NCBI GenBank assembly: GCA_964511645.1
Contig: CAZEGV010000002.1
Coordinates: forward strand, 2,689 to 66,688
DNA: 64,000 nucleotides
From: an uncultured Cytophagales bacterium
Lineage (GTDB): Bacteria; Bacteroidota; Bacteroidia; Cytophagales; JAAEPT01
Reading direction: 5' to 3'
Position numbers and translations under genes: made by a program. Positions 1 through 64,000 of the stretch are shown here, one piece after another (the first letter of the stretch is position 1; the number at the start of each line of letters is the position of its first letter). The notes under the pieces were generated by a model that saw only the letters and a list, made by a program, of their open reading frames with translations, did no database searches and had not been told where the DNA came from.

Positions 1-134
1 CATCGGGGAAATGTACAAATATAATGAGTGCGTGTAAATTCCCTTTGGGGGTATGTACTAATCCATAAGTAGAACTTCTTTCTTGTATTTGAGTAAAAGA
101 GCGGGTAGTGAATAAAAATAGAAACGTTAATAAA

Positions 135-1343
135 CTAAGATATTTTATTACTCTCATGATGTTTTAATATGATATTTAAACATAACATTATAACAAAGGG
201 AAGGTATATAACACTATATCTTGACAATGAGCCGATGTTTGGTGTTGCATAGCACAATAACCCAGCCATTGAAAATGAATAGATTAATAATACTATTGCC
301 ATAATGTTAAAACTAATTTTTTCTTTTATTATAATATAAATAGTGTGTATATAAATGATTGATAAAATAAGGCTCTGAACACTTTGTAATGAAGAAAGGG
401 TAGAGTAAACATCCCAAGGCATTGGAGACAAAAAACCATAATACCAAGCTTTTGGTAGGTAGAGAATCATCCACCACCAACCTTCACTTAAGTGAGAGAA
501 AGAAATACTGTTGGAAGAAGAGTGACTAATAAGTGGTTGATAGCTACTAAGAATGGCATTATATATTTTATCGAGATGAAGATTAGGGTGTAGAGCAATA
601 CTGACTAAAAAAAGAAGTGTAAATAGGGAAATACTTTTAAGGCTAAATCCATATTTCCTAATCAAAAAATCAATTATCAATAATAAGACAAAAGGAATCA
701 TAAAGTAATACTTAATCACAAATACAATGTACAGTAATATGATTGCTAGTACATACCTCAGTATAGTTGGTTTTTTTTGTAAAAGGATGGCTATTAATAG
801 TAGTGCAGGAAGAGTGATGGATTCTTTCATAATGCCAGAGCTCCACAAGCCTATCGAAGGAATGAGCATGAAACTAATCAGTATTGCCCATAAATAAATC
901 GAATAGCGTTGTTGAATATGGTAAGCAAATCGGATTGTAATACAAAAACTTAATGTAGAAATGAGCACCCCAGCTAACCAGAAGTTTTGAAAAGAAAAAA
1001 GGTATAAAACAGAAATGATTTTCACAAATAATACTGTGCGTGCTTCTCCTGAATAGGATAAATTGGTGTTTATTTGTCCACTATCACTAAACAGGTACTG
1101 GACATAATCTTGAGCAGAAGAGAAAAAAGTATTACTTGCAGATAGTGCATTCTTGTGTACCAGTAAGACATCCCCTGTTTCGTAGTAAACAAAGTACATC
1201 CACCCAGAAAATAAACCAAATAATATTTTAATGATAAGTAAAATAAAAAAATAAGGAGTATGATGTTTTTTATACGTTTTTGTGATTGAGAATGCCAACC
1301 CAAGTATGGATAGAGATGATAATATAATTTTAATCAGCATCAC
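135..1343 (-). CDS. Polytopic integral membrane protein, function unknown
   Basis: 402-aa ORF, hydrophobic throughout with many predicted helices. No motif I can assign; EpsG or O-antigen-polymerase-like is only a guess. Confidence 0.5.
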   Translation of the reverse strand: MMLIKIILSSLSILGLAFSITKTYKKHHTPYFFILLIIKILFGLFSGWMYFVYYETGDVLLVHKNALSASNTFFSSAQDYVQYLFSDSGQINTNLSYSGEARTVLFVKIISVLYLFSFQNFWLAGVLISTLSFCITIRFAYHIQQRYSIYLWAILISFMLIPSIGLWSSGIMKESITLPALLLIAILLQKKPTILRYVLAIILLYIVFVIKYYFMIPFVLLLIIDFLIRKYGFSLKSISLFTLLFLVSIALHPNLHLDKIYNAILSSYQPLISHSSSNSISFSHLSEGWWWMILYLPKAWYYGFLSPMPWDVYSTLSSLQSVQSLILSIIYIHTIYIIIKEKISFNIMAIVLLIYSFSMAGLLCYATPNIGSLSRYSVIYLPFVIMLCLNIILKHHESNKIS

Positions 1344-2592
1344 GATTGATAATAGAAACCCCTATATTACAGTGTAAACATTTTTTTTGGTCACAAAAAT
1401 ATTTCTTTAAGCCAATAATAGCCTGTGAGTCATAAGCAGATTTATTTTTGAATTTATAGGCTTCATATCCTCGGGTAATTATATTGTTTTCAGGTTTTAT
1501 ATTTTCTAATAAGTCAAATGCTCGTTGTTTTAATTCTTCTTTATTATGTCTTTGAGAGATGAAAATAAGCAGTGGAACTATATAGTTAATAACGAGATTT
1601 TCTCGGGCTGTTTTTCCAATTGATTTTTTTGAAGGATTTGAAGGGACTCCTGTTCTGCTATGTGACTCCCAATATTTACTTACTTGTGTAGAAAATAATT
1701 TTAACCATTGTTCTATTGTGAGGTCGGCATCTATAAAATGAAGTACTTCTGGTTGCTTATGTAATAAATTGGCTAATTGTGACAATCTAATTTCTGGAAA
1801 ACTTTGTGGGCGAACTCTCCCATAAATCCATAAGTTTTTACTAATCGGCTCTAACTGATACTTAGCCGATAAAAACTCATACTCTTTTGCCCAAATATTA
1901 TCATCTTCCCCTAATAAATTAGCAGTACCTAATAATAATGCTTCAAGGGATAGGATAGAGTTAGAGTGTTTTAAAACCACCTTAATAGGCAAAGCAATAG
2001 ACAAAGCTGTAAGTGCATCTTTATTAGTCCCAAAACCAAAAGATCGTAATAACCACGACCATGTTAGTTGTAGGTAATCATCGTTAAAATGTTTTACTAA
2101 TTGATAGACTTCTACTATACGTTGCTCCATTCGATGTATCAAAGCTCGCTCAAGCATATTGTTTATACTAAAGATAGGTAGCTTTTGGATGCCATGGTGG
2201 CAAGGAAGTTGCTCTTTTTCGAGTAGGAATCTCTGATAGCTATTGATGAGTGACTTATCTACTAAATTTTTAGCTTCTACAATAAGGGCTTTGTTTTTAT
2301 CTAAGCTAGGAATTATCTTGTCATCATTCCACACAAAGTGTAAAACAACATTGCCATACTTAGGGTTGTTGTCATGTTTGTGAGCCAACCAATCCGATGA
2401 TTTAAGGTGACATTCTACGCTTCCGTTGAGTCTAACTCCATCTACCAATATTTCAGCCTCTTGAAAATCTGGTCCATCACTCTCGTTTAGATAACCCGTC
2501 TTGAGTACTTGAATGATTTTTCCATTGATAGAGCGTAATGGCATTGTGATTTTTTGATATCGCCATACAAACCATAGAAAATCTTCTTTCAT
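1330..2592 (-). CDS. DUF2851 family protein
   Basis: 420 aa. N-terminal EDFLWFVWRYQ and C-terminal Cys pair (CxxC) match the Bacteroidota DUF2851 family as I recall it. Confidence 0.6.
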   Translation of the reverse strand: MKEDFLWFVWRYQKITMPLRSINGKIIQVLKTGYLNESDGPDFQEAEILVDGVRLNGSVECHLKSSDWLAHKHDNNPKYGNVVLHFVWNDDKIIPSLDKNKALIVEAKNLVDKSLINSYQRFLLEKEQLPCHHGIQKLPIFSINNMLERALIHRMEQRIVEVYQLVKHFNDDYLQLTWSWLLRSFGFGTNKDALTALSIALPIKVVLKHSNSILSLEALLLGTANLLGEDDNIWAKEYEFLSAKYQLEPISKNLWIYGRVRPQSFPEIRLSQLANLLHKQPEVLHFIDADLTIEQWLKLFSTQVSKYWESHSRTGVPSNPSKKSIGKTARENLVINYIVPLLIFISQRHNKEELKQRAFDLLENIKPENNIITRGYEAYKFKNKSAYDSQAIIGLKKYFCDQKKCLHCNIGVSIINRDAD

Positions 2593-2594
2593 CT

Positions 2595-3410
2595 TTATAA
2601 GTATTTATCTAGCAGTATGTTCATTTTTCGTTGTAATATCTGTGCTTTTATCCCTGCTTTTTCTGCAAAATCGTTGCCTCCAGAAGCATAAATTATCCCT
2701 CGTGAAGAATTAATAAGTAAGCCACATTGCGAGTTCATACCATATTTAGAAACGGTATCTAAATCTCCTCCTTGAGAGCCAACTCCGGGTACTAATAAAA
2801 AATGATTAGGTACAATATCTCTAATTTCTTTAAAATATTCTGCCTTAGTAGCTCCCACTACATACATCATATTATCATTTGTTCCCCACTCTTTACTTGT
2901 ATTTAATACTTCTTTGTATAACGGTTCTCCTTTTTCTGTTTTGATTGTTTGAAAATCAAATGCTCCTTGGTTAGAAGTAAGAGCAAGTAATATCACCCAT
3001 TTGTTTTTAAATTCTAAAAAAGGTTTAACGGAGTCACTACCCATATACGGAGCAACTGTAACAGAATCAAAATCCATTGTTTCAAAAAATGCTCGGGCAT
3101 ATAACGAAGAAGTATTGCCAATATCTCCTCGTTTAGCATCAGCAATAGTAAATATATCTTTAGGGATATAATCTAATGTCTTTTGTAATGATTCCCAACC
3201 TTTTGTCCCCATCGCTTCATAAAAAGCAATATTGGGTTTATAAGCAACACAATAATCTTTTGTTGCATCTATAATTTGTTTATTAAATTCAAAAATAGGG
3301 TCTTCCTTTTCTAATAAAAAAGGGGGCATTTTTTTTATATCAGTATCAAGTCCTACACATAAGTAGGACCTCTTTTTTTTTATCTGTTCAAAGAGTTCTT
3401 TTTGATTCAT
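2595..3410 (-). CDS. pyrF: Orotidine 5'-phosphate decarboxylase (type 2)
   Basis: LCVGLDTD and [11 protein letters not shown] motifs; 271 aa. Confidence 0.85.
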
Positions 3411-3416
3411 ACAGCT

Positions 3417-4097
3417 TTATTCTTCACAAAGATCAATTAGGTCATAATTAGGATATCTTGCTTCCGAAAAACTTAATTTCCCAGTTGGTATAACGGCATT
3501 TGGCTTTATAGAGTCAATTGTTACTGTGTATCTATTTCCATTTTTCTCAAATATTTCCCATTTTACTAAGGTATAAGTTTTAGCGTCGATGTGTAACCTG
3601 ATTTTAAAAATAGTATTATATTTTCTCTTTTCGGGGCTTAGGTCTGGCTCAAGATCTATTGTATGGCAAACTTTACCTACAACAGTGCTTTGAGAGGACA
3701 ACAAGATGTATTTGTAACCTGCTTTGTAGACTTCACTCATTTTAGTAACATCCATACTTTCATCTAATTCCTCAGGACACATTTTATTAATCTCTAAATC
3801 TTCTTTTTTAAGTTCATAAAGATAATTACCGTCGTTCAGATAAAAATCTCCAGTTTTAAACTCAATTTTAGATTTATCCCCTCTTAAATAAACGAGTCCC
3901 TTCCGAGTTTCATCCATTCCACCAGCTGGACTATGTAAAGAGAACGTAAAATTAGCCTGTAAAGATTTAAAGGTTTTAAACGTAGCACTTGTCTTGTCTA
4001 AAATGACTTTTGCTTTAGGGTCTTTCCCGCTAGATTGAGAGAAGGTAAGTGTACTAATAGCTAACGATAGTAATGCGACAACAAATTTCTTATTCAT
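3417..4097 (-). CDS. LolA-like outer-membrane lipoprotein carrier protein
   Basis: Signal peptide, about 225 aa, LolA-like N-terminal pattern. Sits immediately downstream of ftsK, as is usual in Bacteroidota. Confidence 0.6.
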   Translation of the reverse strand: MNKKFVVALLSLAISTLTFSQSSGKDPKAKVILDKTSATFKTFKSLQANFTFSLHSPAGGMDETRKGLVYLRGDKSKIEFKTGDFYLNDGNYLYELKKEDLEINKMCPEELDESMDVTKMSEVYKAGYKYILLSSQSTVVGKVCHTIDLEPDLSPEKRKYNTIFKIRLHIDAKTYTLVKWEIFEKNGNRYTVTIDSIKPNAVIPTGKLSFSEARYPNYDLIDLCEE

Positions 4098-4104
4098 AAT
4101 TTTT

Positions 4105-6585
4105 TTATTCTTTTATTCCGTTTAGGTTATCCAATAACTGTTCCAAACTATAATCATCTTGTAATAATACTTCTCTAGCTTTACTTCCAGAGAATGGACC
4201 AACTACTCCTGCTGCTTCTAACTGGTCTATAATACTTCCAGCTCGGTTATATCCAATCCTTAGTTTTCGTTGCACTAGGGATGTGCTTCCTTGCTGATGA
4301 GCAACTATAATACGTGCCGCTTCTTCAAATAAAGTATCTCTATCGTTGAGATTAATATCTCCTAATGAACTTTCATTTTCTCCTACAAATTCAGGTAATA
4401 AATAGGGATGCCCGAAGCTTGGTTGCTCAGATATGTGGTTGACTAATGCTTCTACCTCTGGTGTGTCGATAAACGCACATTGTACCCTTACCATATCAGA
4501 GCTTTGCGAGAAGAGCATATCTCCTCTACCAATTAATTGATCTGCTCCTTTTGAGTCTAGTACTACACGAGAGTCTATTGAAGAGGATACTTTAAACGCC
4601 ACTCTTGCTGGGAAATTGGCACGGATAATACCCGTTACAATTTTAGCATCTGGACGCTGAGTAGCCAAGATAAGATGAATACCAATTGCACGAGCTTTTT
4701 GGGCAAGTCTAGCAATAGGAGTTTCTACCTCCTTACCTGCGGTCATTATAAAATCACCATACTCATCAATCACTACTACTATATAAGGCAAAAATCGATG
4801 TCCATTATTAGGATTTAATTTTCTTCTGACGAACTTACCGTTATACTCTTTGAGGTTACGACAAGTAGCCATTTTTAATAAATTATACCGATCTTCCATT
4901 TCAATACACAAAGAATTTAACGTATTGATTACCTTACTTGTATCGGTTAATATTGCATCTTCACCATCAGGAAGCATAGCGAGATAATGGTTTTCTATTT
5001 TTTCATAAATAGAAAGCTCTACAACTTTAGGGTCAACTAATACAAGCTTTAGCTCAGCGGGATGTTTTTTGTATAGCAAGGATGCGAGTATCATATTAAT
5101 CCCAACTGATTTACCTTGACCAGTAGCTCCTGCTATTAGCATATGTGGCATTTTGGCAAGGTCTACCATAAACACTTCGTTAGAAATTGTTTTCCCAAAA
5201 GCAATTGGCAAATCTAAATCACTCTTCATGAATTTTTCTGTAGAGAAAACATTTCGAGCGGGTACAATTTCTTTATGTTGATTAGGTACTTCTATTCCTA
5301 TTGTTCCTTTTCCTGGGATTGGAGCGATGATTCTGATTCCTAATGCTGCCAAACTCATGGCAATATCATCTTCTAAGTTTTTAATCTTAGATATTTTTAC
5401 TCCTGCATCAGGCACAATTTCATATAGTGTTACCGTTGGTCCTACTGTTGCTTTTATACTTTGGATTCCAATTTTGTAGTATCCTAAGGTCTCTACAATT
5501 TTGTCTTTATTAAGTTCTAATTCTTCTTTAGTTACTTTAGCTCCACCTGTATCTCTTTCTAATAATAGGTCTACTGGAGGCATTTTGTACATAGACAGTT
5601 CTAAGGTAGGGTCATAGTTTTCGACAGTCGTTTCATCGCTTTCTTCTTCTACTACACCTTCGTCAATTTCAAAGTCTGCTGCTTTGTTCGCTTCCGCTAA
5701 TGTTTCTTCTACTGGAGTTTCTATTTCTAAACTTGGTGAAGCAGTTATTGGAGGTTTCTTCTTGAGTTCAGGCACTTCAAACTCTATTGAAGAGGGTGTT
5801 TCTTCCTCTGTTTTGGATTGTATCGGAGTAATAATAGGTTCAGAAGAGATCGGTGCTTCTGTTTTTATTATTGGTTCAGCTTCATCAACAATAAACTCTT
5901 CTTGTTTTTCATCATTTTCTTGAAGATCATCAACTATTTTTTTCGATTTATTTAACCCAACTAATGATGTAATGTCAAAAAAGTAGATGAAAAAAATTCC
6001 TAAGACCAGTAAAAGCAAGAGTATAGTGCCAATTCCCGCAAGTTGATTGACGAACTGTGCAATTGCAAACCCCCATCCTCCACACAAAAAGTCAAGTGAG
6101 CTAATTGTATCTGATGTAAGTACGATATAACCTAATAAAATACTTAACCACAAGACTGCAAAAATAGAAAACTTCGTTATCCGCTTGAGTAACGGGATTT
6201 CTTTATCAAAAATAATTTGATAGCCATAAGCACCAATGATTGGAGCAAGTAAAATTGTGCCAATCCCAAACCACCTGAATATAAGTAAATAAGCAAGAGA
6301 AGCTCCAAAAGAACCAGAAGTATTTTGAGTATTATCACCTAGTTCTGCAAGTGATTGATTTGTATCTTGAAGGCTTTGGTCAGTTTGCCCTGTTACTAGG
6401 TACGAAAAGAACGCAATAAGCATCCAAGCAGAAAAAATCATTAAAAACCAACCTAAGGCTAGCCTAAGCCGTGAGTCGTTTAAGAAATCAAAACTACTAC
6501 CAGAAGATGGTTTCTTTTTTTTAGCGGAAGCTTTCTTCTTTTTTGGTGATTCCTCTTGGGGTGTTATATAAGTGTTTTCTGCCAT
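4105..6585 (-). CDS. ftsK: DNA translocase FtsK/SpoIIIE
   Basis: N-terminal TM helices, acidic/Pro linker, Walker A GATGQGKS, and a C-terminal gamma winged-helix (LVQRKLRIGYNRA). Confidence 0.92.
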   Translation of the reverse strand: MAENTYITPQEESPKKKKASAKKKKPSSGSSFDFLNDSRLRLALGWFLMIFSAWMLIAFFSYLVTGQTDQSLQDTNQSLAELGDNTQNTSGSFGASLAYLLIFRWFGIGTILLAPIIGAYGYQIIFDKEIPLLKRITKFSIFAVLWLSILLGYIVLTSDTISSLDFLCGGWGFAIAQFVNQLAGIGTILLLLLVLGIFFIYFFDITSLVGLNKSKKIVDDLQENDEKQEEFIVDEAEPIIKTEAPISSEPIITPIQSKTEEETPSSIEFEVPELKKKPPITASPSLEIETPVEETLAEANKAADFEIDEGVVEEESDETTVENYDPTLELSMYKMPPVDLLLERDTGGAKVTKEELELNKDKIVETLGYYKIGIQSIKATVGPTVTLYEIVPDAGVKISKIKNLEDDIAMSLAALGIRIIAPIPGKGTIGIEVPNQHKEIVPARNVFSTEKFMKSDLDLPIAFGKTISNEVFMVDLAKMPHMLIAGATGQGKSVGINMILASLLYKKHPAELKLVLVDPKVVELSIYEKIENHYLAMLPDGEDAILTDTSKVINTLNSLCIEMEDRYNLLKMATCRNLKEYNGKFVRRKLNPNNGHRFLPYIVVVIDEYGDFIMTAGKEVETPIARLAQKARAIGIHLILATQRPDAKIVTGIIRANFPARVAFKVSSSIDSRVVLDSKGADQLIGRGDMLFSQSSDMVRVQCAFIDTPEVEALVNHISEQPSFGHPYLLPEFVGENESSLGDINLNDRDTLFEEAARIIVAHQQGSTSLVQRKLRIGYNRAGSIIDQLEAAGVVGPFSGSKAREVLLQDDYSLEQLLDNLNGIKE

Positions 6586-6593
6586 CTACCTGC

Positions 6594-7625
6594 CTATTTT
6601 TTGATAAGCATTTTATTGATTTTTTTAACTAATTTTGGACCTTCATATACAAAACCTGTATAGACTTGTACAAGAGAAGCACCTGCTTCTATCTTTTCTA
6701 AGGCATCTTCTGCTGAGTGGATACCACCAACACCGATAATAGGAAAAGCATGATTTGATTTTGATGCAATATAACGAATTACTTCCGTAGAACGAGCTCT
6801 TATAGGCTTGCCACTTAGTCCGCCTGATCCAATACTATCAAGGGTACTGTCCCCTGTTTTTAATTTATCCCTAGAGATAGTTGTATTAGTAGCAATAATC
6901 CCTGCAATTTTTGTATCACTTATGATATCGATAATATCGTCTAGTTGCTCTTGAGTCAAGTCTGGAGCAATTTTTAATAAAATAGGTTTTTGTTTCGGCT
7001 TGGTCAGGTTTAATTTTTGTAAGCTATTTAATAGGTTGGTAAGAGGTTCTTTTTCTTGTAACTCTCTTAAGTTTGGTGTATTAGGTGAGCTCACGTTGAC
7101 CACAAAATAGTCTACATATTCGTATAAGGCTTCAAAACATTTTTGATAATCCTCATAAGCCTGTTCGTTAGGAGTTACTTTGTTTTTCCCAATGTTTCCA
7201 CCAATCAATAGGTTAGTTTTACGACTTTTGAGTCTATCGATGGCATCTTCTACTCCAGCATTGTTAAATCCCATTCGGTTAATAATGGCTTCATCTTCTA
7301 ATAACCTAAATAAACGAGGAGTATCATTACCTGCTTGTCCTTTAGGAGTTAATGTCCCAATTTCTATAAATCCAAACCCTAAATTTGCTAATTCATCAAT
7401 TAAAACGGCGTTTTTATCAAATCCAGCAGCAATTCCTACAGGGTTTTTGAATTTTAATCCAAATACTTCTCGCTCTAATGAGGGGTGTTTGACCACATAC
7501 ATTGCCTTTAAGATAGAAGGAACAAATGGAATTTTACAAAGTAGCTTTAATAAGCTAAATGAAATATAGTGTGCTTTTTCGGCTTGAAACCGAAATAAAA
7601 TGGCTCTGACAAATAATTTATACAT
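6594..7625 (-). CDS. pyrD: Dihydroorotate dehydrogenase (quinone), class 2
   Basis: GFIEIGT.TP, NRMGFNN and NVSSPNTP motifs. Confidence 0.9.
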
Positions 7626-8200
7626 TAGAGCAAATGTAACATTTTTTGTGTGATTTTTTTCAAAAATAAAATCTTTTGAAATCAGGTTGTGTTTTGAGTT
7701 TTAAAAGAAAATTCTCACTTTGATTCAAAACTGGTATGATATCTAGCCTCGCACGAGCTATATAGGGAATTACTTTTTGTATTTTTTTACGGTATTATTC
7801 CTATATTTATTTATCACTTAATTAGTGCAGTTCTATTCCCGAAATTCAATCAACTAATTGATTTTAGAGCACATATATGATAAAAACGCCCGCTTACTAT
7901 TTATTTTATATGCGGAGTGTTTTTACTGACAATTATCAGTTCATTTGTGTGTCAAGATCAAGGTGATGCATTAGTTCAAAACCTTATTAGACTTGGCGGT
8001 CTGCTGTTTACTGGATTTTTCGATTATTTTACCATTCTAAAATTTTATATATCGCTTTTTTGATAATGTCTTTTGGAGGGGGTAATGTTTATTACAACAA
8101 CTCCTTCTTGATCCCAAATTTTATTCTGAATAATCGTCTTTTTCAGTTCTTTTTCAGAATTTTATTTTGAACAAAATACTTTTACTGTGAGTTTATTTCT

Positions 8201-8208
8201 TACTTTTG
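8201..8208 (+). promoter_or_regulatory. Candidate Bacteroidota sigma-A -7 box (TACTTTTG fits TAnnTTTG)
   Basis: Motif lies 33 nt upstream of the ATG at 8241. The -33 TTTG is only approximate (TTTA at 8181). Confidence 0.3.
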
Positions 8209-8240
8209 CTTTATAGTACAGATATAAAGACGATTAGGAC

Positions 8241-10370
8241 ATGACAAATTTAGTATTATCAGATAATATCACGACAGTAGCACAAGACGACATACAAGAA
8301 TTACATCAAAAAATTCAATCTTTTTATGACGGTAAAGAAGATGAAGAAAAATTCAGGTCATTTCGCTTATCTAGAGGAGTTTATGGACAACGACAAGAAG
8401 GTGTTCAAATGATTCGTATAAAATTGCCTTATGGAAAAATGAATGCTGAGCAGTTTATTCGCATTGCAGATGTGGCTGATAAATATGCAACTAACAAAAT
8501 GCACTGTACTACTCGTCAAGATATTCAGATACATTATGTCAAAATGGCTGAGTCGCCAATGCTTTGGGCTGAACTAGAAGAAGTTGGGGTAACATTAAAA
8601 GAAGCTTGTGGCAATACTGTTCGTAATGTGACGGCATCCGCAATAGCAGGGATAGATCCTCAAGAACCATTTGATGTGTCGCCTTATGCACACGCTTTTT
8701 TTGAATATTTTTTGCGTAATCCAATTTGCCAAGAAATGGGTCGTAAGTTTAAAGTCTCTTTTTCTGCTTCCGAAACTGATAGTGCTTATTCATTTATGCA
8801 TGACTTGGGTTTTGTGGCAACTACCAAAAATGGAGAAAATGGTTTTAAATTATTAGTAGGAGGAGGACTTGGTTCTCAGCCTATGATGGCTTTCCCTGCG
8901 TTTGATTTTATTGCTACGGACAAGATCATTCCTTTTGCGGAAGCAGTTATCCGTGTATTTGACAGACATGGAGAGCGTTCTTCTAGAGGAAAAGCACGAA
9001 TGAAATTCCTCATTAAAAAAATAGGGGTAGATGAGTTTATGAATTTGGTGAACGAACAGTTATCGGCAAATATTTTTGCGGATACACATCCAATTGACGG
9101 GGCTGTGAACTTACCAACCATTCCTACACAAATATTTGATGTTACAAAACCTGCTAATGAGTCTTTATATAAAGAGTGGAGAGCAACAAATGCCTTTGAG
9201 CAAAAACAAAAAAAATATTTTGGTGTTTACATCAAACTCACATTAGGGAATTTATACAATGACCAAGCTCGTGCTTTAGCTAAGCTTATTCAAGATGGTT
9301 ATGCAGCAGATGATATTCGCGTTACGGTTAACCAAGGCTTTTTATTGAGATATGTAAAAGAAGAAAATCTTGTAGCTTTATTTAATGAGCTATATAAGTT
9401 AGAATTAGCTAACCCAGGGTTTGATAGCACTGCTGACATTACAGCTTGCCCAGGGACTGATACTTGTAACTTAGGGATTGCAAGTAGTTATGGGATCTCT
9501 AAAGAACTAGAGCAAGTTATCAATACTGATTATAGAAAACTTATTTATAACAATGATATTAAAATTAAAATTTCGGGTTGCATGAATGCTTGTGGGCAAC
9601 ATACTATCGCAAATATTGGTTTTCAAGGAATGTCTATCAAAAAAGGGGCAATTGTAATGCCTGCTTTACAAATCTTGCTAGGTGGTGGATTTGATAAAGA
9701 CGGTCAACCAACTATTGCAGATAAGGTGGTGAAAGTACCATCCAAAAGAGCAATAGAAGCTTTTAGAGGTCTTATTGAAGATTATACAACTAATAAGGAA
9801 GAGGGAGAGTTTTACAATAACTACTATCGCCGACAAATAGTAAAAGACAAATTATATTTTTTCTCATTATTAAAACCCTTTACAGTATTTCCAGACGAAA
9901 TTCCGAATGATTTCTTGACAGATTGGGGAGATGAAGAACAATATGTAAAAGCGGTAGGAATTGGTGAATGTGCCGGTGTGGTACTCGATTTGGTCGGGAC
10001 TTTGTTACAAGATGCTCATGAAAAATTAGAGAAAGCAACATATACACTAAGTAAAGGGAATTGGCAAGACGCTAGTTATCATGCTTACTCAGCTTGTATA
10101 GCGGGGGCTAAAGCTTTGTTAATTGGAGAAGATGTTAAGTGTAATACCCATATTAGTATCATTAATGATTTTGATACTCATTTTACCCAAAAAGGTTTGG
10201 CCTCTTTTGATGGCAAAACATTTTCTGATTTTGTATTACAATTAAATCAAGTAGATGTTTCGGCTTTTTTTGGACAATTGTATTATGAAGAAGCTAGCTC
10301 GTTTATGAAGCAACTAGATGTAATTCGTACAGAGCAAATTAAAAGAATGGAAATAACTAGCGAGGCTTAG
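8241..10370 (+). CDS. Sulfite/nitrite reductase hemoprotein (siroheme-[4Fe-4S]) with an extra helical C-terminal domain of about 135 aa
   Basis: Cluster/siroheme cysteines CPGTDTC (Cx5C) and GCMNAC (Cx3C), with duplicated NIR_SIR halves. Residues from about 575 to 709 lie beyond a normal SiR length. Confidence 0.8.
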   Translation: MTNLVLSDNITTVAQDDIQELHQKIQSFYDGKEDEEKFRSFRLSRGVYGQRQEGVQMIRIKLPYGKMNAEQFIRIADVADKYATNKMHCTTRQDIQIHYVKMAESPMLWAELEEVGVTLKEACGNTVRNVTASAIAGIDPQEPFDVSPYAHAFFEYFLRNPICQEMGRKFKVSFSASETDSAYSFMHDLGFVATTKNGENGFKLLVGGGLGSQPMMAFPAFDFIATDKIIPFAEAVIRVFDRHGERSSRGKARMKFLIKKIGVDEFMNLVNEQLSANIFADTHPIDGAVNLPTIPTQIFDVTKPANESLYKEWRATNAFEQKQKKYFGVYIKLTLGNLYNDQARALAKLIQDGYAADDIRVTVNQGFLLRYVKEENLVALFNELYKLELANPGFDSTADITACPGTDTCNLGIASSYGISKELEQVINTDYRKLIYNNDIKIKISGCMNACGQHTIANIGFQGMSIKKGAIVMPALQILLGGGFDKDGQPTIADKVVKVPSKRAIEAFRGLIEDYTTNKEEGEFYNNYYRRQIVKDKLYFFSLLKPFTVFPDEIPNDFLTDWGDEEQYVKAVGIGECAGVVLDLVGTLLQDAHEKLEKATYTLSKGNWQDASYHAYSACIAGAKALLIGEDVKCNTHISIINDFDTHFTQKGLASFDGKTFSDFVLQLNQVDVSAFFGQLYYEEASSFMKQLDVIRTEQIKRMEITSEA

Positions 10371-10385
10371 GAGTGTCAGTAACTT

Positions 10386-10988
10386 TTATAAAACTTCTTC
10401 TTCCATCTCAAAAACAGGGAATTCTAAATCTGTATCAATATAATGATCGAATTTAATGAGCTCAAGAGTGTCGTTGTAAAAGACAAATTCCCATTGATCA
10501 TACATATCAGCATCTGCTCCTTGGCGTAATATTACTTTGTGTTCATCTGTAAAAATAAAGGGATTGTTCTCATGTTGCTTAAGACCAATGAATTTTTCAT
10601 TAAACTCACTTCGTGTAATTCCTATATGAATGTCTCTAATAAGGGAGAGTTGTTTATCGTAAATAGTAGCATCTATGTGCTCATGGTTAAGCACATGAAA
10701 CAATGAAGCTTTATAATTAATACTACGTAAAGTGTCTTCTCCATAGATTGCGTCCTTTTCTTGCCAAACATCACTTTCATTACCTGAACCCATGACCGTA
10801 AAAGGAGCACTTAAAAAATCATTGACTGAAATCAGATTAGTGGATGTCCCTGTATTGGTGTCTACCATGTCCATCGGGTCAAGTAGTGCTTGAGGGGGTA
10901 TTTCTGTTTCTGTATTGACTTGGTTACATGATACAAATGAAACACTTACTGCAGTGATGATAAAAATAGAATAGATTACGTTTTTCAT
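10386..10988 (-). CDS. Hypothetical lipoprotein
   Basis: Signal peptide with lipobox-like VSFVSC; no recognisable domain. Confidence 0.5.
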   Translation of the reverse strand: MKNVIYSIFIITAVSVSFVSCNQVNTETEIPPQALLDPMDMVDTNTGTSTNLISVNDFLSAPFTVMGSGNESDVWQEKDAIYGEDTLRSINYKASLFHVLNHEHIDATIYDKQLSLIRDIHIGITRSEFNEKFIGLKQHENNPFIFTDEHKVILRQGADADMYDQWEFVFYNDTLELIKFDHYIDTDLEFPVFEMEEEVL

Positions 10989-10994
10989 AAAATG

Positions 10995-11801
10995 CTAAGC
11001 TTTAAGCCATTGAACCCAATATTGGTCTAGGGTGTTTATTTTTTTCTTGTTTTTGAATATACCAAAGACGGAGCTTCCGCTTCCGCTCATAGAAGCATAT
11101 ACGCATCCTGCTTCATAAAGTTGGTTTTTAATGTCAGAAATAATTGGATGATTGGATAAAATTGACTCTTCAAAATCATTTTTCAGAAAACCTTTCCATA
11201 AGTTAGGCTGAGAGATTTTTATTTTTTCTTCTAAATTAAATGATATTTTTTCGGGACTTAATCCTTGATACGCCTCTTTAGTAGAAATGTGAATATTAGG
11301 GTTTACTATTAGAACATGGTATTCTGACAGGTTTAGTTGTATGTCTTTAAATTGATCACCTTTTCCGTAGCAGTACTTTACTTTGTTTTGAATAAAGAAA
11401 GCACAGTCGCTCCCTAATGTTCTTGCGTATTCTTCAAGGCTTTTTTCTTCTATATTAAGCTCGAATAATTGATTGATTGCCCTGAGCATATAAGCTGCGT
11501 CACTACTACCACCGCCTAAACCCGCTCCAATAGGAATTTGTTTGTGTAAATGAATTGTTACTGGAGGTATGTCATAATCTTGTGCCAATAGCCGATATGC
11601 TTTTATACATAAATTATCTGACTCGCTACCTGGAATTTGTATACCAGTGCTTTCAAATGAAAGTTTATCAGAAGGATTTACTTCCAAAATGTCGTGTATA
11701 CGCACAGGGTAAAAGATAGAGGCTAAATTATGAAATCCATCGTCTCTTTTGTCAGTAATATATAAACCAAGGTTTATCTTGGCATTAGGGTACAGTATCA
11801 T
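10995..11801 (-). CDS. ispE: 4-diphosphocytidyl-2-C-methyl-D-erythritol kinase
   Basis: YPNAKINLGL start region and GLGGGSSDAA GHMP-kinase motif. The ORF runs to 11861, but the internal Met at 11801 matches family N-termini. Confidence 0.85.
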   Translation of the reverse strand: MILYPNAKINLGLYITDKRDDGFHNLASIFYPVRIHDILEVNPSDKLSFESTGIQIPGSESDNLCIKAYRLLAQDYDIPPVTIHLHKQIPIGAGLGGGSSDAAYMLRAINQLFELNIEEKSLEEYARTLGSDCAFFIQNKVKYCYGKGDQFKDIQLNLSEYHVLIVNPNIHISTKEAYQGLSPEKISFNLEEKIKISQPNLWKGFLKNDFEESILSNHPIISDIKNQLYEAGCVYASMSGSGSSVFGIFKNKKKINTLDQYWVQWLKA

Positions 11802-11863
11802 GTAGAAGTTCTTATATTTGTACCAAAGTAGGCAGCTAATTTTTAAAAACCAATTTAGCAATT

Positions 11864-12460
11864 ATGATTTTATATGGAGCAGGCAGGCATGCGAGGGTAG
11901 TGATAGATTGTTTACTAGATGCTAGGGTGGAGATAGGTGGATTTTTTGATGATAATTTAGACTTGGTGTCCTTGAATGGATTTGATGTTTTGGGTAAGTA
12001 TGACCCGACTCTTAATCCTCAAAACAAATTAGTAATTACAATATGTGATAATAAAGTGAGACAAACACTTAGTAATCTTATTGAGCACCCTTTTGGTGTT
12101 ATCAAACACCCTAGTACTGTTGTTTCAAAATATGCCCGTATAGAAAAAGGAACTACTTTGCTACATGGTGTTATTGTCCAAACAGGGACGAAAATAGGAA
12201 AGCACTGTATTGTTAATACTGGTGCAAGTATCGATCACGATTGTGTTATTGGTGATTATTGCCACATATCACCTCGTGTGACACTATGTGATAGTGTTGT
12301 GCTAAATGAAGGTGTTCAGATTGGTGCGGGTGCTATTATATTGCCTCATGTTACTATTGGGAAATGGTGTGTGATAGGTGCCGGCTCTGTTATTACAGAG
12401 GATTTACCCGATTATTCAGAAGTGATTGCTACACCAAATAAATTGCTAAAGAAAGTGTAA
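11864..12460 (+). CDS. NeuD/PglD-like sugar O-acyltransferase (left-handed beta-helix)
   Basis: N-terminal Rossmann-like GAGRHARVV followed by hexapeptide repeats. Confidence 0.7.
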   Translation: MILYGAGRHARVVIDCLLDARVEIGGFFDDNLDLVSLNGFDVLGKYDPTLNPQNKLVITICDNKVRQTLSNLIEHPFGVIKHPSTVVSKYARIEKGTTLLHGVIVQTGTKIGKHCIVNTGASIDHDCVIGDYCHISPRVTLCDSVVLNEGVQIGAGAIILPHVTIGKWCVIGAGSVITEDLPDYSEVIATPNKLLKKV

Positions 12461-12475
12461 ATAAATTTTTGACAC

Positions 12476-12512
12476 AAAAAAACCTGTTGCTTTTAGGGTA
12501 ACAGGTTTTTTT
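12476..12512. terminator. Bidirectional intrinsic terminator
   Basis: AAAAAAACCTGTT-loop-AACAGGTTTTTTT between the convergent genes ending at 12460 and 12535. Confidence 0.75.
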
Positions 12513-12534
12513 ATGTCAAAATAAATTGTGTTGA

Positions 12535-12960
12535 TTATTTTTTTAGTAAGTCACGAATTTCTCCTAACAATACTTCTTCTTTAGTTGGTGTTGCAGGTGC
12601 TTTTGGTGCTTCGGATTCTTTTTTCTCCATACCTTCTTTTAGTTTGTTATACCCTTTTACTACCATAAACACTACAAAAGCAACAATTATAAATGTAAGA
12701 ATATGATTAAAAAAGGTGCCATAGTTAATTGCTACTTCACTTATCGCATCACCAGCTCCTCCAGCAGTTTCTGCTACTGCATCTTGAATCACTAATTTTA
12801 AATCATTAAAATCAACACCACCGAGTATTTTTCCTACTGGAGGCATAATGATATCACTTACTAATGATTTGATAATTGCACCAAAGTAAGTACCCATAAT
12901 CATACCTACTGCCAATTCCATTACATTACCTTTGCTGATGAATTTTTTGAATTCGTTCAT
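12535..12960 (-). CDS. mscL: Large-conductance mechanosensitive channel
   Basis: FKKFISKGNVMELAVGMIMG N-terminus; two TM helices; 141 aa. Confidence 0.88.
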   Translation of the reverse strand: MNEFKKFISKGNVMELAVGMIMGTYFGAIIKSLVSDIIMPPVGKILGGVDFNDLKLVIQDAVAETAGGAGDAISEVAINYGTFFNHILTFIIVAFVVFMVVKGYNKLKEGMEKKESEAPKAPATPTKEEVLLGEIRDLLKK

Positions 12961-13051
12961 TTTGTTTATTTTTTTTGGTTAAAATTAAGTTAATCCGAAA
13001 AGTAAAGGGTTTTGTTTTAATTACAAAATTATGTGTATAAACTCCTGTTTG

Positions 13052-13732
13052 TCAGTGGTCAGTGGTTTGTTTTTTGGCTGTAGACATAGTGTACTCAGCA
13101 TTAAGTCCTTTTACAATTTGGTCTGTAATGTTAAGGCTGTCACTAGCGTATAATACATTAGACATACTTCCAGTTGTGATAATATATGAGTAATGAAACT
13201 CTGAGCTGTATTTTTTGAGGTAAGTAGAAATATTTTCTCCTAGTTTTTCAGTGAGCTTACGTTCACGGGCTATTAATTTCTCTGACAGCTGTTGTTTTCT
13301 AGTCATTAATCTTTGCTCTTTGTCTTGTAGTAGTTTTCCCGCTGCTTCGTATTCTGCTTGTGTTTTTATCATACCAGATTGAGCTTTATCTTGTAAATCT
13401 TGTAAGTCACTCATTAGTTTTTTTTCAGAAGCCATTAGTTCTCTTTCCGATTTTTTATACTCTAGGTCTAGTTTTTTAGTGATCTCTGCTACCAGTTTAT
13501 ACTTAGCCATTAGTACATCACGATTTACGTAGGCTATTGGTAAGTTAGATTCATCAATAATAAGGTTTGGTAACTCTGGCTTAGTAGTAAGTCTCAAACT
13601 ATCTTGTTTTGTATTTTCAGTAATATTCGCGTTAAGCGTATCATACTTGTTTTGTAAAGTTGATAATGAAAAAAACAAATATGCTGATAACGCTAAAGCT
13701 ATTCCTCCTACTATAATTCCTATTTTGTTCAT
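13052..13732 (-). CDS. OmpH/Skp-family periplasmic chaperone
   Basis: N-terminal anchor or signal, then a long Lys/Glu/Gln-rich coiled region typical of OmpH. Confidence 0.6.
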   Translation of the reverse strand: MNKIGIIVGGIALALSAYLFFSLSTLQNKYDTLNANITENTKQDSLRLTTKPELPNLIIDESNLPIAYVNRDVLMAKYKLVAEITKKLDLEYKKSERELMASEKKLMSDLQDLQDKAQSGMIKTQAEYEAAGKLLQDKEQRLMTRKQQLSEKLIARERKLTEKLGENISTYLKKYSSEFHYSYIITTGSMSNVLYASDSLNITDQIVKGLNAEYTMSTAKKQTTDH

Positions 13733-13789
13733 GGTATCTCTTATTATTATTCGGCTAATGTAACACTTTCTTAAGGAGATTTCATTTTC

Positions 13790-14470
13790 ATGTATGGAGT
13801 ATTTTGGCTAGCTTGCTTCTTGTATGAAAAAAGTAAGATGAGTCTGAGTCAATTTTTATATCAAAACCGTATTTTTTTAGCGATTTCAGGAACTTATGTT
13901 TTATTAGCTTCGGCAATCATTTACTTAACCAAACAGGGTGATGCTGTACTATGGTTTGATGCACATCATACGTTTGTAAGTGATTTGTTTTTTAAAATGA
14001 CGACCTATATTGGTGACGGAATTTTTATTGTTTTATTTCTAATAGGCTTGGCTTTCCGAAACTATCGGCACGTAATTTTTATAGGAATTAGTTTGGGCAT
14101 AAATGCCTTAGTTGTTCAACAGGTAAAACACTATCTTAATTTTCCTCGTCCTCGTAAGTACTTCTGGCCTCGTGAGGATTTTCATTTCATTTTACCACCA
14201 GACGATGTTCATGGTGATTTTTCTTTTCCTTCAGGGCATTCTAATGGTGCTTTTACATTATTGTTTTGTTTGGTGATTATATCATATAAGAGTAAAAAAA
14301 CTCAAATCATATTGGGCTTACTAGCGATTAGTGCTTCAATATCTAGGCTTGTACTGTTTCAGCATTTTTTACGAGACACAGTAGTTGGTGCTAGTATTGC
14401 AATCGTTCTTACTACCGTGTTATATTTTATATTTAAACAAATACCGTTTTTCAAAAAAGAATTAGAATAA
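13790..14470 (+). CDS. PAP2-family lipid phosphatase
   Basis: KxxxxxxRP (KHYLNFPRPR), PSGHS and a distal R....D motif, with multiple TM helices. The start is more likely the Met at 13838. Confidence 0.7.
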   Translation: MYGVFWLACFLYEKSKMSLSQFLYQNRIFLAISGTYVLLASAIIYLTKQGDAVLWFDAHHTFVSDLFFKMTTYIGDGIFIVLFLIGLAFRNYRHVIFIGISLGINALVVQQVKHYLNFPRPRKYFWPREDFHFILPPDDVHGDFSFPSGHSNGAFTLLFCLVIISYKSKKTQIILGLLAISASISRLVLFQHFLRDTVVGASIAIVLTTVLYFIFKQIPFFKKELE

Positions 14471-15669
14471 TGAAAATTGGAATCATAAAAGAAGGAAAAA
14501 TACCTGTTGACCACCGAGTTCCTTTAAACCCAGAACAATGTAAAGAGTTGCAAAATCAGTACAATGTTGAACTTGTTGTACAGCCTAGCGATATTCGTTG
14601 CTATACAAATGAAGAATACAAAGAGGCGGGCATTACTTTACAAGAAGATTTGTCTGACTGTGAAGTGCTAATGGGAGTAAAAGAAGTGCCTCTTGCCGAA
14701 CTAATTCCAAACAAAACATATTTCTTTTTTTCGCACACAGCGAAACAACAACCGTATAACAAAAAGCTTTTACAAACAATATTAGCTAAAAAAATAAAAA
14801 TTGTAGATTATGAGTATTTAAAAATACTTGGCGGTCAACGTGTAGTCGCTTTTGGTAGGTGGGCAGGTATAGTAGGGGCTTACAATGCTTTGAGAACTTA
14901 TGGACTCAAATACAAGACCTATGATTTAAAACCAGCCCACGACTGTTTTGATGTTCAAGAGCTTAGGGAAGAGTTAAGTAATGTCAAATTAGAACCTATT
15001 AAAATTGCTCTTACTGGAAGCGGAAGGGTATCGCAAGGCGCAATGGAAATACTTGACAAAGCAAAAATCAGAAAAGTAAGTGTAGAAGAATATCTAAACC
15101 AATCTTTTGATGAACCTATATATTGTCAGCTAAAAATACCAGATTATAATAAACATGGATTAGGGGAATTATTTGTTCGGCAAGATTTTTATAAAAATCC
15201 ATCTGATTACCAATCAAATTTTAGAAAGTTTACATCCCAAACTGATGTTTTGATTGCGGGTGCTTATTGGGATCCAAAAGCTCCTGTTTTGTTCCGAAAA
15301 GAAGAAGTAAAAAATACTGATTTTAAAATTAAAGTCATTGCTGATATTACTTGTGACATAGAAGGGTCTATTCCTACTACGGTACGTCCAAGTACGATTG
15401 AGGACCCTATTTATGATTATGACATTACACAATTAGTGGAGGTGAAGGCATTGACGGACATCAATAATATAACAGTAATGGCGGTAGATAATTTACCTTG
15501 TGAATTACCTAGAGATGCCTCTGATAGTTTTGGAAGTCAGTTGTTAGAAAACGTAATGCCAAATTTATTGGGGGATGATGCTAGTGAAATGATTCATCGA
15601 TCAGCTATTACTACTTTGCAAGGAAGACTTAATGAGCCTTATACTTATTTGTCAGATTATATTGCTTAG
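14470..15669 (+). CDS. Alanine dehydrogenase/PNT-fold enzyme, saccharopine dehydrogenase (L-lysine-forming)-like
   Basis: MKIGIIKE..E.RVPL N-terminus and GSGRVSQGA dinucleotide loop. The specific substrate is not determinable. Confidence 0.55.
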   Translation: MKIGIIKEGKIPVDHRVPLNPEQCKELQNQYNVELVVQPSDIRCYTNEEYKEAGITLQEDLSDCEVLMGVKEVPLAELIPNKTYFFFSHTAKQQPYNKKLLQTILAKKIKIVDYEYLKILGGQRVVAFGRWAGIVGAYNALRTYGLKYKTYDLKPAHDCFDVQELREELSNVKLEPIKIALTGSGRVSQGAMEILDKAKIRKVSVEEYLNQSFDEPIYCQLKIPDYNKHGLGELFVRQDFYKNPSDYQSNFRKFTSQTDVLIAGAYWDPKAPVLFRKEEVKNTDFKIKVIADITCDIEGSIPTTVRPSTIEDPIYDYDITQLVEVKALTDINNITVMAVDNLPCELPRDASDSFGSQLLENVMPNLLGDDASEMIHRSAITTLQGRLNEPYTYLSDYIA

Positions 15670-17356
15670 TTACCAATGGAATATATTACCAAAGGTTGAA
15701 GAAAAGAAGCTTGTAGACTTTGCCACACAGCTTAATATTAGCCCTGTGCTTGCTCAAGTTTTATTGCAACGAGGAGTTGATACTTTTGAAAAGGCAAAAA
15801 GTTATTTCCGCCCTAGTTTAGAAATGCTTCATGATCCATTTTTAATGAAAGGGATGGATGATGCAGTGAATAGAATTAGCCAAGCACTAGGTGAGGGTGA
15901 GAAAGTACTTATCTACGGAGATTATGATGTAGATGGGACTACATCCGTAGCTTTAGTTTATGGATTTTTACAACAATTTCATGGGCAATGCTTTTATTAT
16001 ATCCCTGACCGATATAAAGAAGGTTATGGAGTGTCTCAGCTAGGCATTGATTATGCAGAAGAAGAGGGGGTTACACTAATTATTAGTTTAGATTGTGGCA
16101 TTAAGGCTGTTGATATGGTCGCTTACGCTAAACAAAAAAGTATTGATTTTATTATTTGTGATCACCACTTACCAAGTGAGCAATTACCTGATGCCTTTGC
16201 GATTTTGGATCCTAAACAGCTTGATTGTAAATATCCATATAAAGAATTGTGTGGAGTGGGAGTAGGCTTTAAGTTTATGCAAGCATTATGTATACAACAG
16301 GATATCCCTTTAGAGAGCTTGTATAAATTTCTTGATTTAGTAGCCATTGGCACCAGTGCCGATATCGTACCCATCACTGATGAAAATAGGATACTTGTAC
16401 ATTATGGCTTACAACAAATTAACCAATCACCTAGCTTAGGTGTGGAAGCCCTAATGAAAATTGTAGGATTTATAGACAGGCGATTGTCCGTGTCTAATTT
16501 GGTGTTTGGTATTGCACCTAAAATCAATGCCGCTGGGAGAATTGGGCATGGTGGTGAAGCCGTAGCTTTATTATTAGAAAAAACAAAAGAGGGTGCAGAA
16601 GAAAAAGCTTTCCTGATTAATAAGAGTAATGAAAATCGCCGTATCCTGGATGCGTCAATTACCCAAGAAGCACTTGCAGAAATTAGTTTATCATATCCAG
16701 ACAGAAAGTCTACTGTGCTTTACAACTCTAGTTGGCACAAAGGGGTAATTGGGATTGTAGCCTCTCGCTGTATTGAGTTATATTATCGCCCTACAGTTAT
16801 CCTTACCAAATCGGGTGACGTGGCAGCTGGGTCAGTTAGGTCTGTAAAGGGATATAATGTTTATGAAGCAATAGAGCAATGCGGAGATTTATTAGAACAA
16901 TTTGGTGGGCACGCCTATGCCGCAGGGCTTACCATTGCTTTTGATAAAATTGATGAGTTTAGAAAAAGATTTGAAAAGATTATTTCTGATACAATTACAG
17001 ATGAGTTGCTACAGCCTTCTATTCAGATTGATGCAGAATTATCTTTAGAGAGTATTACTTCTAGTTTTTATAACATACTTTACCAAATGGATCCTTTTGG
17101 TCCTGAGAACATGACTCCTATTTTTATCTCTAGGGCAGTAAAAACGAAAGACGTGAAGCTCTTGAAGGATGTGCACCTTAAAATAAAGGTCACTCAAGAC
17201 GGTAAAACCTATATTGATGTAATCGGTTTTGGTTTAGGGGAATATTATGATGAAATCCTGAAAGCTAAGCATATCGATATTTGTTATACTATTGAGGAAA
17301 ATGTATTTCGAGGTAAAACCAGTATTCAATTGATGCTAAAAGATGTGAGGATTTAA
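15632..17356 (+). CDS. recJ: Single-stranded-DNA-specific exonuclease RecJ
   Basis: DHH motifs (GDYDVDGTTS, DCG, ICDHH) and DHHA1 (GGHAYAAG). The true start is uncertain: the ORF overlaps the upstream gene by 38 nt, and a TTG at 15662 is an alternative. Confidence 0.85.
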   Translation: MSLILICQIILLSYQWNILPKVEEKKLVDFATQLNISPVLAQVLLQRGVDTFEKAKSYFRPSLEMLHDPFLMKGMDDAVNRISQALGEGEKVLIYGDYDVDGTTSVALVYGFLQQFHGQCFYYIPDRYKEGYGVSQLGIDYAEEEGVTLIISLDCGIKAVDMVAYAKQKSIDFIICDHHLPSEQLPDAFAILDPKQLDCKYPYKELCGVGVGFKFMQALCIQQDIPLESLYKFLDLVAIGTSADIVPITDENRILVHYGLQQINQSPSLGVEALMKIVGFIDRRLSVSNLVFGIAPKINAAGRIGHGGEAVALLLEKTKEGAEEKAFLINKSNENRRILDASITQEALAEISLSYPDRKSTVLYNSSWHKGVIGIVASRCIELYYRPTVILTKSGDVAAGSVRSVKGYNVYEAIEQCGDLLEQFGGHAYAAGLTIAFDKIDEFRKRFEKIISDTITDELLQPSIQIDAELSLESITSSFYNILYQMDPFGPENMTPIFISRAVKTKDVKLLKDVHLKIKVTQDGKTYIDVIGFGLGEYYDEILKAKHIDICYTIEENVFRGKTSIQLMLKDVRI

Positions 17357-17384
17357 AATTTACCTAGAAAAAATACTTGTAAAC

Positions 17385-17416
17385 AAAAAAAGAACCCTCA
17401 AAGAGAGTTCTTTTTT
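17385..17416. terminator. Bidirectional intrinsic terminator
   Basis: AAAAAA-AGAACCCTC-aaa-GAGAGTTCT-TTTTT between convergent recJ and the GH18 gene. Confidence 0.65.
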
Positions 17417-17505
17417 ATGTGTTAATTAGGATATGAATATGTGTGTTATCTTACGGTAGATACTGTTTAGTCAAAAAAGGTAACCCTAGTGACAGCTAAA
17501 CTTAG

Positions 17506-18726
17506 CTATTCACCCAAAATGATTTGATAATATGCCCTATTTGTTTTAATTATGAGTTTTTTGTTTAAATATTTTTTTAATTTAATCTTAGTATATTCAT
17601 CCTCTTGTTTTATTCTTTTATAAATAAAGGATTTTAAAAAGGTATCATTTTCATCTAAAATAGTAATAAGTTGAATTTTTTCTTTAGGTAGGTTTGATAA
17701 AATGATTTCATTGTCTTCAATAGATATTTTGATTTGATGAGGGATACAATTTTGGTTGAGTGAGTTGATATAGGCTTCATTAAGTAATGATTTTTTGCCT
17801 CTTATGTCCATAGTGATTTCCCAAATCATAATTCCGCTACAACTCTCATTGATGGCGAGTTCGGTTTTCTTTTTAATCATAGGTTGCCCATCATACCAAA
17901 GTTTCCCTATTTGGTCTTTTTGATAAGCATCGTTTTGCATACCTACAATTTCTCTATATAGTGGTGAGGTGACTCCTGCCTCAAATGATCGTCCGTAAAA
18001 AGGTAAGCCCAGTACGATTCGTTCACTGTTTACATTTCTTTTTTTATAATATTGGATGTCTTTTATGGCTTTGTCATAGGGGGCATGTGGGCCAAGCTTA
18101 TTGGGAGCCCAAGCACCTGTGGCGTCATACGACATGATATAAAGATAGTCTACATAAGCGAGGGCAGTATCCGAAAGCATATCTGCCCATTGACCAGCAC
18201 CACTCCATGCGGCGGTTACTTCCCAATCTCTTTTGTGGCAAGTGTCCGATAATTCTTTCATAAATACTCCTAAGTACTCATTGATACAATCTCCTTCAAT
18301 GTCGATATCAATTCCATCAAGGTTATTGTCGTCAATGTATTCCACAAGGTTGGCAATAAACTGAGGTCTGTTTTCGTCATTCATGAGTTTTCGGTAGCGG
18401 TTAATCATAGTGAGATCTCCCCAGAATCCTCCGCCAGCTAGGGATACTGCTGTTTTGACTCCGTATTTTTTCGCTTTCCCTACTGCGGTGCTTATAGGGA
18501 TTTCTCCTTCTGTAAAATTGCCCCCACCTAGGTAAGGTCCAAAGATAAGATTGCCGTTTTCGTCAGGATTAATAAAAGCTATTTCGAGGTGAGTAATCAT
18601 TGATAACTCATGGTCAGAAAGTAAGGGGATATTTCGTTGCATGACATAACCTACTATTCTGAATTTTTCTTGTGCTTGGCTAATTTGCATAGCACATATC
18701 ATTATTATTGCGATTAAATATCTCAT
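17506..18726 (-). CDS. Secreted glycoside hydrolase family 18 (chitinase-like)
   Basis: Signal peptide, GH18 catalytic motif DGIDIDIEG, and an extra C-terminal domain of about 90 aa. Confidence 0.75.
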   Translation of the reverse strand: MRYLIAIIMICAMQISQAQEKFRIVGYVMQRNIPLLSDHELSMITHLEIAFINPDENGNLIFGPYLGGGNFTEGEIPISTAVGKAKKYGVKTAVSLAGGGFWGDLTMINRYRKLMNDENRPQFIANLVEYIDDNNLDGIDIDIEGDCINEYLGVFMKELSDTCHKRDWEVTAAWSGAGQWADMLSDTALAYVDYLYIMSYDATGAWAPNKLGPHAPYDKAIKDIQYYKKRNVNSERIVLGLPFYGRSFEAGVTSPLYREIVGMQNDAYQKDQIGKLWYDGQPMIKKKTELAINESCSGIMIWEITMDIRGKKSLLNEAYINSLNQNCIPHQIKISIEDNEIILSNLPKEKIQLITILDENDTFLKSFIYKRIKQEDEYTKIKLKKYLNKKLIIKTNRAYYQIILGE

Positions 18727-19358
18727 CTTTTCATGTTTTTTCTTCCCACAATACTACAAATTGGGCAATTTAATACTTGATGTCCTCTTGATGGGCAAAA
18801 TTCCCTCCCAAAATAAATGATTTGCAAATGTAAATCATTCCATTTATCACGTGAGAATAGTCTTTTGGCATCTTTTTCTGTTTTCTCTACATTTTTATCA
18901 CTAGACAATCCCCAGCGATACATTAGGCGTTGAATATGCGTATCAACAGGGAATGAAGGTATACCAAATGACTGTGCCATGACTACGGAGGCTGTTTTAT
19001 GCCCTACTCCAGGCAATTCTTCCAGTAATTCAAAAGAAGCTGGGACTTCTCCTTTGTGTTTGTCAATTAAGATTTGAGAAAGTCCATGAATGGCTTTTGA
19101 TTTGCGTGGAGAAAGTCCACAAGGTCTAATGATGTCTCTAATCTCATCTATTGACAATTGTACCATATCATAAGGATTGTCTGCCCTAATAAATAAATGT
19201 GGTGTAATGAGGTTTACCCGTTTATCTGTACATTGAGCAGATAATAATACAGCAATCAACAAGGTGTAATTGTCTTTGTGGTCAAGCGGGATGGGAGGGT
19301 TCGCATACCTCGTTTCCAGCTCATTGATAATGAATTCTACTTTTTCACTCTTATTCAT
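18723..19358 (-). CDS. nth: Endonuclease III
   Basis: HhH-GPD (LPGVGHKTA) and C-terminal 4Fe-4S Cys cluster (C..C..C). Confidence 0.9.
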   Translation of the reverse strand: MNKSEKVEFIINELETRYANPPIPLDHKDNYTLLIAVLLSAQCTDKRVNLITPHLFIRADNPYDMVQLSIDEIRDIIRPCGLSPRKSKAIHGLSQILIDKHKGEVPASFELLEELPGVGHKTASVVMAQSFGIPSFPVDTHIQRLMYRWGLSSDKNVEKTEKDAKRLFSRDKWNDLHLQIIYFGREFCPSRGHQVLNCPICSIVGRKNMKR

Positions 19359-19409
19359 AAGGATAATATGGTATATCTATCGTAAATTAGCAAGATAAAC
19401 AATAAGCAT

Positions 19410-20264
19410 TTGTCCTACCGCATCATATATATCAGTATTTATCTTTTTTCTCTTTTGCCTTTTTGGGTGTTGTACAGAATATCTGATTTGTGTTATTTAT
19501 TGGTGTATAAAGTTTTTAAATACAGAGTTCAAGTAGTACAGGAGAACTTAAAAAATGCTTTTCCTGATAAATCAGTTGATGAACTAAAGGTAATTAAAAG
19601 AAAATATTACTTACACTTATGCGATTTGTTGGTGGAAAGCTTAAAACTATTGAGTGTGTCGGAAAAAGCTTTGGGCAAACGAATTACTCTTGTTAATAAA
19701 GAAGATGCAAATGCTTATGAAGGACAAAAAAAACAGTCTATATTTTTGTTAGGGCATTTGGGTAATTGGGAATGGGCGATTCCTACTTGTGCCACAAAAA
19801 TAAACCTTCCGCTTAATGTCGTTTATCATCCTCTTAGCAATAAAGGATTTGATAAGGTAATGCAAAAAATCAGGACAAGATTTGGTGCTACGACTACTCC
19901 GATGGCACAAACGGCTCGTGCCTTTATCAAATCAAGTAATACAGATACCGCAACGGCATTGGTTGCTGACCAAACTCCGTCTAACCGTAATAATACTTGG
20001 CTTAATTTTCTAAATCAAGACACCTTGGTTTTTCATGGGCCAGAAAAATTGGCTCGTAAATTCGGTACTCCAGTTTTTTATATTGGTATTTCTAAATCAA
20101 AAAGAGGGCATTATACCATTAGTCCTGAGCTATTGACAAAAGACGCTTCACAACTAGAGGAGGGAGAGTTAACTAAAATGTTTTTTGAAGCATTAGAAAA
20201 AGATATTCAGCAGTCACCAAGTATTTGGCTATGGTCACACCGCAGATGGAAGCATAAACGATAA
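19410..20264 (+). CDS. LpxL/HtrB-family lipid A (lysophospholipid) acyltransferase
   Basis: HLGNWE (Hx4E) catalytic motif, N-terminal TM helix, TTG start. Confidence 0.7.
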   Translation: MSYRIIYISIYLFSLLPFWVLYRISDLCYLLVYKVFKYRVQVVQENLKNAFPDKSVDELKVIKRKYYLHLCDLLVESLKLLSVSEKALGKRITLVNKEDANAYEGQKKQSIFLLGHLGNWEWAIPTCATKINLPLNVVYHPLSNKGFDKVMQKIRTRFGATTTPMAQTARAFIKSSNTDTATALVADQTPSNRNNTWLNFLNQDTLVFHGPEKLARKFGTPVFYIGISKSKRGHYTISPELLTKDASQLEEGELTKMFFEALEKDIQQSPSIWLWSHRRWKHKR

Positions 20265-20269
20265 GATAT

Positions 20270-20883
20270 ATGAAATATATTATAGAAAAATTTTACACAG
20301 CATTTGGGGATTTAGATGCGGATAAAATGATTGAATGTTATCATCCAGAGGTCATTTTTGAATGATCCAGCATTTGGGGTTCTGAAATAAGAGCGAGCAA
20401 AAGAAATGTGGAAAATGTTATACCATTTTAACTATAAGACAAGTCATTTATCCTGTTTGTTTTTACACTCTCTTCGTTAAAATAATTTACCGTAACCAGT
20501 TATGCTAAATCATTTTTCCTCGATTTTGCAAAAAACAATTCAATCTAAATTAGACTCATATTATAGTTAAACTGGTATTATGCCATTCTCAAAAAGAAAA
20601 AGATTTTAAAATTACTTTTTCGGATGTAAAATGTGAGAGCGAAAAAGGAACTGCAAATTGGAATGCTTACTATACGTTTAGCCAAACAGGAAGAAAAGTA
20701 CATAATGAGATTTTGGCTTCTTTTGAGTTTAAGGATGGCTTAATTATTAAACATACGGATAGTTTTGATCTCCATAAGTGGGCAAAACAAGCGATGGGTC
20801 TCAAGGGATGGTTACTTGGGAGTACTTCTTTTTTTAGGACTCAACTACAACAAAAAACAAATAGTTTACTTGATAAGTTTTAA
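20270..20883 (+). pseudogene. NTF2/SnoaL-like protein gene, disrupted by a frameshift, a stop codon and a MITE
   Basis: MKYIIEKFYTAFGDLDADKMIECYHPEVIFE is followed by TGA at 20363. The +1 frame gives DPAFGVLK, then TAA at 20388-20390, then ERAKEMWKML. After removing 20421-20577 plus one TTA, the frame continues CHSQKEKDFKITFSD...SLLDKF to the stop at 20883. Confidence 0.75.
20421..20577. mobile_element. 157-bp non-autonomous element (MITE) with terminal inverted repeats and TTA target-site duplication
   Basis: Left end is TACCATTTTAACTATAAGACAAGTC; the reverse complement of the right end is TACCAGTTTAACTATAATATGAGTC (21/25 identical). TTA flanks both sides at 20418-20420 and 20578-20580. There is no ORF inside, and excision restores the host reading frame. 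Confidence 0.75.
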
Positions 20884-20929
20884 CTAAGGGAGGTGTAGCT
20901 TTCTAGTGTCAAAATAGATTAATGTAAAC

Positions 20930-21084
20930 GCAAAAGGGATTGAAGTGGAAATCCTTTGTTGTTTTTTTGTTCTGTATTTCGACAAACTCAATATGACACA
21001 AAAAAAACAACAAAGATTGGGAACGAGAAAGCCCGACCGAATATATGGCGTAGCGTGAGCGTAGTCATGTATTGGGGGTTTGCC
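20930..21084 (+). repeat. Structured interspersed repeat, copy A
   Basis: Shares ordered conserved blocks with 40602-40740 and 53700-53884. Long A/T-rich hairpin 20950-20969 / 20999-21018; closing helix GCAAA/TTTGC. Confidence 0.75.
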
Positions 21085-22566
21085 CTAATATTTTATTTTA
21101 TTAATGAAGTATATTTTTCTTTTCTTTTTATCGGCTTCTTTATTTTTTATCTTTTGATAGCCTGTTACGATGTAATAATCGTCATACCAGTAGCTAATGC
21201 CTGTACTTGTTGTGTATTTTACTTTGTCGTTTTCACTAAGGGTTTCAATTACCGATATAGACTCATCTCTCATTGTTTTTCCGTCGTCCGAAAAGGTTTT
21301 GAAATAGATAAATGATTTTCCTGAATAAGATAGTTCTAGGTTATCATTTTCATCTACTGATTTCCTAATAAATCGTTTCACAAAAAATGGTTTGTAATCA
21401 ACATGCATCTTGAATATATTGGTCCATTCTATATCGCCTTCTTTAGTAATGGAGGAAACCAGGGCATGAGTATATAAATATCCGTCAAACACTCTTTTCG
21501 TTTTTGTGACCGATTGCCCATTTACGTAAGTAGTGTAGTGTTCCGTCCTGTAAGTGGGGACATAAAATTCAGAAACCACATAGCTTTTATTCTCTGTAAG
21601 GTAAAACCCATGTGTGGTGGCTAAGAATTTTCCATAAAGCTCTTTTCCTTTTTTTTCTTTTTTAGCTTTCTTTTTCTCAACCTTCTTTTGTCTTTTTTCT
21701 GACAAGTATTCTGTGAAATGTTCTAAATCTAAAAAGTTATGGTATTTCAATGCACTTGTTTTCCCTGCCGCAGACAATCTCCCTGTAAAAAAACCTTGAC
21801 TGTAACCTTTTCTGCTTCTAAGAGAGTAAGTCCCACTTATTAGGTATGAACCATCGTTATTGTTACTTAACCTTAAGTCTGTGATTTGTTTTTTTTCTCC
21901 CAAGTCAAATGAAAGGGGTTTTCCGATTAGTTTTGCGTGTGCATCATATTTAAAAACCAAGTGTTTATATCCTCCTTCATCTGCTTTTACTTCAAATTGT
22001 ATATGATATTCATCATCGTGCTTACCGTAAGCATCAAGATGAGGCTTTTTATACCCTGAAACGGGAAGAGCAACATCTTTGTATTTCCCTGTTTTTAAAT
22101 CAAAGCTACGTATAAAGTAGTTTTTATTCGCTTTTATAAATGCGATTAATCGTTCTTCCATCATAGAAAAACTTAGTACCGCTGATTTTTTAGGTAATAC
22201 TCCAGAAAACATTTTAGTCCCTCCTGTTTTTCTACTCACGCTTAATTTATAGGAACCTTTTTTAGAATAATTTAAGTAAACAATTTTATTTGAACTTGCG
22301 GATGATTTTCCTCGTTTTAATTTATGAGGAATTACATTTATAATTGTTTTGACAGGGTTGAGTTGACTGTCCACCCATACAATATGTCTTTCGTAATTTT
22401 TGTTTTCACCTTCTGTGTAATAGCTTATGGCACCTGTTTTGTCACTAAATACAGTAAAACTACGGTGTTTTTCAGATTCAATTCTCTTTACTAATTTTAT
22501 TTGTGCATTTGTACTCATCCACGAAAGGATGAAAAATAGACTGAAAATAGTTTTTAAATTTTTCAT
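21085..22566 (-). CDS. Secreted protein of unknown function with an internal Lys-rich segment
   Basis: Signal peptide MKNLKTIFSLFFILSWMSTNAQ; beta-rich composition; EKRQKKVEKKKAKKEKKGKE insert; no recognisable domain. Confidence 0.6.
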   Translation of the reverse strand: MKNLKTIFSLFFILSWMSTNAQIKLVKRIESEKHRSFTVFSDKTGAISYYTEGENKNYERHIVWVDSQLNPVKTIINVIPHKLKRGKSSASSNKIVYLNYSKKGSYKLSVSRKTGGTKMFSGVLPKKSAVLSFSMMEERLIAFIKANKNYFIRSFDLKTGKYKDVALPVSGYKKPHLDAYGKHDDEYHIQFEVKADEGGYKHLVFKYDAHAKLIGKPLSFDLGEKKQITDLRLSNNNDGSYLISGTYSLRSRKGYSQGFFTGRLSAAGKTSALKYHNFLDLEHFTEYLSEKRQKKVEKKKAKKEKKGKELYGKFLATTHGFYLTENKSYVVSEFYVPTYRTEHYTTYVNGQSVTKTKRVFDGYLYTHALVSSITKEGDIEWTNIFKMHVDYKPFFVKRFIRKSVDENDNLELSYSGKSFIYFKTFSDDGKTMRDESISVIETLSENDKVKYTTSTGISYWYDDYYIVTGYQKIKNKEADKKKRKIYFINKIKY

Positions 22567-22578
22567 GATAATGATTTT

Positions 22579-23277
22579 TTATTTAAATACTTCACTTAGG
22601 ACATCGAGTGAATTAATTTTATCTAATGAGCTGATAAATGTGCTGTAGTATTGTAACACAAAGCGTAGTAAAGAGTTACGAGAATTGCTGTTTAAAGAAA
22701 ACTGTTCGTTAAAGTTGCAAATTCTTAGTGCATTAAGTAATTGTAGTTCTTGAGTAGAAGGAATGTCTTTTTCAGTAATTTTTAAATTATTTTTGACTGC
22801 CATTAATGCAGTATTTCCCTCAAAGTCAAAGCCTAAGTAATTAGTTAGTTGAATTAAAAAGATGAGATGAAAATTTTCAATATTAGCTTCTGCTTTACTG
22901 AAATAGATTAACGAGCGATTGATGAAGTCAAATAATTGATAATCTTGCTCTTCTTCGTGTATTAAGGCTTTGTTAAGTACTTCAGATAGGAATAATAAAA
23001 TACTTGTTTTGGAGATATTTGGTAAAACAATAAACGAAGATGGATGAAATTTTGCTTCTGAAATGCGATTGATGTTGGCGTTACTTCTTTCGTATACTAA
23101 CAAGTCCAAAATAGACATAGGGCGGTAAAGTGCCGCTTTGTTTTTACTCTTGGCAGATCGTACAGAGTTAATGATGTAGCTTTTAGTGCCTAACTCACGG
23201 GTGTATATTCGTGATATAATAGATGATTCTTTGTATTTGAGGGTGCTTAAAACTATTCCACTTGTCTTGCGAAGCAT
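22579..23277 (-). CDS. recO: DNA repair protein RecO
   Basis: Size and N-terminal OB-fold pattern (GIVL...KY.ESS.I...YT.E.G). Confidence 0.75.
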   Translation of the reverse strand: MLRKTSGIVLSTLKYKESSIISRIYTRELGTKSYIINSVRSAKSKNKAALYRPMSILDLLVYERSNANINRISEAKFHPSSFIVLPNISKTSILLFLSEVLNKALIHEEEQDYQLFDFINRSLIYFSKAEANIENFHLIFLIQLTNYLGFDFEGNTALMAVKNNLKITEKDIPSTQELQLLNALRICNFNEQFSLNSNSRNSLLRFVLQYYSTFISSLDKINSLDVLSEVFK

Positions 23278-23281
23278 ATTG

Positions 23282-25540
23282 TTATTCTACTACAGCAAAT
23301 TTAGTCACAAAACGATCTTCTCCAGTAAGGGATGAGCTAAGCACCAAGTATATACCAGTTTTGATTTTTTCTCCATTAATATCTCGTCCATTCCAAACTA
23401 CTTGACCACCTTCGGCATTAGTTTCATAAACTAATCTGCCTGCCATGTCTGTGATTTTAACTAAAGCATCAGTTGCTAATCCTCTTATGCCGATAAGTCC
23501 ATCGTAATTAGGGAGTACAGGGTTTGGGAATACTTCTACATTATCATGTAATTCAGTTGACTCAGTTGCTTCTGCCCAGTATGAGGCAATACCTCTATCG
23601 GTGACAAAAAATACTTCTCCTGTTTTATTATTTACAATAATATCTTTAATTACATTAGAGGGTAGGGGACTGTTATTTGTATTAAAATTGTAAATAATAT
23701 CTTCTCCATTATCGTTAAATAGAAATACACCGTTATTAGTGCCGAACCATTTTCTATTAGCACCATCTACAATGATTGAGGTAACTTCTTCGTCTTGTAA
23801 TAATGGTCTTCCTCCTACGATAGGTTTATGAGCCTTATAAATGCTTTTGTCAAATATACTCGATGTTTCTCGAAATACTGCCACTCCTTGTCCTGTCGCC
23901 ATCCATACGTCATTATTTTTGTCGATGTCAAACTCTTTTACTTTCCAGTGAGGAAGTTTGCCATTATTTGGATCATTATTCAGGTATCGTTCTTGTTTTG
24001 TTTTAGGATTAAAATAAATCATACCACTTGTTGCACTAACACCACCAAGCATCACCCAAACGTTGTCATTTTGGTCTATTTTAATGTCTTCGGGTAAAGT
24101 AGACCGTGATGTTTTTAGTAAAAATGAATCCCAAGAACCATCTGCATTCATTCTATGAATAGATTCTTTTCCTCTAGTTTCATGATTACAAACCCACATG
24201 TCTCCATTGTTACCCATACTCATACCGAGTACTTTAGTCCACTGAGAGCTTAATAATGCTGATACCAATGGAGAATTTACAGAGTCAATAATAGTAAAAT
24301 CATCACTACTACCATCCCATTCAAGTATTCCGCCTCGCATACAAGAAATATAATATTTTCCTCTAGCAGGGTTGTACAAAACGTCAATAGCATTAAAAAC
24401 TTTTTTACTAGACATGTTTACATCTGTAGTTTTCCATTTACCATTATATTGATGTACAATGACGTTATTACCGCTGGGTACATAGTTGTTGTGCTTTCCT
24501 CCGGTAATAAATATTCTACCATTACCATAACTTGCTTTCCAAATTTCATCATTCTCTGGTCCATTGGGCTTGATTCTTGTTGTGCCATTTCCAAGTTCTA
24601 ACTTTGTGAGTCCTGACCAATTATTACCCCCCCAGTATAAACCATTTTTGTCTTTTAATAAATCATTGGCATTGTGATATTTATCGGTTGTTGTAATCGA
24701 AGTGATGTCTTGTGTGCCATTTATTTCATACACTTCGTTGTTGTAGGTACAAAGTAAAACATTATTACTTGTACGTAAATGATGAATTGTTTTAGTAGGA
24801 AGGTTGTTTACAAGATTAAACTGATTATTGGTGTAATATTGTACTTTTCCAGTTTCATCAGCTATATATAATGTGTCATGAAGGATGTCTATGTCAACTA
24901 TATTAGCATTAGAGATTAACGATTTCCAATTGACTACATCTAATAAGTTGTACTGTCCTTGTCTATTGGCTGTTTGTATGCCTTCACTTGTATGAATGAA
25001 TAATGAGTCCTGACTAAGTGTAGTTTTGTGAACGATAACTTCCGCCCCGCCATTCCCAATATTACGATATGTTTCTTTAATTTCTTGACGAGAAATATCT
25101 AAAACAACCAAGCCAAAGTCACTACTTAGGTAGGCTAATCCTTTACTTGTAGAGATATGATTAATGCCCTTACTTCCTGTGATATTACTAGTAAATATAT
25201 CATTTATATTGGTGATGTTATGCCCTGTTATCAAGTCAATATTGCCATCAGTATAGGCTACAATAATAGTTTGAGATTGTTGGTCATATCCAATTGCTGA
25301 AAAACGATTACCGCTTAAGCCGTCTACTCGGTTAATCTCATGATGAATATTCTCTGATTTATCATAAAAAAATAAACTATATTCAGTAATGACATATATT
25401 CTATTATTGACTTCTATAACTTGTTTGAGATCAAAAAAGAAGTTATGTGTTCGCCATTTTCCAAGTCCAAAGTCTTGAGACTGAGTATAACTCAACAAAC
25501 ACAAAGAGATAAAAAAGAAAAGATGTTTAATTATTTTCAT
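23282..25540 (-). CDS. Double beta-propeller protein with T9SS C-terminal sorting domain (PorZ-like)
   Basis: Signal peptide, two-component-regulator-propeller-type repeats, and a C-terminal FPNPV....GIYLV...KF.V CTD. The PorZ assignment rests on architecture only. Confidence 0.55.
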   Translation of the reverse strand: MKIIKHLFFFISLCLLSYTQSQDFGLGKWRTHNFFFDLKQVIEVNNRIYVITEYSLFFYDKSENIHHEINRVDGLSGNRFSAIGYDQQSQTIIVAYTDGNIDLITGHNITNINDIFTSNITGSKGINHISTSKGLAYLSSDFGLVVLDISRQEIKETYRNIGNGGAEVIVHKTTLSQDSLFIHTSEGIQTANRQGQYNLLDVVNWKSLISNANIVDIDILHDTLYIADETGKVQYYTNNQFNLVNNLPTKTIHHLRTSNNVLLCTYNNEVYEINGTQDITSITTTDKYHNANDLLKDKNGLYWGGNNWSGLTKLELGNGTTRIKPNGPENDEIWKASYGNGRIFITGGKHNNYVPSGNNVIVHQYNGKWKTTDVNMSSKKVFNAIDVLYNPARGKYYISCMRGGILEWDGSSDDFTIIDSVNSPLVSALLSSQWTKVLGMSMGNNGDMWVCNHETRGKESIHRMNADGSWDSFLLKTSRSTLPEDIKIDQNDNVWVMLGGVSATSGMIYFNPKTKQERYLNNDPNNGKLPHWKVKEFDIDKNNDVWMATGQGVAVFRETSSIFDKSIYKAHKPIVGGRPLLQDEEVTSIIVDGANRKWFGTNNGVFLFNDNGEDIIYNFNTNNSPLPSNVIKDIIVNNKTGEVFFVTDRGIASYWAEATESTELHDNVEVFPNPVLPNYDGLIGIRGLATDALVKITDMAGRLVYETNAEGGQVVWNGRDINGEKIKTGIYLVLSSSLTGEDRFVTKFAVVE

Positions 25541-25627
25541 ACTTTTATTACGGTATAACTCACTATCTAGTAGTATAACAAAATAAACAAGGTTTTATTG
25601 TGTTTGATTCAAGAATAGAGTTTAAAG

Positions 25628-25655
25628 AAAAAAGCTACTCGTTTGAGTAGCTTTT
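25628..25655 (-). terminator. Intrinsic terminator downstream of tRNA-Cys
   Basis: AAAAGCTACTC-gttt-GAGTAGCTTTT; on the minus strand it is followed by a T-run. Confidence 0.7.
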
Positions 25656-25659
25656 GAAG

Positions 25660-25730
25660 AGGCGTCTGGCGGATTCGAACCGCCGTAGATGGTTTTGCAG
25701 ACCACTGCCTAGCCACTCGGCCAAGACGCC
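25660..25730 (-). tRNA. tRNA-Cys (GCA)
   Basis: The reverse complement folds as a cloverleaf: acceptor GGCGTCT/AGACGCC, anticodon loop CTGCAAA, T-arm GGCGG-TTCGAAT-CCGCC. 71 nt, no encoded CCA. Confidence 0.92.
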
Positions 25731-25757
25731 TTATTGTACAAAAGTAGATAAAATCTA

Positions 25758-27086
25758 TTACATTCCAAGCATACTTGCTAATCCTTTTTTCTGACCAGTT
25801 GACATCTTGTTCATCTTTTTCATCATTTTTCGCATATCACCAAACTGACGCATCAATTGATTGACTTGCTTCATATCTGTCCCACTTCCTTGTGCAAGAC
25901 GTTTACGTCTACTACCATCAATGATGTCTGGATTACTCCTTTCGGTTGGCGTCATAGACTTAATGATAGACTCTATAGGTCCAAATGCATTATCGTCTAC
26001 TTCCACTCCTTTCATCGCTTTACCTACTCCGGGTATCATGCCTACAAGATCTTTGAGATTCCCCATTTTTTTGATTTGGTCAAGTTGGGTAAGAAAGTCA
26101 TTAAAATCAAATTGATTTTTACTGATTTTTTTATTCAGCTTACGAGTTTCTTCTTCGTCAAATGCGTGCTGAGCACGTTCCACCAACGATACAACATCTC
26201 CCATGCCGAGGATACGTTGTGCCATTCTATCAGGATGAAAGAGGTCAATAGCCTCCATTTTTTCTCCTGTAGAAATGAATTTGATAGGTTTCTCAACAAC
26301 TGCACGAATAGATAATGCCGAACCACCTCTAGCATCACCATCTAGTTTAGTAAGTACTACTCCGTCAAAATTAATTTTTTCATTAAAAGCTTTAGCGGTA
26401 TTAACGGCATCTTGTCCCGTCATAGCATCTACTACGAATAATGTTTCGTTAGGATTTAACGCTTCTTTAATCCGAGCAATCTCATCCATCATTGCTTCAT
26501 CTACTGCTAGTCGACCAGCAGTGTCAACAATAAGGATATTAGCCTGTATGTCCTTGGCGTGTTTGAGTGCATTAGTAGCAATGTTTACAGGGTTTTTGTT
26601 CTCTTCATCAGCATATACGTCTATGCCGAGTTGCTCTCCCAATACTTTTAGTTGAGTAATTGCTGCAGGACGATAAACGTCACAGGCTGCGAATAATACT
26701 TTTTTGTTTTTGTTTTTATAAAAATTACCTAATTTCCCTGTAAAAGTAGTTTTACCAGAACCTTGTAACCCAGACATCAAAATAACTGTTGGATTCCCTT
26801 TGTCGTTAACAGCAACGTGCTCACCACCCATTAGGGTCGTCAGTTCATCACTGGTGATTTTGGTAAATAATTGCCCTGGACTTACAGAGTTGATTACATT
26901 TTGACCTAATGCAGCATCTTTAATTCGGTCAGTAACTGATTTGGCAACCTTGTAATTAACATCAGCATCAATCAGCACACGACGAATTTCTTTTACCGTT
27001 TGTGCGATGTTGATTTCTGTTATTTTACCTTGACCTTTAAGGGTTTTAAAAGCCGTTTCTAATTTTGAACTTAAATTATCAAACAT
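25758..27086 (-). CDS. ffh: Signal recognition particle protein
   Basis: GLQGSGKTT, DTAGR and TKLDGD GTPase motifs, with a Met-rich C-terminal M domain. Confidence 0.95.
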   Translation of the reverse strand: MFDNLSSKLETAFKTLKGQGKITEINIAQTVKEIRRVLIDADVNYKVAKSVTDRIKDAALGQNVINSVSPGQLFTKITSDELTTLMGGEHVAVNDKGNPTVILMSGLQGSGKTTFTGKLGNFYKNKNKKVLFAACDVYRPAAITQLKVLGEQLGIDVYADEENKNPVNIATNALKHAKDIQANILIVDTAGRLAVDEAMMDEIARIKEALNPNETLFVVDAMTGQDAVNTAKAFNEKINFDGVVLTKLDGDARGGSALSIRAVVEKPIKFISTGEKMEAIDLFHPDRMAQRILGMGDVVSLVERAQHAFDEEETRKLNKKISKNQFDFNDFLTQLDQIKKMGNLKDLVGMIPGVGKAMKGVEVDDNAFGPIESIIKSMTPTERSNPDIIDGSRRKRLAQGSGTDMKQVNQLMRQFGDMRKMMKKMNKMSTGQKKGLASMLGM

Positions 27087-27140
27087 AATGTTTTACTTGT
27101 AGACTGCAAATATACAAGATAATCTTGTTAACCACAAGAA

Positions 27141-28691
27141 TCATTTAGATCCCCATCCTTCTCTGTCGAGACTTCTGTATTGAATAGCTTCTGCAATGTG
27201 TTGGGCTTGGATGTTATCACTGCCTTCTAAGTCGGCAATAGTACGGGATACTTTCAAAATCCTATCGTAAGCACGAGAGGAAAGTCCTAAGCGTTCGATA
27301 GCTGTTTTGAGTAATGTCTTGCTGACTTGGTCTAGTTGACAAATGTCTTTCGTGACTTTAGGAGGCATCATTGCGTTAGAATAAATGCTTTCACTTAATT
27401 CTAAGTTTTTGAATCTTTTTTCTTGAATATTTCGGGCGTTAATAACACGTGTGCGAATGGTTTCACTTTTCTCGTTTTTTTTGTCAGAAGTGATTTTTTC
27501 AAAAGATACAGGGTTTACTTCTATGTGGATGTCAATCCTGTCTAATAAAGGACCGCTTACTTTACTTAAGTATTTTTGTACGGACATTAGAGAGTCTGGA
27601 TGCGTACCATCTGCTCGATAAAAATCTCCCGAGGGGCTAGGATTCATACTTGCTACTAACATAAAGTTAGCAGGAAATTCTACACTTGCCCTGGCCCTTG
27701 ATATTGTTACTTTTCTTTCCTCTAAAGGTTGTCGTAAAACTTCTAATACCGTTCGTTTAAATTCAGGTAATTCATCTAAGAATAAAATTCCGTTATGTGC
27801 TAAAGATATTTGACCAGGCTGAGGAATGTTGCCACCGCCTACTAATGCTACATCACTTGTGGTATGGTGTGGTGCTGCAAAGGGACGCATTGCAATTAAC
27901 CCCTTTGTTTTATCAAGCTTTCCTACTACCGAGTATATTTTGGTGGTTTCTAAAGCTTCGTTAAGACTGAGTGGAGGTAAAATTGTCGGTAACCTTCTTG
28001 CTAACATTGTTTTTCCTGATCCTGGAGGTCCAACCATAATGATGTTATGACCTCCCGCTGCGGCTACTTCTAATGCTCTTTTTACACTTTCGTGTCCTTG
28101 TACATCCGAAAAATCAGCATCGTAATTGTTTAAGTTGTAATAGAATAAATCACGAGTATCTCGTACTAATGGCTCTATACTTGTAGGGTCTTCACAGAAC
28201 AAAATAGCTTGTGCTAAACTTTCTACAGGAATGATGTCTAAATCATTTACAACTGCAGCTTCTTCGGCATTTTCTTTTGGTAAAATAAAGCCTTTAAATC
28301 CTTGTTGACGTGCTTCAATAGCAATGGGCAATGCACCTTTTATAGGACGTAATAATCCGTCTAAAGATAATTCTCCTAATATTAAATAGTCTTTTAAATG
28401 AGATGATACGACTTGCTCAGATGCTTGTAAAATACCTAAAGCAATCGGTAAATCGAATGAAGAGCCTTCTTTTTTGACGTCAGCAGGCGCCATGTTGACA
28501 ATAGTTTTATGGCGAGGCATTCTGTAGCTGAGGTATTTGATAGCAGATTCTATACGATGCTCGCTTTCTTTTATGGCACTATCGGGTAGCCCAACCATAA
28601 AGACTCCTTTTCCTTGAGTAATGTTGACTTCAATCGTTATTAGTGATGCGTCTACTCCAGATACTGTACTGCCATAAGTCTTTGCTAGCAT
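27141..28691 (-). CDS. comM: YifB/ComM family Mg-chelatase-like AAA+ ATPase
   Basis: N-terminal Lon-like domain, Walker [18 protein letters not shown]. Confidence 0.85.
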
Positions 28692-29266
28692 GCCATTTCT
28701 TTTTCTATTAGTAGGATCAAAATATGAATGATCTTGATGTGGATTTCTTGTACTCTATCTGCAAATCCTTGGTGAGGCACTCTGATTTCAACATCTGCAA
28801 AATCACTTAGTTCACCACCGTGCTTACCTGTAAGGGCGATTACTGAGATGCCTTTTTGTTTGGCTAATTCCGCTGCTTTTAATACGTTTTTAGAATTCCC
28901 ACTAGTGCTAATGGCAAGTAATACATCTCCTTTTTGTCCCATCGCATTTACAAAGCGAGAAAAAACAGAATCATAACCATAATCATTACCTACACAAGTA
29001 AGGTACGAGGCATCTGAAATAGCAATAGCGGGCATTGCCTCTCTGTCTTCTCTGAACCTACCTAACATCTCTTCTGCAAAATGAGAGGCGTCACAGTTAC
29101 TACCACCATTACCACACGAGATCACTTTTTTTTCAGCTTGAATGGCTTTGACAATAACTTGAGCAGCATCTGCAATGTCCTGAATATTTTGTTCGTTATT
29201 TATGAACTGATTCAGTACGCTTGCAGACTCTTGTAGTTGGTTGAGGATTATTTCTTTATTTGTCAT
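28685..29266 (-). CDS. gmhA: SIS-domain phosphoheptose isomerase (GmhA/DiaA-like)
   Basis: [15 protein letters not shown] and ISTSGNS motifs; overlaps comM by 7 nt. Confidence 0.7.
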
Positions 29267-29320
29267 TTTTAATTTATCATTCCTATAAAAGCAATGTATA
29301 TAAATTTGTAGAACAATCCC

Positions 29321-31120
29321 TTATAATGAAGATGAATATTGTGCTTTTACTTGGTAGATGGTATTTGGAGAAACTTTAATTGTATTTTTCGTGCTCTTTT
29401 CATCTATTGAATATAAGTATTTTTGTTGCTGAACTGTAAAGAATATTCCCCCTTCCTTACCCTTTTTGTAAGGATGTTTCCCATTGTCAAAAAGGGCATG
29501 CCGTACCAGGTATGGATTGAGAGTGTATTTATTGAAATTCTTCTTAACTCGAATAGGGATGTATGAAATGCTACCGCTGTTGTTGATGATAATGTATTCC
29601 TCTTGTGTTGTTCTTACACTTATTATTTGATTTTTTTTAGTTTTAATATGAACTTCAATAGTTCTTATGCCTGTATAGGTAATGATACTTAGACTAAGCA
29701 ATATGAAATATTTATATCTTTTTTTTCGAAAGAAAAAATAAAAAGAAATCATTATGAACATAAGAAAAAGAGCATCCAAATGTGAAAAAGGAATGTGTTC
29801 TAAATTAGCAAAAGAAAAAGAACCTAAAATTTTCAAATAAAAGACTTGGGAATAAATAAAAGCATCAACAATAGGAGCAAATAAAGAAGGGGTAATTAAA
29901 AAAAATAATCCAAAAAAAACGATAAGAAAAGTATATGGAATCATAAACAAGTTAGAAATAATTGTTAAAAAAGAATAACTATGCATATACATTAATACTA
30001 AGGGTACTACGAAAAACTGCACGGAGATACTGACGACAATTATATCCATGAAATAACGCTTAAGCTTAGGGAAGTGGGAGTAATAAGATTGGAATAAAGG
30101 GACAAATAGTATGATGCTTAACACTGAGCCAAAAGAGAATTGAAATCCAACATCAAAAACTATAAAAGGATTGATTGCTAACATAGTCAAGGCAGTTGCT
30201 AGTAAGGCATATTCTACGGGTTGATCTCTTTTTATTATTGTACCAACTTGCACTAAAGTAAGCATGATCGCCGCTCGAACTACTGAAATTGAAAAACCAG
30301 TAATTGCTGTAAATAGCCAAATTCCGATTATTGATAATATGATTAAACGGCGTTTTTTTTGAGTAAAAATACTAAATACCCAAAAGACAATACCAACGTG
30401 TAATCCAGATACCGCCATAACATGTAACGTGCCTGTTTGAGCAAAGTCATGATGAATAGAAGTCGGCACTTCTGACCGTAGCCCTAGTAGTAGTGCTTTT
30501 AGAATAGTGTTATGAGGTTTGGGTAAATGATTGTCTATGCGGTGAGCTAGAGTATGCCTAAAAGCATATATTTTGGAAAGGAATATTGAGCTAGGTTGAT
30601 TAGAAGTAATAGTATAGCTTTTCGTACTATAATAACGATGATATTTAATTTCTTTTAACCATAAATAACGTTGGTAATCAAAGAATGCTTTTAGCAATGG
30701 GGGCTCTAGTTCTTCTGGGGAGAATGAGGTTTTTATAATGTCTCCGTAATGTATTGGTTCCTTGCTTTCTAGGTATAATCGTACTTTAATATTATTAAGT
30801 AAAGCATCACAACTATATCCGTAATCTTTGGGAGTGGGGTCGCTATTTACTTTCAAATAATAATACTGTTGTTTTTGTATAGATTGACTTTCAATAACAC
30901 CTCTTTTGTATGAAATATTGATGCCACCTAATAAGGTGACAAGTAATAAGGCAAGTATAGAGGCTGTATTTCTTTTGTTTTTAATGAATAATAAAACTGA
31001 AACAAATAGAAGAAACAGTGTAGTAACAATTAAAATTGGTACAGGTATTGAATAAAAGAAGAAAATAAGTATCCCAATGAGGTAAGAAATTGTTCCTTTA
31101 ATCAATAATGGGATTTTCAT
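29321..31120 (-). CDS. ComEC/Rec2-family membrane protein (no metallo-beta-lactamase domain)
   Basis: DUF4131-like N-terminus and polytopic competence domain (HVMAVSGLHVG). At 599 aa it is too short for the C-terminal MBL module. Confidence 0.7.
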   Translation of the reverse strand: MKIPLLIKGTISYLIGILIFFFYSIPVPILIVTTLFLLFVSVLLFIKNKRNTASILALLLVTLLGGINISYKRGVIESQSIQKQQYYYLKVNSDPTPKDYGYSCDALLNNIKVRLYLESKEPIHYGDIIKTSFSPEELEPPLLKAFFDYQRYLWLKEIKYHRYYSTKSYTITSNQPSSIFLSKIYAFRHTLAHRIDNHLPKPHNTILKALLLGLRSEVPTSIHHDFAQTGTLHVMAVSGLHVGIVFWVFSIFTQKKRRLIILSIIGIWLFTAITGFSISVVRAAIMLTLVQVGTIIKRDQPVEYALLATALTMLAINPFIVFDVGFQFSFGSVLSIILFVPLFQSYYSHFPKLKRYFMDIIVVSISVQFFVVPLVLMYMHSYSFLTIISNLFMIPYTFLIVFFGLFFLITPSLFAPIVDAFIYSQVFYLKILGSFSFANLEHIPFSHLDALFLMFIMISFYFFFRKKRYKYFILLSLSIITYTGIRTIEVHIKTKKNQIISVRTTQEEYIIINNSGSISYIPIRVKKNFNKYTLNPYLVRHALFDNGKHPYKKGKEGGIFFTVQQQKYLYSIDEKSTKNTIKVSPNTIYQVKAQYSSSL

Positions 31121-31129
31121 GGTCTAAAC

Positions 31130-33679
31130 TTATTGATTATACCATTTGGACGTTACTTCGCCTTTAGTCGTGAAATCTTTTGAAAACCGAACAGTTACTG
31201 ACTTGCTTTCTTGGGGTAATAAAGAGAAGTAATTATCTGACCAATGAATAGGTAGTATTTTTTCATCAATAGCTAATTCTACAAATAGAGCTATCGCATT
31301 TCCTGTGTTTTTGATTTCATAGGTGATAATGGTTTCATCCTCAGGTGATTTAAGGCTTGTTTGTTTCGTTATTAATGTTGTACTCGGCACCTTGTTTAGG
31401 TAGTTAAAATTAGCATGCTGTGTAGTAGGAGTATAAATCCAAGTGGCTTGATCATCATTTGCCATTTTATCCATTTTATCAGACAGCCAATAGAAATTGT
31501 CAGACACTAGACTATCTCCTTTGTAGAGATATAGTTTTACAAAATAGCCTCCTTTAATTCGAGTAATTGGTTTTTTAAATGCTCGTTCACTTGTATAAGT
31601 TTGCATTGTTAAGATAGCTTCTTGATGACTTACTTTTTCAGAATTGACGTTGTATACGTCGCATACGGCTCTTAGTTTTTCTGATTGTAAACTTTCGTTA
31701 GAAATATAAATATTTTCATCTCCATAGTTATAAATAATATGTAAAGGACTATTGGCCTTTTTTGCACCATAATATGCACCAGTAGGGTTGAGATAATAAT
31801 CATATAATTGCCAATAGGTTTCTGGCCAAGCAGAGTTAAGCATCCATTGTACAACTCCTGTTGCTTTGGGTTTATTCACCACAAAGGCTTCAAACATTGG
31901 TCGCATTAGCTCATAATTTTGAACTTGTGCTAAATAGGCAAATTCTTCGATAGAAGTAGGTTTTTTGTATCGAGCATATAATGGGTCGAGGTATTTTTGC
32001 ATAGTTTCAAAAGCATGACGACCATTGTGATATTTCCATACGCCACTTTCTAATGGCCATAGAGAGTCCGAAGGGATCATTTTTTTGATACTACTTAAGT
32101 TGGGAGGTTGAGGTCCAGGTCCGGTCTCTGTATTGAATCCATAAGCTCCACCATTTTGAGTATCGGTATACCAATAAATAGGCGGGACATAGTCATAAGG
32201 TCCGTACATCTTTACCCCCGTAGGGCCAGTTACTTTACTGGTATGTGTTTTTGCCGCACCACAGTATAAGGCCCCTTTGTTTTCTTCTTCAATAATTGAA
32301 AGATATTTTCTTTCTAATGCTTCTGGGTGTAAACGGTCACTTCCACCAGTCCACAGAAACACACTAGGATGATTCCGTAACCACTTTGTCATATCATTAA
32401 AATAATCAGCGATAAGGTCTATTTCTTTGTCGGTATTAATTGCACCTCCTATACAAGTGTCGCAATCATCAAAATATTCTCCGCCTATATATTCATTCCA
32501 TTCCCACTGGCAGCTAAAGCCAACCATTGCTAATAGCCCATGTTTATCACATAAGTCATAAATTTCTTGAGAAGTCCCCCAAAAACCTTCAAACCTGACA
32601 GTGTTTAAGCCCATTTCTTTACAATAAATTAGTTGATTTTCATTGTATGCCGTAGAATTGTTTAAAAACAAATCATCTACCCATCCTCCTCCTTTAATCA
32701 TAATAGGTTTACCGTTGATTTTATAACCACGATGTCCTTCAGGAGTAAAGTATTCTTCTACTTTTCTGATTCCAAAAGTAAGCTCTTCTGTATCGCTTAT
32801 TTTATCATCAATAACAAATGATACTTTAGCTTGATACAGCTCAGGAGAGCCGTAGGTATGCGTCCACCATAAACGAGGTTTTTGTATAGTTAATGCTTTA
32901 AACTCTTGAGGAGACAACTTGATTTTTGTATTTGAAGAAGCTTTCAAATTCACTTCCTTTTTGATCTTTATATTTTCAATTTCAATTATAACTACTCCGT
33001 TTATCTCTTTACCAGAATTATTACTCAGTTCGGTACTGAGATATAAATCAGCTTGATTTATATCTAGGTTTAAGTCTGATCGGATAAAGGTATTAGATAC
33101 ATTGACTTCATCTACAAACTCTAAAGTTACAGGTCTCCATATTCCCATGTTTTTATCTTGTGGCTCTGGTGCCCAATCCACAAATCCTATTGTAAAATCT
33201 CCTGCTTTAGGTGGGAATACTTCTACTCGAAGTTTATTGTTTTTTTCTAATTGAGGCAATGTGAATGTATAAGTTTTAAATACTCCAATGACTTCGTTTG
33301 TGTCTGCTATTAACTTATTATTTAGCCATATATTGGCTTTATAGTTAATGCCTTCAAAATTTAGGATGCCTTTTTGGTTGATTTTGGTATCGTCTATGGA
33401 AAAATTTTTAGTGTATATCCACGAAGACTTAAAAAGAGTGTCAGAGACTTTTGATAAGTTTGTACCCATAAAAACATCACCAAACAAACCTTGTTCTACC
33501 AATGCTCCTAAGACAGTTCCCGGTACTTTGGCTTTGTGTTTTTGATTGGGATATTTACTAGAAGTCATTTCCCATTGAGACTCATCAAAAGAGGAGTATT
33601 CACTTTTCTGAATTGAAAAAGAAGAAGAGTTGAGTAAAAAGAAACTAGTAAGAATTAAAATGTTGAGTGCTTTTTCCAT
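31130..33679 (-). CDS. Secreted glycoside hydrolase family 2 (beta-mannosidase/exo-glucosaminidase-like)
   Basis: Signal peptide, GH2 sugar-binding, Ig-like and TIM-barrel order; NTVRFEGFWG-type region; 849 aa. Confidence 0.7.
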   Translation of the reverse strand: MEKALNILILTSFFLLNSSSFSIQKSEYSSFDESQWEMTSSKYPNQKHKAKVPGTVLGALVEQGLFGDVFMGTNLSKVSDTLFKSSWIYTKNFSIDDTKINQKGILNFEGINYKANIWLNNKLIADTNEVIGVFKTYTFTLPQLEKNNKLRVEVFPPKAGDFTIGFVDWAPEPQDKNMGIWRPVTLEFVDEVNVSNTFIRSDLNLDINQADLYLSTELSNNSGKEINGVVIIEIENIKIKKEVNLKASSNTKIKLSPQEFKALTIQKPRLWWTHTYGSPELYQAKVSFVIDDKISDTEELTFGIRKVEEYFTPEGHRGYKINGKPIMIKGGGWVDDLFLNNSTAYNENQLIYCKEMGLNTVRFEGFWGTSQEIYDLCDKHGLLAMVGFSCQWEWNEYIGGEYFDDCDTCIGGAINTDKEIDLIADYFNDMTKWLRNHPSVFLWTGGSDRLHPEALERKYLSIIEEENKGALYCGAAKTHTSKVTGPTGVKMYGPYDYVPPIYWYTDTQNGGAYGFNTETGPGPQPPNLSSIKKMIPSDSLWPLESGVWKYHNGRHAFETMQKYLDPLYARYKKPTSIEEFAYLAQVQNYELMRPMFEAFVVNKPKATGVVQWMLNSAWPETYWQLYDYYLNPTGAYYGAKKANSPLHIIYNYGDENIYISNESLQSEKLRAVCDVYNVNSEKVSHQEAILTMQTYTSERAFKKPITRIKGGYFVKLYLYKGDSLVSDNFYWLSDKMDKMANDDQATWIYTPTTQHANFNYLNKVPSTTLITKQTSLKSPEDETIITYEIKNTGNAIALFVELAIDEKILPIHWSDNYFSLLPQESKSVTVRFSKDFTTKGEVTSKWYNQ

Positions 33680-33742
33680 AATTTTAGAGAAGTATTAAAG
33701 AGAATCGAACAGTCAATTTAACAAAACCAATTTAATATTACA

Positions 33743-34132
33743 TTGAGAACGCTTATTTTATATTCTATTTTTTTTAGTTTATTTTTTATTTCGGCCTGTA
33801 GAAGCACTGGTATTAGAGAACGTCCTTTTTTTGTAGATGATTGGTTTGTCTCTATACAAGGGATGCCTAAGGATAGTGGATATATGCTCACATTTACTTC
33901 AGAAAAATGGAATGATGTCATTGGAAATAGCTCGACATGGAATATAGTTGGAGATACTCTTATTTTGGATGATTTTTCAGAAACTAGAGAGAGTAAAAAT
34001 GAAAAAAATTATATTCGTAGTAAAAGCATGAAATATTTACTTAAAAATTATACGGATAATTCTTTTGAAGCCATTCCTCGTTTCGAAGAAAAAATGGATA
34101 GCTATATTACTCTTCTTTTTGAGAAGAATTAA
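33743..34132 (+). CDS. Small hypothetical lipoprotein
   Basis: TTG start, lipobox FFISAC; overlaps the convergent gene by 26 nt. Confidence 0.4.
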   Translation: MRTLILYSIFFSLFFISACRSTGIRERPFFVDDWFVSIQGMPKDSGYMLTFTSEKWNDVIGNSSTWNIVGDTLILDDFSETRESKNEKNYIRSKSMKYLLKNYTDNSFEAIPRFEEKMDSYITLLFEKN

Positions 34133-35198
34133 TTAGTCCCATTTTTTTAGCTCTTTTTCCCCACTTTTGGCGAGCAAAACTTTGTAAGTCAGAAACGGTG
34201 TCCGTCTCATCCATGATTTCGAGACCTAGTAAAGTCTCGATAATATCTTCTAAAGTTACTAAACCAGCAACGCCTCCATACTCATCTACAACTATAGCTA
34301 TGTGTTCTCTTTTGTCATTTAATTGTTTAAAAACTGTACGTAAAGACTCTTCTTTTGATACAAAAGAAATTTTACGTTTGACTGATTTTAAAGAGTCCTT
34401 ATCTTGTTGTTGTATCAAGCCTTCTAACACGTCATCTTTTAGTAATACACCAGTTATAATGTCTTGATTTTCATCATATAGAGGGATTCTAGAAAACCTA
34501 AAGGGTTTGTTTTTTTTGTAAAAATCACGTAAATTTTGATTTTCATTTGCCGTAATCATCACAGTCCTTGGAGTCATTACATCCTTTGCTAATAGTTCGT
34601 CAAATTTAAGTACATTTTTGATAAGTGTACTGTCATCTTTAGCAATTGCCCCACTTTCAGAAACTACATCTGTCATTGCCATGAAATCCTGCTTACTGAA
34701 AATACTTTTGTTTTTGTCTTTTTTTAGCATTTTAGTTAATAAGCCACTGACCCAAACAAATGGTGTTAGTACCCAAAGTAATACTTTAAGACTTCTAGCG
34801 GTAATTGGTGCTAAAGATTTCCAATTATTAGCACCAATGGTTTTAGGAAAAATCTCTGAGATAAACAATATAGCCAATGTCATAATCGTTGCCACAAGAG
34901 ACTCGTAAGAAAGATGAAAACCAAACATGTTGATATTTTGTGTACCAAACAGATGTCCCGCTTGAGCACCTACGCCGATTGCTCCTACGGTATGAGCAAC
35001 AGTGTTGAGGGTAAGGATGGCAGATAGAGGTTTGTCTATGTCTTTTTTAAGTGAAGCAATTAGTTTTCCCGTACTTGGGTCTTCTTGTTCTTTTCTTTTT
35101 ACATAAGAAGGCGTAATACTTAGTAACACCGCTTCCCATATTGAGCATAGGAATGAAAATGTAATAGATAGTAAAAAAAAACCGATTAATAATGTCAT
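34107..35198 (-). CDS. CNNM (DUF21)-CBS pair transporter, CorB/HlyC-like, lacking the CorC_HlyC tail
   Basis: Four N-terminal TM helices, then a tandem CBS pair (DVMTPR...); 363 aa. Confidence 0.75.
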   Translation of the reverse strand: MTLLIGFFLLSITFSFLCSIWEAVLLSITPSYVKRKEQEDPSTGKLIASLKKDIDKPLSAILTLNTVAHTVGAIGVGAQAGHLFGTQNINMFGFHLSYESLVATIMTLAILFISEIFPKTIGANNWKSLAPITARSLKVLLWVLTPFVWVSGLLTKMLKKDKNKSIFSKQDFMAMTDVVSESGAIAKDDSTLIKNVLKFDELLAKDVMTPRTVMITANENQNLRDFYKKNKPFRFSRIPLYDENQDIITGVLLKDDVLEGLIQQQDKDSLKSVKRKISFVSKEESLRTVFKQLNDKREHIAIVVDEYGGVAGLVTLEDIIETLLGLEIMDETDTVSDLQSFARQKWGKRAKKMGLINSSQKEE

Positions 35199-35221
35199 AA
35201 TATTAGATTGTTATTTATAAT

Positions 35222-35250
35222 AAAAAAGGCAACATAATAGAATGTTGCCT
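35222..35250 (-). terminator. Intrinsic terminator
   Basis: Minus strand reads GGCAACA-ttctatta-TGTTGCC followed by TTTTTTATT, downstream of the gene ending at 35277. Confidence 0.7.
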
Positions 35251-35276
35251 TCGGTGAATATTTTTCGGGAAAAGTG

Positions 35277-36146
35277 TTAAAATTTTGCTCTCCCATGTTC
35301 TGATCGATGAAAGGTGTATTCCATTCCTATCAGTACCCCATGGGTAGACAATCTAGAATTTTGTCTTTTTTCATCAAATCGATCGTAAATACCTCTTTTT
35401 TCTACAGAAGTCCAGTTAGGGTCTTTGTTCCAGAAGTAAGCATCCGCCTTATCGATAGAAGTTACACTCCAATCCCCATAAGCAGTAAAGGTAAGATTCA
35501 TGAATCTAGAGAGATGATATTCTATGCCCATTCCTGCAGCAATTTCTAGGTTAAATCTTTTGTAATAAGCATAACTATGCCCACCTCCGGTCTCTTCTTC
35601 TGGCAGGTCGTAATAATCTCCGTCTGGAGAAAATCGCCATGTCACAAGACCTCCTCTAGAGCTTAATAAGCGAGTTATTTGCGGTCCTACGAACCATATG
35701 AAGCTCATTTTTTTAGAATGAAAGAATGGACGACTACGTTGTATATATACCCCCGTTTTTAAGTATTTTAAATTTTTAGTTCCTGTTTGGTCTGGATAAG
35801 ATTCACCATTAATGACAAGATTAGTAGATGTGAATTTTTGCTTGTGGTGAGAATACATAGCACCAGCACGTATTGCCCATCTCCCAACATTCATGTGCGA
35901 AAATCTCCCACCTGTCATTTTATTCCCTGTCTGCTTTCCTTTTAAGAAGTGTGTAAAGTAAGCACCTGCTCCCCATGAGAAAGTCAATTCATGAGAGTAA
36001 ACATCTCCAGCTGTTTTATTTGCAAGATTATGCACCGCAGTGTTAGACCCCATCAAGTATCCGCCAATCTTATTAGAACGTCCGTTTTGAGAAAAAAGGG
36101 ATGTACAAATGAGTATCGATAAGGAAAGAATTAATTCTTTTTTCAT
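35277..36146 (-). CDS. Outer-membrane beta-barrel (porin-family) protein
   Basis: Signal peptide, alternating aromatic/Gly beta-strand pattern, C-terminal Phe. Confidence 0.55.
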   Translation of the reverse strand: MKKELILSLSILICTSLFSQNGRSNKIGGYLMGSNTAVHNLANKTAGDVYSHELTFSWGAGAYFTHFLKGKQTGNKMTGGRFSHMNVGRWAIRAGAMYSHHKQKFTSTNLVINGESYPDQTGTKNLKYLKTGVYIQRSRPFFHSKKMSFIWFVGPQITRLLSSRGGLVTWRFSPDGDYYDLPEEETGGGHSYAYYKRFNLEIAAGMGIEYHLSRFMNLTFTAYGDWSVTSIDKADAYFWNKDPNWTSVEKRGIYDRFDEKRQNSRLSTHGVLIGMEYTFHRSEHGRAKF

Positions 36147-36224
36147 AGCTATTCAATTTAATCCCCTAATATACAAAGTATTATTTAATTGTAGCGTAAT
36201 TTAGACTAATATAAGTCTTCTGAC

Positions 36225-37868
36225 TTACTCTTTTTTAAGTAGAAAGTTGTATTTCTTAATGTCTGAAAGTAACTCTACAGCTTTTAAAATGTCTTTGTCA
36301 TCATCAAAAGTGGCTTCTATTAACCCTTTTTGGTAATAATATCGTGTGATAATTTCACGCTTTATGACCTTTATTATTTCTTTTTTGAATTCTACTAGGT
36401 CATTATTTTTTTCGATTTTTATTTTTTCTTCGAAAGCAACGATTTCTTTTGAGAAGTCAAATAATTTGTTCTTTGATACGTCAGCTTTAAATTTGTCTAG
36501 TGAATTTTCTGCGGGAATTTTGTAACTGTAGTCTTGTGTTTTTAGCCAGTGAATAAAATCATTATATTCAATAAATTTGTATTTTTTTAAATCTCCAATT
36601 GAGTCATGTTGGTAATAATAAGTGGTGGCGTAATCAAAAATCAAATCCTGACTAATTAATGCGGATAGTATCGCAGAAGGTTTTTCTTTTTTTATTTTGA
36701 CGTCTGGTGTAAGTCCTGCACCATCATATACGAGTCTTCCTGCTTTGGTTTTGTAGGGAGTAAGTAAGCTATCTGGAAGTTTTTTGGCTGTGCCATCTTT
36801 TGTTCTGTTGCCATAGTCTATTGCTTGTATGCACCTTCCGCTTGGGATATAATATTTGGCGGTAGTGATTTTTACTTTAGACTGGTAAGAAATATCTTTT
36901 ACAGACTGTACCAAGCCCTTTCCGAAACTTTTGCTACCAACTAATACTCCTCGGTCATAGTCCTGCAATACTCCTGCTACAATCTCTGATGCAGAGGCAC
37001 TACGCCCATTGGTTAGTACCACAATAGGAGCGTCCGGTAAGATAGGAGAGGTTCTAGTCTTAAATGTTTCATTCCATTGCTCTACTTTACCTCTTGTGCT
37101 GACAGCTTCGCTTCCTTTCGGAACGAATAGCCCAGCTATATTGATCGCCTCATTGAGTAATCCCCCTCCATTACCTCTTAGGTCAAACACGAATTTCGTA
37201 GCTCCTTCAGCTTGTAATTCTTTGATAGCATTCGCCACATTTTCAGAGGCTTTTCTTGTGAATTTACTTAGTTTAAAATAACCGATTTCATCATTAATCA
37301 TTCCGTAATAAGGAACGTTTTCTATGGTTACTTTTTCTCTTGTAAGGCTGAGATTTATGAGGGTTTCTTGGGCGTAACGTTTTACTTTTAATTGTAATTC
37401 CGTGCCTGCTTGCCCTTTTAATAATTTACTTATTTCGTTAGAGTTTTTTCCTTTTGTACTTTTCCCACTAATCTCTACAATTTCATCTCCGATTTTTAAT
37501 CCCGCTTTATAGGCTGGAAACCCCTTATAAGGCATTAATACCAATATACGCTCTTTACGAGTGCCGATAATCGCACCAATTCCACCGTACTCTCCAGAAG
37601 ATATTGTTCTAAAGTCTTCTATGTCGTCTTCGGGAATATAGACTGTATATGGGTCTAAAGATTCTAGCATTGCATCAATTCCGATTTTCATCAAACGGTT
37701 TGGCTCTAATTCATCTACATAGTATCGATTTACCTCTGCGTATACAGAAGATAGGATTTCCATGTTTTTAGAAATTTGAAAATATCGTGAAGATGGCGTA
37801 TCTGCTGAAATTAAGGTCAGCGTCAAGAAACAAATAATTGCTCCCCAAGTTAAATTTTTCTTAATCAT
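36225..37868 (-). CDS. S41 family C-terminal processing (tail-specific) peptidase
   Basis: PDZ segment (GLKIGDEIVEISG), catalytic GRSASASEIVAG, and a downstream Lys region. Confidence 0.85.
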   Translation of the reverse strand: MIKKNLTWGAIICFLTLTLISADTPSSRYFQISKNMEILSSVYAEVNRYYVDELEPNRLMKIGIDAMLESLDPYTVYIPEDDIEDFRTISSGEYGGIGAIIGTRKERILVLMPYKGFPAYKAGLKIGDEIVEISGKSTKGKNSNEISKLLKGQAGTELQLKVKRYAQETLINLSLTREKVTIENVPYYGMINDEIGYFKLSKFTRKASENVANAIKELQAEGATKFVFDLRGNGGGLLNEAINIAGLFVPKGSEAVSTRGKVEQWNETFKTRTSPILPDAPIVVLTNGRSASASEIVAGVLQDYDRGVLVGSKSFGKGLVQSVKDISYQSKVKITTAKYYIPSGRCIQAIDYGNRTKDGTAKKLPDSLLTPYKTKAGRLVYDGAGLTPDVKIKKEKPSAILSALISQDLIFDYATTYYYQHDSIGDLKKYKFIEYNDFIHWLKTQDYSYKIPAENSLDKFKADVSKNKLFDFSKEIVAFEEKIKIEKNNDLVEFKKEIIKVIKREIITRYYYQKGLIEATFDDDKDILKAVELLSDIKKYNFLLKKE

Positions 37869-38235
37869 TACGTTCGTTTTGAATACGTTGTAAGATGGAA
37901 GATAGCTTTTTTTGAATCAATTCAAAGGAATTAATCTCTTTTCCGATATAAATAAAAGCAATATGTAAAGACTTGCCTTCTTGTAATAAAAAATGTTTAC
38001 TCAGTCTATAAGCTTCTCTTGTTCGTCTTTTTATGATATTCCTGTCTACAGCTCGTTTGTAAAATCGCTTAGAAACGGTAATCAAAACAGAATGATTTGA
38101 TTCGTGTTCTTGTGTTAGAATTTTAACTCTAAATGGGTATAAACTAAAAGAGGAACCCTTTTCAAAGAGTTCCTGAATTGCTTTTTCGCTAGATAAACGT
38201 TCGTGCTTACTAAATGAATGCTGTGACATATGCAT
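37861..38235 (-). CDS. rnpA: Ribonuclease P protein component
   Basis: Basic 124-aa protein (KR.V.RN..KRR.RE) directly downstream of rpmH. Confidence 0.8.
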   Translation of the reverse strand: MHMSQHSFSKHERLSSEKAIQELFEKGSSFSLYPFRVKILTQEHESNHSVLITVSKRFYKRAVDRNIIKRRTREAYRLSKHFLLQEGKSLHIAFIYIGKEINSFELIQKKLSSILQRIQNERND

Positions 38236-38258
38236 CCTCTTAATAGGCTAAAAACAAT

Positions 38259-38414
38259 TTATTTAACAAATTTCTCGCTAGAAACAGTTAATTTTTTTCT
38301 ACCTTTTGCACGTCTTCTTGCAAGTACAGCTCTACCATTTTTAGAGGCCATTCTTTCTTTAAAACCGTGCTTGTTAACTCTTTTTCTATTCGAAGGTTGG
38401 TATGTTCTTTTCAT
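38259..38414 (-). CDS. rpmH: 50S ribosomal protein L34
   Basis: My own translation is [51 protein letters not shown] (51 aa). It is below the ORF-track length cutoff. Confidence 0.92.
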
Positions 38415-38446
38415 TTTTTAGTCGTTCTTTACTTTGAAACGGGTTG

Positions 38447-38454
38447 CAAACTTA
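38447..38454 (-). promoter_or_regulatory. Candidate -7 box TAAGTTTG (TAnnTTTG) for rpmH-rnpA
   Basis: Minus-strand motif 33 nt upstream of the rpmH ATG; the -33 element is not clear. Confidence 0.35.
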
Positions 38455-38501
38455 ACATTTCTTTTCTTCTTTTAAAAGATTAAACTAAAAAAACGTTTAG
38501 A

Positions 38502-39581
38502 TTAATCCTGAGCACTAAATATTTTACCTTCTTCTACTCCAAAATCAGCTTCTACCTTGAGCCTAGCCTCTATGTTGGAAACAAGGATGATATAATCGCC
38601 TTTTCGGATAATGGTTTCTTCTGATGGATTTTTGTACAAAATCCATTTTCCTTTTTGTTGTTTTACCGCACCCATAAATATAGCATCGTATTTTTTTTTC
38701 ATATTCATAAAGACAAATACACAATCTTTATCTTTATATGGGTTAGATTCTAATACTAAAAATTGTTGCATATCAAAATCTAGAGTAGGGTGTACGGCAG
38801 CCTCCATGATGTCTTCAGTAAAGGCTGCTACTTCTGGCTCATAAATAAAACTAGCAACTAATTTTGACGATAAGTCATTTTTGGAAACTATATAGTCTAC
38901 ACCAGCATTATGAAAAGTGTTTTTAAGGTTACTGTTATTTATCGTTACAATAAGACTTTTTTCTGGGTGAACATTTTTGATGTTCAACATATATACCAAG
39001 GTTTCTGTATCGTCGTTAAAATTAATAAATATAGAAGCAGCTTTATCAATATTGACCTTGTTGAGGCTTTCCATATTATGATAGTCTGCAAATAGTACAA
39101 AAACATTTTTATTGTCTGGGTAAATCCCATTGATTGAATCTACATTGTTTTTGTTGTTAGTAACAATTGCTACTTTGGAATTTGCATTTAGTAATTGATT
39201 AGCTACCAATCTACCAAAGTCATTCCAACCAATAATAATAGTATGGTTTTTAAATTTAGTTCCGTTTAATCCTAGCTTCTTGTCTTCCATATATTGATTT
39301 GCCGTGTTACTAATATTACCGATGATATAACCGATTACCCCTACGCTACCTAATAACAAGATAAACCCTATTATCTTGCCACCTGTTGTTATGGGGTAGT
39401 AATCCCCATAACCAACAGTAGTTAATGTCACTACCGAATACCATATTGCATCTCCTAAGCCTTTGATGGAAGCCCCTTTGGCGTGACTCTCTAGGTAGGA
39501 TAGCAATAGCATTAACATTACATAGAAGCCAAGGGCGAGTAAAATGTATAGTCGGGTTCTTCTTTTTGAATAAGATGCCAT
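38502..39581 (-). CDS. Potassium channel with RCK/TrkA-N domain
   Basis: Selectivity filter TTVGYGD between two TM helices; NAD-binding-like IIIGWNDFG. Confidence 0.82.
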   Translation of the reverse strand: MASYSKRRTRLYILLALGFYVMLMLLLSYLESHAKGASIKGLGDAIWYSVVTLTTVGYGDYYPITTGGKIIGFILLLGSVGVIGYIIGNISNTANQYMEDKKLGLNGTKFKNHTIIIGWNDFGRLVANQLLNANSKVAIVTNNKNNVDSINGIYPDNKNVFVLFADYHNMESLNKVNIDKAASIFINFNDDTETLVYMLNIKNVHPEKSLIVTINNSNLKNTFHNAGVDYIVSKNDLSSKLVASFIYEPEVAAFTEDIMEAAVHPTLDFDMQQFLVLESNPYKDKDCVFVFMNMKKKYDAIFMGAVKQQKGKWILYKNPSEETIIRKGDYIILVSNIEARLKVEADFGVEEGKIFSAQD

Positions 39582-39654
39582 TAACTGTGTAAAGTTTCCT
39601 TTTTTTGTTTAAAATAGCATATATTTAGATGATTCACACTAAACAGATAAAAAA

Positions 39655-40224
39655 ATGTTAAATAGAATATGGATTCCCGCATTGATTTTACTAAGTGCTT
39701 GTGCACAAGTTAAGCAGGCTAAAAATTTTTCTGAATGCGAGTTTAATGTTGGTAAGACTAGCCGGGTAGTAGTGGCAGGGATTTCGTTAGATAGTAAAAA
39801 ATCTGCAAGTGATTTTAATTTTTTGGAAATAGGAAAGTTATTAAAAGCTTTGGGAGATAAAAATTTACCAATGTCGGCTAATGTAAATGTAGATATTCAA
39901 AATCAAGGAGAAAAAATGGCCGCCATTAATAAAATTGAATGGAAGGCTTTTATTGAAGATACGGAAATTACTCAAGGTACATTGGTGAAGCGTATAGAAG
40001 TGTCTGGGGGGAAAAATATAAGTGTGCTGATTAATGTACAGGCTAATATTGCAGAATTACTTTCAGGTGATGGACGTGGTGATATTATGAATTTTATGTC
40101 AGGTATGATGGGGGGTAGTGAAAAAGAGTCTTCTATTAAGTTAAAAATCAAACCTTACTTTAAAGTAGGGAACAAATTTGTAGGTTATCCGGGTTATATC
40201 AACCTAACTAAAAGGGTAAACTAA
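39655..40224 (+). CDS. Hypothetical lipoprotein (possibly LEA_2-like)
   Basis: Lipobox LLSAC; the fold assignment is tentative. Confidence 0.4.
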   Translation: MLNRIWIPALILLSACAQVKQAKNFSECEFNVGKTSRVVVAGISLDSKKSASDFNFLEIGKLLKALGDKNLPMSANVNVDIQNQGEKMAAINKIEWKAFIEDTEITQGTLVKRIEVSGGKNISVLINVQANIAELLSGDGRGDIMNFMSGMMGGSEKESSIKLKIKPYFKVGNKFVGYPGYINLTKRVN

Positions 40225-40584
40225 ATGAAACGGACACTAATATTAGGGGCGACTACAAATATTGAGCGTTACGCTTACAAGGCCGCAAAACGATTAACTC
40301 AGCACAAACACCCTATTGTGCCTGTTGGAATCAAAAAAGGTGAAGTATTTGGGGAAGTTATTTTGAATACTAAGGATTTACAAAAAGAGATTGATACGAT
40401 TACTTTATATGTAGGAGTTCGCCATCAACCAGAGTGGTATGGCTATATTGTTGAGACTAATCCAAGACGAGTTATCTTTAATCCTGGCACGGAGAATCCT
40501 GAACTGCAAACTCTGCTAAAGGAAAATGAAATCCCTTATGAAGAGGCTTGTACTTTGGTTTTGTTGAGTTTGAATGCTTATTAA
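40225..40584 (+). CDS. CoA-binding domain protein (YccU-like)
   Basis: 119 aa; ILGAT.N..RYAY and PV pattern. Confidence 0.65.
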   Translation: MKRTLILGATTNIERYAYKAAKRLTQHKHPIVPVGIKKGEVFGEVILNTKDLQKEIDTITLYVGVRHQPEWYGYIVETNPRRVIFNPGTENPELQTLLKENEIPYEEACTLVLLSLNAY

Positions 40585-40601
40585 GGGTAGGATTTTTTTT
40601 T

Positions 40602-40740
40602 GCGTTAGGGATTGACGTGGAAATTCTTTTTTATTTTTATACTTCGACAAGCTCAGCATGACAAAATTATAAAAATAAAAAAGATTGGGAACAAAAAGCC
40701 CGACCCCACGAGTTTGCCTTTTTGGCGAGTGGGGGAACGC
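40602..40740 (+). repeat. Structured interspersed repeat, copy B
   Basis: Same block order as copy A. Hairpin arms 40622-40641 / 40668-40686; closing helix GCGTT/AACGC. Confidence 0.75.
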
Positions 40741-40762
40741 CCAAGTTTTATTTTGAATTATA

Positions 40763-41398
40763 TTACTCTTTATTAATTAGGGTTTCTTCTGTGGGAAAGA
40801 ATTTTTTCTGATTAAACACGATATAAATCACTGAACAAAATATAGCAGCGTCTGCTACATTAAAAATAGGCCAAAGTGAATAATATGTGCTACCAAATAT
40901 TGGCCAGTCAGCTGGAGTTCGACCCCGTATAATGTCTACAAAAAACATATCAATTACTTTCCCGTGAAACCATGGTGTAGGCGGGTAAACAATGTTGCCA
41001 CTAGCATCTGTCGTTGTAACGAGTAATTTAGGGTCTAGTACAGCATAGAATATACTATCTAGTAAATTTCCTACAGCTCCGCCAAATATAAATGCTAAAC
41101 AAATTTGATAAGCCTTGTGCATCTTTTGTTTAAAAATTTTGGTGATATAATAGGCAATCCCCGTGATGGCAATAATACGAAATACTGTTAATATAATTTT
41201 ACCATATTCTCCGCCTATCTTTACTCCAAATGCCATCCCAGGGTTAGTGACGTACTGCAATTTAAAGAAATCACCAAATATAGGGATTACTGTGATGTCT
41301 TCTGTCATTGTTTGGTGTACAATATATTTGGTCAGTTGGTCTACAATGATTACTGCCAAAGAAATGAAGAAGAGTTTATATATTTTATTGTTTTTCAT
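40763..41398 (-). CDS. lspA: Lipoprotein signal peptidase (signal peptidase II)
   Basis: Four TM helices, conserved NPGMAFG and FNVAD motifs, adjacent to ileS. Confidence 0.85.
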   Translation of the reverse strand: MKNNKIYKLFFISLAVIIVDQLTKYIVHQTMTEDITVIPIFGDFFKLQYVTNPGMAFGVKIGGEYGKIILTVFRIIAITGIAYYITKIFKQKMHKAYQICLAFIFGGAVGNLLDSIFYAVLDPKLLVTTTDASGNIVYPPTPWFHGKVIDMFFVDIIRGRTPADWPIFGSTYYSLWPIFNVADAAIFCSVIYIVFNQKKFFPTEETLINKE

Positions 41399-41402
41399 CT
41401 AC

Positions 41403-44400
41403 CTATACTTCAATTGCTAAGTTAAATTTAAATTCATCTATCTCAATGGCTGTTCCGTTTTCTACTTTATCGCTTACCGCTAATGATAAAGCTTGTGTCT
41501 CGGCACAGATATAAGCTTCGTTAGTTGTTAAGGCATCTACAATTAAGCTTTCATTGTTTTCAATGCTAATTTTAATTTTGTCTTGTATTTCGAGTCCCAT
41601 TTCTTTACGTAAGTTTTGTACACGATTTACAATGTCTCTAGCGATACCTTCTTTGCGTAACTCGTCCGTAAGTGTAATGTCCAAAGCAACTGTTAGTTCA
41701 TTATCTGAAGCGACTAGCCAACCTGGGATATCCTGAAAGGTAATGTCTAAATCTTCTACAGATAAGTCTATGTTTTCACCGTCTAGTTGAAGCGTGATTT
41801 TACCTTCTTGCTCGGCAAGGTTGATTTGTTCTTGACTCATTTGAGCAATCACTCCTGCTAAGGCTTTCATTTGTTTACCGAACTTCTTACCGAGTGTTTT
41901 GAAGTTGGCTTTGACACGTTTCACCAAAATTGTAGCTGAGTCGTCTAGGTATTCAATTTCCTTTACGTTTACTTCATTTTTGATAAGTTCTTCTACTGCT
42001 TCAATTCTATTTTTGAAATTTTCATTCAAAATTGGGATCATTACTTTAGCAAGGGGCTGTCTTACTTTTAGTTTTTCTCCTTTTCGTAGTGAGTGAACAA
42101 GAGAAGAAGTGCGTTGTGCTAAGTCCATTCTAGCTTCTAATTCTTTGTCTATTACTGATTCGTTAGCAACAGGGAAGCCTGTAAGATGAATTGAGTCTAA
42201 GTCATCATATTTAACAACGCTGTTTAGGTCTTGATAAACTTTGTCAAAATAGAACGGTGCAATTGTAGAACTTAATTTGGCAACAGTTGATAAACACTCT
42301 ATTAAGGTTTGATAAGCGGCTTTTTTGTCTTCGTTATACTCACCTTTCCAGAATCTTTTTCTGTTTTGGCGGATGTACCAGTTGCTGAGGTTGTCGGTTA
42401 CAAATTGTTGTATCAATCGCCCTGCTTTTGTTAGGTCGTAGTCTTCAAAAGCAATGTCTACTTTTTTGATTAAAGTATGTAGTTTAGATAAAACCCATCG
42501 GTCACTTTCGGTACGATTAGCTAATGGAATTTGGGCTGTGCCATTATCAAACCCATCTAGGTTAGCGTATAAAGCAAAGAAATTATAAGTATTGTGGAAT
42601 GTCCCAAAAAACTTACGTTGTACTTCCGCTACTCCGTCAAGGTCAAATTTAAGGTTGTCCCAAGGGTTTGCGTTTGTAATCATGTACCAACGTGTAGCGT
42701 CTGGACCAAATTTGTTAATTGTTTCAAAAGGATTGACGGTATTGCCATGTCTTTTTGACATTTTATTACCTTTTTTGTCCAATACTAAGCCGTTAGCGAT
42801 TACGTTTTTGAAAGCAACTCTATCAAACAACATTACTGAAATGGCGTGAAGTGTAAAGAACCAACCACGAGTTTGATCTACTCCTTCGGCTATAAAATCA
42901 GCAGGACAGGCGTTTCCACTCTCTACTAGTTCTTTATTTTCGAATGGGTAATGCCATTGTGCATAAGGCATTGCTCCCGAATCAAACCAAACATCAATTA
43001 GGTCTGTTTCTCTGTACATCTCTTGCCCAGAGTCACTTACTAAGATGACATCATCTACATAAGGGCGGTGTAGGTCTTTGAGCTCAGTAGGATTATTAAT
43101 GCCTAATTTTTTATTGGCTTTTGCCATTTCTTGGTTCAGTTCTTCTACTGAGCCGATGCATTTTTCTGTTAAACCATCTTTTGTTTTCCAAATTGGAAGC
43201 GGAGTACCCCAATAGCGAGAACGAGATAAATTCCAATCTACAAGGTTTTCTAACCAATTACCAAACCTACCTTGCCCCGTAGCTTCTGGCTTCCAGTTGA
43301 TAGTTTTGTTTAGCTCTACCATTCTGTCTTTTACGGCAGTAGTCTTGATGAACCATGAGTCTAGTGGGTAATACAATACAGGTTTATCTGTTCGCCAACA
43401 ATGTGGGTAACTGTGTTCGTATTTTTTAACATCAAAAGCTCTGTTTTCTTCTTTTAGTTTGATGGCAATTCTTACGTCTACGTTTTTGTATTCGTCAGGA
43501 ATTTCATCTAAATAGTCTGCTTTTACAGGCTCGTTTGCAAAGTCTGTTACTTCTGATACAAAACAACCTCTCTTATCTACAAGTGGAACTTCGTTCCCTA
43601 AAATATCTTTTACAACGATTCCAGGTATTCCTGCTAATTCTGCCACACGCTTGTCATCAGCACCAAAAGTAGGGGCAATGTGTACGATTCCTGTACCGTC
43701 TGTGGTCGTTACAAAATCACCAATGATTACTTTAAAAGCAGGTGTTGCTGGTTGCACATAAGGCATTAATTGTTCGAACTCCGTTCCTGCTAAGTCACTA
43801 CCTTTGTATTCAGTTACAATTTTCCAAGGGATTAATTTATCTCCGCCTTGATAATCAGCATAAGTAATTTCTGATGATTTTTCGCTGAAATAAACACTTA
43901 ATCTATCCTTAGCAAGGATGACCTCAATAGGTTCAAAAGTATATTGATTATATGTTTTTACTTTTACGTAAGTAATTCCTTTTCCTACCGCTAGGGCAGA
44001 GTTGGATGGTAATGTCCACGGAGTAGTTGTCCAAGCCAATAAAAATTCATTTGTACTACCTTTTATTTTGAATTGAGCTACAATTGTAGTGTCCTTTACA
44101 TCACGATAGCAACCTGGTTGATTCAATTCATGTGAGCTTAACCCAGTGCCAGCAGCAGGAGAGTATGGCTGGATACTTAAGCCTTTATATAAAAAACCTT
44201 TGTCGTATAGTTTCTTTAGCAAAGCCCATAAAGTTTCGATATAGTCATTGTCAAAGGTCATATATGGGTTTTCTAAATCTACCCAATACCCCATCTGTTT
44301 AGTCAAATCGTCCCACTGCGATTTAAACTCCATTACAGATTCTCTACAAGCTTTGTTATAATCTTTTACCGATATTTTAGTGCCGATATCTTCTTTGGTA

Positions 44401-44705
44401 ATCCCTAATTTTTTTTCTACTTGAAGCTCTACTGGTAGTCCGTGAGTATCCCAGCCACCTTTACGCTTCACCTGAAACCCTTTTAATGTTTTGTAACGAC
44501 AAATCACATCTTTAACGGCACGAGCCATTACGTGATGAATACCAGGTGCTCCATTGGCAGAAGGAGGTCCTTCAAAAAAAGTAAAATTCTCTTTTCCTTC
44601 TCTAGTTGTTATAGATTGGTTAAATACATTTTTTTCTTGCCACTGAGTCAGTATTTCTTCTGCTACTTGAGCGTAATTAATGCCTTTGTATTCGTTAAAT
44701 TTCAT
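41403..44705 (-). CDS. ileS: Isoleucine--tRNA ligase (type 2)
   Basis: HIGH-type PSANGAPGIHH, KMSKRHGN, and an editing-domain WTTTPWTLP. Confidence 0.95.
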   Translation of the reverse strand: MKFNEYKGINYAQVAEEILTQWQEKNVFNQSITTREGKENFTFFEGPPSANGAPGIHHVMARAVKDVICRYKTLKGFQVKRKGGWDTHGLPVELQVEKKLGITKEDIGTKISVKDYNKACRESVMEFKSQWDDLTKQMGYWVDLENPYMTFDNDYIETLWALLKKLYDKGFLYKGLSIQPYSPAAGTGLSSHELNQPGCYRDVKDTTIVAQFKIKGSTNEFLLAWTTTPWTLPSNSALAVGKGITYVKVKTYNQYTFEPIEVILAKDRLSVYFSEKSSEITYADYQGGDKLIPWKIVTEYKGSDLAGTEFEQLMPYVQPATPAFKVIIGDFVTTTDGTGIVHIAPTFGADDKRVAELAGIPGIVVKDILGNEVPLVDKRGCFVSEVTDFANEPVKADYLDEIPDEYKNVDVRIAIKLKEENRAFDVKKYEHSYPHCWRTDKPVLYYPLDSWFIKTTAVKDRMVELNKTINWKPEATGQGRFGNWLENLVDWNLSRSRYWGTPLPIWKTKDGLTEKCIGSVEELNQEMAKANKKLGINNPTELKDLHRPYVDDVILVSDSGQEMYRETDLIDVWFDSGAMPYAQWHYPFENKELVESGNACPADFIAEGVDQTRGWFFTLHAISVMLFDRVAFKNVIANGLVLDKKGNKMSKRHGNTVNPFETINKFGPDATRWYMITNANPWDNLKFDLDGVAEVQRKFFGTFHNTYNFFALYANLDGFDNGTAQIPLANRTESDRWVLSKLHTLIKKVDIAFEDYDLTKAGRLIQQFVTDNLSNWYIRQNRKRFWKGEYNEDKKAAYQTLIECLSTVAKLSSTIAPFYFDKVYQDLNSVVKYDDLDSIHLTGFPVANESVIDKELEARMDLAQRTSSLVHSLRKGEKLKVRQPLAKVMIPILNENFKNRIEAVEELIKNEVNVKEIEYLDDSATILVKRVKANFKTLGKKFGKQMKALAGVIAQMSQEQINLAEQEGKITLQLDGENIDLSVEDLDITFQDIPGWLVASDNELTVALDITLTDELRKEGIARDIVNRVQNLRKEMGLEIQDKIKISIENNESLIVDALTTNEAYICAETQALSLAVSDKVENGTAIEIDEFKFNLAIEV

Positions 44706-44883
44706 CGTATTTGCTGTTCTCCTTTGCGGTCAGATTCTCAATAATCAGTAAAGATACAAAGTCTTCTAATATATGTTGTTTTTATACTTAAAAAGTAATG
44801 CGATAAAGACTTTACTTTTATGATTATTAAAATAATTTCAAGAAAAAATGTATATCAATCTAAAAATTAGCTTAATATAAGCG

Positions 44884-45129
44884 ATGAGTAAAAATGAACT
44901 ACCTACATACAGCCATTCTCAACTTGCGTTGCGTAATGGGCAAGATTATCCTGAGGTTTGGTGTGCCTATAAAAACAATATTTATGATGTAAGTATTTCA
45001 AAACTTTGGAGAAAAGGGCAACATTATGAGCATTGGGCAGGGCAAGATCTCACTTTAGAGCTAAAAGATGCACCTCATACCGAAAATGTTTTTGATAAAT
45101 TTAAAATAGTTGGTACATTAAGACCATGA
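44884..45129 (+). CDS. Cytochrome b5-like heme/steroid-binding domain protein (COG4892-like)
   Basis: Pattern V.DVS.S.LW..G.H...H.AG.DLT.E...APH.E.V...F..VG.L as I recall this family. Stop overlaps the next start by 4 nt. Confidence 0.5.
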   Translation: MSKNELPTYSHSQLALRNGQDYPEVWCAYKNNIYDVSISKLWRKGQHYEHWAGQDLTLELKDAPHTENVFDKFKIVGTLRP

Positions 45130-45968
45130 TTTTAGTAGCAGATAGTGGATCGACCAAAACAGACTGGAAACTTATTGATAATAATAACGTTCTAGAGACT
45201 ATACACACCGAAGGAATAAATCCTTTTCATCAAAGAAAGGAGGACATAGAAAAAATCATAACTACAAGTGCATTAACTACTTTGGTAGAAAATGTAGAAG
45301 AGGTGTATTTTTATGGAGCGGGCTGTAATTTCCCTGAAAATATTCGTACAATGCAAAATGCTGTGCGCACCACTTTTTATGATGCAAGGATTTTTGTCGA
45401 GCATGATTTACTCGCCGCAGCAAGAGCTTTGTGTGGGCGTAGTGCTGGTGTAGCTTGTATCTTAGGTACAGGGTCCAATTCTTGTTTTTTTGATGGAAAA
45501 GTAATTGTACAAAACAATCCCTCGTTAGGTTATATACTAGGAGATGAAGGTGGCGGAGTACATATCGGAAAGAAGTTTTTGAGAGATTTTTTATACAAAG
45601 AATTACCTCACAGTTTACAACAGAAATTTGATAAAGAGTATGATGTGTCGGTAGATACTGTATTGGATAATATTTACAATAAGTATTTACCAAATAGGTA
45701 CATATCTGGATTTATGAAGTTTATCTCTGCCAATATTGAACACCCCTATATGCATGGATTGGTGTATGAGTCTTTCTATGATTTTATTGACATGCACGTT
45801 ACCAAATATAATCAGGCAGAAGAACATAAAGTACATTTTGTAGGTTCTATTGCTTACAATTTTAAAGAGATACTTCAAAAAGTAGTGATTGACTCAGGGT
45901 TGATACTGGGTACTGTAATTGAGCAACCAATACACGGACTTGTGCTTTACCACCAAAATAAAATATAA
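45126..45968 (+). CDS. BadF/BadG/BcrA/BcrD-type sugar kinase (GlcNAc/MurNAc kinase, MurK-like)
   Basis: ADSGSTKTDW phosphate-1 motif and ILGTGSNS; sits directly upstream of murQ. Confidence 0.65.
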   Translation: MILVADSGSTKTDWKLIDNNNVLETIHTEGINPFHQRKEDIEKIITTSALTTLVENVEEVYFYGAGCNFPENIRTMQNAVRTTFYDARIFVEHDLLAAARALCGRSAGVACILGTGSNSCFFDGKVIVQNNPSLGYILGDEGGGVHIGKKFLRDFLYKELPHSLQQKFDKEYDVSVDTVLDNIYNKYLPNRYISGFMKFISANIEHPYMHGLVYESFYDFIDMHVTKYNQAEEHKVHFVGSIAYNFKEILQKVVIDSGLILGTVIEQPIHGLVLYHQNKI

Positions 45969-46774
45969 TGACTTCTACAGAGTCTAGCTCTTTGTATGAT
46001 GATTTAGAAAAACAATCAGTACAAAGTTTGCTTCAAAACATTAATAAAGAGGATAGGAAAGTAGCCGAAATTACTACCTCTGTCATTCCTCAAATCACTG
46101 ATTTGGTAAAAGAAATAGTAACTCGCATGCAATCTGGTGGGAGATTATTCTATATTGGTGCAGGAACTAGCGGTAGGCTTGGTGTACTTGACGCTTCTGA
46201 ATGCCCGCCAACTTATGGCGTAGATCACAATACTGTAATCGGAATTATTGCAGGGGGGGATGGTGCCATCCGAAAAGCAGTAGAAAATGCTGAAGATGAC
46301 CCGAATCAAGGATGGGTGGACTTACAAGATTTCAAAATTACGGAAAAAGACATTGTAATTGGAATAGCCGCTAGTGGAAGAACTCCTTACGTAATTGGCG
46401 GAGTCACTACTGCAAGAGCAAACAAAATACTCACTGCTTGCATCACTTGTAACGAGAATACTCAGCTTGCAGAAGCAGTAGAGTACCCTATTGAGGTAGT
46501 GGTAGGACCCGAATTTGTGACAGGGAGTACCAGAATGAAAGCTGGAACAGCCCAAAAGCTTGTTTTAAATATGATTTCTACAACAGTAATGATACAGTTG
46601 GGTCATGTAAGGGGCAACAAAATGGTGGACATGAGACTCAGTAACGAAAAACTAAAAGAACGTGCTGCGATTATGGTTACACAAGAAACAGGCGTTTCTA
46701 TAGAAGAAGCACGAAAAATACTTTTAACCCACGATAATGTTCGTGAAGCAGTACAAACAATAAAGCAATCTTAA
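45968..46774 (+). CDS. murQ: N-acetylmuramic acid 6-phosphate etherase
   Basis: SIS domain GAGTSGRLG, ECPPT(Y/F)G, STRMKAGTAQK. Confidence 0.9.
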   Translation: MTSTESSSLYDDLEKQSVQSLLQNINKEDRKVAEITTSVIPQITDLVKEIVTRMQSGGRLFYIGAGTSGRLGVLDASECPPTYGVDHNTVIGIIAGGDGAIRKAVENAEDDPNQGWVDLQDFKITEKDIVIGIAASGRTPYVIGGVTTARANKILTACITCNENTQLAEAVEYPIEVVVGPEFVTGSTRMKAGTAQKLVLNMISTTVMIQLGHVRGNKMVDMRLSNEKLKERAAIMVTQETGVSIEEARKILLTHDNVREAVQTIKQS

Positions 46775-47802
46775 TGAGAAATAATATCGAGGCGATTAAG
46801 CCTATTTTAGCATCACCAAAAAAAATATTTATTACCACACACGCTAGACCAGATGCCGATGCACTTGGGTCTTCACTCGGTCTTAAGCTTTTTTTGGAAG
46901 CATTAGGACATACTGTGTCAGTGGTTGTGCCTACGTCATACCCTGACTTTATAGATTGGATGCCAGACACTAAAGATGTTATTGTTTTTGATCCAGAAAA
47001 CCCTCAGCCAGTAGAGAAGCTAATTGCTAATTGTAATTTACTAGTTTGCACGGATTTTTCTAGGTTAGATAGAGTCTTTGACTTAGAACCATATTTACGG
47101 AAACATACAGGTGATTTTTTACTAATCGATCATCATCTTGACCCAGAAGAATTTGCACAATATGAGCTATGGGATCCTAAAGCTTCTTCTGCTTGTGAAT
47201 TGGTAGTGAGGATGATGCAATCACTTGGCTATGATGAGTTAATAACAATAGATATTGCCGCTTGTTTATATACAGGAATCATGACGGATACTGGCTCTTT
47301 TCGATTCCCTAGTACTAGCCCTGCGGTACATCGCACACTAGCTAGGTTGTTAGAAACAGGGCTTGACCATTCTAAAATTCACCGTACTATTAACGAAAAT
47401 AACCGAGAAAGTAGATTGAGAATATTAGGACATGCTCTTTCTCAAAAGTTAGTGATATTACCAGAATATCGCACTGCTTTTGTTTCGCTTACCGCAAAAG
47501 AATTGGAGCAATTTAATTACAAGCAAGGAGATACAGAAGGTATTGTGAATTTTGTACTCTCTTTAGAAGGCATTATCTTTGCAGGTATCTTTATGGATAA
47601 AGATGAAATGATAAAAATTTCTTTTCGTTCGGTGGGAGATTTTAGTGTTGCTAATTTTTCTAATCAACATTTTAGTGGTGGCGGACATAAAAATGCCGCA
47701 GGTGGAAAAGGAGACGGAACTTTAGATGAGGTTTTAGAAAAGTTTCAATCATTATTGCCTCAATATAAAGATGGCTTATTAAACTCTAATGACGATGAAT
47801 AA
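46774..47802 (+). CDS. nrnA: DHH/DHHA1 phosphoesterase (NrnA-like oligoribonuclease/pAp phosphatase)
   Basis: HARPDADALGS, IDHH and GGGHKNAAGG motifs. Confidence 0.75.
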   Translation: MRNNIEAIKPILASPKKIFITTHARPDADALGSSLGLKLFLEALGHTVSVVVPTSYPDFIDWMPDTKDVIVFDPENPQPVEKLIANCNLLVCTDFSRLDRVFDLEPYLRKHTGDFLLIDHHLDPEEFAQYELWDPKASSACELVVRMMQSLGYDELITIDIAACLYTGIMTDTGSFRFPSTSPAVHRTLARLLETGLDHSKIHRTINENNRESRLRILGHALSQKLVILPEYRTAFVSLTAKELEQFNYKQGDTEGIVNFVLSLEGIIFAGIFMDKDEMIKISFRSVGDFSVANFSNQHFSGGGHKNAAGGKGDGTLDEVLEKFQSLLPQYKDGLLNSNDDE

Positions 47803-48679
47803 ACTAATCATACTATTACTAGTTGGCTTAAGCTATGGTGCTTATGCTCAAGAATACAGGCAAACGGAAACTGGCTTAGAGTTTAAGTTTTATCATGACG
47901 AACAAGGTGTAACTGCCAAGTTAGGTGATTTCTTGAGTCTTCACATGATTATAAAGGGTGAAAATGGTTATGAGGTCAAAAATTCATACAAAGAAAAAGG
48001 CGGTAAACAAATTTTGTTTCCTGTAAAGGTAAGTGCACATGAAGCTGACTTATATGAAGCAGTAAAAATGCTATCAATAGGTGATAGTGCTACGTTTAGA
48101 ATTTCTACAGACTCGATGTATGCAAAAATTTTTAAAAAACCAATCCCATCAGGTTTAAGTGCTGGAAGTAAATTATTAGTTAATGTTAAATGTTTTAGCA
48201 TCACTACACAGCAAGCACATTACGATAAGTTAGTAGAAAAAAATAAACAAGAAACTGTTAAAAGAAAAACTGAAATCATTGTTAATAAAAAAAGAGAGTC
48301 GGAAGAAATCGAATCTTATTTTAAGAGAAATGAATTTATTGCAAATAAAACGGCTTCTGGTATTTATTATATGCACAAAAAAATAGGGAAGGGGAGACTT
48401 GTCCAAAAAGGGAACTCTCTATTGGTAGACTTTGAAATGAAACGATTGGATGGGTTTGTCTTAGAGTCTTCATATAAAGATTCCGAAAAACCTTTTTTTA
48501 CTGTCGGTAATGGTGAGATTATCCCAGGATTAGAAGAGGCTATTTTATTAATGAGAGATGGTGGGTATTCATTAATTGTAATCCCTTCTTATCTAGCGTA
48601 TGGTTTTAAGGGAAAAGGAGAAAAGATTCCGCCTTACACTCCTATCGTTTTTGAACTAGGAATTTTAAGTGTAAGATAA
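47789..48679 (+). CDS. FKBP-type peptidyl-prolyl cis-trans isomerase (two FKBP-like halves)
   Basis: Signal peptide; the C-terminal half has G.IPG.EEA...M..G........P..LAYG. Confidence 0.8.
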   Translation: MTMNKLIILLLVGLSYGAYAQEYRQTETGLEFKFYHDEQGVTAKLGDFLSLHMIIKGENGYEVKNSYKEKGGKQILFPVKVSAHEADLYEAVKMLSIGDSATFRISTDSMYAKIFKKPIPSGLSAGSKLLVNVKCFSITTQQAHYDKLVEKNKQETVKRKTEIIVNKKRESEEIESYFKRNEFIANKTASGIYYMHKKIGKGRLVQKGNSLLVDFEMKRLDGFVLESSYKDSEKPFFTVGNGEIIPGLEEAILLMRDGGYSLIVIPSYLAYGFKGKGEKIPPYTPIVFELGILSVR

Positions 48680-48683
48680 AAGC

Positions 48684-49155
48684 CTAAAAACCATAACCAA
48701 CATGAAGCCCTAAGCTAATGTGAATATCTTCAGGGTCATAGGCGATTTCAAATGCTGGTCCTATATGGAAGTCATTGATTTCAAACTCATAAGCAGATTC
48801 GAGGTGTAATGCAAAATTCAAGTCTGAGTTTTTATCTTCAGTTGTTAAACCTGGAGATATATTAAACGTCAACCGTTCTATCGGTGTGTAAGCGAGTACA
48901 AAACCAAAAGTATTGTGTTTATGTTGGTCAAAGATCCTTTCGTAGCCAAGTCCAATTCCTAGTTTTGTTTCGGCAATATGATGGACATAATGAATATGGA
49001 GTCCATAAGCGAGTTCTTTTTCTTTTAGAAAATAAACAGGGGCGTTAGCTACGCCAATTTCGTTATGATGATGCTCATGATGTTCTTCTTCTGCTTGAGC
49101 AAATACAAGAAAGGGATGTTATAAACAACAAAGTAAACAGAGGGACACGTTTCAT
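48684..49155 (-). pseudogene. Small His-rich outer-membrane beta-barrel-like protein gene with a +1 frameshift after the signal peptide
   Basis: Frame 1 reads MKRVPLFTLLFITSLSCICSSRRRTS then stop. The next frame is open from HPFLVFAQAEEEHHEHHHNEIG... to ...LGLHVGYGF. The total is 472 nt, not a multiple of 3. Removing one base in the CCC/TTT run (plus strand about 49105-49120) gives a clean signal peptide ...FLVFAQA. Confidence 0.65.
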
Positions 49156-49200
49156 GACTTTATCAAACTTTAAATTAAAAAACAAAAACAATAGAGGTTT

Positions 49201-49779
49201 TTAAAAAGTTCCTTCTGCAGTTAATAAATTTTCTATCACTTCTGGGAAGTGTTTGAATTCTAAATCATGAATTTTATTTGCCAAATCATCTGCGGTATCA
49301 GTAGGTAATAGCTCACATTTGGCTTGAAAAATAATTTGCCCCTCGTCATAGGCTTCATTTACATAGTGAATTGTGATGCCTGACTCAGTTTCTTTGTTGG
49401 CAACTATGGCGTTATGAACCTTCATCCCATACATACCTCTACCTCCATAGTTTGGTAATAATGCTGGGTGAATATTAATGACTTTGTTCGGAAAGGCTTG
49501 AATGATATTATGAGGAAATAACCAAAGGAACCCTGCTAAAACAATATAATCAATTTTATGTTCTTTTATGATTTCTAAAATTTCATCTGAATGATAAAAA
49601 TTCTTTCTATCAAAAAAATAAGCTGGGATTTCTAGCTCTTTGGCTCTCTCTAGCACATAAGCTTTAGGGGTATTTGCCAAAATAAGTGAAACTTCGGCAA
49701 GCTCTTTCTCTTCAAAATATTCTGCAATATTTTGAGCATTTGACCCTGACCCTGAGGCAAATATGGCAATTCTCTTCAT
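49201..49779 (-). CDS. purN: Phosphoribosylglycinamide formyltransferase
   Basis: IAIFASGSGSN, INIHPALLP, and D near the C-terminus. Confidence 0.9.
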   Translation of the reverse strand: MKRIAIFASGSGSNAQNIAEYFEEKELAEVSLILANTPKAYVLERAKELEIPAYFFDRKNFYHSDEILEIIKEHKIDYIVLAGFLWLFPHNIIQAFPNKVINIHPALLPNYGGRGMYGMKVHNAIVANKETESGITIHYVNEAYDEGQIIFQAKCELLPTDTADDLANKIHDLEFKHFPEVIENLLTAEGTF

Positions 49780-50439
49780 CTATGCTAATTCTGCTAAAAT
49801 CGTTTGTCCACCTTTGGTGATTTTGCCTAACTCAACTACAACCTTAGCATCTAATGGTATGTAAATATCAATACGAGATCCGAATTTAATAAAGCCAAAT
49901 TCTTCACTTTGTTCTACTTTGTCTCCTTCTTCTACGTACCAGCAAATTCTTCTTGCCAAGAACCCTGCAATTTGTCTGTATAATATTTGCACACCTTTAT
50001 CACTTTCTACAACAACCGTTGTCCGTTCATTTTCGGTACTTGATTTAGGGTTAAATGCCATCAAAAACTTTCCAGGGTGATATTTGAAATATTTAACTAC
50101 TCCAGAAATTGGATTTAAGTTATTGTGTACGTTGAGTGGGGACATGAAAACTGAAATTTGCTTACACTTTTTGTTCAGAAATTCAGCTTCTTCTACTTCT
50201 TCTATTACTACAACCTTTCCATCACAAGGACACATCACAAGGTTGTCCCCTTTGGTTAATTCTTTGTTTGGAATACGGAAAAAATTCAAGAAAATAAGGA
50301 AAAAGAACCATGATACTCCAATAATAAGGAATTGAGCAATTTGATTATCAGGAAAGAAATAAAATGCTCCGTAAGTAGCAGCAAGTACCAAAGCCAATGT
50401 TTTTAATAGAAATTTATGCCCTTCTTTGTGTAATGTCAT
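49780..50439 (-). CDS. psd: Phosphatidylserine decarboxylase proenzyme (short form)
   Basis: Two N-terminal TM helices and a FGSR self-cleavage-site region; sits next to cdsA. Confidence 0.8.
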   Translation of the reverse strand: MTLHKEGHKFLLKTLALVLAATYGAFYFFPDNQIAQFLIIGVSWFFFLIFLNFFRIPNKELTKGDNLVMCPCDGKVVVIEEVEEAEFLNKKCKQISVFMSPLNVHNNLNPISGVVKYFKYHPGKFLMAFNPKSSTENERTTVVVESDKGVQILYRQIAGFLARRICWYVEEGDKVEQSEEFGFIKFGSRIDIYIPLDAKVVVELGKITKGGQTILAELA

Positions 50440-50496
50440 GATAAGTTAAAGTTTGTTTTTCAATAAGATGTGCAAGATACAGATAATAATTTAAAA

Positions 50497-51351
50497 CTAG
50501 ATGTGAATGACTTCTAAGTAGACATAAGCTACTGGAGCAATTAACAATAAACTATCTGAGCGATCCAAAAAACCTCCGTGACCAGGGATGATTGATCCTG
50601 AGTCTTTTATGTTTAAACTTCTTTTTAATAGGGATTCAAATAAATCGCCATATACACCTGCCACCGAAACAATAAAGGCAAAAATTACCCATTCTAAATA
50701 TGACAATTCAGGATTAACCCACGCCGATAATAATGCAAAGCCTATTGTAAACAACAACCCCCCTATAGCCCCTTCCCAGCTTTTATTAGGCGAAATTCTT
50801 TTGAATAAAGGTGTTTTCCCGAATAACTTACCAAATGCATAAGCCCCTGTATCATTTGCCCAAATCATAAAGAGTAACGACATCAAAATATAATAATGAT
50901 AACCTTTGGCACGAGCTACCTCTGTTGCCAAATTATCGCTAAACACAACCTCGTGCAACAGCATAAAAGGAAGTGAAATATAAATAATCCCAAATAAGGT
51001 AACCGAAATGTTCCTAAAAGGCTGTTCTTTTTTTCGGTACAACTCCATCATAAAAATCACCAAGACAAAAGGAATATTCATTAAAAATACCCGTGTGTCT
51101 ACATAATCGTTTTTATACAAAAACATCCCTACAATATTCCAAGTACTTAAAAGTACTCCCATCCACACATTAGGGTCTAGTTGTCTAGCTTTCTTAAATA
51201 AAGAATAAAACTCTAATAAAATCATTGTAGCAATGAGTAAAAAAACTCCAGCGTAAGCCCATTTACTATAATAGATAGCAGAGATAACTCCCGCAGCACC
51301 CAAAGAGCCTGCAAGTAGTCGTTGCTGAAGATTACTTAAGTTGTTAGCCAT
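50497..51351 (-). CDS. cdsA: Phosphatidate cytidylyltransferase
   Basis: SPNKSWEG and PGHGG.LDR.DS signature. Confidence 0.88.
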   Translation of the reverse strand: MANNLSNLQQRLLAGSLGAAGVISAIYYSKWAYAGVFLLIATMILLEFYSLFKKARQLDPNVWMGVLLSTWNIVGMFLYKNDYVDTRVFLMNIPFVLVIFMMELYRKKEQPFRNISVTLFGIIYISLPFMLLHEVVFSDNLATEVARAKGYHYYILMSLLFMIWANDTGAYAFGKLFGKTPLFKRISPNKSWEGAIGGLLFTIGFALLSAWVNPELSYLEWVIFAFIVSVAGVYGDLFESLLKRSLNIKDSGSIIPGHGGFLDRSDSLLLIAPVAYVYLEVIHI

Positions 51352-51436
51352 TTATATATAAAAGTGTTAATTCGTTTAAAGCGTTCACAATATACACGAT
51401 TATTAAATATAAGAACATGTTTTCAAGAATAATAAA

Positions 51437-52372
51437 TCAAATATTTTCTTCTAACTCAGGCTTCTCTACTGATTGCAAACAGGTTCTTATAAAGACATAA
51501 GCCAAGCCTCCAAAAATCATAGTTGAAACTATAATATAACCAATAGACGGATGGTCAAGTGTTTGGGCTTCATCTGGTAAAAATGAAAATGCCATTACAA
51601 TGATGAAATTATTAATGAAGTGAGCGATGACAGGAATGTAAAATTTACCCGAATAAAAATATAGGTAACCAAAAAAAGCCCCCATTACCACACGAGGGAA
51701 AAATCCAAAAAAAGAAAAATGGATAAGACTAAAGATGACTCCAGCAGACCAAATGGCTAAATGAGGATTTTTAAATAACTTTATTAAAGAGTTTTGAATG
51801 ATTCCTCTAAAAACGATTTCTTCGGCTATAGCAGGTACTACTGCCATAAACAAGGTTAACAAAATAGTATTAAAAAATGTATTGTGATTACTTCCTAGAT
51901 AGCTAAACATCTCATTATAAGCTTGCTCTTTTTCTAAAGCAGCTATCCTGAATGATTCCCAGCTATTGGGTAGGATAATGTTATTGTTCCAATCAGCGAT
52001 GATACTAATTAAAGGAAGAATAGCAAACATTAACATTATAGAGAGAAAAACAAGGAACTCAACTGGTACTTTATTTTTTTTGCTCAACTGAAAAGGTATC
52101 CGTTCACCATATTTTTTAAAAAACAATAAAGTAGGTAACAATAAGCCACAGATAAGAAAAAAAGCATTAAATGCCAGTATTCGTGGCATATACTGTGGGT
52201 AATCCGAAAGATTATTCATTACCTTTTGTAGCAAATCATTACTACCGTTAAATAGGATTAAGCCTAGCACAGAGCTAGCCAATAAGCCAAAGATTAAACC
52301 TATAAGGGAGTAAATTGCATAGCGTGCTAAAGTCTCTCGAGCAGAAAGCTTAGAATTATTCAAATTATTCAT
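51437..52372 (-). CDS. CPBP-family intramembrane glutamic endopeptidase
   Basis: EE..FRG (AEEIVFRG), a downstream H-containing helix (FSLIH) and HFINN. Confidence 0.75.
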   Translation of the reverse strand: MNNLNNSKLSARETLARYAIYSLIGLIFGLLASSVLGLILFNGSNDLLQKVMNNLSDYPQYMPRILAFNAFFLICGLLLPTLLFFKKYGERIPFQLSKKNKVPVEFLVFLSIMLMFAILPLISIIADWNNNIILPNSWESFRIAALEKEQAYNEMFSYLGSNHNTFFNTILLTLFMAVVPAIAEEIVFRGIIQNSLIKLFKNPHLAIWSAGVIFSLIHFSFFGFFPRVVMGAFFGYLYFYSGKFYIPVIAHFINNFIIVMAFSFLPDEAQTLDHPSIGYIIVSTMIFGGLAYVFIRTCLQSVEKPELEENI

Positions 52373-52429
52373 CTAAATTTGTCGTTCAGTTTATTGATAG
52401 AAAAAATACTATCCAGACAAAGATAACAA

Positions 52430-53410
52430 ATGAGTGTTAAAATTGGCAATATTGATTTAGGAGAGTTTCCACTATTACTTGCTCCAATGGAAGATGTAAG
52501 TGATCCACCTTTTAGGGCTGTATGCAAAGCAAATGGTGCGGACATGATGTATACCGAATTTATCTCTTCGGAAGGGTTGATTAGAGACGCTCGAAAAAGT
52601 CGTCAGAAACTTGATATTTATGAAGATGAGAGACCTATTGGGATTCAAATATTTGGAGACAAAATAGACTCTATGCGTGAAGCGGCATCTATTGCTGAGC
52701 AAGCTAACCCAGAATTGATAGACATAAACTACGGTTGCCCTGTAAAGAAAGTGGCTTGTAAAGGAGCTGGAGCAGGGATTCTTAGAGATGTTCCCAAAAT
52801 GGAACAAATGACCCGAGAAATTGTAAAACAAGTAGATCTTCCTGTTACTGTCAAAACCCGACTCGGCTGGGATAGCGATACCGTGCAGATTGTAGAAGTC
52901 GCTTTAAGACTGCAAGATGCAGGAATCAAAGCTTTGAGTATACATGGTAGAACAAGGATGCAGATGTACAAAGGGGAAGCCGATTGGACAGAAATTGCCG
53001 CAGTCAAAAACCATCCTGATATAGAAATTCCGATTTTTGGGAACGGTGATATTGATTCACCCGAAAAAGCATTGTTATACAAAGAAAAATACAATGTAGA
53101 CGGCATTATGATTGGAAGAGCCGCCATTGGTTATCCTTGGATTTTTAATGAAATCAAACACTACCTTGCTACAGGAGAGCAACTCCCCAAACCCACAGTA
53201 AATGAACGTATTATTGCCTGTGAGCAACACCTCAACTTCTCTCTTAGTTGGAAAGGAGAGCGGCAAGGAGTCTTAGAAATGAGGAGACATTACACCAATT
53301 ATTTTAAAGGAATGACAAATTTTAAACCATTCAGGACTCGATTGGTAGAGACATTAGAACCTAACGAAATTAAGCAAATTTTGACCGAAGTAAAAGGATA
53401 TTATAGTTGA
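52430..53410 (+). CDS. dusB: tRNA-dihydrouridine synthase
   Basis: LAPMEDV.D..FR, INYGCP.KKV and HGRT motifs. Confidence 0.85.
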   Translation: MSVKIGNIDLGEFPLLLAPMEDVSDPPFRAVCKANGADMMYTEFISSEGLIRDARKSRQKLDIYEDERPIGIQIFGDKIDSMREAASIAEQANPELIDINYGCPVKKVACKGAGAGILRDVPKMEQMTREIVKQVDLPVTVKTRLGWDSDTVQIVEVALRLQDAGIKALSIHGRTRMQMYKGEADWTEIAAVKNHPDIEIPIFGNGDIDSPEKALLYKEKYNVDGIMIGRAAIGYPWIFNEIKHYLATGEQLPKPTVNERIIACEQHLNFSLSWKGERQGVLEMRRHYTNYFKGMTNFKPFRTRLVETLEPNEIKQILTEVKGYYS

Positions 53411-53691
53411 TGAACCCAATTAAAATAAGCGATCGAGCGCTAACCGAAATCAAAAATATTTTTGACACCAAAGGCATTCCATCTGATTATTGCCTCAGAA
53501 TTACCGTAAAAGGTAGTGGATGTGCCGGAATTAATCACGCTATTGGTTTTGATAAACTTGGAGACAATGACGAACAATACGACTATGATGGATTGAAAGT
53601 AATCATCAACAAAAAAGACTTTATGCACCTTATTGGTGTTTCTGTGGACTTTACAGAAAGTAATGATGTCACGGGATTTGTTTTTAGTTAA
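53407..53691 (+). CDS. HesB/IscA-like protein lacking the C-terminal Cys-Gly-Cys motif
   Basis: LRITVKGSGCAG core and ...DVTGFVF near the end, but the ORF stops where family members continue with NPNA...CGCG.SF. Confidence 0.6.
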   Translation: MMNPIKISDRALTEIKNIFDTKGIPSDYCLRITVKGSGCAGINHAIGFDKLGDNDEQYDYDGLKVIINKKDFMHLIGVSVDFTESNDVTGFVFS

Positions 53692-53699
53692 ATTGTGGG

Positions 53700-53884
53700 A
53701 GCTTCCCTATCGTTTCACTCTCGTGGCTATTTCGCCCCAACGGTCGGGTCATTCGTTCCCAATCTTTGTTGTTTTTATGATTCTCCCATACTGAGCCTGT
53801 TAGTATCAGCATGAGCTTGCCGAAGATAAAATGAACTTTATCCGTAAAAAAACAACAAAGGATTTCCACTGCTACCCCTAAGCC
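53700..53884 (-). repeat. Structured interspersed repeat, copy C (inverted orientation, expanded apex)
   Basis: The reverse complement carries the same ordered blocks. Hairpin arms 53761-53780 / 53845-53864; closing helix GGCTT/AAGCT. Confidence 0.75.
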
Positions 53885-53960
53885 ATTTCTCGATTGAGTC
53901 AAATATAATTGTTAATACACCTTTTCTTGTCTATCTTGTTATTATATAAACCTCTTTATT

Positions 53961-54926
53961 ATGCGAACGATTTTATTTATTAGTCTAATTATTTGTAGCA
54001 GTTTACTCATTGTTACTGAAACGATTTATCCAATTGAAGGAAGTTTACTTAAAATCATATTAGCGATAAGTACTTTGCTTTCAGGAGTATTGATGTTTAT
54101 TTTCTCAGCATTAAACTTAGAGGAATTCAAAAATAGGTTAGCTAACCTAAATAAAGATTTTGTTAAAAATGACAAAGCCCTAAAAATTCAAATAGAAAAA
54201 TCTGAGCAGATTGATGAAACGCTAGCCAAATATGAGCAAGTAAAATTAGAGTTTGAAGTCAGTAAAAAAAGTGTTTTAACCCTAGAACAAGAAAAACAAA
54301 ACATACAGCTCAACCTCAATGTACTCAAGCAAGAAGGAGGTGAAAACAATATCCAGACTCAAAGCCTAAAGCAAGAATTGAGTCAAGCACAAAGTAATAA
54401 TAATGAACTAAGTATTGAGAATAATGAACTTAAACGCAATGTGCTAAATCTTGAAATGAAACTAGCACAAAGCATCAATATCCGCCCAGTTAAAAAAGCT
54501 GAGTCGACTATTGCTACTACTGATTTTCAGTTCAACAATAAAGAAGAATGTTTACAAGTATTGGCTGATAAGAAGTGGAATGAAGTACATCAATACGAGT
54601 GCTCTAAATGTGAAAACACTAACTATAATGCCCTTAATCACCTAAATTCTCGAAAATGTACCCGTTGTAACCATATAGAGTCTGCAATGGCACGCACGAT
54701 ATTTACAGGAGTAAGATTCCCCTTAGAAAAAGCATTTCACATTACTCAATTGGTATTTGATGAGCCTAAAATTCCGATTGAAAAATTAATTAAAGAAACT
54801 GAGTTGAGTAAAAACACTTGCTGGAAGTTTAAAAAGAAAATAATTAAACAAATAAGTGCTTACCAAAAGAAAAACAAACTAAAAGCCAATAAATGGGAAG
54901 ATATTATATACCCTAGTTTTATTTAA
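53961..54926 (+). CDS. Membrane-anchored coiled-coil protein with an IS1595-type transposase Zn-ribbon/HTH module and no DDE domain
   Basis: Two N-terminal TM helices and a Q/E/N/L-rich coiled coil. C-terminus reads ECSKCE...RKCTRCNH.ESAMARTIFTGVRFPLEKAFHITQLVF...LSKNTCWKFKKKI, resembling IS1595 N-termini (CP.CG...C..C...FS...GTIF...KLPL.KWF.AI.L...). Confidence 0.6.
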   Translation: MRTILFISLIICSSLLIVTETIYPIEGSLLKIILAISTLLSGVLMFIFSALNLEEFKNRLANLNKDFVKNDKALKIQIEKSEQIDETLAKYEQVKLEFEVSKKSVLTLEQEKQNIQLNLNVLKQEGGENNIQTQSLKQELSQAQSNNNELSIENNELKRNVLNLEMKLAQSINIRPVKKAESTIATTDFQFNNKEECLQVLADKKWNEVHQYECSKCENTNYNALNHLNSRKCTRCNHIESAMARTIFTGVRFPLEKAFHITQLVFDEPKIPIEKLIKETELSKNTCWKFKKKIIKQISAYQKKNKLKANKWEDIIYPSFI

Positions 54927-54959
54927 AGGCTTACTTTGTTCAAGTAGAGGATTTTCTCC

Positions 54960-56006
54960 TTAGTGGGTAATTACTATTTTCTTGCGTATTACTTCTGTGT
55001 TTAGCTTTATCTGAAAAACATAAACACCCGACTTTAAAAGCCTTGTATCAAATACTGTGTGCACATTTGTAATACTTTTAGAGTGCATTACCTTTCCTGT
55101 AACATCTATAACGCTTAGCAAGCTACTACTTTCGGTAGCTACTTGAGGTAAATCAATAAATAATGAGACCTTAGCAGGATTTGGATATATATTGATTTCG
55201 GATTTCGTTATATCAACCGCTATTACTTTTGATTTGGTGCTTGTGCCATCATAATCGTATTGTACCAATCGATAATAAGATACTCCATCCTCTGGATTAT
55301 AATCTAGAAGATTATAATGTAATAGCTCATTACTAGTACCCGCACCAGTAAGTGCCTCAATAGCAATAAACTCGTTACTAGCATTTGCTTTTTCGATTAT
55401 AAAATAGCTGTTGTTTGTTTCCGAAACCGTTGTCCACGACAATTGAGTCGCATTACTCTCATTAGAATAAACTCCTGAGAAGGAGAGTAGCTCGATGGGT
55501 AAGCCTACTCCAAAGGCAACTTTAATAGGACCGCAAGGACCAGCAGAAAAAACACTTCCCCCATTTATAAAGTTTAAAGCAGTATTACCTGCCGCACAAA
55601 TGACATTATCTACTATTCCTGTAATGTTTGACTGCACAGTTAGTGACCCCATCGCTGAGAAATCTAAAATTCCTCCGCTTACATTCCAGCTACCAGTAGT
55701 GTTATTAAATGCAGCAGCTCCACCACCTACAACTTTCAATGTTCCCCCCGACATATTCAATGTTTCTCCATTAGTAAGAATCGCCACACTAGAAATAGTA
55801 AGCTCACCAGCGGTAAGAGTCATTGTCCCCGCATAAAAAAGAGGTAAAACAACAGACATTCCACCATGAGAAACAGTTACGTTATCATTAACGCCAATAG
55901 TTGCTGGTGGCACGATGTCCCAAGTACCTACTCCCGTAGAAGTATAAGTAGCTCCGTAGCTAAAACTAAATGCTAGTAAAATAGAAATAAATAAAATCTG
56001 TTTCAT
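54960..56006 (-). CDS. T9SS-secreted protein with Gly/Thr-rich beta-helix-like passenger
   Basis: Signal peptide, repeated GG.L.V.GG-type segments, and a C-terminal CTD (INIYPNPA....GVYVFQI). Confidence 0.65.
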   Translation of the reverse strand: MKQILFISILLAFSFSYGATYTSTGVGTWDIVPPATIGVNDNVTVSHGGMSVVLPLFYAGTMTLTAGELTISSVAILTNGETLNMSGGTLKVVGGGAAAFNNTTGSWNVSGGILDFSAMGSLTVQSNITGIVDNVICAAGNTALNFINGGSVFSAGPCGPIKVAFGVGLPIELLSFSGVYSNESNATQLSWTTVSETNNSYFIIEKANASNEFIAIEALTGAGTSNELLHYNLLDYNPEDGVSYYRLVQYDYDGTSTKSKVIAVDITKSEINIYPNPAKVSLFIDLPQVATESSSLLSVIDVTGKVMHSKSITNVHTVFDTRLLKSGVYVFQIKLNTEVIRKKIVITH

Positions 56007-56107
56007 AACAATGTTAATTTACTGATACATAGGACAATATATAAAAAATGAGCAGTATAAAAAATAAAAACGAGAAATAATTAGATTAATACAATATTTT
56101 GTTAGCC

Positions 56108-56881
56108 TTAGTGAGGCTTAGCTAAAAAAACTGTTCCAACTTTTTTGGTTTTCAAAATATCGAGTATTACCTCTTTTTGCTTACCATTAGCTATATGTAC
56201 CACAATGCCTTTTTCTGTGACTCTTTTTGCTGTATCAAATTTTGATTGCATTCCGCCTCTCCCTCCTGAGGATTTATCTTTTTGGATAAACTGTGTATAC
56301 CGCTCATTTCCAAAAGGGATTTCAGTAATTACCTTTGAGCCGTCCTCTTCGGGATTACCATCGTATACCCCTGCCACATTAGATAGTATGATAAGTTTGT
56401 CTGCTTCTATCATAAATGCCATCAAGCCTGCTAGCTCATCATTATCGGTAAACATTAATTCCGACAAAGAAACAACATCATTTTCGTTTACGATAGGTAC
56501 AATGCCTTCTTTCAAAAGACCTTGTAAACAAGACTTCATGTTTTTGTAATGCTCTTTGCTAGATGAGAAATCATTTTTCGTAGCTAATACTTGAGCACAA
56601 GTAATCTTGTGATCCGCAAAATATTTTGCGTAGGTACTTATTAGCTTTGCCTGACCTACTGCTGAGTATATTTGCCTTTGAGCAATATCTTCGGTGGTAT
56701 TAGCTAATTTCACAAGTGTTTTTCCTGCTCCTACAGCTCCAGAAGAAACCAAAACAACTTGCGTTCCGCTAGCTTGTATTTCTGCTATTTGTTGTGCCAA
56801 TTGATAGATTACGTCTGTATCTAAGGCTCCGTTTTGAGTCGTTAAAACATTTGTTCCAACTTTTACAACAATTTTCTTCAT
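56108..56881 (-). CDS. proB: Glutamate 5-kinase (short form, no PUA domain)
   Basis: VVKVGTNVLT, VSSGAVGAG, PIVNENDVV...FTDNDELA. Clearly the ProB pattern rather than the ArgB (K.GG) pattern. Confidence 0.8.
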   Translation of the reverse strand: MKKIVVKVGTNVLTTQNGALDTDVIYQLAQQIAEIQASGTQVVLVSSGAVGAGKTLVKLANTTEDIAQRQIYSAVGQAKLISTYAKYFADHKITCAQVLATKNDFSSSKEHYKNMKSCLQGLLKEGIVPIVNENDVVSLSELMFTDNDELAGLMAFMIEADKLIILSNVAGVYDGNPEEDGSKVITEIPFGNERYTQFIQKDKSSGGRGGMQSKFDTAKRVTEKGIVVHIANGKQKEVILDILKTKKVGTVFLAKPH

Positions 56882-56884
56882 TTC

Positions 56885-57844
56885 TTAAAAAGCTGATGGT
56901 TTTAACCTTAATCCTGTATCTTCAGCTAAGCCAAAAATTAAATTTAGATTTTGAACTGCTTGCCCAGAAGCACCTTTTACTAAGTTATCAATCATTGTAA
57001 TGACATGTAGCTTATTACCAAATTTTTGTAAATAAACTAAACCATTATTGGTATTTACCACTTGTTTGAGACTCGGATTTTCATCTACTACATGTACGAA
57101 TGGATGCCCAGCGTAGTATGCCTTATATAATTCAGTCGCTTTTGTTAATGATAATTCTGTTTGCAAATAAGTAGAGGCAATAATTCCTCTTGTAAAGTCG
57201 CCTCTAAAAGGCACAAAGTTAATCTCCTGATTAAAATTGCTTTGTAATTGTTTGACACTTTGAGTGATTTCTTCTAAGTGCTGATGTTCAAAAGCTTTAT
57301 AGATAGACATATTACCATTTCTCCAACTAAAGTGAGAGGTGTTTGTAGGCTTTTGCCCAGCTCCAGTAGATCCTGTAATCGCCGTAACGTGTAATTCTGA
57401 TAATTTATTAGCTTTAGCTAAAGGCAATAAGCCAATTTGTATACAAGTAGCAAAACAACCTGGGTTAGCAATGTGCTGAGCTTTCTTAATGTCAGATTTA
57501 TTCAATTCGGGTAAACCATAAACGAAGTTGTTTCCAGCTCTTTTATGTCTATAGTCTGTACTGAGGTCTATCACCTTAACAGAAAGAAATTCGGGGTTTT
57601 TGTCTAAAAATTTAGTGGCATCTCCATGACCCAAACACATGATTAATACATCTATATTTGTATTTAACTCACCTGTGAATACTAAATCGGTATAACCAAT
57701 TAAGTCTTTATGTACTGCGTGGATAGGATTCCCTGCATTACTATTACTATGTACAAACTGGATATCAGCTTCTGGATGACCTACTAATATTCTTAATAAT
57801 TCACCTCCAGTATATCCTGCTCCTCCTATTATTCCAATTTTCAT
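56885..57844 (-). CDS. argC: N-acetyl-gamma-glutamyl-phosphate reductase
   Basis: GGAGYTGGELLR and active-site ANPGCFAT. Confidence 0.9.
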   Translation of the reverse strand: MKIGIIGGAGYTGGELLRILVGHPEADIQFVHSNSNAGNPIHAVHKDLIGYTDLVFTGELNTNIDVLIMCLGHGDATKFLDKNPEFLSVKVIDLSTDYRHKRAGNNFVYGLPELNKSDIKKAQHIANPGCFATCIQIGLLPLAKANKLSELHVTAITGSTGAGQKPTNTSHFSWRNGNMSIYKAFEHQHLEEITQSVKQLQSNFNQEINFVPFRGDFTRGIIASTYLQTELSLTKATELYKAYYAGHPFVHVVDENPSLKQVVNTNNGLVYLQKFGNKLHVITMIDNLVKGASGQAVQNLNLIFGLAEDTGLRLKPSAF

Positions 57845-57959
57845 TACTTTGTTTTAATTAAAAATGAATAATTTAAACCATTTTTTTTACTTAAAAAAAC
57901 TTTCTGCTATCAGTACCTTCCTCTAGGAAGAAACTTGTAAGTAATCTTCAGAAATATTA

Positions 57960-59153
57960 TTATTTGGTTTTATTAATTAGTCTATGAATCATTGTTTGGT
58001 TACCAAATATCTTAGAAAACCCTTTTACATCTTCTCCAGACCAAGCATTATTCATCTCACCATAACTACCAAATTCAGATGACATTAAATCATGCTTAGA
58101 CTCAATACCAATTACATAGAATCTATAAGGCATCAGTTGTAATTTGACTGTTCCAGAGACTGTCGCTTGACTATTGTCTAAGAATTTTTCAATATCTCTT
58201 AAGGCAGGCTCTAAGAATTGACCTTCGTGCACCATATTGCCATAGGTAGCCGAAAGTTGGTCTTTCAATATCAATTGTTGCTTCGTTAAGGTATGTTTTT
58301 CTAAAGCATGGTGTGCTTTGATTAGGATCAATGGAGCAGCAGCTTCAAAACCAACTCTACCTTTGATGCCAATAATTGTATCACCTACATGAATGTCTCT
58401 CCCTAAAGCAAAGCCACTCGCTATTTCTTCAATTTTGACAATGGCATGGGCGGGATTCTTAAACTTCTGTCCGTTTACAACAACTGGTTCTCCTTTTAAG
58501 AATTCGATTACCATTTCTTCAGGTTCATTTTTACTGAGTTGAGTAGGGAAAGCTTGTTCTGGTAAATAACCATCAGATGTTAAAGTCTCAACGCCTCCTA
58601 CAGAAGTCCCCCACAAACCTTTGTTAATAGAGTAAATAGATTTTTTCCAATCACGTTCTACTCCTTTTGCTTTTAAGAATTCAATTTCTTCTTCTCTCGA
58701 TAATTTATTATCTCTAATTGGAGTAATGATGTTAATGTCTGGACAGATGATATGAAAAGTCATATCAAACCTCACTTGGTCATTACCAGCACCTGTACTA
58801 CCATGAGCAATATGTCCTGCTCCTATTTTATTGGCATAATTAGCAATGGCAATTGCCTGAAAAATTCTTTCGGCACTTACGGAAAGTGGATATGTATTGT
58901 TTTTTAAAATATTTCCTGCGATAAGGTATTTTACACAGTTTTGATAAAAATTATCCGTCTCATCAATGCAGGTATGAGTAGTTACACCCAATTGTTTTGC
59001 CTTTATAGCTACATTTTCTAATTCTTCTTCTGAGAACCCACCTGTGTTTACAATCACAGAGTGAACTTCTAAACCCTTATCATCTGACAAATACTTTGCA
59101 CAATACGTAGTGTCTAATCCGCCACTAAATGCTAAAACAACTTTATTATTCAT
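57960..59153 (-). CDS. argG: Argininosuccinate synthase
   Basis: AFSGGLDT P-loop, HGSTGAGNDQVRF. Confidence 0.92.
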   Translation of the reverse strand: MNNKVVLAFSGGLDTTYCAKYLSDDKGLEVHSVIVNTGGFSEEELENVAIKAKQLGVTTHTCIDETDNFYQNCVKYLIAGNILKNNTYPLSVSAERIFQAIAIANYANKIGAGHIAHGSTGAGNDQVRFDMTFHIICPDINIITPIRDNKLSREEEIEFLKAKGVERDWKKSIYSINKGLWGTSVGGVETLTSDGYLPEQAFPTQLSKNEPEEMVIEFLKGEPVVVNGQKFKNPAHAIVKIEEIASGFALGRDIHVGDTIIGIKGRVGFEAAAPLILIKAHHALEKHTLTKQQLILKDQLSATYGNMVHEGQFLEPALRDIEKFLDNSQATVSGTVKLQLMPYRFYVIGIESKHDLMSSEFGSYGEMNNAWSGEDVKGFSKIFGNQTMIHRLINKTK

Positions 59154-59172
59154 TATTTAATCTATTCTTTTT

Positions 59173-59194
59173 CAAAGTGTAAATTTACACTTTG
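59173..59194. promoter_or_regulatory. Perfect 22-bp palindrome CAAAGTGTAAATTTACACTTTG, a candidate operator upstream of argG
   Basis: Self-complementary over all 22 nt. Lies 20-41 nt upstream of the argG ATG and is not followed by a T-run on the transcribed strand. Confidence 0.5.
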
Positions 59195-59252
59195 TTTATT
59201 GTATGTTAAAAAATATTTCAATTTTCTTTTTAATGATTGCCATTGACAAACA

Positions 59253-60026
59253 TCATTCTTCTATTAAAATAGAGTCGAGAACTTCTTCTATTTGAGAAGA
59301 AACACTTTCAATGTTTTGTAGCTCAATTAATTTATCTTTCAATTGAGTGTAAAATGCTGACTTTTCATATTCTGGATTATCAACAATTTCTTGTAAAGCA
59401 GTAATTTGTTCCATCCCTGTTTTGGCTAAGGCTCTAGCTCGAAGTTGTGCCACTTCCAAATCAACCAATTCAGACGATAGGTTTTTATCCGATTTTAAAT
59501 ACCCTTTTTTCTTTTTCTCTTTAGCGGTGATGGCTACATAGGTTTCTATTTTTTCATCATCAACTACAATAATCGTCCCTGTTGCTATTTTGTCTTCACT
59601 CATTGACAGGATGTCGGCAGATTTATACAGCCTCACATCATTAGTCACTACTGCTATATGAGCGTTCTTTTGTAATAAATATGAATTTATCCAACCTTCT
59701 TTTCCTTCTTTGGTTAGGATGCGTAGGTATGTTTTCTTTTTCACCTCTTGGCTCTCTAGCACAGTTACCTTATTCCCGAAAGGGATAGAAACTAACCATT
59801 TATTACCTTTTCCAGAAGGTCCGGAATTTTGATATAAACCCGCCGATTTCCATAGTGAAATTGCTGTTGTTGTCTCTACATTTTGATTAGTCTCTTCTGA
59901 TTCACTTATAGTGTCAGACTTTACTTCGTCTGTGATAAATGTAGTTTCTTGTTCTGTATTTGATTTATTATCGCAAGAATTAAGTACAAATAGAGTGATT
60001 AACCCTAATAGAAATATTTTTTTCAT
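59253..60026 (-). CDS. Lipoprotein with SH3b-like repeats
   Basis: Lipobox LNSC; EGKEGWINSYLL-type SH3_3 ending. Confidence 0.45.
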   Translation of the reverse strand: MKKIFLLGLITLFVLNSCDNKSNTEQETTFITDEVKSDTISESEETNQNVETTTAISLWKSAGLYQNSGPSGKGNKWLVSIPFGNKVTVLESQEVKKKTYLRILTKEGKEGWINSYLLQKNAHIAVVTNDVRLYKSADILSMSEDKIATGTIIVVDDEKIETYVAITAKEKKKKGYLKSDKNLSSELVDLEVAQLRARALAKTGMEQITALQEIVDNPEYEKSAFYTQLKDKLIELQNIESVSSQIEEVLDSILIEE

Positions 60027-60027
60027 C

Positions 60028-60879
60028 TTATTGAGTAACGGTAAATGTTCTTTCTGTTGTATTAAATGGACCTTCTATATAATTTCCATCTTTATCATAT
60101 AATTGGATTTTGATAGTATGTACCCCTGCTTTAAGCCCTTCTATTATATAAGGTTCCCAAGATGTAATTTTAAATTCATCTCCATCAATAGCCACACGCA
60201 CATAATTATTCCCTGCCGAGATTTCAGTATTGACTAGGTAAAAATCTAAGAAAATTTTAGATGCTTCACTGATATTGTAAGAACCTTTTGGTCTACTATA
60301 AAATAAATGTTGTGCCGACAAGTCTATTGGGTCTTGGATTACTTTATCTCCCACCTGAAATTGGCTCAGTACATAGGCTTCTTTATGTTTTAAGCTTTCG
60401 TGGTATGAACGTGAGATGAATGCTAAGACAACGTGATTGCCTTCCTCTAATTGTGCCTTTGTAGTATAATTTTCTCCATAAACTGCCTCATAAGGTTTAT
60501 TGTTCAAAATAAGATGAATATGTTGTCCTTTAGCCGAGTTAGAACAAGATTTATTGTCTGCATCAGATGTTTGTGAACCTAATTGATATTCACCATCTAT
60601 TACTTTAAATTGAAAATCTACAGAGCCAGCGTCTAAAATCTGACCAGTACTTGGCGATGCTATTGTCAATTTAGATTCTGGAAACGTTGGTGAATCTTTT
60701 AATGCCCTAAGCGTGTATTTTTGACCTATTAAGACTCCCTCTTTTGGTTTCAGTTTAGTGTCTTCTTGATTGAGACTTAAGGAGTCTTTTTTTTCTGAAT
60801 CCGAACTAGGGTTTTTATCGCAACTAGTTAGTAAAGCTGTAGTAAAAACTAAACTTGAGAATAATATTTTCATTTTCAT
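60028..60879 (-). CDS. Hypothetical lipoprotein (two beta-sandwich-like halves)
   Basis: Lipobox LLTSC; GQHIHLILNNKPY segment; no confident family. Confidence 0.45.
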   Translation of the reverse strand: MKMKILFSSLVFTTALLTSCDKNPSSDSEKKDSLSLNQEDTKLKPKEGVLIGQKYTLRALKDSPTFPESKLTIASPSTGQILDAGSVDFQFKVIDGEYQLGSQTSDADNKSCSNSAKGQHIHLILNNKPYEAVYGENYTTKAQLEEGNHVVLAFISRSYHESLKHKEAYVLSQFQVGDKVIQDPIDLSAQHLFYSRPKGSYNISEASKIFLDFYLVNTEISAGNNYVRVAIDGDEFKITSWEPYIIEGLKAGVHTIKIQLYDKDGNYIEGPFNTTERTFTVTQ

Positions 60880-60968
60880 AGGGTTATATTTTTAGACTTT
60901 ATATAGGGTGATTTTTTTAATGACAATTAAAAACGATAAATTCTATTTTAGCGAAAACTAAGTGTTTT

Positions 60969-61412
60969 TTAATCACGTAACTTGTCTAATAGCATACTTA
61001 ATGTTTTTGATTCCTCTTCACTTAAGGGGTCAAAAGAATTCATGAGTTCTTTAGTTGGACTATCTATTTCTTTTAATAAAGAAAGCCCTTCTTTTGTAAT
61101 GCTTACATAAACTACTCGGCGGTCTTTTGTACATCTTTCTCTCTCGATAAATTCTTTGTCAAATAATTTATCCGTAAGCCGTGTCGTATTAGGAGATTTG
61201 TCAATCATCCTTTTTTTGACATTTTGCATACTCATCTTGTCTTTCGCACCTCTCAATATCCGTAGTATATTGTACTGAGCTGGAGATACTCCATAGGGAT
61301 GTAATACCTCGTTGTTTAGGTTTTTGAACCAGTTAGCCGTAAACATAATGTTGATGAGAGCCCTTTCTTTCTCGGTGTCGAAACTACTTTTAATCTCTTG
61401 ATCTATTGATGC
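60969..61412 (-). CDS. MarR-family transcriptional regulator
   Basis: Winged-helix pattern (GVSPAQYNILRIL...M.....RLTDKL....I.R......DRR). The ORF runs to 61442, but the Met at 61412 is the likelier start. Confidence 0.8.
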   Translation of the reverse strand, partial: ASIDQEIKSSFDTEKERALINIMFTANWFKNLNNEVLHPYGVSPAQYNILRILRGAKDKMSMQNVKKRMIDKSPNTTRLTDKLFDKEFIERERCTKDRRVVYVSITKEGLSLLKEIDSPTKELMNSFDPLSEEESKTLSMLLDKLRD

Positions 61413-61560
61413 CATACACAAATATAATGCTTTCCAAAGCAATTATTACATCGTAAGAAAATTATTTCTGTGATAAGGGTACTATAAGATGAAAAATATT
61501 GGAAACAAAAATTCCGATACCATAAGCTTTCCTTTTAGCAGTATTTTTAAAGCATTCGGT

Positions 61561-61612
61561 AAAAAAACAAAACCCAAGGGGATAAATGATAAACATTTAC
61601 CGTACCCTTGAG
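61561..61612 (-). terminator. Intrinsic terminator with a long interrupted stem
   Basis: Minus strand reads CAAGGGTACGGTAAATG-tttat-CATTTATCCCCTTG followed by GGTTTTGTTTTTTT, downstream of the gene ending at 61712. Confidence 0.6.
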
Positions 61613-61711
61613 TTCTAACCAGCTATGAAGTGGTAAACGTAGTACTAAATAAATTCTAGTACAATAAGCTTTCGACTACATAGATTATATTTTCGACAGA
61701 TAGTTTTAAAG

Positions 61712-62584
61712 TTATTTGTCAAGTTTGCCAAAGATTTTAGAAAGTAACTCCGTTACTCTAGCAAGCGGGTTTTGGCGGATGTTTTTTTCTTCATCAGATA
61801 CCTTTAAGAATAAACCATCTAAACCTTTTTGAGTAGCATATTCTGACAAATCAGTATTGGTTACTTTATTAATGTTCATTAGGCTTCCTATGGTCTCAGT
61901 CAATACTGGCTTATCTAGTATTGCGTTATACGATGAGACGTACTCCTCATATAGTGTTGAAACAGACTTTCCTGATACTTGTACAGAGTTAAGTGCTGCT
62001 TCCATCTTTGGGTCAAAGGCTGTGACAAGAGCATTGTACGTTTTCCCTTTAAGGAAAGATGTAGCAGCCGTGTCAGCACCAAATAATATTTTAGTAGCGT
62101 CGGTAATACTCATACTAGTGATGGCATCTACAAAGATTGGTTTAGCTTTTGCTGTCGCTGCTTCTGCTGCACGATTAATGCCTAAGATTAAAGCATCCTC
62201 CTTCCCTTTTAGTCCATTTGATTTGAATAAAGTAATAAGACCAGCTATTGGGTCTTTAATTTCTACGCCATTGTAAATAGTAGCACCAGTAATTGATTGA
62301 CCACCTATTATGACACTTTTAGTTTTAAATGTACTAAGTGCATTTGCCATTTCTGGTGGTAAGAGTAATTTAACAGCAGCATCTTTAAAATAACCATCAC
62401 TAACATTAAGCCTGCTTACGGCAGTATCAACACCAACTTTTAAGGCTTCTTTTAAGCCTTTTCCATTTTCGTCATCTTCATTTCCTTGGGTAATTTCTTT
62501 TAATATTTCTTCATCACAAGAAGTAAGCATAAGCGATGAGCTCAATACAAGTCCTGCAAAGAATATATTTTTAAATAGTTTCAT
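61712..62584 (-). CDS. DUF4197-family lipoprotein
   Basis: Lipobox LTSC; GLKEALKVG...AV..L...DGYF.....K.LLP pattern as I recall for DUF4197. Confidence 0.55.
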   Translation of the reverse strand: MKLFKNIFFAGLVLSSSLMLTSCDEEILKEITQGNEDDENGKGLKEALKVGVDTAVSRLNVSDGYFKDAAVKLLLPPEMANALSTFKTKSVIIGGQSITGATIYNGVEIKDPIAGLITLFKSNGLKGKEDALILGINRAAEAATAKAKPIFVDAITSMSITDATKILFGADTAATSFLKGKTYNALVTAFDPKMEAALNSVQVSGKSVSTLYEEYVSSYNAILDKPVLTETIGSLMNINKVTNTDLSEYATQKGLDGLFLKVSDEEKNIRQNPLARVTELLSKIFGKLDK

Positions 62585-63263
62585 GATTTTTTAATGTTTG
62601 TTGTAAGTTATAGTTTTTATCAAAATTAATGCCATCTTTTAATAATGATAGAAATTTATTTCGTGTAATCATCTCTGCTCCCATTCGTTGGAGATGGTCA
62701 GTATACATCTGACAATCTACAAAATTAAATCCTTCTTTTGCTAATGTGTGGGACAAATGAACGAGGGCAACTTTAGAAGCGTTGGCAACTTTGCTAAACA
62801 TTGATTCACCAAAAAAGCACTTTCCGATGCTTATTCCATAGAGTCCGCCTACCAACTCGTTATTCAAAAACACTTCTACTGAGTTAGCATAGCCTAATTC
62901 ATGTATTGCGATATATGCCGATTTCATTTCTTTGCTTAGCCATGAGCCACCCTGTCCAATTCTAGGGGCTGATTTACAGGCCTCTATCAAGTCGGCAAAG
63001 CAAGTATTGTATCGTACTTCAAAGCCTTTGTTCCGCAAGACTGACCGCATAGATTTACTAATCTTAATTTTACTAGGAAATATGATACAACGTGGGTCTG
63101 GACACCACCATAAGATAGGGTCTTCCTTTTCATCAAACCAAGGGAACATTCCTAAACTGTAGGCGTGTAAAAGCGTGTCGGGATTGAGGTCGGCACCTTG
63201 ACAGACAATTCCTTCTTCACTAGCGGTGGTTACATCAGGAAAGTCATAATTACTTTTGAACAT
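62571..63263 (-). CDS. aat: Leucyl/phenylalanyl-tRNA--protein transferase
   Basis: GIVC.GADL....LL.AY..G.FPW and GESMFS motifs. Confidence 0.85.
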   Translation of the reverse strand: MFKSNYDFPDVTTASEEGIVCQGADLNPDTLLHAYSLGMFPWFDEKEDPILWWCPDPRCIIFPSKIKISKSMRSVLRNKGFEVRYNTCFADLIEACKSAPRIGQGGSWLSKEMKSAYIAIHELGYANSVEVFLNNELVGGLYGISIGKCFFGESMFSKVANASKVALVHLSHTLAKEGFNFVDCQMYTDHLQRMGAEMITRNKFLSLLKDGINFDKNYNLQQTLKNHETI

Positions 63264-63317
63264 AAGGCATCAAAAAGCCCGTGATTCATAACAGACCTTG
63301 ATTAGTTGAATGTTTTT

Positions 63318-63785
63318 TTAGATGCGCTTAGTAGCAGGGATTTTAGAAAATTCTTCTTTCATTGTTACTAAATTTACTTTTAAATCTTTTTTTGCTTTGT
63401 TAATCCAGATTAGTTCTTCCAAATCTACATATTTATCATCGTTAATATAGTCTTCCATCTCTTCTAGGTGATCGAGATCTGTAGCTTCTTCTTCTTGTTC
63501 TTTGCTGGCAACATTGGCTACCATATACATATAGGCTAGTACTTTTGCTTTTCTGTCGAGGTCTTGGTTAAGAATTGACTTGATAGATACACTATATAAC
63601 TCTTTTGTGCTACCGAGTTGATTGTGCTTGCTTTTGAAAGCATCTATTTCGGCAGTAGTGATTTGTTCGTTAAGTACCATGTGTACTCTAGCATCAGTCT
63701 CAGGTTTTCTGAGTACACCATCAGCTGCTGACACGATAAGCGTAAGTCCTAGTAGGGCTTCGTTATAACTAAATTTAACTTCCAT
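63318..63785 (-). CDS. Hypothetical protein, possibly TerB-like
   Basis: SAADGVL...E motif in a helical 155-aa protein with an acidic patch; a weak call. Confidence 0.4.
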   Translation of the reverse strand: MEVKFSYNEALLGLTLIVSAADGVLRKPETDARVHMVLNEQITTAEIDAFKSKHNQLGSTKELYSVSIKSILNQDLDRKAKVLAYMYMVANVASKEQEEEATDLDHLEEMEDYINDDKYVDLEELIWINKAKKDLKVNLVTMKEEFSKIPATKRI

Positions 63786-63857
63786 AGTTTTGTGATTTTC
63801 TTGTCAGAGTTAATGTAACTGTTTACTTTGTGGTTCAATTACGTAATAATCATAAAA

Positions 63858-64000
63858 TTGAGCAAAAAGAAACACAAAAATATCGAAAAAAATGTTGCCG
63901 ATTTTACAATTAGCGACCAAACGGGTGATAATTTTAACTTATATGAAGTTTTGAAAGAAAAAAGAGTGCTCATTTTCTTCTACCCGAAGGATTTTACTCC
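63858..64000 (+). CDS. bcp: Thiol peroxidase/peroxiredoxin (Bcp-like), 5' part only, truncated by the window end
   Basis: VADFTISDQTGDNFNLYEVLKEKRVLIFFYPKDFTP runs up to the expected catalytic Cys. The start is uncertain: the frame has no ATG, and TTG occurs at 63858 and 63828. Confidence 0.7.
   Translation, partial: MSKKKHKNIEKNVADFTISDQTGDNFNLYEVLKEKRVLIFFYPKDFT

Follow-up and report, generated by a model that had tools for sequence, protein, structure and literature searches.

The 64-kb window (the whole stretch of DNA that was analysed) contains three copies of a structured intergenic repeat, here called A, B and C, two of them on the plus strand and one on the minus strand (Table 1). 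Copy A has a disrupted plus-strand gene on one side and a minus-strand gene (21085..22566) on the other, and the CTA at 21085-21087 in its tail is the TAG stop codon of this minus-strand gene. Copy B sits between two convergent genes, one for a CoA-binding protein (40225..40584, plus strand) and one which is lspA-like (40763..41398, minus strand). Copy C lies between two plus-strand genes, with 3 nt separating its 3' end and the stop codon of the first (53407..53691).

The first-pass annotation of this DNA had described a three-copy repeat carrying the same blocks in the same order, and the sequences and their alignment bear this out at the coordinates and on the strands given. All three copies share an AGGG..GTGGAAAT block, a long A/T-rich stem, an apical TTCGACAAGCTCA..ATGA module, a GATTGGGAAC...CCCGACC block and a variable 3' hairpin with a terminal G-run, and they are closed by arms which differ from copy to copy. 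The pattern GATTGGGAACN{3,12}CCCGA had three matches in the window, which are the three copies, with 0 expected from shuffles. The pairings which had been drawn for copy A were reproduced by its minimum-free-energy fold (z = -3.09), and copies B and C likewise fold into the stems proposed for them. The extent of the unit stood as far as its blocks are concerned but not at its 3' boundary, where the conserved unit continues for approximately 4-5 nt more, through a CC(A/T)AA tail. The open reading frames which had been drawn across the copies were judged to be artefacts, as that annotation had already implied; it had also likened the apical motif to intergenic repeats of other Bacteroidota which are mistranslated as RQAQ.D-type peptides, and the reading frame in copy B does read LRQAQHDK.

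Table 1. Positions of the three repeat copies and their parts in the window.
Feature	Position	Strand	Score, partner or basis
Copy A, whole Flavo-1 unit, P0 5' arm through CCTAA tail	20930..21088	+	Rfam Flavo-1 47.4 bits at 20922-21042; extended model R1 90.5 bits at 20930-21087
Copy A, P0 5' arm GCAAA	20930..20934	+	partner TTTGC at 21079-21083
Copy A, long hairpin P1, GGG to CCC, conserved purine-rich internal loops, variable apex	20936..21034	+	Rfam consensus structure, fold
Copy A, apical module TTCGACAAACTCAATATGAC, optional insert outside the Rfam model	20978..20997	+	31 nt here are an insertion in the Rfam alignment
Copy A, variable 3' hairpin P2, with G.T wobbles	21037..21078	+	fold
Copy A, P0 3' arm TTTGC and conserved tail CCTAA	21079..21088	+	
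Copy B, whole unit	40602..40745	+	Rfam Flavo-1 46.0 bits; R1 114.7 bits
Copy B, P0 5' arm GCGTT	40602-40606	+	partner AACGC
Copy B, apical module	40643-40662	+	
Copy B, hairpin P2	40704-40735	+	
Copy B, P0 3' arm AACGC, followed by tail CCAAG	40736-40740 (arm)	+	partner GCGTT
Copy C, whole unit	53695..53884	-	Rfam Flavo-1 38.4 bits; R1 93.0 bits
Copy C, P0 5' arm GGCTT	53884-53880	-	partner AAGCT, one G.T pair
Copy C, P0 3' arm AAGCT, followed by tail CCCAC	53704-53700 (arm)	-	partner GGCTT, one G.T pair

Assignment to the Flavo-1 family

The three loci are almost certainly copies of the Flavo-1 element (Rfam RF01705), carried by an uncultured Cytophagales-like member of the Bacteroidota. We scanned the window with cmscan and Rfam 15, and copies A and B both exceeded the Flavo-1 gathering score of 42, while copy C fell just short of it (E = 1.2e-6 in a 601-nt search) because of its 74-nt apical insert. 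The earlier statement that no named Rfam family matches the repeat was therefore wrong, and with a significant match to a described RNA family its novelty at the family level falls away: this is an already known family. The window copies and Flavo-1 have in common the conserved blocks GGGAU..GAAG.GG.. and ..AGCCCGACC, a long hairpin with internal loops, the phylum and a multi-copy intergenic habit. The window copies differ in carrying apical inserts of 27-74 nt, which the model scores as insertions. It should be noted that many classical Flavo-1 members are now also below the Rfam 15 gathering score. The best named relatives of the isoleucyl-tRNA synthetase (IleRS) encoded in the window are from the Cytophagales, Fulvivirga and Roseivirga (67-74% identity), and the host is not a flavobacterium.

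Flavo-1 is among the most abundant of the Rfam small-RNA families. It is a dispersed repeat with roughly one copy per 20-40 kb; the 64 kb of the window hold three copies and the genome of Flavobacterium psychrophilum 128. The computational study which defined Flavo-1 in 2010 counted 239 members in Bacteroidetes, took it for a probable RNA that is not cis-regulatory and said nothing on its function (Weinberg et al. 2010, PMC2864571), and papers after 2010 merely list it. The transcriptome study of F. psychrophilum reported the 128 matches with "no real clues" and found many copies outside transcribed regions. A literature search for another name or a function of Flavo-1 returned nothing.

We collected further copies from several sources. 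A stricter pattern gave 31 loci in metagenome contigs, 28 of which were true copies, and a covariance model built from 16 copies and run over the metagenome loci gave 38 good matches, including six which the pattern had missed; it should be noted that the majority of the metagenome copies come from a single metagenome. Scanning viral contigs for GCGTGAGGGAT...AGCCCGACC added 21 loci of the classical Flavo-1 type, and scanning them with the window-type 3' block gave no matches. Ten members of the 2010 alignment were taken with their flanks from the published supplement (Weinberg et al. 2010, PMC2864571). A loose pattern, GATTGGGAACN{4,9}CCCGA (15 specified bases), found at least 117 loci over genome contigs, and these were set aside as essentially all chance matches in unrelated phyla.

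Three-way junction fold of the complete unit

The complete Flavo-1 unit folds as a three-way junction comprising a 5-bp closing helix (P0), a long hairpin with conserved purine-rich internal loops (P1), a short variable hairpin (P2) and the CC(A/T)AA tail. The 5' arm of P0 is formed by the five bases before an invariant A-GGG and its 3' arm follows the variable hairpin which lies 3' of GCCCGACC. The published motif is thereby extended by P0, P2 and the tail, since neither the 2010 alignment nor the Rfam consensus goes beyond GCCCGACC and both show the flanking bases as unpaired.

The sequence of P0 varies among copies and its complementarity is kept. It was paired at 5/5 positions in 30 of 32 copies, which used 7 different arm sequences: GCGTT/AACGC, GCGTG/CACGC, GGCTT/AAGCC (or AAGCT), GCAAA/TTTGC, GCATT/AATGC, GCATG/CATGC and GGCAT/ATGCT. 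In a model-based alignment of 39 distinct copies, four of the five P0 pairs showed changes on both sides and 98.4% of cells were paired. For the structure as a whole, pairing stood at 97.3% of cells vs 85.6% in shuffles, the 11 pairs with compensatory changes were equalled by 0/500 shuffles, and shifting the partners by one column reduced pairing to approximately 54%. Phage-contig copies which had been selected on the 5' arm GCGTG carried CACGC at the predicted place in 20/21 cases, and this set is an independent test of P0 because only the 5' arm was specified in the selection. All ten diverse members taken from the 2010 alignment were also flanked by complementary P0 arms. From the closing arms of three copies the first-pass annotation had suggested selection on a fold rather than on sequence alone, a suggestion which the covariation of the closing helix supports; with compensatory changes in 4/5 pairs over 39 distinct copies, this helix is real and not a product of chance.

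The tail which follows P0 is described as single-stranded and reads C (29/31 copies), C (27/31), A/T, A (27/31) and A. Immediately upstream of P0 a T occupies position -1 in 22/31 copies. A resemblance to the CCA tail of tRNAs was considered and dropped, as CCT takes its place in about 30% of copies and only about 60% have CCA.

The tip of P1 is far more variable, its shortest form being a 5-nt loop and its longest exceeding 90 nt. The apical module TTCGACAAGCTCAGCATGAC is optional; copies which have it carry one to three, in either orientation, and within the window it is found inside the three copies only, and the 74-nt apex of copy C holds two module-like repeats. At one locus a 165-bp MITE has been inserted in the apex of P1. 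At an orthologous locus in two organisms, where the flanking genes are approximately 90% identical, the core was kept, the apex was replaced and P2 showed a compensatory change, indicating that the base is under constraint and the apex can change freely.

There is moderate evidence that the annotated (Rfam) strand is the one which folds. In 26 of 30 copies this strand gave the more stable fold of the two (mean -39.4 vs -34.3 kcal/mol for the complement, p = 1.6e-5), and its core helices contained 15 G.T compared to 5 A.C combinations.

Orientation and transcription relative to neighbouring genes

When copies were read in the Rfam orientation, the gene on their 3' side was on the opposite strand in 27 of the 34 which could be scored (p = 8e-4), the median distance from the 3' end of the element to the stop codon of that gene was approximately 12 nt, and in three cases the stop lay inside the tail. 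Between co-directional genes, copies from the window and the metagenome loci were antisense to both genes in 15 cases and sense in 0, those on viral contigs were antisense in 8-10 cases (8 with orthologous loci merged) and sense in 2, and the first 19 annotated matches of F. psychrophilum included 10 antisense and 0 sense. Pooled, this amounts to about 33 antisense vs 2 sense, with the 3' end a few nucleotides from the stop codon of the upstream gene (usually 0-35 nt in F. psychrophilum). The earlier observation that every window copy lies 0-22 nt from a stop codon was true, and is part of this general polarity rule. Flavo-1 is almost always antisense to the adjoining genes and their mRNAs therefore carry its reverse complement. 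An orientation linked to replication was rejected: copy C opposes the majority gene strand of the window and copies are found on both strands within one 400-kb stretch of the F. psychrophilum chromosome, so the polarity tracks local transcription and not replication.

In published strand-specific array data from F. psychrophilum, the Rfam strand at tandem sites in broth gave signals of 3.9-6.6 (floor 3.9), with 10/10 copies at or near the array background, and the opposite strand gave 8.8-11.4. The opposite strand belongs to the operon transcript ("intra" and "3prime" segments), and transcripts run through Flavo-1 to the gene beyond. In this one species the annotated strand is thus silent, or nearly so, at tandem sites in broth. 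On agar plates several own-strand probes reached 10-13, falling in one tight co-expression cluster (A1747) with a tRNA-like profile; it may be that a few copies do make a stable RNA, or that the repeats cross-hybridise. Copies at divergent or convergent sites were expressed, with Flavo-1_0009 at 10.5-13.3 and Flavo-1_0004 and 0005 at 8-9.

We also looked for transcription signals around the copies. Consensus scans and flank composition gave no consistent sigma-70-like promoter and no Bacteroidota -7 box upstream, and on neither strand was there the hairpin and U-tract of an intrinsic terminator, the tail after P0 being A-rich (CCAAA). Promoter and terminator readings of Flavo-1 were both dropped on these grounds.

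Rfam classes Flavo-1 as "Gene; sRNA", that is, as a small structured RNA family made from the annotated strand. The covariation and the better folding of this strand fit that classification, as do the agar signals and the expressed divergent and convergent copies. The annotated strand is antisense to operon 3' ends and intercistronic spacers, so expressed copies could act on approximately 100 complementary mRNAs. However, the lack of a conserved promoter upstream and of a terminator downstream in our scans, the presence of about 128 copies per genome, the background signal of all ten tandem-site copies in broth, the many copies outside transcribed regions according to the authors of the transcriptome study, and the chance that the agar signal is cross-hybridisation all speak against it. 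The polarity and the expression data argue against a conventional small-RNA gene, and we consider a small-RNA family unlikely.

Slightly less probable in our estimation is a role in cis, in which the working molecule would be the mRNA and Flavo-1 would act at transcript ends. This could take two forms: the reverse complement could stabilise the transcript or provide a processing site, in the 3'-UTR or between cistrons, or the annotated strand could be a one-way block against antisense or read-through transcription into the neighbouring gene. A position 0-35 nt after stop codons, a strict polarity relative to transcription (with the sense orientation seen in only 2 of about 35 co-directional contexts) and the presence of the reverse complement within operon transcripts would all be expected of such an element. 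However, neither strand resembles an intrinsic terminator, transcript levels in F. psychrophilum continue across the element into the next gene, and the G.T pairs and folding energy favour the strand which is absent from the mRNA.

Copying of the unit and comparison with known elements

Flavo-1 is copied as exactly the folded unit, without terminal inverted repeats (TIRs) or target-site duplication (TSD). At two loci, L132 and L142, the copies share 99% identity along 188 nt, a stretch which starts exactly at P0 and ends with the CCA of the tail, and their flanks are no more alike than unrelated flanks. No direct repeats were found in 31 flank pairs, no terminal inverted repeats were found beyond the 5-bp P0, which is itself variable, and at the element edges of these 31 copies only the T at -1 and CC(A/T)A at +1 to +4 were conserved. 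The repeat is thus not a simple transposon end, in line with the reading of the first-pass annotation. An independent assembly of the same organism breaks within copy B.

Since no empty site was recovered, we infer mobility only from near-identical copies in different flanks, a pattern which gene conversion could mimic. In the search for an empty site of copy B, the exact lspA product was not on record, and the best non-self relatives of the CoA-binding protein and IleRS were 70-82% identical and came from loci which are not syntenic. At locus L164 lspA is followed after 7 nt by another convergent gene, and this does not provide a precise empty site.

An ordinary MITE of a cut-and-paste (DDE) transposon would also be short, non-coding, intergenic and multi-copy and would break assemblies. 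However, Flavo-1 has no TIR beyond P0, which covaries instead of being conserved, no TSD in 31 copies, and a core which is conserved across Bacteroidota classes. A genuine MITE in the same window looks quite different: at 20418-20583, approximately 350 nt from copy A, it has 18-bp TIRs and a TTA duplication and splits an NTF2-like gene. The MITE explanation is already largely refuted, and of the alternatives we considered it is the one we regard as least probable.

Only a little more credible is the idea that a tyrosine recombinase uses Flavo-1, folded as a single strand, as its recombination site, similar to the attC sites of integrons. The geometry matches attC: both lie directly after stop codons with the folding strand antisense to the gene, and both have structure conserved above sequence, a variable terminal loop and conserved unpaired bases. 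At L132 an Xer/integron-integrase-like gene (NF040815 score 226.7 vs a cut-off of 220) starts 90 nt from the copy, and three contigs which carry the 5' flank of this gene and a Flavo-1 copy diverge exactly at the 3' end of the element, one of them being a mosaic with its crossover in the conserved 5' block. However, the copies contain no RYYYAAC/GTTRRRY (R/L) boxes, their neighbours are housekeeping genes and not cassette arrays, and there is no recombinase in the 64-kb window. Homologous recombinase loci in Kordia algicida and in two metagenomic sets are without Flavo-1, so the link between recombinase and element is not general.

Several other families of bacterial repeats resemble Flavo-1 in part. 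The PATEs derived from IS200/IS605 (Y1 HUH) also lack TIRs and TSDs and have a strand-specific fold, two hairpins and short conserved end nucleotides. In Flavo-1, however, P1 and P2 are dissimilar, the ends are paired to each other through P0, orientation is set by genes and not by replication, and no tnpA was found. In place of the fixed 4-5-nt 5' target of IS200/IS605 only the T at -1 is enriched (22/31), and the 3' CC(A/T)A is nearly fixed but may belong to the element. Pneumococcal BOX and RUP and neisserial Correia elements are likewise modular, as is Flavo-1 with its apical module in 0-3 copies and either orientation, and are co-transcribed with their neighbours. However, Correia and RUP possess TIRs and TSDs, and BOX has no three-way junction and no comparable polarity.

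There is also a likeness to the REP, BIME and REPIN repeats, which are high-copy extragenic hairpin repeats near gene 3' ends without TIR or TSD, with a conserved stem base, a variable apex and long persistence in lineages, and which are transcribed within operon mRNAs. Where those are simple palindromes or inverted doublets, Flavo-1 is a three-way junction which is asymmetric: its internal loops are conserved, but the conserved loop sequences differ between the two strands of P1. It also has no GTAG-type 5' motif and shows strict polarity to transcription, and no RAYT (TnpA_REP) gene is known to be linked to it.

The explanation which we favour, with a probability of roughly 45%, is that Flavo-1 is a REP-like dispersed element and not an ordinary small-RNA gene. 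A putative trans-acting enzyme or host protein would recognise the fold which this genomic repeat adopts as a single strand. This putative protein would copy or maintain the element through an ssDNA or RNA intermediate, the element would persist in the space just 3' of genes, and most copies would not be free-standing small-RNA genes. A fuller form of this idea, which we hold a little more tentatively, would make Flavo-1 the Bacteroidota counterpart of REP and not an sRNA family: a three-way-junction repeat copied as a folded single strand and docking with fixed polarity right after stop codons, so that its complement would be present in about 100 operon transcripts of each genome. At its boldest, this idea would make Flavo-1 a substrate for folded-strand recombination or transposition, like attC or the ends of IS200/IS605, acted on by a putative enzyme.

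It should be noted that some observations run counter to a REP-like reading. No transposase, RAYT or other partner gene was found in the 64-kb window and the scattered loci. The better-folding strand is antisense to local genes, which does not agree with simple models where the element inserts in the non-template strand or in the template of the lagging strand, and orientation is set by the surrounding genes and not by the replichore. Conservation of the core across Bacteroidota classes exceeds that of most selfish repeats, and some own-strand probes of F. psychrophilum show the tRNA-like signals of 10-13 on agar.

For the window itself the finding is one of annotation: Flavo-1 (RF01705) is the proper label for all three loci, and the open reading frames drawn across them should be dropped. 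For the family, what is new compared to the published motif is the covarying P0, P2 and the tail, together with a near-perfect antisense placement abutting the stop codon of the upstream gene. The Rfam model could be extended accordingly, as many classical members are now missed, and a Flavo-1 match should not automatically be taken for an expressed small RNA. The motif has been an orphan ever since its description in 2010, and the complete unit and its polarity change which experiments make sense. The importance of these results is otherwise modest, but the extended motif and the polarity rule make the question of Flavo-1 function more testable.

Variation within Flavo-1 copies

Some Flavo-1 copies lack the apical module (T)TCGACAAGCTCAGCATGAC and others have it one to three times, with both orientations found, so that it acts like a small unit in its own right. 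When reversed it forms a hairpin with the loop GAGCTTGTCGA. In the 2010 alignment, which accompanied the original description of the family, a module-like sequence (UUCGACUCCGCUCAGGAUGACAAG) lies upstream of F. johnsoniae copies.

We found that the same metagenome organism hosts a second Flavo-1 subfamily alongside the first, with the loop sequences GTAGCGGCATCC ... GATATAGCG vs GAAGTGGAAATCC ... GATTGGGAAC in the window type. Between the two types there are compensatory changes in one helix pair.

The window also contains a MITE with terminal inverted repeats of 18 bp (ATACCATTTTAACTATAA...) and a TTA duplication, which interrupts an NTF2/SnoaL-like gene; the N-terminal piece of this gene, ahead of the element, contains MKYIIEKFYTAF..ERAKEMWKML and the remaining piece, past it, contains CHSQKEKDFKITFSD...LDKF. 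Copies of this MITE, with up to 98.8% identity, were found at many loci in metagenome Ga0256845, and one copy is housed in the apex of a Flavo-1 copy.

Coordinates of features in the window and at metagenome loci (L-numbers)
Feature	Location	Coordinates	Strand	Details
Tyrosine recombinase, Xer/integron-integrase-like	L132	11342-12652	+	436 aa; PF00589 + PF13495
Second Flavo-1 subfamily	L137	4707-4852		
Second Flavo-1 subfamily	L128	66-212		
Second Flavo-1 subfamily	L134	7710-7853		
Second Flavo-1 subfamily	L130	3735-3876		
Apical module	Window	20978-20997, 40643-40662, 53790-53832		Also L125, L137, L128, L134
MITE	Window	20418-20583		165 bp; gene pieces 20270-20365 and 20587-20883
MITE copy	L137	13801-13957		In Flavo-1 apex
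tRNA-Cys (GCA)	Window	25659-25730	-	
DUF805b motif	L156	3930-3965		46.5 bits
DUF805b motif	L157	4041-4072		Weaker than L156 match

RNA signals

Flavo-1 and tRNA-Cys were the only RNA families detected in the window. Published arrays of F. psychrophilum (PMC9723704, Table S3: features flavo-1_0003, 0005, 0007, 0010, 0012 and 0013) place the own-strand signals of several Flavo-1 copies in a single tight co-expression cluster, A1747. Values of ~6-8 in broth climb to 10-13 on agar plates, a profile shared with tRNA-Cys (PMC9723704). Two sources could account for the agar-plate signal: cross-hybridisation, or a stable RNA made from the Rfam strand.

Viral copies and model coverage

Classical Flavo-1 copies were also found in IMG/VR contigs (L165-L185), including a Mu-like phage fragment (L174) with MuA-, MuB- and Gam-like genes, which carries three copies within 9 kb. 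Copy position is retained among three related phages (L176, L177 and L178). The ~20 clear copies in L165-L184 belong to the F. johnsoniae / F. psychrophilum type, and only 4 of them reach the Rfam 15 gathering score. Part of the family as described in 2010 thus falls outside the present model.

Recombinase genes and assembly breaks

The L132 recombinase scores 226.7 bits against NF040815 (cut-off 220), and a Flavo-1 copy lies 90 nt from the start of its gene. The recombinase 5' flank and Flavo-1 copy suggest a multi-copy unit, since three further contigs (L122, L142 and L139) share a related flank and a Flavo-1 copy and break there. One of these, L142, looks like a recombinant of two variants. 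Short-read assemblies are broken by the Flavo-1 repeat: an independent assembly of the window's organism (L149; Logan SRR8439058) ends inside copy B, 114 nt past the CoA-binding gene.

Homologues of this recombinase (P0122 and P0124; L155-L159 and L160-L162) occur at loci where the upstream gene and the recombinase are constant between samples and the downstream genes differ. Shortly past the recombinase there is an Rfam DUF805b motif, at L156 and, with a weaker match, at L157. The recombinase loci L155-L162 thus show an integron-like pattern with variable content in Bacteroidota.

Follow-up and report, generated by a model that had tools for sequence, protein, structure and literature searches.

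The 64-kb window, by which we mean the whole stretch of DNA analysed here, contains two convergent genes, one for a CoA-binding protein, whose stop codon ends at 40584, and lspA, whose stop codon lies at 40763, with an intergenic gap of 178 nt between them. A preliminary description, made from the letters, had placed in this gap one of three copies (here copy B, 40602-40742 on the + strand, the others being A and C) of a structured repeated element, and its account of the hairpins is accurate. The arms of the long hairpin of copy B lie at 40622-40641 (AATTCTTTTTTATTTTTATA) and 40668-40686 (TATAAAAATAAAAAAGATT), a match exact to the base; the two G:C pairs in the arm pair common to copies A and C (CTTTGTTGTTTTT / AAAAACAACAAAG) are replaced in copy B by U:A and A:U pairs, with both arms changed, and the lone unpaired C after AAUC/AAUU is retained. 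At the foot of the same hairpin, a C:G pair (AAUC:GAUU) has become a U:G wobble. The 3' hairpin occupies the same place with another sequence, CCCCAC..GTGGGG at 40704-40734 as against CCGAATATATG..CATGTATTGGGG at 21037-21077 in copy A. Counted together with its one-mismatch variants, the arm 13-mer is found 7 times in the window, where 0.73 occurrences are expected.

Overlooked at that stage was a closing helix, in which GCGTT at 40602-40606 pairs with AACGC at 40736-40740 in copy B, and which covaries, reading GCAAA/TTTGC in copy A and GGCTT/AAGCT in copy C. The 5' end of copy B lies 17 nt past the stop codon of the CoA-binding gene and its 3' end 20 nt from that of lspA. Its parts and the two further copies are as follows, P1, P2 and P3 being the helices of the fold described below.

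40602..40607, + strand: copy B, P1 5' strand GCGTTA, which pairs with 40735-40740 and is recovered by the DNA-parameter fold
40608..40626, + strand: copy B, 5' conserved core GGGATTGACGTGGAAATTC, 5' side of lower P2 (RF01705 alignment; nhmmer E 1.2e-08)
40627..40682, + strand: copy B, upper P2, the AT-rich stem with the compensated pairs (the long hairpin above)
40642-40663, + strand: copy B, P2 tip module CTTCGACAAGCTCAGCATGACA
40683..40703, + strand: copy B, 3' conserved core GATTGGGAACAAAAAGCCCGA, 3' side of lower P2 (nhmmer E 9.8e-09)
40704..40734, + strand: copy B, P3 variable hairpin, CCCCACGAG..GCC TTTTT GGC..GAGTGGGG
40735..40746, + strand: copy B, P1 3' strand GAACGC, invariant CC, tail CCAAGT (consensus CCWAAT)
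20930..21089, + strand: copy A, full element (RF01705, 47.4 bits; R1, 63.5 bits)
53698..53884, - strand: copy C, full element (nhmmer; R1, 47 bits, E 4e-08)

Copy A has the P1 helix GCAAAA/GTTTGC, a P2 tip of 60 nt, a P3 of 41 nt and the tail CCTAAT, and ends in a C that is also part of the TAG stop codon of a convergent 493-aa gene (21085-22566, - strand). Copy C, which is antisense to both of its + strand neighbour genes, has the P1 helix GGCTTA/GAAGCT with a G.U pair, a P2 tip of 95 nt and a P3 of 38 nt. The type of P3 found in copy B is also present in six copies from elsewhere (L103, L107, L109, L117, L118 and L129).

The element belongs to the Flavo-1 family

Copy B belongs to Flavo-1 (Rfam RF01705), as do the two other copies in the window. 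An RF01705 search of the window gives 47.4 bits for copy A and 46.0 bits for copy B, against a gathering score of 42, and no match to copy C even at E<=1, a failure explained by the 95-nt tip of that copy. Searches with profiles of the two cores detect just these three copies in the window, with no partial ones, and R1, a covariance model that we built from a 42-copy alignment (A1, below), scores them at 68.9 (B), 63.5 (A) and 47 (C) bits. The window copies form an irregular stem from the cores ccGAUuGaAGcGGAAauCC and GauUguAgCGgAaAGCggGA, with a tip of variable length, and the host belongs to the Bacteroidota, the closest named relatives of its LspA being from Cytophagales at ~50% identity and the sole 100% match a JGI metagenome contig. 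Cores, irregular lower stem, variable tip and phylum are those of RF01705, and the covariation spotted in the preliminary description is what defined the family.

Flavo-1 was defined in 2010 by comparative genomics and described in one sentence (Weinberg et al. 2010, PMC2864571). It is among the most abundant sRNA families of Rfam, with no function assigned (PMC9029176), and the one transcriptome study to have considered it, which counted 128 copies in Flavobacterium psychrophilum, reported "no real clues" (PMC9723704). RF01705 is typed as "sRNA" without evidence of a transcription unit. Its model, of 76 positions, ends at ..GCCCGAcc and does not include the P1 3' strand, P3 or the CCWAAT tail, for which reason copy C and the majority of the microvirus copies described below escape it. 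The family is known, and what the window contributes is new copies of an orphan family and not a new kind of element; taken alone, three more copies of a known orphan element are a modest result. New here are the full architecture (closing helix, P3 and tail), a model that finds copies missed by Rfam, an antisense rule between co-directional genes and the presence of the element in Microviridae.

A three-way junction with covarying helices

Pattern scans of genome, metagenome and viral collections yielded ~45 further copies. A single metagenome, Ga0256845, accounts for 21 of the metagenome contigs and is probably where the window itself comes from; its MITE is 96-99% identical to that of the window, a true MITE at 20420-20578 that offers a contrast to Flavo-1. 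The architecture was parsed in 43 copies, and 42 entered the condensed alignment A1, whose sequences are edited and not native, their tips being trimmed to 8+8 nt (P2) and 3+3 nt (P3).

The sense strand of Flavo-1 folds as a three-way junction, with a closing helix (P1), a long stem (P2), a hairpin (P3) and a CCWAAT tail, in a unit of ~140 nt here and of 85 to >300 nt elsewhere. P1 has 5-6 bp and is free in sequence while pairing is kept; its 11 types include GCGTT/AACGC, GGCTT/AAGCC, GCGTG/CACGC, GCGAG/CTCGC, GCATT/AATGC and GCAAA/TTTGC. P2 is long and irregular and juxtaposes two near-invariant, purine-rich cores whatever the length of its tip, namely a 5' core of 19 nt (GGGAUUGNAGUGGAAAUCC in the parsed copies) and a 3' core of 21 nt (GAUUGGGAACNNAAAGCCCGA), between which the upper hairpin or tip measures 19-229 nt. 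The columns of the copy B 5' core are invariant or nearly so in A1. P3, which in every copy begins with CC and ends with GG, varies in length from 7 to >70 nt, and the positions that follow P1 are C (42/42), C (40/42), A or T (39/42), A (39/42), A (33/42) and T (27/42).

That pairing in this element is under selection, as the compensatory substitutions of the preliminary description suggest, is borne out by covariation across the larger set. Paired cells make up 88.5% in A1 and 76.1% in shuffles, and the covariation score of 0.298, as compared with 0.090 in shuffles, was reached by 0/500 of them; sliding the 3' partners by 1-3 columns lowers it to 0.02-0.09. The P1 column pairs 6-78, 7-77, 8-76 and 9-75 are doubly changed in 7-18 sequences with at most one unpaired, a count to be read with the caveat that the P1 3' strand was placed partly by complementarity, its position being fixed also by the flanking GG and CC. 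Both sides are likewise changed in 8-18 sequences at the upper-P2 pairs, and the core-internal column pair 16-60 covaries (UA 26, AU 12, GC 1, GU 1, UG 1). An extension of P1 through the flanking TTT/AAA was rejected, being just 54% paired, as was an alternative helix UUAGGG/CCCWAA, which does not covary with the P1 variants in the sequences inspected. To our knowledge, the sequences of the internal loops fit neither a sarcin-ricin nor a k-turn motif.

RNA or single-stranded DNA

Folded as RNA, copy B reaches -43.2 kcal/mol (z -3.82 against dinucleotide shuffles), so that the fold passes the comparison with shuffled controls that the preliminary description had called for; the corresponding values are z -3.10 for copy A and just z -1.79 for copy C. 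With DNA parameters, copy B gives -25.3 (z -3.52) and the comparative structure is reproduced exactly, and its opposite strand also beats the shuffles (z -4.41). Across the helices, the strand in the Rfam sense has 33 G.U and 11 A.C oppositions. It also folds better than its complement by 5.3 kcal/mol, in 38/43 copies, but shuffled sequences show a difference of -4.2 kcal/mol between the strands and the z-scores are alike (p 0.33); as the raw difference is mostly base composition, we dropped folding energy for choosing the strand, and the evidence for the sense strand is that of the G.U and A.C counts. As modelled, the data fit an RNA and a single-stranded DNA fold equally well, DNA parameters giving the copy B structure too. 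The cores lie at widely differing distances in the duplex, yet are always adjacent in the fold, which indicates that it is a single-strand fold or an extruded cruciform that is conserved.

Genomic position and orientation

Seen in the frame of the element, the downstream neighbour is convergent in 33/39 copies, and in ~20 copies some 0-30 nt separate its stop codon from the element's 3' end, with an overlap in copy A and in L104. Between co-directional gene pairs, the element is antisense in ~17:0 parsed copies. The same holds in F. psychrophilum, with antisense 5:0 for co-directional pairs among the 13 copies read (PMC9723704 Table S3). Copy C follows the local + strand genes and not the direction of copies A and B, so the rule tracks transcription and not replication. 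Of the F. psychrophilum copies inspected, about half are in spacers between divergent genes and precede a co-directional gene by ~100 nt, which explains why the authors, who describe the hits as "indistinctly" sense or antisense and many of them as untranscribed (PMC9723704), saw no overall bias.

The neighbours in the parsed copies are functionally unrelated and give no link of Flavo-1 to a gene function; they include an ABC-2 permease, a HAD hydrolase, a recO-like gene, a shikimate dehydrogenase, a SpoU methylase, an ABC-F protein, an OmpA-family protein, a glutamine amidotransferase and LspA.

Neither terminator nor promoter

The preliminary description expected a terminator in the gap between the two convergent genes, and proposed that the element might act as a terminator or 3'-UTR element, or might have inserted into one. 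Inside 40585-40762, no stem plus T-run is found on either strand, and the terminator scan gives none at copy C and a marginal one at copy A. Intrinsic terminators have a GC-rich hairpin with a U-tract at once after it; in copy B the tail is CCAAGT, and across 42 copies the sequence before the element is rich in T (T at -1 in 31/42) and that after it rich in A, the opposite of a terminator. Ordinary terminators with A-tract, GC-hairpin and T-tract adjoin four copies (L097, L102, L112 and L125) and do not lie within them. We infer that neither the CoA-binding gene nor lspA is terminated by Flavo-1, and that the element has no gene-specific role. The suggestion of an insertion is the part of the earlier proposal that fits best, since Flavo-1 is discrete, dispersed and sharp-ended.

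A broader form of the first suggestion would make Flavo-1 a cis-acting 3'-UTR element, a terminator or a barrier to 3' exonucleases in whichever mRNA holds the copy. It agrees with the placement of copy B close to both stop codons and with the ~20 copies whose 3' end lies within 0-30 nt of one, with the good folding of both strands, and with the presence of the antisense copy in 3' and intergenic mRNA segments of F. psychrophilum. We nevertheless consider it improbable: besides the absent hairpin-plus-U-tract, the flanks of opposite composition and the separate canonical terminators that adjoin some copies, operon expression runs across antisense copies, the strand usually in the mRNA is the one that carries the A.C mismatches, ~half of the inspected F. 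psychrophilum copies are upstream of genes and not downstream, and 40 invariant nucleotides are unneeded for a generic hairpin barrier. Copies in a 3' UTR may have a passive stabilising effect, which would leave the invariant cores unexplained.

As regards transcription of the element itself, the Bacteroidota promoter motif TAnnTTTG is found upstream in just 3/40 copies, at scattered distances, and a promoter of its own was rejected for want of a fixed distance.

Expression in F. psychrophilum

In the F. psychrophilum transcriptome, transcripts run on through antisense copies with a signal close to that of the genes (PMC9723704 Table S3). By microarray, the strand opposite to the element is seen at log2 9-11, as part of mRNAs, while the sense probes of copies 0001, 0006, 0008 and 0011 are at background (3.9-5) (PMC9723704). 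The sense probes of 7/13 copies rise jointly to log2 12-13.6 on dilute nutrient-poor agar and in late growth, and these seven fall in the expression cluster of tRNA-Cys (PMC9723704). This signal could be a stable sense RNA or could be cross-hybridisation.

These data bear on the reading implied by the Rfam type, in which Flavo-1 is a structured sRNA that acts in trans, or as a cis-antisense to the 3' end of the convergent gene, with loops that bind protein. The covariation, the excess of G.U over A.C on the sense strand and the conserved purine-rich internal loops, which resemble RNA motifs, are what such an RNA would have. The 3' end of the element faces the convergent gene, so that a sense RNA would be antisense to the 3' UTR of that gene; several sense probes are co-induced and cluster with tRNA-Cys; and Flavo-1 has been reported among unannotated Leptospira transcripts. 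Yet the motif of an upstream promoter is not conserved and the 3' end has no terminator, four sense probes stay at background while the opposite strand is expressed, the hits occur indistinctly in sense and antisense with many untranscribed, 128 copies in genome-specific subfamilies are unlike a family of sRNA genes, and probes for a repeat can cross-hybridise. On balance, we regard an sRNA as an unlikely explanation, one that still deserves to be taken seriously.

A discrete repeat with no mobiliser found near its copies

Within-family identity is 0.64-0.82 along the whole element, variable hairpins included, the pairwise means being 0.82 for the genome bins of SVL1, which are two MAGs of a single sample, and 0.64-0.66 for two Ga0256845 subfamilies, and it drops to a background of ~0.3 within 3 nt upstream and 6-12 nt downstream. 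Subfamilies are genome-specific, and the density in the window is 3 copies per 64 kb, spaced by 13-20 kb.

The ends of this unit were compared with those of known small repeats. Flanks show no excess of direct or inverted matches over permuted pairs, hence no sign of target-site duplication or flank complementarity. MITEs have terminal inverted repeats, which Flavo-1 lacks, P1 being of 5-6 bp and of 11 sequence types. In place of the GT[AG]G foot of REPs and REPINs, the 5' end reads GCGTTA or GGCTTA after a T, with no GTAG; a single-copy Y1 (HUH) gene flanked by the repeat is found neither in the window nor beside the parsed copies, and the published REP lists for RAYT subclass 2.6 do not contain GGAAATCC (PMC6006769 Table S1). 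The "atypical structures" reported for this Bacteroidetes-specific subclass were considered as candidates and rejected, being other sequences with no Flavo-1 core (PMC6006769). PATEs of the IS200/IS605 type have subterminal hairpins at either end and, 5' of the left end, a fixed target tetranucleotide; Flavo-1 shows only a T preference at -1 to -3 (31, 23 and 20 of 42) and a conserved 3' tail, and neither TnpA nor TnpB is encoded near its copies. The analysis turned up no transposase, reverse transcriptase or other protein that would mobilise Flavo-1, no clean empty site was recovered, and plasmids gave no real match.

At the level of single loci, a comparison for copy B was abandoned, as neither exact nor close relatives with conserved synteny were found (the best non-self LspA is 69% identical and in another context). 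Orthologous copies are present in the recO-ileS spacer of three related genomes (L092, L113/L128 and L130), with changes that, read by eye, are apparently compensated, which suggests host-level constraint or long persistence.

In four contigs, Flavo-1 lies ~100 nt upstream of an integron integrase; the 5' side is common to them and the sequences diverge immediately past the 3' end of the element, so that, judged from these sequences, Flavo-1 appears to mark a rearrangement junction there. A functional link to this tyrosine recombinase was rejected: the integrase has an attI of its own, the attC sites arrayed beside its homologues (~140 nt each) bear no relation to Flavo-1, and there is no Flavo-1 near homologous integrases elsewhere. 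Sites of the attC type read 5' RYYYAAC ... GTTRRRY 3' and stand in arrays downstream of intI, whereas Flavo-1 has the reversed polarity and its GTT is not invariant. The adjacency would then be a coincidence or a rearrangement junction.

Complete copies in Microviridae

Minimal forms of 85-90 nt score above the Rfam threshold in IMG/VR contigs. With a minimal chromosomal copy as query, BLAST found one match in a phage collection, a microvirus, and the search repeated with the microvirus copy matched only Microviridae. In these phages, complete Flavo-1-like elements occupy non-coding regions adjoining the Rep gene, and have the same termini, the cores GGGAUAG.AG and GGAUAGCCCGA, P3, P1 and a CCAAAU tail. 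They occur in five lineages and in both orientations:

OM869667.1 and MZ089809.1: Flavo-1-like copy with the orientation of the genes
MZ089795.1 and MG945248.1: copy antisense, 11-17 nt past the Rep stop codon
abundant lineage of ~6 kb: copy antisense, 20-163 nt before Rep and 1 nt past the stop codon of a 355-aa gene that probably encodes the pilot protein

R1 scores them at 30-45 bits over the full length of the model, while RF01705 sees one microvirus copy alone, at 28 bits, below its threshold. When the region of one of them (L205) is compared with other microviruses, 3/4 hits fall on the element (H8, H9 and H10) and one in the Rep gene (H7). Among relatives of one lineage, sampled at ~80-87% capsid identity to the query, some have a full element of 81 nt, two retain P3 and the P1 3' strand alone, the P2 domain being exactly lost, and one has neither the full element nor the remnant. 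These states among close microviruses imply that the phage can do without the element, which is exchanged as a unit; as the variants look like losses, they reveal no insertion site. Integration of microviruses by way of Flavo-1 was also considered and rejected, the abundant lineage being seen just as contigs of ~2.4-12 kb (mostly ~6 kb) and never in long host contigs. Published microvirus proviruses use 13-bp dif-like sites (PMC3091885).

Given these copies, Flavo-1 might be a host signal on folded single-stranded DNA, for priming or replication restart or as the site of a structure-specific recombinase, borrowed by phages with a single-stranded genome. Its function would depend on the fold and not on spacing in the duplex, the comparative structure is obtained exactly with DNA parameters, complete copies sit in the main non-coding region of Microviridae by Rep and, in two genomes, on the packaged strand, and copies adjoin the gene of an integron integrase, whose substrate is folded single-stranded DNA. 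Against this, the sense strand is in three microvirus lineages the complementary one, which is never single-stranded; some relatives have lost the element; the attC sites of Bacteroidota integrons are unrelated in sequence and of opposite arm polarity, and homologous integrases elsewhere have no Flavo-1 nearby; and orientation follows local transcription and not one direction of replication, as copy C shows in comparison with A and B. Such a signal seems to us very doubtful.

Interpretation

The explanation that we tentatively prefer, at slightly under an even chance, is that Flavo-1 is a non-autonomous, REPIN-like repeat that spreads as a discrete unit and whose folded single strand is under selection. 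It would multiply and spread as a self-contained unit without an enzyme of its own, as REPINs do, with a protein acting in trans that would recognise the folded single strand, be it single-stranded DNA or RNA, and the compensatory changes in copy B would be the trace of selection on that fold. Copies would persist where they are least harmful, in intergenic regions and usually with the 3' end against a convergent stop codon, and at such persisting copies the sense strand would be the template strand of local transcription. The orientation rule would then reflect counter-selection of sense copies inside transcription units, and both mobility and a single-stranded intermediate are likewise inferred. 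A more far-reaching version, possible but held with somewhat less confidence, takes Flavo-1 not for an sRNA gene but for a mobile unit defined by its structure, widespread in Bacteroidota and of larger architecture than the Rfam model, which would pass between chromosomes and Microviridae through a folded single-stranded intermediate handled by a protein of the host or phage yet to be named, and would constitute a new REPIN-like system outside RAYT/GTAG.

Several observations weigh against the repeat reading: the searches identified no mobilising enzyme, the structures of RAYT subclass 2.6 differ, there is no target-site duplication, inverted repeat or clean empty site, the recO-ileS copies persist as orthologues, and F. 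psychrophilum shows a condition-dependent sense signal.

If Flavo-1 is indeed a mobile, fold-dependent repeat and not an RNA gene, thousands of genome annotations are mislabelled, the Bacteroidota have a REPIN-like system, and a sequence link exists between Bacteroidota chromosomes and Microviridae. The extended model, with P1, P3 and the tail, finds copies missed by RF01705 and defines the exact ends, which makes mapping of gains and losses and biochemistry possible; together, the architecture, the model, the antisense rule and the phage copies make the nature of Flavo-1 directly testable.

Comparison with known systems

Like ERIC/IRU, Correia, RUP and BOX elements, whose effects vary with the local context, Flavo-1 is short, intergenic and often co-transcribed and folds as RNA, but those elements have terminal inverted repeats and usually TA-like duplications, and Flavo-1 has neither. 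With integron attC sites it has in common a function that would reside in the fold, an imperfect hairpin that leaves some bases unpaired and ends in a loop of any length, a closing helix that is often GTTA/TAAC, a position just after a stop codon and an integron-type integrase nearby; it differs in the reversed polarity of its arms (GTTA in the 5' arm, TAAC in the 3' arm), in a GTT/AAC that is not invariant (GCGTGA, GGCTTA, GCAAAA) and in occurring as scattered singletons 13-20 kb apart and not in arrays.

From REPs and REPINs, which are mobilised by RAYT (the HUH transposase TnpA-REP), Flavo-1 is set apart by the absence of a GTAG/GTGG foot, by a three-way junction in place of a simple or doublet hairpin, by having no match among the structures listed for RAYT subclass 2.6 and by its strong orientation rule relative to transcription. 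It resembles them in its tens to hundreds of extragenic copies and genome-specific subfamilies, in a hairpin with conserved arms and a free loop whose pairing is kept by compensated changes, in having neither terminal inverted repeats nor target-site duplications, and in long vertical persistence.

Tip modules and orthologous copies of Flavo-1

At the tip of P2, the long irregular stem of Flavo-1 (Rfam RF01705), copies A, B and C of the window carry a module of ~20 nt, CTTCGACAAGCTCAGCATGACA:

about 20977-20998, tip module in P2 of copy A
40642-40663, tip module in P2 of copy B
53807-53826 and 53785-53800, minus strand, tip module in P2 of copy C

The module occurs once or twice per P2 tip, with both orientations possible, additionally in the variable hairpin P3 of L074, and also beyond Flavo-1 elements, in L092 and L130, while GTAGCG-type modules replace it at the tips of other Flavo-1 copies. 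It may represent a nested mini-repeat or a loop motif. An ORF runs across copy B:

40612-40776, plus strand, 54-aa ORF, MTWKFFFIFILRQAQHDK...

This ORF is a by-product of the Flavo-1 repeat, and similar 'RQAQHDK'-type peptides would be expected as ORF calls at every tip-module site.

In three related Flavobacteriales genomes (L092, L113 = L128, and L130), we found an orthologous Flavo-1 copy in the spacer between a recO-like gene and ileS, with the pairing of P2 and P3 kept despite divergence. Copy B of the window lies at the opposite end of an ileS-lspA pair, probably by coincidence.

Flavo-1-like elements in Microviridae

Flavo-1-like elements are also found in Microviridae, in non-coding regions adjoining the Rep gene and in both orientations:

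L157 3436-3538
L158 1371-1456
L159 2460-2551
L160 460-545
L205 4131-4211
L221 about 931-1019

Within one abundant lineage, the close relatives L221-223 and L205 carry the full element, L218 and L220 only P3 and the 3' strand of P1, and L219 neither the full element nor this remnant.

Other repeats, leader-like matches and integrons

The window also holds a MITE-like repeat:

20420-20578 (inside about 20272-20885), 159 bp, 26-nt terminal inverted repeats (ATACCATTTTAACTATAAGACAAGTC)

Its host site is a disrupted NTF2/SnoaL-like ORF. In metagenome Ga0256845, copies with 83-99% identity occur on at least 11 contigs. In L121 one of them interrupts the P2 tip of a Flavo-1 element, and in L117 and L123 further copies precede such elements by a few nt.

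Sub-threshold, weak matches to Thr_leader (27.8 bits, E 0.46) and STnc370 at 12473-12579 (minus strand) may reflect a leader-like structure 5' of a 141-aa gene (12535-12960), or chance.

A Bacteroidota integron was found on three contigs:

L116 11342-12924
L137 4288-5480
L139 4318-7155

Its integrase (428-440 aa, Phage_int_SAM_4 and Phage_integrase) is extended at the N-terminus, and its attI is palindromic (ATATACGGAAC..GTTCCGTATAT ACGTT). The cassettes, whose content varies from sample to sample, form arrays, all on the same strand, separated by conserved attC sites of ~140 nt, the R''/R' ends of which pair between successive cassettes.

Follow-up and report, generated by a model that had tools for sequence, protein, structure and literature searches.

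Three copies of a structured repeat lie in the 64,000-nt stretch of DNA analysed here (the window), and the third of them, copy C (53700-53884, minus strand), raises the question of whether such a block is a leader attached to particular genes or a unit in its own right. The first-pass annotation had described it as an inverted copy with an expanded apex, flanked by a truncated gene and a transposase-derived gene, and from its orientation had argued for an autonomous or mobile unit. Copy C is a complete member of the Flavo-1 dispersed-repeat family. The Flavo-1 RNA motif (Rfam RF01705) was reported by Weinberg et al. 2010 (PMC2864571) as multi-copy, intergenic and found in Bacteroidota; that paper and its supplement give the occurrence of Flavo-1 only, and the literature consulted treats it as a computational Bacteroidota motif with no functional clue. 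In these papers we found no description of copy number, stop-codon placement, an invertible tip module or MITE carriage. With cmscan, positions 1-76 of RF01705 all aligned at 53738-53888 on the minus strand (38.4 bits, E 1.5e-6), in line with the earlier claim that every family block is present on that strand of 53700-53884. The score lies below the 42-bit gathering score of the model because of the penalty for 74 nt inserted in the terminal loop, and this apical insert is the sole large departure of copy C from the model; copy A (20922-21042, plus strand, 47.4 bits) and copy B (40597-40709, plus strand, 46 bits) both exceed the cut-off. The Flavo-1 helices and internal-loop boxes (GGGAU..GUGGAAAUCC / GAUUGGGAACG..AGCCCGAC) are all present in copy C. 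Its DNA is 73-89% identical to other copies in the genome, with similarity stopping within a few bases of the unit borders, and the limits 53700 and 53884 given earlier proved exact, being set by the pairing of GGCTT (53884-53880) with AAGCT (53704-53700). As a typical member of a family catalogued in 2010, copy C adds little by itself. The parts of the unit and its two neighbours are as follows.

53880..53884, minus strand: 5' strand of the closing helix P1, GGCTT, pairing with AAGCT at 53700-53704; the T conserved in the family precedes it, at 53885.
53848..53879, minus strand: 5' half of the Flavo-1 hairpin, with the AGGGGTAGCAGTGGAAATCC core and the U-rich stem arm CTTTGTTGTTTTT (cmscan with RF01705 and the pair counts of alignment A1).
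53777..53847, minus strand: expanded apex of about 71 nt, with extra hairpin 1 at 53843-53824 and the doubled module as hairpin 2 at 53815-53785 in the MFE fold; collinear with at least 10 copies.
53743..53776, minus strand: 3' half of the Flavo-1 hairpin, with the A-rich stem arm AAAAACAACAAAG and the core GATTGGGAACGAATGACCCGAC (cmscan and alignment A1).
53705..53742, minus strand: variable hairpin P3 of type CGTTGGGGCGAAATAGCCACGAGAGTGAAACGATAGGG, outside the Rfam model; the type is found in at least 12 other units.
53697..53704, minus strand: 3' strand of P1, AAGCT (53704-53700), and the conserved CC(C) tail, where similarity to other copies stops.
53407..53691, plus strand: HesB/IscA-like single-Cys gene (Pfam Fe-S_biosyn, 37.1 bits), a neighbour and not part of the element.
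53961..54926, plus strand: 321-aa gene, divergent from the 5' end of the unit (Pfam Zn_ribbon_IS1595, 17.9 bits against a cut-off of 25.4), a neighbour.

The Rfam model describes a central hairpin whose conserved loops and helices are the same in copy C; the real unit is larger, with the closing helix P1 and the hairpin P3 added, and the public model spans only about half of it. The common plan of the units consists of the conserved T, the 5-nt strand of P1, the Flavo-1 hairpin from AGGGAU... to ...AGCCCGAC, P3, the partner strand of P1 and CC[A/T]AA, for a length of about 100-190 nt enclosed by the 5-bp P1. The sequence of P1 varies from unit to unit yet stays complementary (GGCUU/AAGCC, GCGUG/CACGC, GCGUU/AACGC, GCAAA/UUUGC and others). 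Of 111 units, 86 have a perfect 5-bp P1 with a C directly after it, compared with 15 +/- 3 after swapping 5' strands between units; this control is the fair test for P1, as its 3' strands had been placed by complementarity in our alignment (A1; 82 sequences, with tips and P3 taken out). Four of the five P1 pairs are changed on both sides. Across A1, 97.7% of cells pair, both-side changes occur at 14 of 23 pairs, and the covariation score is 0.488, against 0.166 for shuffled alignments and at most 0.12 with the partners slid; copy C is compatible with every helix. The fold is also strand-specific. In 80 of 91 units the strand modelled by Rfam gives the more stable fold of the two, with a mean advantage of 5 kcal/mol (-49.2 versus -44.5 kcal/mol for copy C), and P1 contains 55 G-U pairs versus 6 A-C pairs across the family.

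Two further features of the fold were noted in passing. In A1, one non-canonical pair is G/A in copy C and A/G in most copies (GGGGT...GACCC versus GGGAT...AGCCC). Judged by eye and uncounted, this position (A1 columns 11 and 57; 53875 and 53749 in copy C), which lies beside a GGG/CCC helix, appears to switch from A/G to G/A in a subset of units, with GGGAU..AGCCC replaced by GGGGU..AACCC or GACCC, and would represent covariation at a non-Watson-Crick position. Beyond the window, this genome (G000) also holds a Flavo-1 subfamily in which an additional hairpin (UCCGUCAGUAGACGGA) directly follows GGGAU and would make a four-armed unit (G000:C6:8735, C25:2497, C35:28073, C88:2059, C10:23698 and C39:5274).

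Both spacings reported for copy C are accurate: it begins 8 nt past the TAA stop codon (53689-53691) of the HesB-like gene, and from its other end it is 76 nt to the ATG at 53961. The HesB-like ORF does lack the C-terminal Cys motif, and of the three ligand cysteines of A-type Fe-S carriers (IscA/HesB) only the first (GSGCAG) is found in this gene and in its 11 orthologues. All 11 orthologues lack the motif and stop at the same GFVF(x0-8) point, 1-10 residues past GF(V/L/E/A)F as against one residue here, and the gene is therefore full length for its family rather than truncated. A canonical paralogue with CGCGESF is encoded on another contig (G000:C71, 7466-7735), so that the single-Cys HesB-like family, which occurs in all 13 genomes of the taxonomic family, coexists with an IscA paralogue of the canonical three-cysteine type. 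An exact-protein look-up of the HesB-like product gave no match. The start of the gene overlaps the dusB stop codon (ATGA) here, and dusB and the HesB-like gene are not adjacent in any relative: dusB and its upstream gene are syntenic in 11 relatives, and the HesB-like gene lies elsewhere in all 11. A synteny comparison at dusB-hesB bears on the gene not being truncated. No Flavo-1 unit stands beside the dusB or HesB-like orthologues in any relative examined, but with the HesB-like gene relocated the site is not a strict empty one.

The gene on the other side had been taken to encode only the DNA-binding module of an IS1595-type transposase. That description suits residues ~190-300 of the 321-aa protein, whose C-terminal part is of the IS1595 zinc-ribbon/helix-turn-helix type; the rest comprises an apparent hydrophobic N-terminal segment, as read from the sequence, and a weak coiled-coil-type match. 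Over residues 190-262 the protein shares 37% identity with the start of the one true IS1595 transposase of the genome, at its N-terminus (G000:C117:622-1515; DDE_Tnp_IS1595, 68.8 bits), and no DDE domain was found in the 321-aa protein. A metagenome scan with the protein returned many relatives of 40-47% identity to the C-terminal domain only and none of its N-terminal part. By domain content, the gene encodes a domain relative of the IS1595 transposase and not a transposase. The homology and the 76-nt distance had invited the idea that copy C was inserted, or is bound, by this IS1595-derived protein, the insertion having truncated the HesB-like gene. We consider this extremely unlikely, and as a version of insertion and truncation it is largely refuted. 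The HesB-like gene is full length for its family; one domain gene and one transposase stand against about 130 units, and the 3.2-kb contig of the transposase carries no Flavo-1 unit, which leaves no enrichment of repeats near IS1595-like genes. IS1595 transposases normally leave terminal inverted repeats and target duplications, and the units here have neither. With ~130 units, ~2,100 genes and two spacers per gene, we estimate that chance alone would put a unit into a spacer beside roughly 12% of genes. No link between Flavo-1 and IS1595-like genes is detectable, and the single adjacency is at chance level.

The genome as a whole contains about 130 Flavo-1 units, and Flavo-1 is among the most abundant non-coding elements of Flavobacteriia-type genomes. 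A whole-genome covariance-model search, in which 150 of 732 candidates were scored, gave at least 122 matches, with copy C not among them. A half-model search recovered 130 paired units, 65 on each strand; as this census and part of the Rfam scan miss the subfamily with the extra hairpin, the true copy number exceeds 130. A fourth copy on the same contig (G000:C2:67037-67137, plus strand, 36.1 bits) lies ~350 nt past the end of the window. Directly beside about 8 Flavo-1 units there is a second, unrelated repeat family with an apparent motif like TATAGTTAAACTGGTAT (G000 C14:34441, C85:216, C20:130, C115:323, C108:3865, C16:24158, C12:45025 and C32:5496).

Among relatives the family is patchily distributed. 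Flavo-1 was found in 5 of the 13 genomes of the taxonomic family (108, 82, 84, 25 and 12 matches) and in none of the other 8; across the order, 17 of 141 sampled genomes have it (14 of 83 genera). The form in which it occurs also varies. In G008 the units are bare, with a much longer P3 and a P1 that still covaries. In G005, near-identical units sit inside a ~170-bp MITE with 25-bp terminal inverted repeats (GTGAATATCCG...) and, judged by eye, apparent AT-rich target duplications of roughly 8-10 bp; the assembly is broken there. In G012 a different MITE, with terminal repeats TTCTACTTTACGAAGTTA / TAACTTCGTAAAGTAGAA, surrounds a Flavo-1 unit, and the terminal inverted repeats of the two MITEs measure 18-25 bp. 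These two MITEs, in two other genera, have a Flavo-1 core and have recently multiplied (loci L056-L075 in G005 and L076-L085 in G012); at L079, two copies flank a CTAACCACTAAT-type minisatellite. At the other extreme are eight genomes with a single match, where singleness may be an undercount as 31 candidates per genome were scored; on reading the printed sequences, P1 is recognisable in at least 7 of these 8. Three of the apparently low-copy units adjoin a DNA methyltransferase gene, whose ORF extends into the unit in two cases: the methyltransferases are of the C-5 or N6/N4 type (L100, L102 and L104, in G027, G060 and G062), and the frame enters the unit in L102 and L104. Elsewhere the low-copy units adjoin a gene whose protein weakly matches the integrase core (rve), a barstar gene or, on our reading of the sequence, an RHS-like gene.

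No mobilising enzyme was found. For the Y1/RAYT transposase (PF01797), nothing in this genome scored above the cut-off (best 19.7 bits, partial), G008 has none, and Y1 genes do not co-occur with Flavo-1 across the 13 genomes of the family. Reverse transcriptase (RVT_1) is absent from G004, G005, G008 and G012, is represented in this genome by a 64-position fragment only, and is present in six genomes of the family without a Flavo-1 match. Both RAYT and reverse-transcriptase partners are ruled out by this distribution. A blastn search of phage and plasmid collections gave no match.

Placement relative to genes follows a clear rule. Mapped against long ORFs as a simple gene set (2,127 ORFs, 86% coding), 4 units overlap the end of an ORF, 19 touch contig ends and the remainder are intergenic. 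Between genes of the same direction, units lie antisense in 46 cases versus sense in 15 (n=61; binomial p = 9e-5). Of 108 units, 70 have their P1 end turned toward the stop codon of a convergent gene at a median distance of 13.5 nt, with 38 within 15 nt, and in 6 units the TAG of the neighbour is the CTA of the unit itself. The distance from the 3' end to the convergent stop is 1 nt for copy A, 22 nt for copy B and 8 nt for copy C. The strand and the 5' neighbour of copy C do differ from those of A and B, as had been pointed out, but all three 3' ends abut a convergent stop codon and copy C has the commonest layout of the family, so that its orientation lends no weight to mobility. The units are distributed over the leading and lagging replication strands at 47 versus 63, and replication-strand bias was rejected as the primary cause of the placement, since this split is predicted by the antisense-to-gene bias together with 65% of genes being on the leading strand. 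The bare units of this genome show neither terminal inverted repeats nor shared flanks, and beyond T(-1) and CC[A/T]AA nothing around them is conserved. The longest flanking direct repeat averages 3.24 nt, against 3.19 +/- 0.17 nt in controls, and gives no sign of a target-site duplication.

Rfam labels Flavo-1 as 'Gene; sRNA', on which reading each unit would be an sRNA gene whose folded strand is transcribed and acts in trans. The strand asymmetry of the fold (the excess of G-U over A-C in P1 and the energy advantage of the Rfam strand) fits RNA-type folding, and copy C has TATATTTG and a sigma-70-like hexamer pair 20-45 nt upstream on its own strand. For the family, however, only 9 of 108 units have the Bacteroidota -7 promoter box upstream, which is no enrichment and falls below genes (17%), and promoters belonging to the units themselves were rejected on this count. 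The high copy number, about 130 per genome, the wide variation in tips and P3, and the near-identical bursts that break the G005 assemblies also sit poorly with sRNA genes. In F. psychrophilum transcriptomics, Flavo-1 matches are sense, antisense or untranscribed (PMC9723704), with many copies untranscribed in the published RNA-seq. We therefore regard sRNA genes as very improbable. In annotation terms, pipelines that label such matches sRNAs should not count 130 sRNA genes here; nor is there a truncated neighbour or a transposase link.

A function retained at gene ends is the serious rival. On this account the unit would be a host-useful cis element, either an insulator or terminator against antisense transcripts or, in the manner of REP/BIME, a protector of 3' ends or a site for a DNA-organising protein, spread by any vehicle and kept by selection. 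The 13.5-nt median between the 3' end and a convergent stop (70 of 108 units) speaks for it, as does the position in convergent pairs such as those of copies A and B, where the unit lies, in sense orientation, within the 3' UTR of one gene and its end meets the stop of the other. Compensatory changes keep the structure across genera and in apparently single-copy genomes, two unrelated MITEs carry it, and the stretch after P1 is T-rich, with T in 51-56 of 91 units at +6, +8 and +9. This T-rich tail, on the other hand, is largely the complement of the last codons and stop of the neighbouring gene. Copy C lacks a canonical intrinsic terminator: no G+C-rich hairpin with a U tract occurs on either strand across 53500-54100, and on both strands the arms of the long hairpin are U-rich at the 5' side and A-rich at the 3' side. 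The 46 antisense copies between genes of the same direction have no evident source of a folded-strand transcript and no promoter motif, and the F. psychrophilum transcriptome data follow no consistent pattern. No match was seen in 124 of the 141 genomes sampled from the order, so the element is dispensable. Weighing both sides, we hold gene-end function to be possible but unlikely.

We favour the reading of the Flavo-1 unit as a non-autonomous, horizontally spreading DNA module, with a probability of roughly 60%. The observed membership, architecture, copy number, placement rule, patchy distribution and MITE carriage are better explained by a spreading structured repeat than by a leader, a terminator or an sRNA gene; patchy spread and carriage by MITEs in relatives favour a spreading non-autonomous repeat. 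With ~130 dispersed copies, patchy relatives and units borne by MITEs in two of them, copy C indeed belongs to a self-contained and probably spreading unit rather than being a gene-specific leader, as the first-pass annotation had supposed on other grounds. For the bare units of this genome, we infer movement by themselves and an enzyme responsible for it. In such a process, the fold on the strand modelled by Rfam would be needed for propagation or persistence, and a unit would land or survive almost exclusively in gene-free sequence directly behind a stop codon, its 3' end pointing to that gene. Several findings count against mobility, among them that the search for a mobilising enzyme gave none and that the bare units lack terminal inverted repeats and target-site duplications. 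Diverged copies keep their pairing by compensatory changes, the three-part fold is kept in apparently single-copy genomes, and the strict rule of position and orientation fits no known transposition mechanism; selection at each locus for a function in the host would account for the kept pairing equally well.

Known repeat systems share parts of this pattern. The REP/BIME and REPIN-RAYT repeats of Proteobacteria (Nunvar 2010, PMC2817692; Bertels and Rainey 2011, PMC3116915) resemble Flavo-1 in forming hundreds of structured extragenic repeats, mostly behind genes and without target duplications, in which the fold counts more than the exact sequence. A Flavo-1 unit, however, is a branched fold of 100-190 nt whereas a REP is a 20-40-nt palindrome or inverted pair, and unlike REPIN-RAYT systems Flavo-1 is found in this genome and in G008 without a RAYT/Y1 transposase. 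Bacterial MITEs such as the Correia elements of Neisseria are, like Flavo-1, small, non-coding, high-copy, intergenic and patchily distributed; in contrast to copy C and the other units here, they have terminal inverted repeats and target duplications, which in Flavo-1 appear only with the carriers in G005 (both) and G012 (the repeats). Integron attC sites are folded recombination elements that lie right after a stop codon, with the folding strand antisense to the gene and a tip of variable length, and Flavo-1 matches them in all three respects. Despite this similar geometry the attC analogy was rejected: Flavo-1 units are scattered one by one and not arrayed beside an integrase, and RYYYAAC/GTTRRRY core sites are not so arranged in them.

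The expanded apex of copy C, finally, is real and is shared. The apical sequence quoted earlier is present, and the stretch between the cores is 121 nt long in copy C versus 87 nt in A and 82 nt in B, an excess of 34-39 nt that consists of a second, tandem half-module and an extra small hairpin. The proposed nested hairpin forms as described, with CATGCTGA (53813-53806) pairing with TCAGTATG (53794-53787) within a helix of 10 bp in the MFE fold, and a second apical hairpin spans 53843-53824. This pairing is specific to copy C, as relatives have UCAGACUGA at that position; the enlarged tip is not, as the same doubled module is found, collinear, in at least 10 other units. The 9-mer TCATGCTGA had been read as an inverted form of a sequence in copy B, and it is the reverse complement of copy B TCAGCATGA. 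Inversion is nonetheless the less simple account, for two substitutions lead to it from TCAGACTGA, the doubled-tip class form common to at least 6 other copies, and a micro-inversion, though possible, is not needed as its source.

The tip is the main variable region across the family, with lengths of up to 255 nt. A ~22-nt module (UUCGACAAGCUCA..AUGACA) is present in one orientation in 28 units, in the other in 16 and in both in one, while 67 units, mostly short-tipped, lack it; both orientations occur on both backbone subtypes. The hairpin tip may thus be a tolerated variable region that gains, duplicates and inverts the module, and the module may be an independent small repeat that enters hairpin tips. 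A bolder reading, which we consider doubtful, makes of Flavo-1 either a new structure-defined mobile module, integrating in fixed orientation a few bases past stops and with a flip-flop cargo tip, or a domesticated gene-end insulator picked up by transposons. Such a module would use an enzyme other than the Y1/HUH transposases, the reverse transcriptases and the DDE transposases that act on inverted repeats, and copy C would be one instance with a doubled tip.

Outside the Flavo-1 backbone, the ~22-nt apical module (CUUCGACAAGCUCAGACUGACA) also occurs alone in this genome (G000:C10:41192, C18:22328, C19:12713, C23:31594, and C118:491 and 557). The 255-nt tip, in the unit at C1:131, contains an apparent inverted-repeat pair ATACCATTTT...AAAATGGTAT, which may be an insertion related to the second repeat family found beside some Flavo-1 units.

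Follow-up and report, generated by a model that had tools for sequence, protein, structure and literature searches.

A short membrane protein of an uncultured Cytophagales bacterium with a predicted DNA-binding module homologous to that of IS1595 transposases

P0001 is a 321-aa protein encoded in a 64,000-nt stretch of Cytophagales DNA (the window, to whose positions all coordinates refer). As judged from homology and phylogeny, it is a rare, reduced, and sensor-less short form of a large Bacteroidota receptor family, and its C-terminal head is homologous to the N-terminal DNA-binding module of IS1595-family transposases. Features of a transposase are otherwise absent. P0001 is rather likely to be a functional dimeric, membrane-anchored DNA-binding regulator, an offshoot of these one-component receptors in reduced form.

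Layout of the protein

The gene and its parts are located as follows.

53961..54926, + strand: complete coding sequence of P0001 including the stop codon, 321 aa (open reading frame list, translation)
53967..54026, + strand: transmembrane (TM) helix 1, residues 3-22 (hydrophobicity scan; AlphaFold2 helix 2-22)
54027..54041, + strand: short acidic extracytoplasmic loop, residues 23-27 (non-helical in AlphaFold2)
54042..54110, + strand: TM helix 2, residues 28-50, which runs on into the stalk (hydrophobicity scan, AlphaFold2)
54111..54479, + strand: coiled-coil stalk, residues 51-173 (AlphaFold2 helices 28-125 and 130-173)
54480..54539, + strand: flexible linker, residues 174-193 (disordered, pLDDT <50 for 175-187)
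54540..54875, + strand: predicted IS1595-derived DNA-binding module, residues 194-305 (Pfam, NCBIfam, alignments, AlphaFold2)
54876..54923, + strand: receptor-specific C-terminal tail, residues 306-321, with the motif W312-E313-x-I-I (motif comparison)

The residue strings quoted in a preliminary description of the locus agree with this translation, and the two TM helices and the coiled coil of about 120 residues that it placed upstream of the head were both recovered. The N-terminus MRTILF is aligned to MRIVLF of three close relatives, which together with P0001 make up a short clade. Within this clade, R2, L5, I10, C12, and E20 of TM helix 1 and L30, L34, G42, L44, and F48 of TM helix 2 are invariant. 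Between the helices lies the loop motif E20-x3-P24-x-E26, whose E20, P24, and E26 are present in all four members. The hairpin loop comprises 5-9 residues, is acidic, and is devoid of K/R, and K/R residues occur on both cytoplasmic sides; because of this positive-inside pattern, the head is predicted to lie in the cytoplasm. The two helices would thus form an N-in/C-in hairpin that anchors the protein in the inner membrane. Residues 23-27 are the sole extracytoplasmic part, and an extracytoplasmic ligand-sensing domain is missing.

AlphaFold2 models residues 28-173 as a single continuous helix with a kink at 126-129, and coiled-coil Pfam families match the stalk weakly. Such a stalk most likely forms a parallel dimer. 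The linker that follows differs in length between members of the short clade and would carry the head. The C-terminal domain (residues 194-315) is modelled with a pLDDT of 91-98, and the model of the domain alone has a pLDDT of 91.0 and a pTM of 0.81. It opens with helix 194-209, which carries C197, K205, and W206, followed by the zinc ribbon C214-x2-C217...C233-x2-C236 and, directly after it as in IS1595 transposases, a helix-turn-helix (HTH) region with helices 255-267, 273-280, and 284-305 and the recognition helix KNTCWKFKKK. The module is basic, with a pI of 9.4. HisKA, HATPase, and REC domains are absent from P0001 according to Pfam. In silico, the protein therefore combines a membrane anchor and a predicted cytoplasmic DNA-binding domain without a phosphorelay, as do one-component membrane regulators.

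Homology of the head to IS1595 transposases

The homology of the head to the N-terminal module of IS1595 transposases, which the preliminary description had read from the order and spacing of its cysteines and HTH, was confirmed by comparison of sequences and profiles. hhalign aligns P0001 residues 190-297 to transposase residues 15-121 with 99.5% probability (E 1.6e-22) and covers the HTH. With the intact IS1595 transposase that the genome encodes on contig C117, BLASTP gives 36% identity (E 3e-13), and in the tree the P0001 head is closest to the IS1595 subgroup that holds this element. In the suggested check with the Zn_Tnp_IS1595 profile, Pfam PF12760 scored P0001 below its gathering score of 25.4, with 17.9 bits for the whole protein and 20.2 bits for residues 187-321. 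The bona fide IS1595 transposase of the host genome also falls below it at 20.4 bits, and the clade-mates P0002 and P0003 exceed it with 26.1 and 27.7 bits, respectively. A weak match to the HTH part comes from positions 3-61 of NCBIfam NF033547 (E 0.004).

In relatives and genuine transposases alike, no variation is seen at the four zinc-ribbon cysteines C214, C217, C233, and C236 or at C197, L198, L201, K205, W206, E240, S241, A244, T246, F253, K257, A258, T286, F290, and K293. The recognition-helix motif (K/R)-x-T-x-W-x-F-x-x-K is common to transposases and receptors. Structural comparison of the full-length model with the PDB by Foldseek returned coiled-coil noise only (best E 0.64), and the head alone gave no significant match (best E 0.62). 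The weak list for the head consisted mainly of HTH regulators; CENP-B and one TFIIB zinc ribbon were also on it. Searched by sequence, the PDB yielded no homologue of P0001 (best E 0.4).

In IS1595 transposases (PF12760 plus PF12762), the module is N-terminal and is followed by the catalytic domain, whereas in P0001 it is C-terminal and is followed by the tail. Moreover, in contrast to these elements, the P0001 gene is single-copy and lies in a housekeeping context. The DDE domain PF12762 has no match in P0001 at E<=10, the protein ends 24 residues past the region homologous to the transposase, and tblastn found no DDE-like coding anywhere in the window (best E 1.7). The catalytic domain would thus have been replaced by a tail of 20 residues. 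Inverted repeats flanking the gene were not found, and there is no copy of the genome's IS1595 terminal repeat near it; in a search of the genome, this repeat, TTTTTAGAGGTCAGTAG, occurs only at the IS itself on contig C117. In total, the genome holds this one intact IS1595 element and two remnants, and no second gene of the P0001 type. The preliminary description was therefore right that the DDE domain, terminal repeats, and downstream transposase remnants are all missing, and its question about paralogues and IS1595 elements is answered by the same counts.

The long receptors and the short clade

Hundreds of membrane receptors end in the same head, accompanied by a W-E-x-L tail and a portion of the coiled coil. 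The fusion of a membrane anchor to this module is hence not unique to P0001. The long receptors occur in Cytophagales and Sphingobacteriales in two sizes, 7TMR-DISM receptors of ~600 aa (~620) and Reg_prop/Y_Y_Y receptors of ~1000 aa, and consist of sensor, TM segment, and module, and nothing else. Their sensors are either 7TMR-DISMED2 plus 7TM or Reg_prop plus Y_Y_Y plus TM, and are followed by an S-helix/coiled coil and then by the head. phmmer found 789 cluster representatives at E<=0.001, and one related genome (G010) has 13 copies of the receptor-type module. In a phylum-wide sample of 300 genomes, searched by a method of low sensitivity that scores few candidates, receptor-type matches were confined to the order of the host. 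A long receptor of Pedobacter (L051) is encoded next to a SusC/SusD pair. Among the names given to the genes at NCBI are 'chromosome partitioning protein ParA', 'transposase', and '7TM diverse intracellular signaling domain-containing protein'; LadS kinase is another name borne by genes of this family.

When P0001 is compared with the long receptors by hhalign, residues 135-317 align with 100% probability (E 2.2e-43), and in some genome matches the receptor coiled coil aligns from about P0001 residue 90. Because the aligned region takes in the head and the tail as well as some of the stalk, P0001 is considered to share descent with the receptors and not to be an independent transposase fragment. 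The tail motif is present in 161 of the 195 long 7TMR receptors, 6 of the 7 Reg_prop receptors, and all four short-clade members.

The distal coiled coil, head, and W-E-x-L tail of the 7TMR-DISM and Reg_prop receptors are thus homologous in P0001. In contrast to those receptors, P0001 lacks PF07695, DISMED2, and the ERT motif, and has 321 aa against about 620 or 1000. 7TMR-DISM_7TM (PF07695) has no match in it at E<=10, with two TM helices only, and the 7TMR-DISMED2 ectodomain (PF07696) is without a Pfam match. Similarity of the hairpin to TM6-TM7 of the 7TM domain was undetectable by Pfam, and the local hhalign alignment stops short of the TM region. In such receptors, an S-helix with an ERT signature is expected after the last TM helix (PMC1592074). 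In 130 of the 195 long receptors, ERT lies ~87 residues upstream of the zinc ribbon. None of the four short-clade members has it at the corresponding place; in P0001 the residues are KQEGGEN, and the kink G126-G127 coincides with this site. Loss of ERT, the signal-transmission motif of the long receptors, would fit a non-signalling role equally well.

The short clade comprises P0001 and three metagenomic sequences. It is monophyletic in the tree (SH-aLRT 98) and nested among 7TMR-linked modules, inside the receptor radiation. By this placement, the clade appears to have lost the sensor, at least five membrane helices, and the S-helix ERT motif. The distribution that the preliminary description left to be examined is therefore a clade of four within a family of long forms. 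A word-indexed orthologue search returned three full-length relatives only, and a scan of 185,579 species-representative genomes found no further short-form gene, only long receptors. Four other relatives, P0021, P0025, P0055, and P0141, look like short forms as well, and the sensor may have been lost repeatedly. The host genome is 99.8% complete, and no long receptor with the IS1595-type module was found in it. The one 7TMR-DISM protein detected there, C76, is a histidine kinase with a LytTR regulator as its partner.

The selection test is based on one pair, P0002 and P0003, whose synonymous sites are saturated. The head has a pN of 0.09 and a pS of 0.78, the hairpin 0.24 and 0.91, and the stalk 0.31 and 0.83, respectively. 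These values indicate that the DNA-binding part is under strong purifying selection. The preliminary idea of a domesticated, non-transposing, membrane-tethered DNA-binding protein thus gains support from sequence homology, purifying selection, and the occurrence of the module in receptors.

Genomic context and proposed function

The P0001 gene has a gene of an Fe-S biosynthesis family on one side and a T9SS cargo gene on the other. Upstream, a 270-bp intergenic region follows the intact Fe-S biosynthesis-family gene, and 33 bp separate the end of the P0001 gene from a convergent gene. At 51437-52372, 1.6 kb upstream, lies a gene for an intramembrane protease of the CPBP/Rce1 type. The genes of P0002 and P0003 are divergent from sucA, and the unrelated genes downstream of them encode a protein of 286 aa that is secreted and a repeat-rich one of 185 aa, which has no Pfam family. 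The sucA contig of the host genome ends in another repeat 420 bp past sucA. Conservation of the neighbourhood, another point raised in the preliminary description, was not observed: the gene lies beside sucA for P0002 and P0003 and elsewhere in the host genome, and therefore no regulon can be proposed. A link of P0001 to a defence system was rejected, as PADLOC gave no hit. Two features lie in the upstream region.

53700-53884: copy of a dispersed repeat family (at least 54 genome matches)
53932..53939, + strand: TATCTTGT, a candidate -7 promoter box of the Bacteroidota type that lies 22 nt upstream of the ATG (shared 8-mer)

The repeat copy beside the gene, which the preliminary description had mentioned, is real. 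With 38.4 bits against a gathering score of 42, it is similar to Rfam Flavo-1. Nothing like it precedes the genes of P0002 and P0003 in their intergenic regions, and its position beside the P0001 gene therefore seems to be a matter of chance. A link between repeat and gene was rejected because this dispersed Flavo-1-like element is without a counterpart there. The upstream regions of P0001, P0002, and P0003 share just two 8-mers, CAAATATA and TATCTTGT, and only the latter lies shortly before the start codon in each of them. The Bacteroidota -7 box consensus is taken here to be TAnnTTTG, and on this basis TATCTTGT is probably a promoter box, as a weak candidate. A search of the three upstream regions for an operator, by shared k-mers and palindromes, found no target site. 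A sigma-70 promoter and terminator scan did not exceed the shuffle expectation, and that promoter type is wrong for Bacteroidota.

P0001 is proposed to act as a dimer that binds specific chromosomal sites from the membrane through the exapted Zn-ribbon and HTH head and so regulates transcription. As there is no ectodomain, activity may be set via the conserved hairpin with its E20-P24-E26 loop or by a membrane partner, or may be constitutive. The long receptors, too, probably bind DNA directly. The preliminary description had offered a tether, a regulator, and an anti-mobile-element factor as options. The regulator is the best of them, because P0001 is a reduced relative of the 7TMR-DISM/Reg_prop receptor family, and the anti-mobile-element factor is disfavoured. 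A more far-reaching reading is doubtful: the short clade would represent a novel type of membrane transcription factor controlled wholly within the membrane, and the whole family an undescribed one-component class built on an exapted transposase domain. The E20-P24-E26 loop would then respond to a partner protein or to a cue from the membrane or envelope, or else SREBP-like intramembrane proteolysis, for which the CPBP/Rce1-type gene lies nearby, would free the head.

A structural DNA-membrane tether similar to Noc or RacA, which anchors sites for nucleoid organisation, segregation, or occlusion without controlling transcription, is unlikely. The lack of a sensor domain and of the S-helix ERT motif, the long rigid stalk with its flexible linker, and the lack of a second gene of its type in the genome would suit such a protein, and the at least 54 dispersed repeat copies, one of them directly upstream, could in principle be its targets; however, all relatives with a readable architecture are sensor-coupled receptors, as signal-dependent regulators are. 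Furthermore, a rare clade with an unconserved position is unusual for a core chromosome-organisation factor, and P0002 and P0003 lack the repeat similarity upstream. Truncated transposases such as Tn5 Inh and IS1 InsA are precedents for inhibitors of transposition, and a dead head could compete for IS1595 terminal repeats and sequester them at the membrane. The closeness of the P0001 head to the C117 subgroup and the two additional IS1595 remnants in the genome would agree with this role, which is nevertheless improbable. The module occurs in eight related genomes without a PF12762 match (G001, G005, G009, G010, G011, G025, G033, and G040), and this occurrence of receptors without IS1595 makes an anti-transposon role unlikely; G008 has nine IS1595 DDE matches and no receptor. 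The terminal repeat is confined to the IS itself, PADLOC does not point to such a factor, and a membrane anchor with a long stalk is needless for competitive inhibition.

A decaying fragment is more improbable still, whether it derives from a 7TMR-DISM receptor that recently lost its N-terminal part or is the 5' piece of a disrupted transposase. Four sequences have a common start, a hairpin with invariant residues, and a common end, the low head pN coexists with saturated synonymous sites, and there is neither a 7TM-coding remnant in the 270 bp upstream nor a DDE remnant downstream. In favour of such a fragment, G010, G027, and G001 contain open frames of 245-401 aa and L009 a truncated-looking 262-aa receptor piece that starts inside TM7, and a dispersed repeat adjoins the gene. 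Least probable of all is a dominant-negative or co-regulatory modulator that forms mixed coiled coils with long 7TMR-DISM/Zn-ribbon receptors. Its stalk from residue 135 and its head are common to those receptors, but the nearly complete host genome has none that bears the module, and C76 is a histidine kinase.

Among known membrane regulators, BguR of Formosa agariphila acts as a one-component activator that spans the membrane and whose deletion puts an end to growth on laminarin, and BguR, SusR of Bacteroides, and P0001 are alike in having an anchor, a helical linker, and a cytoplasmic HTH, without a phosphorelay (bioRxiv 10.64898/2026.01.10.698779). The layout of BguR, with Reg_prop/Y_Y_Y, one TM helix, a linker, and HTH, is also that of the Reg_prop relatives of P0001. 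However, the DNA-binding domain of BguR is of the GerE/LuxR type (PF00196) and that of P0001 is transposase-derived; moreover, BguR has a large periplasmic beta-propeller sensor, whereas P0001 is essentially without a periplasmic part. The proteobacterial ToxR, TcpP, and CadC, as well as ChiS, resemble P0001 in concept, as DNA binding by a membrane-integral protein, but have no sequence or fold relationship to it. The ToxR/TcpP/CadC type has an N-terminal OmpR-type winged HTH, a single TM helix, and a periplasmic domain, unlike P0001. ToxR and TcpP need the partner membrane proteins ToxS and TcpH, and a similar dependence on a partner is one possible control of a sensor-less hairpin protein.

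Transposase DNA-binding domains domesticated as regulators are well documented in eukaryotes and rarely in bacteria. Literature searches on 7TMR-DISM with a zinc ribbon, on PF12760/Zn_ribbon_IS1595, and on IS1595 domestication found no description of the present architecture, in line with the preliminary statement that no described function was known for it. PF12760 is in use as a transposase marker (PMC13639185). Since the genes are named as 7TM proteins, ParA, LadS kinases, or transposases, pipelines with this marker could miscount receptors as mobile elements. In soil and aquatic Bacteroidota, hundreds of membrane receptors have taken up one IS1595-type head as their standard output. The 321-aa form is the smallest natural version, with anchor, stalk, and head, and would therefore be convenient for testing the predicted DNA binding by the head and the purpose of a sensor-less tethered protein.

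The head of P0001 and its kinship with IS1595 transposases

P0001 is the product of one open reading frame of the window:

53961-54926, forward strand, P0001, 321 aa

The preliminary description had read this protein as a membrane-tethered coiled coil built on an IS1595-type Zn-ribbon/HTH module, and the peptides that it quoted occur in the translation at the residues it assigned to them. Taken alone, the profile matches of the C-terminal Zn-ribbon/HTH module (the head) are marginal. Pfam PF12760 scores 17.9 bits over residues 194-238 and 20.2 bits when 187-321 is scanned alone, both below its gathering score of 25.4, and the NCBIfam IS1595 transposase model matches the HTH segment after the zinc ribbon at E 0.004. 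One intact element of the IS1595 family is present in the same genome:

C117:599-1578 (L002), intact IS1595-family element, ~980 bp, with 35-nt terminal inverted repeats (80% complementary) and a 297-aa transposase

This transposase itself reaches only 20.4 bits with PF12760 (68.8 bits with the DDE profile PF12762), and the three closest relatives of P0001 score 26.1-27.7 bits with PF12760. P0001 187-321 is 36% identical to the C117 transposase (BLASTP, E 3e-13). In an hhalign comparison of profiles, four short proteins (P0001 and its full-length relatives P0002, P0003 and P0004) match six transposases with a probability of 99.5% and E 1.6e-22 over 106 columns, aligning P0001 190-297 with transposase residues 15-121. 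These results settle the marginal matches, and the C-terminal domain is thus the IS1595 DNA-binding module, as had been proposed. The invariant positions of the joint alignment include all four zinc cysteines as well as C197, L198, L201, K205, W206, E240, S241, A244, T246, F253, K257, A258, T286, F290, and K293. Homology ends exactly at the start of the transposase catalytic core (…HVDE…), and the C-terminus of P0001 lies 24 residues past this end. Sequence and structure searches of the PDB gave no significant structural match to the head.

A hydrophobicity scan places two membrane-length hydrophobic segments at the N-terminal end. The full-length AlphaFold2 model (68 aligned relatives as input, mean pLDDT 84.7) consists of a helix at 2-22, a break at 23-27, a continuous helix at 28-125, and a further helix at 130-173, with a kink of four residues, GGEN (126-129), between the stalk helices. 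Residues 175-187 have pLDDT below 50, and residues 194-315 form a compact domain with pLDDT 91-98. Modelled separately, 187-321 (pLDDT 91.0, pTM 0.81) folds as a helix, three short strands around two CxxC pairs, and three helices, the last of which is long. The sequence carries M-R ahead of helix 1, two acidic and zero basic residues in the loop, and seven K/R within 30 residues after helix 2; this charge distribution predicts a cytoplasmic position for both ends. The C-terminal domain is basic, with a pI of 9.4.

Long receptors and the short form

When P0001 was searched against 40 related genomes, 13 contained matches. Those in G003 and G021 are transposase-like open frames, and those in the remaining 11 are mostly frames of 600-720 aa that match the query from ~90-135 to ~317, that is, over the distal stalk and head. 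One genome, G010, has 13 receptor-type matches. The frames that were translated and scanned contain PF07696 (7TMR-DISMED2), PF07695 (7TMR-DISM_7TM), and a C-terminal PF12760 at or above the gathering score, and nothing else. At E<=0.001, an exhaustive phmmer search with residues 187-321 over 1.84 billion cluster representatives picked up 789 proteins, of which 388 reach E<=1e-10. Among the best 150 of the 789, nearly all are 580-650 aa with the module C-terminal, seven are ~1000 aa, and only ~3 are transposases; the four scanned of the seven ~1000-aa proteins combine Reg_prop propellers and Y_Y_Y with one TM helix and the module. Seeding a word-indexed search with one long member gave 105 proteins, whose sources are Cytophagaceae, Cyclobacteriaceae, Pedobacter, Mucilaginibacter, and Rubrolithibacter. 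In the source records they are called '7TM diverse intracellular signaling domain-containing protein', 'chromosome partitioning protein ParA', 'transposase', 'sensor histidine kinase LadS', or 'hypothetical protein', and none of these names points to the output domain. Kinase, receiver, cyclase, and GGDEF domains are absent from the long relatives, whose layout is sensor, membrane, stalk, and HTH head. Three of them (P0162, P0236, and P0171, in loci L050, L051, and L053) adjoin varied envelope genes, namely a PKD/CHU_C gene followed by four genes without a Pfam family, a Por_Secre_tail protein, and a SusC/SusD pair; no neighbour is conserved across all three loci.

The profile of the short proteins aligns with 60 long receptors over residues 135-317 (hhalign probability 100%, E 2.2e-43), so the region shared with the receptors is larger than that shared with the transposases (190-297). 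A C-terminal W-E-x-[LI] tail occurs in 161/195 long 7TMR receptors, 6/7 Reg_prop receptors, and all four short proteins. On this sequence evidence, P0001 shares descent with the receptors. A separate transposase fragment with an acquired anchor was considered and rejected, because the receptor homology extends to the distal stalk and the tail.

The short clade comprises four sequences, three of them (P0002, P0003, and P0004) from metagenomes and ~40% identical overall and ~60% in the head. All four proteins start M-R-(T/I)-(I/V)-L and end alike, while the stalk varies in length; the hairpin is invariant at R2, L5, I10, C12, E20, P24, E26, L30, L34, G42, L44, and F48. In a maximum-likelihood tree of 83 modules and 124 columns, with a second, more distant IS1595 subgroup as its root, they are monophyletic (SH-aLRT 98) and lie several nodes inside the 7TMR-linked modules; the supports there, 82-94, are modest, given the 124 columns. 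The C117 copy belongs with the transposases nearest the receptors, which group as a clade of their own (99). The simplest history would be one exaptation from the C117-type transposase subgroup and spread over receptor scaffolds, followed in the short clade by loss of the sensor and of most membrane helices.

The distribution of one motif supports this history. Directly past the last membrane helix of the long receptors stands the S-helix signature …N-x-E-L-E-x-K-V-x-E-R-T-x-E-L…, with the 'ERT' motif described by Anantharaman, Balaji and Aravind (PMC1592074) in 130/195 7TMR and 5/7 Reg_prop members. It is missing at the aligned place in the short clade, where P0001 has K-Q-E-G-G-E-N, the kink of the model. 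Similarity of the P0001 hairpin to the 7TM domain was not detectable. Other apparent short forms differ in build: P0055 has the full 7TM without an ectodomain, P0025 two helices, and P0021 one. The window's own genome has a single 7TMR-DISM-type protein:

C76:5099-7704, 7TMR-DISM histidine kinase, a membrane protein of 626 aa, followed by a LytTR response regulator

After the membrane helices and directly before the H-box, it has the segment IEQMKENEKMK...KIKLRTLELEEKN. The close resemblance of this segment to the S-helix region of the Zn-ribbon receptors hints that these receptors may derive from C76-like kinases through output-domain replacement.

Gene integrity, neighbourhood, and repeats

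A comparison of P0002 with P0003 shows saturation at synonymous sites (pS ~0.8); at non-synonymous sites the two differ by 0.09 per site in the head, against 0.24 in the hairpin and 0.31 in the stalk. These values mean that constraint is strong on the head, moderate on the anchor, and, as expected for a coiled coil, looser on the stalk. Upstream of the P0001 gene, a 270-bp intergenic region follows an intact Fe-S biosynthesis-family gene, and no receptor-coding remnants were found. It is therefore unlikely that the gene is a pseudogene or was recently truncated. The features on this side are:

51437-52372, reverse strand, CPBP/Rce1-like intramembrane protease gene, 1.6 kb upstream of the P0001 gene
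53407-53691, HesB/IscA-like Fe-S biosynthesis-family ORF, 94 aa, covering Pfam profile positions 3-97 of 110
53700-53884 (Rfam match 53738-53888), reverse strand, dispersed structured repeat directly upstream of the P0001 gene, at least 54 matches in the genome

The Fe-S ORF is slightly short C-terminally, and its start overlaps the dihydrouridine synthase stop by 4 nt. The surrounding genes are housekeeping: upstream, phosphatidylserine decarboxylase, CDP-diglyceride synthase, the CPBP/Rce1-like protease, dihydrouridine synthase, and the Fe-S protein; downstream, a convergent T9SS-sorted protein followed by amino-acid kinase and semialdehyde dehydrogenase family genes, probably of arginine biosynthesis. 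PADLOC gave no match for P0001 or its neighbours. P0002 lies on a contig from a close relative, whose housekeeping proteins share 79-92% identity with those of the window's genome, yet P0002 and P0001 are only 40% identical. The P0002 and P0003 genes are divergent from sucA, and the own-genome sucA contig (C70) ends 420 bp past sucA in a repeat unlike the one adjacent to P0001. Given one P0001-type copy in the genome, 40% identity, and the different location, either the gene has changed its place or P0001 and P0002 are ancient paralogues. Genes downstream of P0001, P0002, and P0003 are mutually unrelated, and the neighbourhood gives no basis for naming a regulon.

The preliminary description had also placed the gene beside a repeat copy, and the repeat at 53700-53884 belongs to a dispersed family. 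It matches the Rfam Flavo-1 RNA at 38.4 bits (E 9.6e-6; gathering score 42), and many members of the family are half-copies, the full-length ones measuring ~180 nt. Upstream of P0002 and P0003, the intergenic DNA has no similarity to it, and its adjacency to the P0001 gene is probably coincidental. A second repeat family of ~165 nt with internal inverted symmetry occurs at C70:11600-11821, at the other C70 end, and on C41 and C57; the C70 repeat lies just beyond sucA, where close relatives have the short-form gene.

No transposase remnant accompanies the gene. PF12762 has no match in P0001 at E<=10, the catalytic part of the transposase finds nothing better than E 1.7 in the whole window (tblastn), and the convergent gene ends 33 bp downstream. 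No inverted repeats bracketing the P0001 gene were found, and the 35-nt terminal repeats of the C117 element have no copy elsewhere in the genome. The reported lack of a DDE domain, downstream DDE remnants, and terminal repeats thus holds, and the original observation is confirmed in full. An 18-nt inverted repeat (17/18 complementary) at 53574-53591, in the Fe-S gene, and 55246-55263, in the convergent T9SS cargo gene, encodes the peptide QYDYDG in both arms and is thus probably a coincidence of coding rather than a pair of element ends. The C117 element adjoins IS3-type orfA/orfB, and two IS1595 remnants exist besides: C106 has an N-terminal piece of 97 aa whose zinc ribbon is degenerate, and C47 a DDE piece of 90 aa.

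Predicted function and significance

BguR of Formosa agariphila, analysed genetically, is described by its authors as a one-component activator, spanning the membrane, for a laminarin gene cluster, and they compare it with SusR (bioRxiv 10.64898/2026.01.10.698779). Its Reg_prop/Y_Y_Y sensor is joined through one membrane helix and a helical linker to a GerE HTH, and the Reg_prop receptors share its plan of sensor, membrane helix, and HTH. By analogy, the transposase-derived head is the predicted DNA-binding output of the long receptors. P0001 itself is probably a membrane-anchored dimer that would bind DNA and affect transcription. The hairpin would be inserted N-in/C-in, and the stalk, which descends from the S-helix, a dimerising element (PMC1592074), would form a parallel dimer. 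The linker would allow the two heads to reach DNA, and the dimer would act on transcription from a repeated or dyad site. With neither ectodomain nor ERT switch left, P0001 would be controlled through its membrane-embedded part, a partner, abundance, or proteolysis, or not at all. For the first of these, the obvious candidate is the invariant E20-P24-E26 loop. If the protein were released by proteolysis, the CPBP/Rce1-like protease would be a candidate; it is not adjacent in the relatives, and no evidence links it to P0001.

The main rival to a transcriptional role is a purely structural tether between DNA and membrane, which we regard as rather improbable. Action against insertion sequences is more doubtful still, because the receptor family and the IS1595 element do not co-occur: eight receptor-bearing related genomes, including G010 with its 13 receptors, have no PF12762 match, whereas G008 has nine DDE matches and zero receptors. 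P0001 is also unlikely to serve as a partner of long receptors, as its own 99.8%-complete genome has none.

Full-text literature searches brought up no description of a 7TMR-DISM protein with an IS1595-type zinc ribbon/HTH, and PF12760 is among the transposase markers of one recent paper (PMC13639185). Proteins of P0001's kind are predicted to be membrane-bound one-component DNA-binding regulators, of a family undescribed in the literature searched. To this family the window adds a sensor-less two-helix form that is nested in the receptor radiation, has lost the S-helix motif, and shows evidence of selection.
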